A stretch of 34,766 bases of DNA, from contig NC_068984.1 in NCBI RefSeq assembly GCF_001194135.2, positions 91,059,855 to 91,094,620 on the forward strand, given 5' to 3'. Origin of the DNA: Octopus bimaculoides. Lineage: Eukaryota. The translations under genes were made by a program, and so were the position numbers. The number at the start of each line of letters is the position of its first letter. The stretch's first letter is position 1. Of this stretch, positions 1-34,766 are shown one piece after another. The notes beneath the pieces were generated by a model. The model was given only the letters and a program-made list of their open reading frames with translations. It was not told where the DNA came from and made no database searches.

Positions 1-239
1 ATGTGTATGTTGTTGTCACAGATCACGTATGTGTGGTTGTGCATGTTTTTATGTATCTATGTTATGAAAAATAGGTAAAGAATACTGAGAGGAAAGTTTA
101 ATCTATGACTTTGTATGTATCACTTTCTCTTTCTCTCACTCTCCCTCTTTTACTCTTACTCTCTATATTATATGTTGAGCGTGTGGAAGAAATATAAAAG
201 TTGCTAGAAACAACAGCCAAATCTCCCTTAAATCACACA

Positions 240-401
240 AAGTAAACGGAATTTTAAAAATCTAATTACTGCACTGGAAAGTTCACATCGAGAAAATTCC
301 ATTGATGTAAAAATTTTTACAAAAAAATGGAAAATGTGGATTTCTATACACTTTTAAAAAGGCTTCACACAGACACACAACTTCAGCTTTATATATTAAG
401 A
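240..401 (-). mobile_element. Helitron-like 5' terminal fragment
   Basis: Minus strand reads A|TCTTAATATATAAAGCTGAAGTTGTGTGTCTG from 402/401, the A|TC start and ATATATAAAG motif typical of non-autonomous Helitrons. No matching CTAG|T 3' end found; inner boundary approximate. Confidence 0.35.
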
Positions 402-911
402 TATTGCATTCAATTTATGGTGACAACTCTTATATTCCCTCTAAAATTTACCATTTTTGAATTTATACATTTATGCCATAGCATTAAGTGAGGGAGAAAC
501 CAGCCTTAATTGAATGAGGGCAATAGCTCATTATATGTCAACTTTTGTAGAAAACAAAATTATTCTTTCCAATGAAGTATAAATAATTTCAGGCAGATGC
601 TATGACTTAGTGATACATTGAAACAATGCCTGTTATCACATATGAATTCACATGTTAAGATTGATTTGTTTTTTTATTTGGCTGTTCCTCTATATAATTT
701 CCTTTATATCTCACATTTGAAATTATGAAACTAAAATATAGCATATATGGTGATATGTTCAGCATGTATGTCTCCAGTCATTGAATGACTATTCTATCCC
801 CACTAGCTGTTGAACATTAGTTTGCTCTATATCAAAACATCAAACCTATTCTTGTCCCTCCTCATTTCTACATCTTTGCTTACCCAAGTCAATTGTATCA
901 GTTAAAATTAC

Positions 912-993
912 CTGATACTCTTTTGAATTCTGAAACCATCAGGATAAGCCTGAACTTTGGCATCACCATGACCATAATATGTACCATTTTCAG
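912..993 (-). CDS. Candidate coding exon 2 of an unidentified divergent gene (-ENGTYYGHGDAKVQAYPDGFRIQKSI-)
   Basis: Minus strand: acceptor ...tttatattag| then CT GAA AAT GGT ACA TAT TAT GGT CAT GGT GAT GCC AAA GTT CAG GCT TAT CCT GAT GGT TTC AGA ATT CAA AAG AGT ATC AG|gtaatt. 82 nt, open, phase 1 in and phase 2 out, matching the phase-1 exon at 4679-4712. Polypyrimidine tract is weak. Confidence 0.55.
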
Positions 994-3180
994 CTAATAT
1001 AAATTCTTGTCCATGTAACATTTTATTCTATCTTTCAATTTCCATGGTTTTTCACTTACTCCTTCCATTATCTTGAATATTATTCAGTATAATCAGTATA
1101 ATTACCCAACCACTTGTTTATTTGTTGTATTCTCACATTAATTTCAAGCCACTGTTGATTTTTCATATAATTCATAGATAAGCCAAAGCATCATCATTGT
1201 TGTAAGTTAAAGAAAAACAATGAAAACTTTGTTATCTACTGTAAATGTTTCATTTTGAACTTTTCAATCAAGGTTTGTTAAAAGTGAAATATTAAATCAG
1301 CTGATTTTGCCCTGAATCATTATGTGGCTTTTGTCTCATGCTTTCACACCTAGAAATGTTATATCAAGTATTTCTTAATGACGTTCCTTCATTTGAAGTC
1401 CTTTGGGTGTTTTTGGTGGCAAGCCTAACATGCTGCCCAATTTGACATCACTATCTGCTCTTTGAAGGTTGTTGATGAAGTTTACTCTGTTGTAAGCATT
1501 CAGACCAAACTCCAAGTTTATCTCCATAACTATGTTTTGCTTGCAGATGTTGAAATTGGGCATTAATCTCACCAGTCTAGAACTAATCGCATGGGTCATG
1601 GGAACTAAACTCCTCTTTCAATGAACAAACTTTTAATTAGTGGAATGTAATGTACAGGTAGGAAAGGATTCATTCAAAAACTCTGTTGATTACTTGTACA
1701 ATGTAGGATTTATCTATTATTAGCTAGAGGGAAAGGGGCAGTACCCATGACTGCTGCAGGTCCTCCCAGATTGGTGTGATCAAGGGAATTGATGTTTGAG
1801 CATTGGCTAAAATTACAATAGTTGTAAGAAAGAAAGATTGGATAAAGGAATTAACATAATAAAACACCAAAAAGAGGAAGATAATTGGGTGGCCCTACAT
1901 GGAAGGAGTATAAAGCTAGCTAGTTCAGAAAAGCAGATAGAAGAAAATGCATGTCTGCGGACTAGTGGTCGCAGCGTATTCATGAGTGTCTCCATTATTA
2001 TTATATTTGAGACTATTTGAGAAGGTAGCAGTTTTCAAGGATTTTGTGCATTGTTTACTTGAAGGCTGGTCATACAAGAATGTTTCCCAGATATATGTAG
2101 TGATTGGTCTTGATGCTATCAAAAGACACTAAGGTGTTAAGTTCTAATTGGAGCATGTTTTCAAGCTCTCTGTTTATTGACCCAGTATATATGACATATC
2201 TAAACTTTGCGTGTTGAGTGGGGATTAAGGACTGTATGTTAACTAAATAACAGGAGTTTTTTTTGTTCAAATCAGTTGAAGATAATTGTGAGATGTATTG
2301 TAATTAAGTGTCAGAAAGAGGGTTGGATGGGTAAAGCCAGGAATTAGTCATTAAAAGAATTTGAAAGTATACTTTGAGTGAGTATGTAGAATGCTTATTG
2401 GGTGGGGTTATTCCTATTTCTATAACATGTATATTTGGTGGGATTAGTTGAAGGGGTTTGTGAGTGCTAGGGCCCTAATTGTTTTAAGTTTATGTAAGCT
2501 GTTTCTCAGTCAGTGTACCGCATCTTTAGCAGGGGAAGTAACTTGTGAGTTTTTATTTATTTATTTATTTTTTTGTTTCTCTTTGTCAGACTTTTGACAG
2601 AAAAAACCCTGATGCCAGCATCAAAAAGGGGATATATAACACTAATGATAATCATAGAGATGAGTTACTTATTTGAAATTAATTAGAGTTTAAGATAGCT
2701 GACATAAGCATTCTTCATATTTCAGCAGAAAGAAATTTTTTACTTCAGAAAGTTTAACTGTAGTTAAAGAAAGGTTTCAAATGAGAAGAGGTGAGGTGTA
2801 ACAGGTGTTAATGGCATGAATGAATTCAATAGCATAGTCTTCAGTATGATACTGCTGATAATAATGTTTTCTAACATAGGTAATGTCATATATTTTGTGG
2901 GAGAGGTATTGTTGATTATATCAGCATGAGAAGGATGAACTGACCGTGAAACTGACCTTGAGCATTTATATATGCTGGTGTTGTTATTTAGGTAGTGTTT
3001 ACTGTAAGGGAGATTTGGTTGCCATTTCTTACAAGTTGAGTGAGCATGCAGAAACTCCTTTGCTGGTTTGCATTCATAAAAAGCTACAACAGCTAAGGCA
3101 CAGCCTCTAGGGATCAATTGATTTACTTGAAATAATAACAAAATCTCCTTTGGATCACTTTCTTTTATTAATTTTTTTGT

Positions 3181-3886
3181 TGCAGCCATGCTGGAGCACT
3201 GCCTTTAGTTGAACAAATTGACCCCAGGACTTATTCTTTGTAAGCCTAGTACTTATTCTATCAGTACTTATTCTAACCGCTAAGTTATGTGGATGTAAAC
3301 ACACCAACATTGGTTGTCAAGTGATGGTTGGAGAACAAACTCAGACACACAAACATATACAAACGGCATATAAAAAACACTATCCGAACCTGGTTGACAC
3401 CAGGTCTGCCTGACTGGCTACTGTGCCAGTGGCACATAAAAGGCACCAACCGATTGTGACCGATGCCAATACCGCTTGACTGGCTCCTGTGCCAGTGGCA
3501 TGTAAAAAGCACCATCCGAACGTGATCATTGTCAGGCCTGCCTGACTAGCTCCTGTGTCAGTGGCATGTAAAAAGCACCCACTACACTCTTGGAATGGTT
3601 AGTGTTAGGAAGGCATCCAGCTGTAGAAACTTTGCCAGATCAGATTGGAGCCTGGTACAGCTGCTGGCTCTCCAGACCTCTGTCAAACCGTCCAACCTAT
3701 GCCAGCATGAAAAACAGGCGTTAATCGATGATGATGATATATATGCAACAGGCTTCTTTCAGTTTCTGTCTACCAAATCTACTCACAAGGCTTTGGTCAG
3801 CCCAAGGCTATAGTAGAAGACATTTGCCCAAGGTTCCACACATGTGGTTGGTAAGCAAGCTGCTTATCACACATCCACTCCTGTCT
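3181..3886 (-). mobile_element. tRNA-derived SINE (CORE-like), interrupted by a nested insertion
   Basis: Head at 3750-3886 (minus: AGACAGGAGTGGATGTGTGATAAG...GGAACCTTGGGCAAATGTCTTC). Tail at 3181-3367 is closely similar to 34406-34641. The middle is split by the element at 3368-3738. Confidence 0.75.
3368..3738 (+). mobile_element. RTE-LINE 3' end (66-bp minisatellite plus (GAT)n tail)
   Basis: Three 66-bp units starting at 3411, 3477 and 3543, then CACTACACTCT...CCAACCTATGCCAGCATG...GATGATGAT. The same tail is attached to RT-coding copies at 20133-22082 and 33310-34273. Confidence 0.8.
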
Positions 3887-3969
3887 AAAAAAAAATTAAG
3901 GTGCATAAGATAATGTATTCCCAGATTCATTAAAACTAAAAAATAGGAAATCTCAGCTAGAACATCTTT

Positions 3970-4196
3970 GCTCAATCATTATTATGAACTAAATGAGCTA
4001 AGGAGGAGCTTCTATGCAGGTGTTCGACCTGCTAGAAATAGTAACCAAATCTTTGTCATAGTAGACTCTACTATCTTAAAATATAAGGTTACATAAAAAT
4101 AAAAAAAAGTGTAGCCCTGAATACACTGTGCATGAAAAAAGATGGTCACATCTGGAATGCCTTTATCGTAAGTTTGAGGCTAAACAACAGACTGAA
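3970..4196 (+). repeat. Interspersed repeat (GCTAGAAATAG..CCAAATCT family)
   Basis: The core GCTAGAAA(T/C)A..A(G/A)CCAAATCT(CCCT) recurs at about 203-228 (+), 3008-3035 (-) and 4030-4051 (+). Family not assigned; boundaries approximate. Confidence 0.5.
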
Positions 4197-4678
4197 ATAG
4201 AAATTATCTGGCAAGCTAGCGCTACAGGTGGGACTAGTCATAGGCCTGAAAAGTGTAATGTGATAGAGCAATTTTATTAGGGAGACGAATTTACAACATA
4301 TACTCAGGTTGTCTCTATTTCAATTCATTGAGAAACAAAGCTGCTGGGCAAATTTGAATTGCCTCTTCTCTTAAATAGGAACATAAATAAATGAAATAGG
4401 AGCCGCAAACCATTTAGTATTGTATAAATTACTGATATGAAAATTACAAAATTATTATAATGCTTCTGAGAAAATAAGATACGAGTTAAGAAACAATATT
4501 ACTGTAGCTAAACAAAGATAGTATTCAAAAACATGTTCATGGAAGTATTGAGAAGTTGGGAAATATATGATAGGAAATTCTGGTAAATGAGTAAATACCA
4601 TATTCAGGAGATGTTAGCAAAATTAAAAGAAAAAGATATCTCCCAACAAAATTATCTGCTTAACATTTGGTTACTTAC

Positions 4679-4712
4679 GTTTCAAATAAAGCTTTTTGTT
4701 TTTAACAGCCAT
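4679..4712 (-). CDS. Candidate first coding exon of an unidentified divergent gene (MAVKNKKLYLK-)
   Basis: Minus strand ACG ATG GCT GTT AAA AAC AAA AAG CTT TAT TTG AAA C|GTAAGTAA: good Kozak context (A at -3, G at +4), consensus donor GTAAGT, phase 1. Lies in a CpG-enriched zone directly behind two X-boxes. Confidence 0.65.
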
Positions 4713-5147
4713 CGTTATGTTGTCATAGAAACAGTTGCTATGAAAACTTTATTTTCGTAGTTATTAAGTAGAATTTAGGGCTAATCCTTTCAAAATTGTC
4801 TGAAATGAAGTATAAAATGTTATTTTATAATTTACTATGATATACAAAGCTTTAAATATGATTTAGCTATTTATTCTAATTTCACTCTATAACGATTTTA
4901 GAAAACCGGTTATCAGCATCTGTTGTTTCGTATCTCCCTTCTACATAAATTATTTGTCTAAAATATTGAAATAATTTATCTATATAAATTACCAGAATTA
5001 TTTAAAACCAGTTTTTAATATATCATATAATATTTCAATTAATTTGTAGAAAGTGGGTGATTCGAGTGGAGTTGCGGTGTGTGGTTTCAGCTGACCTTGA
5101 CTGGTTGGGTGTCGAAGCCCTGAGGACTCCGAGATTGTTGTTACACT
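4713..5147. promoter_or_regulatory. Putative bidirectional promoter and 5' UTRs
   Basis: 435 bp between divergent ATGs (4712 on -, 5148 on +). CpG is visibly enriched from about 4650 to 6060 compared with the CpG-poor introns. Confidence 0.55.
4719..4747. promoter_or_regulatory. Two tandem RFX X-box motifs
   Basis: GTTGTCATAGAAAC (4719-4732) and GTTGCTATGAAAAC (4734-4747) both fit GTHNYY-AT-RRNAAC exactly and are separated by 1 nt. Confidence 0.75.
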
Positions 5148-26854
<21,707 letters not shown>

Positions 26855-27151
26855 AGAGAATAATCCATTTATCAATTGTAATTATGAGAAACTATAAAGT
26901 GGATTGGAATTAGGATGTTACTGGCATCCCGTTAGAGTTTACCCCAATTTGTTTTGTAGTATACCAAAATATTGGCCAGAACAAGGTTTTCATTTTAAAG
27001 AAAAGCTCAAACAGAAAAATGTATATTTTTCATCATTTTCTATGTAACTGATTTCTTATAATTTTGTTTGTTCATGAGAGGAAAAAAACAACAAAACAAA
27101 AACAATGACCTTTTGAGAAGTAACATCATAAAGAAATCCTACACTTAAGTT

Positions 27152-27157
27152 AATAAA
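27152..27157 (+). terminator. Candidate DLAT polyadenylation signal
   Basis: First AATAAA after the stop (about 300 nt downstream), followed by a T/GT-rich tract at 27185-27205. Confidence 0.5.
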
Positions 27158-27659
27158 TTGGTTATTGGGAAATATTGTATTCTTGAAGTTTTGTTTTTTT
27201 ATTGTGAAATGTAGGGTCTTATAATTTTCTTAATTTTTTTATTTCCATGTATCTGTGTTGTCATCCATTTCTTTCTCTCCTCTGAACCACTTCTATTTGT
27301 CATCCATCACCTCCTCTTATTTTGTCTACTGCTATTGCCCATCATTTCCCTCCTGTTGTCATCCCAATAACTCTGTCCCTTCCATGCTATCCTTGCTCCT
27401 TTCATCCACTAATTTTAGCCTTCTGCTGTTCCTTTTCTTGATCATATTACTTGAGTGAAAGCACTGGGTATTCTCTACACTTAGTGTGTACAAGGTACAC
27501 CTCCTCATATGCTGCTGTCACAATGGAAAGCCTCCACCAAATCTCCTATACACCTTGTAGAGTGATTGGTGAGTTAGGTAAAGTAGCATTGAGATATCCC
27601 TTAATCTTATCTCATTGATAACTCAATAACCTCCCTTGTATCGTGCCACAAGAAATACA

Positions 27660-27840
27660 TCCAATATACACTGCAAAATGGTTGGCAATAAGAACATCCA
27701 ACCATAGATACCAAGCTAAAATTATATGTACAAGTACCACTCTATGAGAACACAGAACCTCCCAATAAGGAATGACTTGGATTGTGATGACTCATCAAAC
27801 TCATGCCAGTATAGAAAGCAGATGTAAAATGATGATTCCA
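27660..27840 (+). mobile_element. Degraded RTE-type 3' tail
   Basis: CACTGCAAAATGGTTGGC...CATCCAACC...CATGCCAGTATAGAAAGCAGATGTAAAATGATGAT matches the tails seen elsewhere in the window. Confidence 0.55.
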
Positions 27841-28599
27841 AAAAGGAGGGTGAGAAGGCTATTAGTATCCCAACATTGATACATTAATCATTGTTACAAA
27901 AAATTGTCATGTTATCTTTGTCCTAATAGCATTCATAGAAACTTTCATCAATTTACTGACAACTCAATTGTTTCCTTTGCCACCAGTTCAGAGATATATG
28001 TGTACCAGTGATGTATATTTGCACCATTTGTCTCTTCTGCACTCACCACAGACTCAGTGGGTAGATCTTCTGTGATGCTGCAGTCAGCAGTGGTAACAGT
28101 GGCATCTAAGAATAATGAGTGACCCAAGGTGTATGGAAAATAGCTTATACCATCCAGGTATTTTCTATTTCTGTAGTTCAGTTTGGTGAGCTCCAAGATT
28201 GCTAATGTGCCTGCAGATGCCAAAAATAGTTTCATTATATTGTTTTTTTCAGCATGATGGGGCCATCTGGTATTGAAACAACATGATATAAGCTTTTGGA
28301 CTGATCTCTTGACTATACCTTAAAATTCAGTACATGTCAAGTACATATAAAGGTTGTGCCAACTCTAAAGGAAGTGTTATTCAGTTTGATACCAATTTTG
28401 GATACTAGGAGGTAATCAAACCAAGCACTGCTTCCCAGTTCATGCAACCGAAAATTGAATAAGATCTTGGTTTTGTGCATCTGCAAGCACAACTTTGCAT
28501 GTTTCTTAACAGTTGTCACATCATAATATTGACTACACCTTTATTAATATTGACTCTCCCTTTATTAGTATTTTTTTTAACATTGAAATACAATTCTGG

Positions 28600-29790
28600 A
28601 AAGATTTAAAGAAAATGGAAAGCAAAGAACAGTATCAAGTAGCTGGACGAGAAACTAGATGTCAGATATACTTAGCAAAAGAAGCCATAAGTAAGATATT
28701 TCCCCATGTTCTGCAGTGTGTAGGTCAGAAAGGTGAGATGTTTCAGATAAACAAAGCAATGTACAAGAGAGAATTGAGATGTTGTTGGGGAGAAGTGTGA
28801 TAAAATGAAAGAAGAGCAATTAGAGTCATGGGAAGACTACTGTGAGAAAGTGTTGAATGAGGAGAATGCAAGGAAGGGGAAAAGCTTAACTCAACTAGAT
28901 CCAATAGAAGAGCCAACCATTAAAGTTGACAGCAGCATAGCAAATAGCATGATGAGGGATATGAAACCAAGGAAGGAAGTTAGATCATCAGGTAGGGAAG
29001 CTAAAATGCTAAAAATACTTGGTGAGGTTGGTCATGTACTAGTCACTCACACAGTCAATTATGTAATATAGAAAGTTGTGATACCCAGTGACTTGTATCA
29101 ACTACTACAAAGGAAAAGGAGATACACAAGAGAGAGGCATCAAATTGATGAGCCACGAAATGAAAGTTACTCAGTTATAGCTCATCTGATTATGAAGAAA
29201 AATTGGCATACAGAAGTTACAGTTTAAATTTATATTAGGACAGGTGATGTGTTCTTTGTTAGACAACTGCAGAAGTACTTACCTTGGAATAAAACACTCA
29301 ACATTCATTGACTTTGAGAAGGTTTCAGACTCTGTAATTTGATCACTTAAGAGATTAGGGATAGATAAATGGCTTGTGAAGGCCATGTACAGAAGTGTAG
29401 TGAGTAATACATTCTGCAACAAATTTGGTGTTCAGATAAGGGAGCAATCATGGCCAAGTTCAAGCCCCTTCTTGTTTATAACAGATGTTCAAGACCAACA
29501 GTGCAAGGGACATTTTGTATGCTGCTGACCTAGGTCTAGTAGTTGAATCTGTAGAGTCAGAGAAGAAAATTCCAAATATGGAAGCAGTATCTAGAATCAA
29601 GAGGGTAAAGACAGAACCCTGCTGCCACCTAGGAAATGGCCAAGTTTGTATACAGATAAAGAGTATATTGAAATTTTATGCTATACCTGGCTTAAACTAT
29701 GAAAGCACAAGATATAGTGGGATCATACATAGTTGTAGAAAAGATTCACCTACTCATGTAAACCTGGCAAAATGGATGTTAGAATAATAG
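28600..29790 (+). mobile_element. Old degenerate RTE-clade LINE
   Basis: Broken reading frames with WEDYCEKVLNEENA, EAKMLKILGEVG..LVT, YKGKGD, RGIKLM, VRQLQ, IDFEK, LGIDKWLV, ILYAADL, LESRG remnants. Confidence 0.8.
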
Positions 29791-30049
29791 GAGTGAGAGA
29801 GGTTGAGATGTATAATATCTACATTTGTACCTTCATTCTGTTTCTCATCAGTCTCCATCTACTACCCTACTCTTTGATACCCTCTCATATATCATTCACC
29901 CACACTCTTATCATTGTACCATGCTGCAAATATATGAAGAGATGGAATTGAATGTCCATATTTAATCACTTCTACTGCCCACCATATCTTATATTATAAA
30001 AGACATTGCAAATGTCTCTGTCTGTCTGTCTACAATAACATCTATAATA

Positions 30050-30390
30050 GGGAGGGGAGGAGAAAAAGTTGTTGAGAGAGAAATAGTGTGTGTGTGTGAG
30101 AGAGACAGAGAAAGATTTAAAGATAGAGATAGTGTTGCCACTATAGTCTGTCTCTAGGGGGAAGTGGAGAAAAATTTGTTGAGAGATATACAGTGGAAGA
30201 GGGAGAGAGATTGTGTGTGTGTGACAGGTAAATAGGCAGACTTGTCACCATTGTAACTAACAAGTTTTGAAAGATTTGTAGTTATTTTTTGTGATGGGTG
30301 TGTGTGTGTTGTGTCTGTCAACATATAGAAAATGCAATACAGACTTTCAATACAAAAAGGGGAGGAGAAAAGGTGGTTGCTAAGAGAAAG

Positions 30391-30426
<36 letters not shown>

Positions 30427-30809
30427 AAGAGTGTGTTTGAAAGATAGATAGCTAAGTATTGTTGTCATCCTGGTAACTAACAAGTTTTGATTAGAAACAT
30501 GGGAATTTTAAGTGCAAGTGAATAGAGTGGAACACAAACTTTGAAAGACATTTATGTATGTATATATACTTATATATATAATACATAAAGTTATTATTAT
30601 TTTTGTTTCTGTGTGTGTGTGTTTCTATGTCTTTTAACATATGGACAAGGCAAAACAGACTTCAAAAGATAACTATATATATATACACACATACATATAT
30701 GTACACACATATATATACACATACAAATATGTACACACACATATATATACATACATACATACATACATATATATATACACATATATATATATATACACAC
30801 GCATATATA

Positions 30810-30842
<33 letters not shown>

Positions 30843-31038
30843 CACATACACACACACACATATATGATTGATCGCTAGCCACTAAATCTTTTTTATTTTC
30901 TCTCTCTGCTTATCTCTATGTTTCTCTCCTGTTGAAGAGCGTAGGCTCAAAATGTAAAAGACTTTCTCACTTCCCGAGCTAATACATCTGTTTGTTGTTT
31001 ACACACCTGTCTTTGTCTTTTGTTTTTTTGTAAATTCC

Positions 31039-31093
<55 letters not shown>

Positions 31094-31150
31094 TATATAC
31101 ACACACACATATATATGCACACACACATGTATATACACACACACACGTAT
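30050..31150. repeat. Microsatellite-rich block: (GA)n, (GT)n, (TA)n, (CA)n
   Basis: Runs are directly visible. A degenerate unit GGAGGAGAAAA..GTTG ... GTAACTAACAAGTTTTGA is duplicated (tails near 30253 and 30472). Confidence 0.9.
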
Positions 31151-31154
31151 ATGG

Positions 31155-31709
31155 CTTTAAGATTACATAAAACACATGGCCTTCCTTTCAAACCTTTCTT
31201 GCTGTGCTATTTGACACCATCCTCTCATGATGCAAAATGTCTAGCCGTTATGCTAAGAAATTTTCTCTCTTTTTAATCGTTCATCATTCTCTTTATGTAA
31301 CTTTATTACTAACATCTTAAATGAGTCTGAGTTAAATTAACTTTGTAAGGTTAATGCGAAGCTAGCCTGTATTTCCATTTCTTTTTCTCAATGTCTCAGC
31401 TAAGAAACTTCTCTAGATTTTTAACCATTCATCATTGTTTACATTCAGCTTACTTGTATTATTTACATGCTAATCGTTTGATTTTCTTGTGGCAAAGCTA
31501 GCCATTTTCTTTTTTTCCATTTCATGATTGTCCTCTATTGTCCTTTGCTGCTATTTCCATTCATTTGTGGTGAAGCCAGCCACTCTTTGACCACTCCTGA
31601 CTTTAAGACTATATAAAACACATGGCCTTCTTCCCAAACCTTCTTTCTTCTGCTATTTGACACCATCATATCACGACACGAAATGTCCAGCTAAACTAAG
31701 AAATTCTCT
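31155..31709 (+). repeat. Direct repeat of about 110 bp, period 446 bp
   Basis: CTTTAAGA.TA.ATAAAACACATGGCCTTC...CTATTTGACACCATC...AAATGTC.AGC...CTAAGAAATT at 31155-31268 and 31601-31709. Confidence 0.8.
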
Positions 31710-31891
31710 TGCCCACCTTTTCCTGCCCCCACCACCAATACAGGAAATCCCTTCTTGCATACTGGTAATCCCTTCTCTCACATACCAGTAATTCCTTCTC
31801 TTGCATACCAGTAATCTCTTCTTTTTACTGTCAAATCTCTTCCCTCATACTGAAAACTCCCACAGCACTCTGCCTCACTTCTGCATCAGAC

Positions 31892-32102
31892 NNNNNNNNN
31901 NNNNNNNNNNNNNNNNNNNNNNNNNNNNNNNNNNNNNNNNNNNNNNNNNNNNNNNNNNNNNNNNNNNNNNNNNNNNNNNNNNNNNNNNNNNNNNNNNNNN
32001 NNNNNNNNNNNNNNNNNNNNNNNNNNNNNNNNNNNNNNNNNNNNNNNNNNNNNNNNNNNNNNNNNNNNNNNNNNNNNNNNNNNNNNNNNNNNNNNNNNNN
32101 NN
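31892..32102. other. Assembly gap (211 N)
   Basis: Run of N, followed by (AT)n. Confidence 1.
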
Positions 32103-32135
<33 letters not shown>

Positions 32136-32138
<3 letters not shown>

Positions 32139-34340
32139 GATGTGTAAGGTATTTGAGGACACACCTTTTTTGGGTCATTGCTGCATTTGCTAACTCTGTA
32201 TAATCTTTGTTTCAGAAAATAATAATGGCAGACCCTCAGCTTACTCAAGAAATGAAGAGGTGTACTGTTATTGTGGTTATAAAGGCTGAGCATAGCAATT
32301 GAGAAATATCTTGATTTTTAAAAGTTGCCAGATCTTTCACCTACAAAGTTTGTAAGGAGCTAGAAACTGAAGATGGAAACGTATCACAAGCATAAAAAGT
32401 ATTCTAAATGCTCTGAAATGATCAGAATAGCTGAATTTATCCAACAAAGTTCAACAGACCATTGATTACAATCCCAGAGAGTCCATGAGGTCAGTTGCAA
32501 AAGATCTCCATGTGTCAGAAGGAACAGTCAGAAATGTTGTCCACAAAGACATCAATCTTATATGATAAGGAAAGGTCAATTTGTCAGAAAAAGCCAAAAA
32601 AAAAAAATCACTACTTCACATCTAAAAGGCTCTTAAACAAACTGAAAAATCCAGAGAAGATTTGATTTTGTTTTTCTCAAATGAGAAAAACTTCAACCAA
32701 GATCAAAAAGTTAACAGAAGAAATGACAAATGGTTATGTGCAGACCCTTCTGAAGTTCCAAGTGATATGCATACAAAATTTCCTGTAATTATGATGGTTT
32801 TAGCGGTTGTCAACAATGAAGGACATGTGATGCCTCCTTACTTCTTTCCAGAAGGCTTTAGAGTTACCTCTGCTGCCTACATTGTGGTCCTGAAAATAAT
32901 TCTTAAGCCCTGGATAGACAGTGAATGCAACAGAAGGCCATATGTGTTTCAGTAAGACTCTGCACTATTACACATGGCTCTTGTAACACAGGAATGGATG
33001 GCTGAAACGTTTCATGATCACATAAGCCCTAACATTTGGCTTCCTGATTCCCCAGATCTCAATCTATTGGATGTGGAGCATTGTTGAGAGAGAGAGGTCA
33101 ATGAACATGTCCATAACATCAAAGATTCTTTGAAAGCTGCCACAGTCAGAGTAATGTCCAAAATGAACAAGGACCACTTGATTCGAGCATGTAGATGATT
33201 TAGATCTCATATACAAGCAGTTGTTGAAGCTGAAGGTGGCTTTATTGAATAACATTATAGAAAAGAAGGTTTATTTTTATACTCATAGCATTTTTTGATA
33301 AATAGAGTTAAACATGGGCCGTGACTGGTGATGACATGCGTAGGCTCGAAAGAGATGAAGCTAGCATGATCCGCTGGATATGTAATATCAGTGTGCACAC
33401 GACAAAGTGTAAGCACCCTGAGAAAAATGTCGGACATAAGAAGCATTGGATGTGGCGTGCAAGAGAGAAGTCTGCACTGGTAAGGTCATATACTAAGGAT
33501 GGATGAGGAGAGCTGTGTGAAGAAGTGCCACTCCCAAACAGTGGAAGAAACCTGCGATAAAGGGAGACCCAGGAAGGCATGGGATGAGGTGGTGAAGCAT
33601 GACCTTTGAACGCTGGGATTCACAGAAGCAATGATGAAAGACTGAGACCTCTGGAGATATGCTGTGACCGAGAAGACCCAGCAAATAAAGTGAGATCACA
33701 GCTGCAGTCTATGCCAGTATCACATAACCAGCCCACTCAAAAGTAGCTTTTGGATTGTAGGGCAACATGCCGTGCTTGAGGAGACCAATTGAGTCAAGTA
33801 CATCAACATCAAAATCAAATCAAACCACAATCAAATGGAAATTGTAGTTGTAACTGATGCCAGCACTGCCTGTCTGGCTCCCTTTGCCGGTGGCATGTAA
33901 AAATCACCATCCAAACGTGGTTGATGCCATCCACCTTGCCCTGACTGGCTCCTGTGCCGGTGGCATATGAAAAGCACCACCCAAAGGTGGCCAATGCCAG
34001 TGCCGCCTTGACTGGCTCCCATGCTGGTGGCATGTAAAAGCACCATCCAAATGTGGTTGATGCCAGCCCCCTCTGGCCCCTGTGCCAGTGGCTTGTAAAA
34101 AGCACCCACTACACTCTCGGAGTGGTTGGCATTTGGAAGGGCATCCACTTGTAGAAAACACTACCAGATCAGATTGGAGCCTGGTGCAGCCTCCTGACTT
34201 CCCAGACTCCCCAGTCGAACTGTCCAACCCATGCCAGCATGGAAAATGGACGTTTAGCAACGATGATGATGATCATTATCTGTTATTATATATGTTTTTT
34301 TATAAACATAAATCTGTCCTCAAATATCTTATGCACCCTG
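32136..34340 (+). mobile_element. Tc1/mariner superfamily, maT (DD37D) transposon, degenerate
   Basis: 26-bp TIRs (32136-32161 and 34315-34340, 22/26 identical) flanked by TA. Transposase remnant 32225-33252 has FSNEK (D to N), DSALLH and WLPDSPDLNLLD, with 37 residues between the second and third Asp. Several stops and frameshifts. Confidence 0.9.
33310..34273 (+). mobile_element. 5'-truncated RTE-LINE nested in the maT element
   Basis: Starts at TWAVTGDDMRRLERDEASMIRWICNISV, homologous to the intron-10 copy; then 3' UTR, four minisatellite units and a (GAT)n tail. Sits between the transposase stop and the right TIR. Confidence 0.9.
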
Positions 34341-34352
34341 TATATGTATATA

Positions 34353-34405
34353 CTAGCAGATACACCTGACATTGCTCAGGATTAAAATGGCATAGTCTTT
34401 TATTG
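34353..34405 (-). mobile_element. Helitron-like 3' terminus
   Basis: Minus strand: hairpin CCTGA-GCAATG-TCAGG (34380-34365), 8 nt, then CTAG|T, the canonical Helitron 3' end. Confidence 0.55.
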
Positions 34406-34641
34406 TTTTATTTGTTTCAGTCATGTGACTGTGGCCATGATGGAGCACCGCCTTTAGTTGAACAAATTGGCCCCAGGATTCATTCTTTGTAAGCCTAGTA
34501 CTTATTTTCTCAGTGTTTTTTGCCGAATCATGAAGTTACGGGGACATAAACACAGCAACATCAGTTGTCAAGCGATGATAGGGGGAAAACACAAACATAC
34601 ACACTAATATACACATATACACGACAGTCTTCTTTCTGTTC
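34406..34641 (-). mobile_element. SINE 3' half (same family as 3181-3886)
   Basis: GGCCATGATGGAGCACCGCCTTTAGTTGAACAAATTGGCCCCAGGA..CTTTGTAAGCCTAGTACTTATT is near-identical to 3184-3256. Confidence 0.8.
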
Positions 34642-34766
34642 AGTGAATTTTAAAGCCAGGTATAGGGCGCACATGAGTTCCTTTTCTAATGAGAAATATT
34701 ATAATTCCACAACACTCGCCTCTTACCTGCATGACCTCAAGAGGCGGAATAAGAAGTACTATCTTG

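Follow-up and report, generated by a model that had tools for sequence, protein, structure and literature searches.

What is encoded on the minus strand immediately to the left of the octopus DLAT gene? In the window, i.e., the whole stretch of 34,766 nucleotides (34.8 kb) of the Octopus bimaculoides contig NC_068984.1 that was analysed, DLAT occupies the plus strand, with its ATG at position 5148, 12 coding exons, and a stop codon at 26854; its first exon (5148-5266, +), placed by spliced alignment to the O. sinensis DLAT protein XP_029656877.1, encodes the mitochondrial presequence. An initial annotation of this DNA had claimed a "hidden" divergent gene, head-to-head with DLAT, in which an 11-codon exon with an ATG and a GTAAGT donor is joined to an 82-nt open segment at 993-912 and which continues beyond or near the left edge of the window. 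The ATG, the short exon, the donor, and the open segment are all present at their coordinates, and the gene has no entry in the open reading frame (ORF) track because the two exons span merely 11 and 27 codons.

The minus-strand ATG (4712-4710) lies in the context ACATAACGATGG, which, as read from the sequence, is a good one, with A at -3 and G at +4. It opens a first coding exon (4679-4712, -) of 11 codons, MAVKNKKLYLK, plus the first base of codon 12 (C at 4679), followed by the phase 1 splice donor GTAAGT (4673-4678, -), which a weight matrix places in the 96th percentile among all minus-strand GT dinucleotides. Exon 1 is moderately out of the ordinary, because an in-frame ATG leading to a GTRAGT donor is found in just 2 cases in 5.1 kb of the minus strand. 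Such an ATG, followed by a consensus donor and lying near a neighbouring gene's promoter, was a valid lead.

Further evidence comes from the orthologous locus of Octopus sinensis, contig VCDQ01000716.1 of the assembly GCA_006345805.1, which aligns to the window with 87-92% identity if indels are counted and ∼93-95% identity for point differences (a point divergence of ∼5-7%). In the coordinates of the 10-kb O. sinensis flank (L001), where DLAT begins at position 10001, window positions 4712 and 5148 correspond to L001 9565 and 10001, respectively. A minus-strand gene has been called on this contig with its coding start precisely at L001 9565 (position ∼19917 of the record); it extends past the end of the flank and encodes a 117-aa product with a match to the MORN family, Pfam PF02493 (E ≤ 1e-5), a match that concerns the whole gene and not its portion in the window. 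The two genes share an orthologous start codon, divergent transcription from DLAT with the same 436-bp spacing of the ATGs, and the frame and donor of exon 1, which is GTAGGT in O. sinensis and is the sole donor option with a positive score in both species. They differ in 2 of the 11 exon 1 residues: in O. sinensis this exon encodes MAVKSKKLSLK, and of the changes 3 are synonymous and 2 nonsynonymous. Judging from these sequence comparisons, the ATG at 4712 is very probably the start codon of a real gene divergent from DLAT, with exon 1 running from 4712 to 4679 and ending at GTAAGT; the predicted gene and its first exon are both supported, as is the earlier claim that it continues past the left edge. 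Biologically, this gene is not hidden. It is of an ordinary kind that has been annotated before, with a model of its O. sinensis orthologue in a public assembly; the window carries the 5' end of this small MORN-repeat gene, and the main value of the analysis is the annotation of the region upstream of DLAT. The initial annotation did not recognize the protein, whose O. sinensis orthologue is the 117-aa MORN-repeat product.

The opposite reading, in which no gene starts here and both segments are chance ORF fragments upstream of DLAT, appears unlikely. It would require the O. sinensis model to open with an artefactual exon, the gene predictor having chosen the same ATG-plus-donor signal, and that exon could indeed have been added ab initio and not on the strength of RNA. 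Exon 1 is just 34 nt long and is less conserved than its surroundings (85% coding identity to O. sinensis versus ∼95% in the flanks), the joined peptide has no protein homologue in the searches described below, and the two species, at about 6% divergence, are too close for conservation to discriminate. However, a predictor would hardly reach >9.5 kb for the start codon of a MORN gene without the support of spliced RNA, and the ATG lies in a good context and leads to a consensus donor. A real gene start at 4712 is the preferred reading.

Far less certain is the second exon. The candidate (912-993, -; 82 nt, bounded by AG and GT and open in phase 1) is unconfirmed and can be listed only tentatively. 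Its acceptor is TTAG|CT, with the first exonic base at 993, and its donor, after 912, is CAG|GTAATT. The full model of the initial annotation, in which 4712-4679 is joined to 993-912, yields a protein that begins with MAVKNKKLYLKPENGTYYGHGDAKVQAYPDGFRIQKSI(R/S), the joined exons translating to MAVKNKKLYLKPENGTYYGHGDAKVQAYPDGFRIQKSI with AG left over (phase 2); the stretch ENGAYYGHGDAKVQAYPDGFRIQKSI belongs to the candidate exon, whose orthologous segment in O. sinensis is located at positions 16275-16356 of the record. In that model, which is possible but doubtful, residues 12-38 would form a degenerate N-terminal MORN-like hairpin that precedes ∼78 residues of canonical repeats. The phases are compatible, the frame is open, and the donor is good (98th percentile). 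With a codon-usage score of 0.32 bit per codon, the segment ranks among the top 3.6% of 1376 null candidates, and genuine DLAT exons span a range that includes this value. The lengths fit as well, since 39 + 78 = 117 and mouse MORN2 has 82 residues past the matching point, and by eye the motifs PENGTYYG and YPDG look similar to PNGDTYDG and TPNG, which occupy the matching positions in mouse MORN2.

Against the full model stands first of all the acceptor, which is very weak: it scores -9.5 in a simple weight matrix, so that 71% of all AG dinucleotides score higher, and its pyrimidine fraction is 0.45, whereas the 11 DLAT acceptors of the same window score from -2.3 to +8.3 with pyrimidine fractions of 0.60-0.90. 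Moreover, downstream of exon 1 the window contains 50 AG..GTRA segments that are open, fit phase 1, and measure 50 nt or more (331 with any GT donor), so a good-looking one is expected by chance; in an AT-rich genome with long introns and ∼50 such segments, it is unreliable to join an exon to whichever open AG/GT segment looks best. A protein search with the 39-aa peptide, which had been proposed as a check, returned no match to any Pfam family or PDB sequence at E values up to 10, and BLASTP produced no alignment with mouse MORN2. In a word-indexed collection of 5.8 billion proteins, none shares three 5-residue words with the X-padded 39-mer, although the collection includes the DLAT protein encoded on the O. 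sinensis contig VCDQ01000716.1; an orthologous exon 2 would have 18 of these words in common with the query, as counted from the O. sinensis alignment. This negative word search argues that the O. sinensis gene does not use the orthologue of 993-912. In a MORN profile built from PDB repeats, the candidate scores 0.6 bit and ranks 33rd among 1377 peptides, which is not beyond chance. The sole HMMER match of the 911-1021 (-) translation among 1.84 billion representative proteins, a repetitive bacterial protein of 1683 aa (P0121) that aligned on the motif YHGDA..Y.DG, was rejected as a repeat-driven chance match.

Conservation, another check that had been suggested, was followed in O. sinensis only, where the frames of both exons are kept. 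The 993-912 segment carries 2 substitutions, one synonymous and one T-to-A, and is 97.6% identical, a level that several purely intronic 100-nt bins reach as well; the surrounding positions 901-1100 (97-98% identical) are among the best-conserved parts of the intron. Because the two species are too close, such conservation cannot test the candidate exon or discriminate between the readings.

A further reading places 993-912 within an alternative first exon that would start from a separate ATG at 1021 (MLHGQEFILAENGTYY...) and would not involve the one at 4712. The 37-codon ORF at 1021-908 does begin with ATG, both species keep it open, and the 100 nt upstream of it are well conserved, but ORFs of this length are common (9 kb contain 84 with 30 aa or more), this one has no database protein match, and neither a promoter-like feature nor an X-box is found nearby; the reading is extremely improbable. 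Alternative second exons were sought in both species, and only repeat-derived, GC-rich candidates were found. A 141-aa ORF in the putative intron (2764-3189, -) was also rejected as a gene: it has no Pfam match, and stop codons break up the corresponding O. sinensis sequence. A search against Rfam found nothing in the window.

Taken on sequence evidence, 993-912 is thus not established as an exon and probably lies outside the mRNA, with the odds of its being exonic clearly below even. Of the two exons claimed initially, the first appears sound, and the second, and with it residues 12-38, is not supported, in view of the weak acceptor, the lack of shared words, and the MORN profile. More likely, exon 1 is spliced to an exon located left of the window; the reliable part of the 39-aa peptide would then be confined to its first 11 residues.

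Where, then, are the MORN repeats? PF02493 is defined by tandem 23-residue repeats, and the peptide encoded by the proposed exons 1 and 2 shows none by Pfam, sequence patterns, or profile. The patterns YxGxW, GxG, and DGxxYxG are absent from the minus strand of window positions 1-4720, and regular expression scans and inspection by eye detected no canonical repeat on the minus strand of either window 1-4720 or L001 1-9600. The repeats must therefore be further left: all of them are encoded >5.9 kb beyond the proposed exon 2, outside the window and, in O. sinensis, outside the 10-kb flank. A comparable protein is mouse MORN2, which is likewise small and consists almost entirely of MORN repeats (79-152 aa, the long form of 152 aa being chain 3Q of PDB 9IJJ, versus 117 aa in O. 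sinensis). The 39-aa N-terminal peptide of the octopus gene shows no BLASTP similarity to it. In vertebrates, MORN2 is not known to be adjacent to DLAT. Mouse MORN2 is a component of the C1a/C1e projections of the sperm central apparatus, and sperm require it for motility (PMC12297659, PMC10916217), and a role in cilia or flagella would suit the X-box promoter found here.

That promoter contains two palindromic X-box (RFX-type) motifs in tandem, the proximal GTTGTCATAGAAAC at 4719-4732, 7 bp upstream of the ATG at 4712, and the distal GTTGCTATGAAAAC at 4734-4747, 22 bp upstream. The consensus GTHNYYATRRNAAC (bioRxiv 10.1101/2020.08.21.260547; PMC2375033) has 4 strand-matches in the 34.8-kb window versus 0.32 expected, all of them at these two sites, the proximal motif matching on both strands; the latter also fits GYTRYY N1-3 RRHRAC (PMC2375033). 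That the only two sites of this consensus in the window, one of them conserved, lie directly upstream of the ATG is a further point against a chance origin of the two segments and in favour of the gene start at 4712. The proximal motif is identical in O. sinensis (L001 9572-9585) and the distal one has 1 mismatch to the consensus there, but this conservation would carry little weight because the flanking sequence is ∼95% identical anyway.

The arrangement resembles that of RFX/DAF-19-regulated ciliary genes of C. elegans and Drosophila: the octopus motifs are palindromic 14-mers that fit published consensuses (PMC2375033, PMC3245922), located near the ATG, in two copies, and partly conserved between species. 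The octopus motifs differ in lying 7-35 bp from the ATG, so that they may fall inside the 5' untranslated region (UTR), and in that neither of them matches the strictest consensus, RTNRCC N1-3 RGYAAC; looser consensuses are common (10 matches versus 3.7 expected). An X-box consensus close upstream of a start codon, one mark of RFX target genes, is found here, but an X-box by itself does not predict RFX dependence (PMC2375033). The tandem X-boxes suggest that the gene may be ciliary or flagellar and MORN2-like, a cheap and testable hint. An RFX factor acting through these motifs would drive the gene in ciliated or flagellated cells, and a small MORN2-type protein of the axoneme would fit as its product.

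The start codons of the two divergent genes are separated by 435 bp (4713-5147), an interval presumed to hold a bidirectional promoter and both 5' UTRs; with divergent orientation and <1 kb between their starts, the two genes form a head-to-head pair. Positions 4901-5300 are 97-99% identical to O. sinensis. A very unlikely extension of the preferred reading is that the MORN2-like gene, of cilia or flagella, and DLAT, which encodes the E2 component of mitochondrial pyruvate dehydrogenase, share this 0.44-kb promoter with its tandem X-boxes and that RFX co-induces both of them in sperm or ciliated cells, the MORN product being an axonemal or mitochondrial-sheath protein. If true, the shared promoter would hard-wire the assembly of flagella to the energy supply from mitochondria, echoing the mitochondrial respiration defect seen in the sperm of Morn2-knockout mice (PMC10916217). 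The same interval also contains a mini upstream ORF, whose ATG at 4726 lies within the proximal X-box and which reads MTT before its stop codon.

The divergent gene that the initial annotation had placed head-to-head with DLAT, with its start codon at 4712 on the minus strand, has a called counterpart in Octopus sinensis. Concatenated DLAT exons led to XP_029656877.1, the O. sinensis DLAT, and to its genomic place on contig VCDQ01000716.1 of assembly GCA_006345805.1, from which the orthologous locus was fetched (referred to as L001). The window aligns with this locus throughout, apart from its leftmost 386 bases, the alignment beginning at window position 387; identity is 87 to 92% counting indels and about 93 to 95% for point differences, which points to a related octopod as the source of the window rather than to O. 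sinensis. Genes called in L001 include DLAT, from position 10001, and a minus-strand gene that extends from position 9565 to position 1, where it runs off the locus, and encodes a 117-residue product with a Pfam MORN match. These ranges are coding ranges, since position 10001 coincides with the DLAT ATG. Window position 4712 aligns exactly on L001 position 9565, so that the start codon proposed from the sequence is the coding start of a public gene model in the sister species. The gene is an ordinary one, as an orthologous model is already available in a public assembly, and its product is a small MORN-repeat protein. The reality of the divergent gene and of its first coding exon can be regarded as highly probable.

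The minus strand of the region 800-5200 was read and the exon join was rebuilt by script, and every detail previously given for the two segments, their donors, the acceptor, and the join was reproduced. The start ATG (4712-4710, context ACATAACGATGG) opens exon 1 (4712-4679, minus strand), which consists of 11 codons (MAVKNKKLYLK) and one additional base, C at 4679, and is followed by a GTAAGT donor at 4678-4673. An in-frame ATG leading to a GTRAGT donor occurs twice on the minus strand of window positions 1-5100, which makes exon 1 a moderately rare signal; according to a simple generic weight matrix, its donor is in the 96th percentile among all GT dinucleotides. The O. sinensis counterpart of exon 1 encodes MAVKSKKLSLK (three synonymous and two nonsynonymous changes), with an intact frame and a GTAGGT donor. 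Among the possible exon 1 donors, the phase-1 site alone scores positive in both species.

RFX factors, the drivers of ciliary genes, bind to X-boxes. Two adjoining palindromic 14-mers, the proximal GTTGTCATAGAAAC (4719-4732), directly upstream of the start codon, and the distal GTTGCTATGAAAAC (4734-4747), fit on both strands the nematode X-box consensus GTHNYY AT RRNAAC. Nowhere else in the 34.8 kb of the window does this consensus match, and the two sites give 4 strand-matches versus 0.32 expected from shuffles. O. sinensis has the proximal site unchanged and the distal one with a single base difference. Both 14-mers conform as well to GYTRYY N1-3 RRHRAC, the restricted consensus from Drosophila, a looser pattern that is frequent in the window (10 matches versus 3.7 expected); neither of the two fits the strictest consensus, RTNRCC N1-3 RGYAAC. 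These consensuses were taken from bioRxiv 10.1101/2020.08.21.260547 and PMC2375033; an X-box by itself is not predictive, and conservation between species helps (PMC2375033). The two putative X-boxes provide an independent pointer to a promoter. A mini upstream ORF, ATG ACA ACA TAA (4726-4715, minus strand), lies within the proximal X-box and stops 3 nt short of the main ATG; it would be relevant only where transcription begins farther upstream. A further palindromic X-box-like site, GTTGCTAGAAACAAC (200-214), is found in the part of the window (1-386) that is unaligned with O. sinensis and falls in the 198-239 arm of an inverted repeat of 42 nt, the other arm of which is at 2996-3037.

MORN3 and MORN5 are located in radial spokes. 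Because X-boxes bind RFX and several small MORN proteins are axonemal, a plausible reading is that RFX would drive this gene as a ciliary or flagellar one. Axonemal small MORN proteins include MORN3 and MORN5 (chains in entries 9FQR, 8J07, and 9D2F), RSPH1 of the radial spoke head, and MORN2 of the central apparatus. In the mouse, MORN2 belongs to the C1a and C1e projections of the central apparatus of sperm (PMC12297659), and both sperm motility and formation of the mitochondrial sheath require it (PMC10916217). Orthology to MORN2 in particular is no more than a lead from size and context. The X-box promoter might conceivably tie DLAT, too, to a flagellar programme.

The initial annotation had exon 1 spliced to an 82-nt exon 2 at 993-912 on the minus strand, a model that appears doubtful. 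This segment, with the acceptor TTAG/CT (first exon base 993), is open in phase 1, compatible with exon 1, and is followed by the donor CAG/GTAATT; the joined exons translate as MAVKNKKLYLKPENGTYYGHGDAKVQAYPDGFRIQKSI, with AG left over. The donor is good (98th percentile among all GT dinucleotides by the same matrix), and codon usage, scored against a table built from DLAT, is like that of real exons (0.32 bit per codon versus 0.02 to 0.79 for DLAT exons), among the best 3.6% when set against 1376 null candidates. However, the window contains, downstream of exon 1, 50 phase-1-compatible open AG..GTRA segments that are 50 nt or longer (331 with any GT taken as a donor), so that such a segment is not rare, and with 50 candidates to pick from, one or two would reach this codon-usage level by chance. 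The acceptor is very poor: it scores -9.5 on this matrix, with 45% pyrimidines at positions -22 to -3, versus -2.3 to +8.3 and 60 to 90% for the 11 true DLAT acceptors of the window, and 71% of the window's AG dinucleotides score at least as high. The frame is preserved in O. sinensis, with one T-to-A change and one synonymous change, and the segment sits within a well-conserved stretch of the alignment, but conservation cannot settle the matter, with the two species no more than about 6% apart.

By eye, PENGTYYG and YPDG in the candidate exon resemble PNGDTYDG and TPNG of the mouse MORN2 N-terminal extension (PDB 9IJJ, chain 3Q), and the lengths are compatible with its presence in the product (39 + 78 = 117). 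Against this, BLASTP of the 39-mer with mouse MORN2 gave no alignment, and on a MORN profile derived from repeats in the PDB the candidate exon comes no higher than 33rd of 1377 peptides. Searches with the joined peptide yielded no homologue: there was no match in Pfam or the PDB, even at E values up to 10, and a word-indexed search of 5.8 billion proteins found none with three 5-residue words in common with it. The latter result carries weight against exon 2, since the DLAT protein of the same O. sinensis contig is present in that collection and the 117-residue product has precomputed Pfam matches on record; a product with the orthologous exon 2 would have 18 five-residue words in common with the query (counted from the O. 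sinensis alignment), and none was found. When 1.84 billion representatives were searched exhaustively by HMMER with the contiguous ORF 1021-911, the one match was a 1683-residue repetitive bacterial protein, aligned via a YHGDA..Y.DG motif and rejected as a repeat-driven chance match. Given the poor acceptor, the chance candidates, the negative word search, and the lack of a MORN signal, the 993-912 segment is unlikely to be part of the mRNA. The gene and exon 1 are probably real. Exon 2 is unproven and probably wrong, which leaves residues 1-11 as the sole reliable part of the joined peptide.

Regex scans for MORN hallmarks and inspection of all open segments revealed no canonical MORN repeat on the minus strand of either L001 1-9600 or window 1-4720. 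The repeats behind the Pfam match must therefore be encoded to the left of L001, at a distance of more than 5.9 kb from the proposed exon 2, and so not within the window.

DLAT and the MORN gene form a standard head-to-head pair with start codons 436 bp apart. In the window, DLAT (plus strand, ATG at 5148, 12 coding exons, the last of which ends at 26854) gives a clean 512-aa product when aligned, with splicing, to O. sinensis DLAT. The octopus protein contains just one lipoyl domain (exon at 11147-11370, plus strand), in contrast to the two-lipoyl vertebrate DLAT of about 640 aa; two-lipoyl vertebrate proteins dominate the match list of the DLAT search. The linker of octopus DLAT holds a run of 12 prolines, and exon 4 is at 11817-12089 (plus strand).

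Putative intron 1 of the divergent gene contains the longest ATG ORF of the region (141 aa, 2764-3189, minus strand), which has no Pfam match and is probably a chance ORF, its O. sinensis frame being broken by stops. The same intron carries three tandem copies of a 66-nt unit (3365-3562, 71 to 77% identity) with no match in Rfam; related copies are found near 20131-20773 and 33885-34293. This GC-richer dispersed family also has matches, on either strand, at several places of the O. sinensis locus and yields the best-scoring false exon candidates. Several open segments downstream of DLAT, at 32431-33084 and 28778-29784 (plus strand), look by eye like transposase or reverse-transcriptase remnants; three of them, run against Pfam, had no match at E values of 0.01 or below. 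A run of N at about 31890-32110 is an assembly gap flanked by long TA/CA-rich microsatellites (about 30600-31170 and 32110-32150), which marks the source of the window as a scaffolded draft assembly. The last DLAT intron (22846-26724) contains frame-shifted remnants of a piggyBac-type transposase (24988-26290, plus strand), in which three ORFs in different frames match transposase Pfam families (DDE_Tnp_1_7 at E values of 3e-12 and 2e-18), with a zf-Tnp_2 zinc finger match just under the curated cut-off (23.2 versus 24 bits, E value of 1e-4).

Follow-up and report, generated by a model that had tools for sequence, protein, structure and literature searches.

A contiguous pair of X-boxes at the 5' end of a probable MORN2 gene placed head to head with DLAT in Octopus bimaculoides

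Introduction

A 34,766-nt stretch of the Octopus bimaculoides genome, hereafter the window, raises the question of why two X-box motifs stand side by side immediately upstream of the ATG of a short, anonymous minus-strand exon, and of which gene they serve. Each X-box binds an RFX factor as a dimer, with one winged-helix domain on each half-site. The published DAF-19/RFX consensus, GTHNYY AT RRNAAC, is a 14-bp imperfect palindrome. Human X-boxes concentrate within +/-500 bp of the transcription start site, on either side of it, and X-boxes near the start sites of ciliary genes are normally activating. Cooperation between RFX and forkhead factors of the FOXJ1 type at ciliome promoters is documented, and promoters with several X-boxes are known from C. 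elegans F25B4.2 and seven other genes, from exon 1 of human MAP1A and from the yeast RNR genes, which are controlled via Crt1. The original prediction for this locus, made from the DNA alone, was that the gene next to the pair is an RFX target and possibly an uncharacterised protein of the cilium or sperm flagellum. Here we examine the quality and rarity of the motifs, the identity of the genes on either side of them, and the promoters of the orthologous genes in other animals.

Results

The paired X-box

The window holds only two matches to GTHNYYATRRNAAC, at 4719-4732 (GTTGTCATAGAAAC) and 4734-4747 (GTTGCTATGAAAAC), and these are as first described: both 14-bp motifs match the consensus with no mismatch, on either strand, and are separated by a single A (4733). 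The resulting 29-nt element spans -7 to -35 from the minus-strand ATG at 4712-4710, again as first described, and hence lies well within 500 bp of an ATG or transcription start. In the orientation of this gene the distal box (4734-4747, minus strand) reads GTTTTCATAGCAAC and is the best-scoring site of the window, while the proximal box (4719-4732, minus strand) reads GTTTCTATGACAAC, a single base away from the validated bbs-9 X-box GTTTCCATGACAAC.

A scan with a position weight matrix, proposed together with the original prediction, was made with a matrix of the 30 validated 14-bp C. elegans sites in Table 1 of Chu et al. 2012 (PMC3245922). Under this matrix, which is of nematode rather than mollusc or JASPAR origin, the distal box scores 18.12 bits and the proximal box 18.07 bits on the minus strand, their plus-strand values being 14.65 and 14.70 respectively. 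The validated C. elegans sites have a median of 19.0 bits under the same matrix (range 6.2-24, n=30), so that the octopus boxes, at 18.1 bits each, fall within the validated range. They are also the two highest scores in the window, the third-best site reaching 13.6 bits. As both score 3.4 bits lower on the plus strand, they form a same-orientation pair, and the stronger xxCAAC half of each faces the minus-strand gene. By inspection, both boxes fit the restricted Drosophila consensus GYTRYY N1-3 RRHRAC (PMC2375033); neither comes within two mismatches of the mammalian-type GTNRCC(N0-3)RGYAAC, from which each differs by three on inspection.

Such sites are rare. The consensus is expected to give 0.32 strand-matches per window in shuffled sequence, and simulating 30 Mb of sequence as a first-order Markov chain of the window's composition gave one site per 129 kb, close to the one per 150-200 kb first estimated, and not one adjacent pair. 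Independent pairs of consensus sites within 50 nt should number 8e-5 per window, and pairs at a matrix threshold of 18 bits 3e-6, in line with the initial judgement that such a pair is improbable by chance; sites of at least 18 bits are expected once per 625-990 kb.

The pair could still be a non-functional motif that arose by chance or local duplication in AT-rich DNA, or a part of a transposable element. The window is indeed repeat-rich, with SINE-like units, a reverse-transcriptase fragment and piggyBac-like fragments, the pair as such is not conserved in four other molluscs (see below), and if box 2 was duplicated from box 1 the pair statistics overstate rarity. Against this, one site of at least 18 bits in a given 100 nt already has a probability of 1.6e-4, and the two 15-nt units agree at 10 of 15 bases and differ only at degenerate positions of the consensus, as though the motif were under selection. 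Membership of a high-copy repeat had been named as a finding that would count against the original prediction; within the window, the pair has no second copy and is part of no repeat family, TRF detects no tandem repeat at the X-boxes, and Rfam found nothing over the window as a whole. The pair moreover stands at the promoter of what is probably a gene with X-boxes in other phyla and bound by RFX2 in mouse, and we regard a lack of function as very unlikely.

Elsewhere in the window, a lone 13-bp X-box-like sequence, GTCTCCAAGTAAC (26820-26832, minus strand; 15.7 bits on two half-sites with a 1-nt spacer), sits in a transposon-rich stretch with no nearby gene start. The repeats include RVT_1 reverse-transcriptase and piggyBac-like DDE_Tnp_1_7 fragments (20875-22013, minus strand; 25199-26293, plus strand) and several copies of a SINE-like unit of about 66 nt, and further repeat coordinates are 3345-3609 and 33872-34136. 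Long TA/CA microsatellites lie at 10.6 kb and 30.6-31.2 kb, and a 211-N assembly gap at 31892-32102.

The plus-strand neighbour is DLAT

On the plus strand, the gene that begins 435 nt from the minus-strand ATG encodes DLAT (PDC-E2). Its first exon (5148-5266) encodes a mitochondrial presequence-like N-terminus, is identical to the Biomphalaria DLAT start over its initial 11 nt, and ends in a phase-2 donor at 5267, after nt 119, the same position and phase as in Elysia. Exons for the lipoyl domain (11134-11376; Pfam Biotin_lipoyl, 2.7e-18), for the linker and E3-binding domain (11820-12090 and 13415-13594; Pfam E3_binding) and for the catalytic domain (14173-14260 and 15588-15737; Pfam 2-oxoacid_dh) follow on the same strand, each also found by tblastn. 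The best database identity of this DLAT is 60-68%. PDHX was considered and rejected, as a phmmer search of PDB sequences gave 4e-133 to mammalian DLAT vs 3e-42 to PDHX.

A single lipoyl exon was detected, corresponding by alignment to the inner of the lipoyl domains in mammalian DLAT, and the 5.9-kb region of the first intron (5267-11133, plus strand) yielded no outer one. Given this single lipoyl exon and the length of annotated mollusc DLATs (505-510 aa), mollusc DLAT may carry one lipoyl domain.

The interval between the two start codons (4713-5147) is a candidate shared bidirectional promoter region, the divergent starts being less than 1 kb apart when measured between start codons. The corresponding intervals are 329 nt in the scallop and 660 nt in Elysia. 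DLAT was seen in four molluscs, the sea slug Elysia, the chiton Liolophura, the scallop Argopecten and the snail Biomphalaria, and in every one of them the gene head to head with it is MORN2; the divergent loci span 9340-10001 (L002), 7323-10001 (L003), 9671-10001 (L004) and 8308-10001 (L006), and 4679-5266 in the window. Three non-molluscs lack this pairing: the neighbour of MORN2 is a mitochondrial carrier gene in Nematostella, DHX57 in sturgeon and CFAP69 in Styela. Judged by gene order in these loci, DLAT-MORN2 is a mollusc-wide microsynteny, in which a housekeeping mitochondrial gene is paired with a cilium gene.

The minus-strand exon as the probable first exon of MORN2

The coding part of the putative MORN2 exon 1 is 34 nt long (4679-4712, minus strand; ATGGCTGTTAAAAACAAAAAGCTTTATTTGAAAC). 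It encodes MAVKNKKLYLK plus 1 nt, ends in phase 1, and is followed by a consensus donor, GTAAGT (4673-4678, minus strand). Its ATG has the context ATAACGATGG, with A at -3 and G at +4. Orthologous MORN2 proteins are about 146 aa long and contain Pfam MORN (PF02493). Among nine orthologues that have introns, ranging from Nematostella to sturgeon, coding exon 1 has 7-10 nt and likewise ends in phase 1; it is typically ATGCCTG|GTAAG, with GTAAGA, GTAAGG or GTAAGT as donor. The exon in the window thus shares the phase of its orthologues and is 27 nt longer, and its end, TTGAAAC|GTAAGT, occupies the position of the orthologous ATGCCTG|GTAAG. As such, synteny and exon structure, rather than protein similarity, make it very probable that this exon belongs to MORN2.

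It is conceivable that MORN2 has moved or been lost here, and that the X-boxes serve some other gene, a non-coding divergent transcript, or nothing. The available 4.7 kb (1-4678) contain no further MORN2 exon detectable by tblastn, and the N-terminus is unlike that of the orthologues, which are of the MPGEKK type. MAVKNKKLYLK has no confirmed protein or transcript counterpart; phmmer with chiton MORN2 returned no MAVKNKK-like N-terminus, its matches being dominated by large MORN proteins. In addition, the ATG lies inside an ATGGCTG that aligns with a non-coding promoter element, ATGGC(G/T), that is conserved in other species. These points are set against a head-to-head DLAT-MORN2 arrangement in four of four molluscs and a conserved phase-1 donor and promoter layout. 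Furthermore, first introns of orthologues reach 6.9 kb, so the remaining MORN2 exons probably lie beyond the window, and the want of exon 2 is what would be expected in a large genome. Assignment of the X-boxes to anything other than MORN2 therefore seems to us highly improbable.

One candidate for exon 2 was considered, at 1005/993-912 on the minus strand and ending ENGTYYGHGDAKVQAYPDGFRIQKSI. Although it is in frame with exon 1 and vaguely MORN-like, we rejected it as unsupported: it has no Pfam hit or homologue, its tblastn alignment to MORN2 (E~0.7) crosses a stop, its acceptors are poor, and it ends in phase 2, vs phase 1 for the orthologous exon 2. A resemblance to Elysia, 'YPDG..IQ', was dropped because it is partly intronic read-through in Elysia. 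The stretch itself (912-1027, minus strand) is a stop-free NKMLHGQEFILAENGTYYGHGDAKVQAYPDGFRIQKSIR up to a CAG|GTAATT donor, with a faint likeness to MORN and in the frame of exon 1; it may have arisen by chance, or be an exon that has decayed or is specific to the lineage.

X-boxes at MORN2 promoters outside the molluscs

The strict consensus, with up to one mismatch allowed, is missing from -1000 to +300 of the first seven orthologue loci obtained, and for this reason matrix and half-site models were used instead. The cross-species scan took the best site of a spacer-flexible (1-3 nt) matrix in -400 to +100 of MORN2, with each 20-30-kb locus serving as its own control; these promoter limits were set before the last four loci were obtained, though after the first had been seen. 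The best sites were GTCTCCTAGCAAC at -100 in Nematostella (17.9 bits, empirical p 0.026), GTCGCCCTGGAAAC at -332 in Styela (17.8 bits, p 0.003), GTTTCTGCGGTAAC at -304 in Watersipora (14.8 bits, p 0.002), ATCTCCTTAGAAAC at -154 in Saccoglossus (11.8 bits, p 0.13) and GTCTTCACAGAAAC at -160 in sturgeon (11.4 bits, p 0.076), and in the Amphiura promoter no full X-box rose above background. Non-mollusc MORN2 promoters are consequently enriched in full X-boxes under the C. elegans matrix, in 4-5 of six species (Fisher's combined p=4e-5).

Two of these promoters have further features. That of sturgeon carries GTAACCATGGTGAT followed by GTCTTCACAGAAAC, 8 nt apart (L009, about 9819-9854), and with two adjacent X-box-like sites there, a double site is not peculiar to the window. 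The Styela site GTCGCCCTGGAAAC (L012, about 9669-9682) is the best X-box of the entire 21-kb locus and falls in the interval that separates MORN2 from CFAP69, a divergent ciliary gene; that interval could possibly be a shared, RFX-driven bidirectional cilium promoter.

A half X-box block in other molluscs and an ATGGCG-type element

Conservation of the boxes in other molluscs had been put forward as a check on the original prediction, and the outcome was divided. The full pair is missing from the four non-cephalopod molluscs: at MORN2 of Elysia, Biomphalaria, Argopecten and Liolophura no full X-box exceeds background (Fisher p=0.94), so that the pair in the window would be lineage-specific or recent. 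What these promoters do have is a half X-box, within a block that is conserved among them and placed 60-120 nt before the ATG. In Elysia (L002, about 9400-9430, minus strand) and Biomphalaria (L006, about 9885-9915) it contains the same non-coding 29-mer, CATTGCCATAGAGTTGTTTACAAATGGCG, whose counterparts are CATCTCCATGGTTTTGATTACAAATGGCTGC in the scallop (L004, about 9900-9930) and GTTGTAACCATAGTGCTC in the chiton. The block opens with the half X-box (G/A)TNNCC AT RG, at -88 to -117 and in constant orientation, and this is the top half-site in each of the four promoters (Fisher p=0.036). In the gastropods it is followed, 3 nt away, by the forkhead core TGTTTAC and then by AAATGGCG, which we take to resemble a YY1 site.

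Nematostella, Saccoglossus and the molluscs have in common an A(A/T/G)ATGGCG(G) element that comes after the X-box in their MORN2 promoters (L008, about 9900-9945; L007, about 9845-9880). In the window, ATGGCTG (4706-4712), which contains the putative start codon, is found 6 nt past the proximal X-box. From its location at the place of the ATGGCG element, we infer that the ATG in the window may derive from a promoter element. The ATGGCTG start, together with TTGAAAC|GTAAGT in place of ATGCCTG|GTAAG, suggests a possible turnover of the start codon.

Discussion

Our reading of this locus is that the 29-nt element is probably a genuine pair of RFX sites at the 5' end of a MORN2 orthologue, within a 435-nt bidirectional promoter region shared with DLAT. 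The proposal that the adjacent gene is an RFX target with a role in the cilium or sperm gains from the quality of the motifs, the synteny of MORN2, the biology of MORN2 and the X-boxes at MORN2 in other phyla; the part of it that falls is that the gene is uncharacterised, MORN2 being a known gene. Speaking against our reading are the lack in the window of any MORN2 coding exon beyond that of 34 nt, and X-boxes that are closer to the ATG than the nearest validated C. elegans site (-60). The conserved DLAT-MORN2 pair, the 29-nt gastropod block, and the recurrence of an X-box with an ATGGCG-type element from sea anemone to deuterostomes indicate, at the level of sequence comparison, that RFX control of MORN2 is ancient and that the sites themselves turn over.

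The known biology of MORN2 is that of a motile-cilium gene. In Xenopus, morn2 expression is specific to multiciliated cells, the protein lies along the axoneme, and knock-down gives fewer and shorter cilia, ciliogenesis being dependent on Morn2; orthology to the Chlamydomonas central-apparatus protein C1a-18/FAP227 has been proposed (bioRxiv 10.1101/2025.05.20.655211). Kistler et al. 2015 (PMC4498915 Table S1) list mouse Morn2 among the testis targets of RFX2 in ChIP-seq and as a high-stringency CilDB gene, one that is not differentially expressed in Rfx2-/- testes. MORN2 does not occur in the accessible portion of the supplementary text of PMC5838959. Vertebrate MORN2 is hence an RFX-bound gene of motile cilia and testis, and the gene in the window is probably, by synteny, of the same family.

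In this animal, a factor of the RFX1/2/3 class would bind each X-box as a dimer and would activate MORN2 in spermatids and in cells with motile cilia, a forkhead factor of the FOXJ1 type probably acting alongside, and the second X-box may raise occupancy or tune the level of expression. Their short distance to the ATG, 7-35 nt, most likely puts the boxes at the transcription start or just downstream of it. This position also allows a different view, in which the boxes are real RFX sites that do not simply activate MORN2, and instead repress or cap its expression or act on the DLAT promoter 0.4 kb away. A location at the transcription start or in the 5'UTR implies that they are probably part of a transcribed leader, precedents for repression or tuning are the distal X-box of C. 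elegans F25B4.2 and the exon-1 pair of human MAP1A, through which RFX1 and RFX3 repress, the promoter region is common to DLAT, and mouse Morn2 is bound by RFX2 yet unchanged in the knockout. Nevertheless, X-boxes of ciliary genes that are proximal to the start site normally activate, MORN2 serves the motile cilium and has X-boxes in many phyla, no link to RFX is known for DLAT, a housekeeping enzyme of mitochondria, and the two boxes are about equally strong, unlike the strong and weak partners of described pairs. On balance, a role other than straightforward activation of MORN2 is distinctly unlikely, and we favour activation.

An X-box promoter at a known RFX-bound cilium gene is a well-known regulatory arrangement. 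In the DAF-19/RFX promoters of C. elegans bbs-9, xbx-2, dyf-3 and che-13, the same 14-bp GTHNYY AT RRNAAC is promoter-proximal to a cilium gene. The validated C. elegans sites lie at -60 to -767, whereas the pair in the window, 15 bp from centre to centre, abuts at -7 to -35, and the host is a mollusc with several RFX paralogues, whereas C. elegans has one. The sturgeon MORN2 sites are weaker than those of the window and 22 bp apart from centre to centre, and the neighbouring gene there is DHX57, not DLAT. Promoters such as those of F25B4.2, MAP1A and the yeast RNR genes, like the one described here, have more than one X-box per gene, with a proposed role in tuning expression level, and the MAP1A pair in exon 1 is comparable to the 5'UTR position in the window. 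Published pairs of X-boxes are 50-110 nt apart, unequal in strength and in several cases repressive, in contrast to the contiguous, equal and same-orientation pair in the window. What is unusual here is therefore that boxes of equal strength are directly adjacent and extremely near the ATG.

The comparison with other molluscs bears on how this arrangement came about. The gastropod MORN2 promoters, with a half X-box 3 nt from TGTTTAC, recall promoters under joint control of RFX and a forkhead factor (FOXJ1, Fd3F, FKH-8). The 435-nt interval in the window has no canonical GTAAACA and only two loose RYAAAYA matches, and the second full X-box stands at the place of the gastropod forkhead-like element. 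A further unusual feature of the locus is that the half X-box/forkhead-type module of other molluscs appears to be replaced in the window by two full X-boxes. A more specific and tentative scenario, rather unlikely in its entirety, is that an ancestral mollusc module of half X-box, TGTTTAC forkhead-like element and ATGGCG was rebuilt in this lineage and the start codon shifted. A second full X-box would have arisen out of the forkhead-like element, so that two boxes of the same orientation came to abut. These would recruit two RFX dimers cooperatively, leaving the gene dependent on RFX alone. The ancestral start codon, in ATGCCTG|GT, would have given way at the same time to the present TTGAAAC|GT, with the upstream ATGGC element supplying a new in-frame ATG. 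If true, the locus would be a compact example, open to dating, of how cis-regulatory elements and a start codon turn over at a cilium gene of deep conservation.

The X-box pair leaves the current picture of RFX biology unchanged. Through synteny and exon structure, an anonymous 34-nt exon gains the probable name MORN2, and the locus offers a compact candidate promoter for a gene of motile cilia and sperm in a mollusc, a group in which cis-regulatory elements are almost unstudied.
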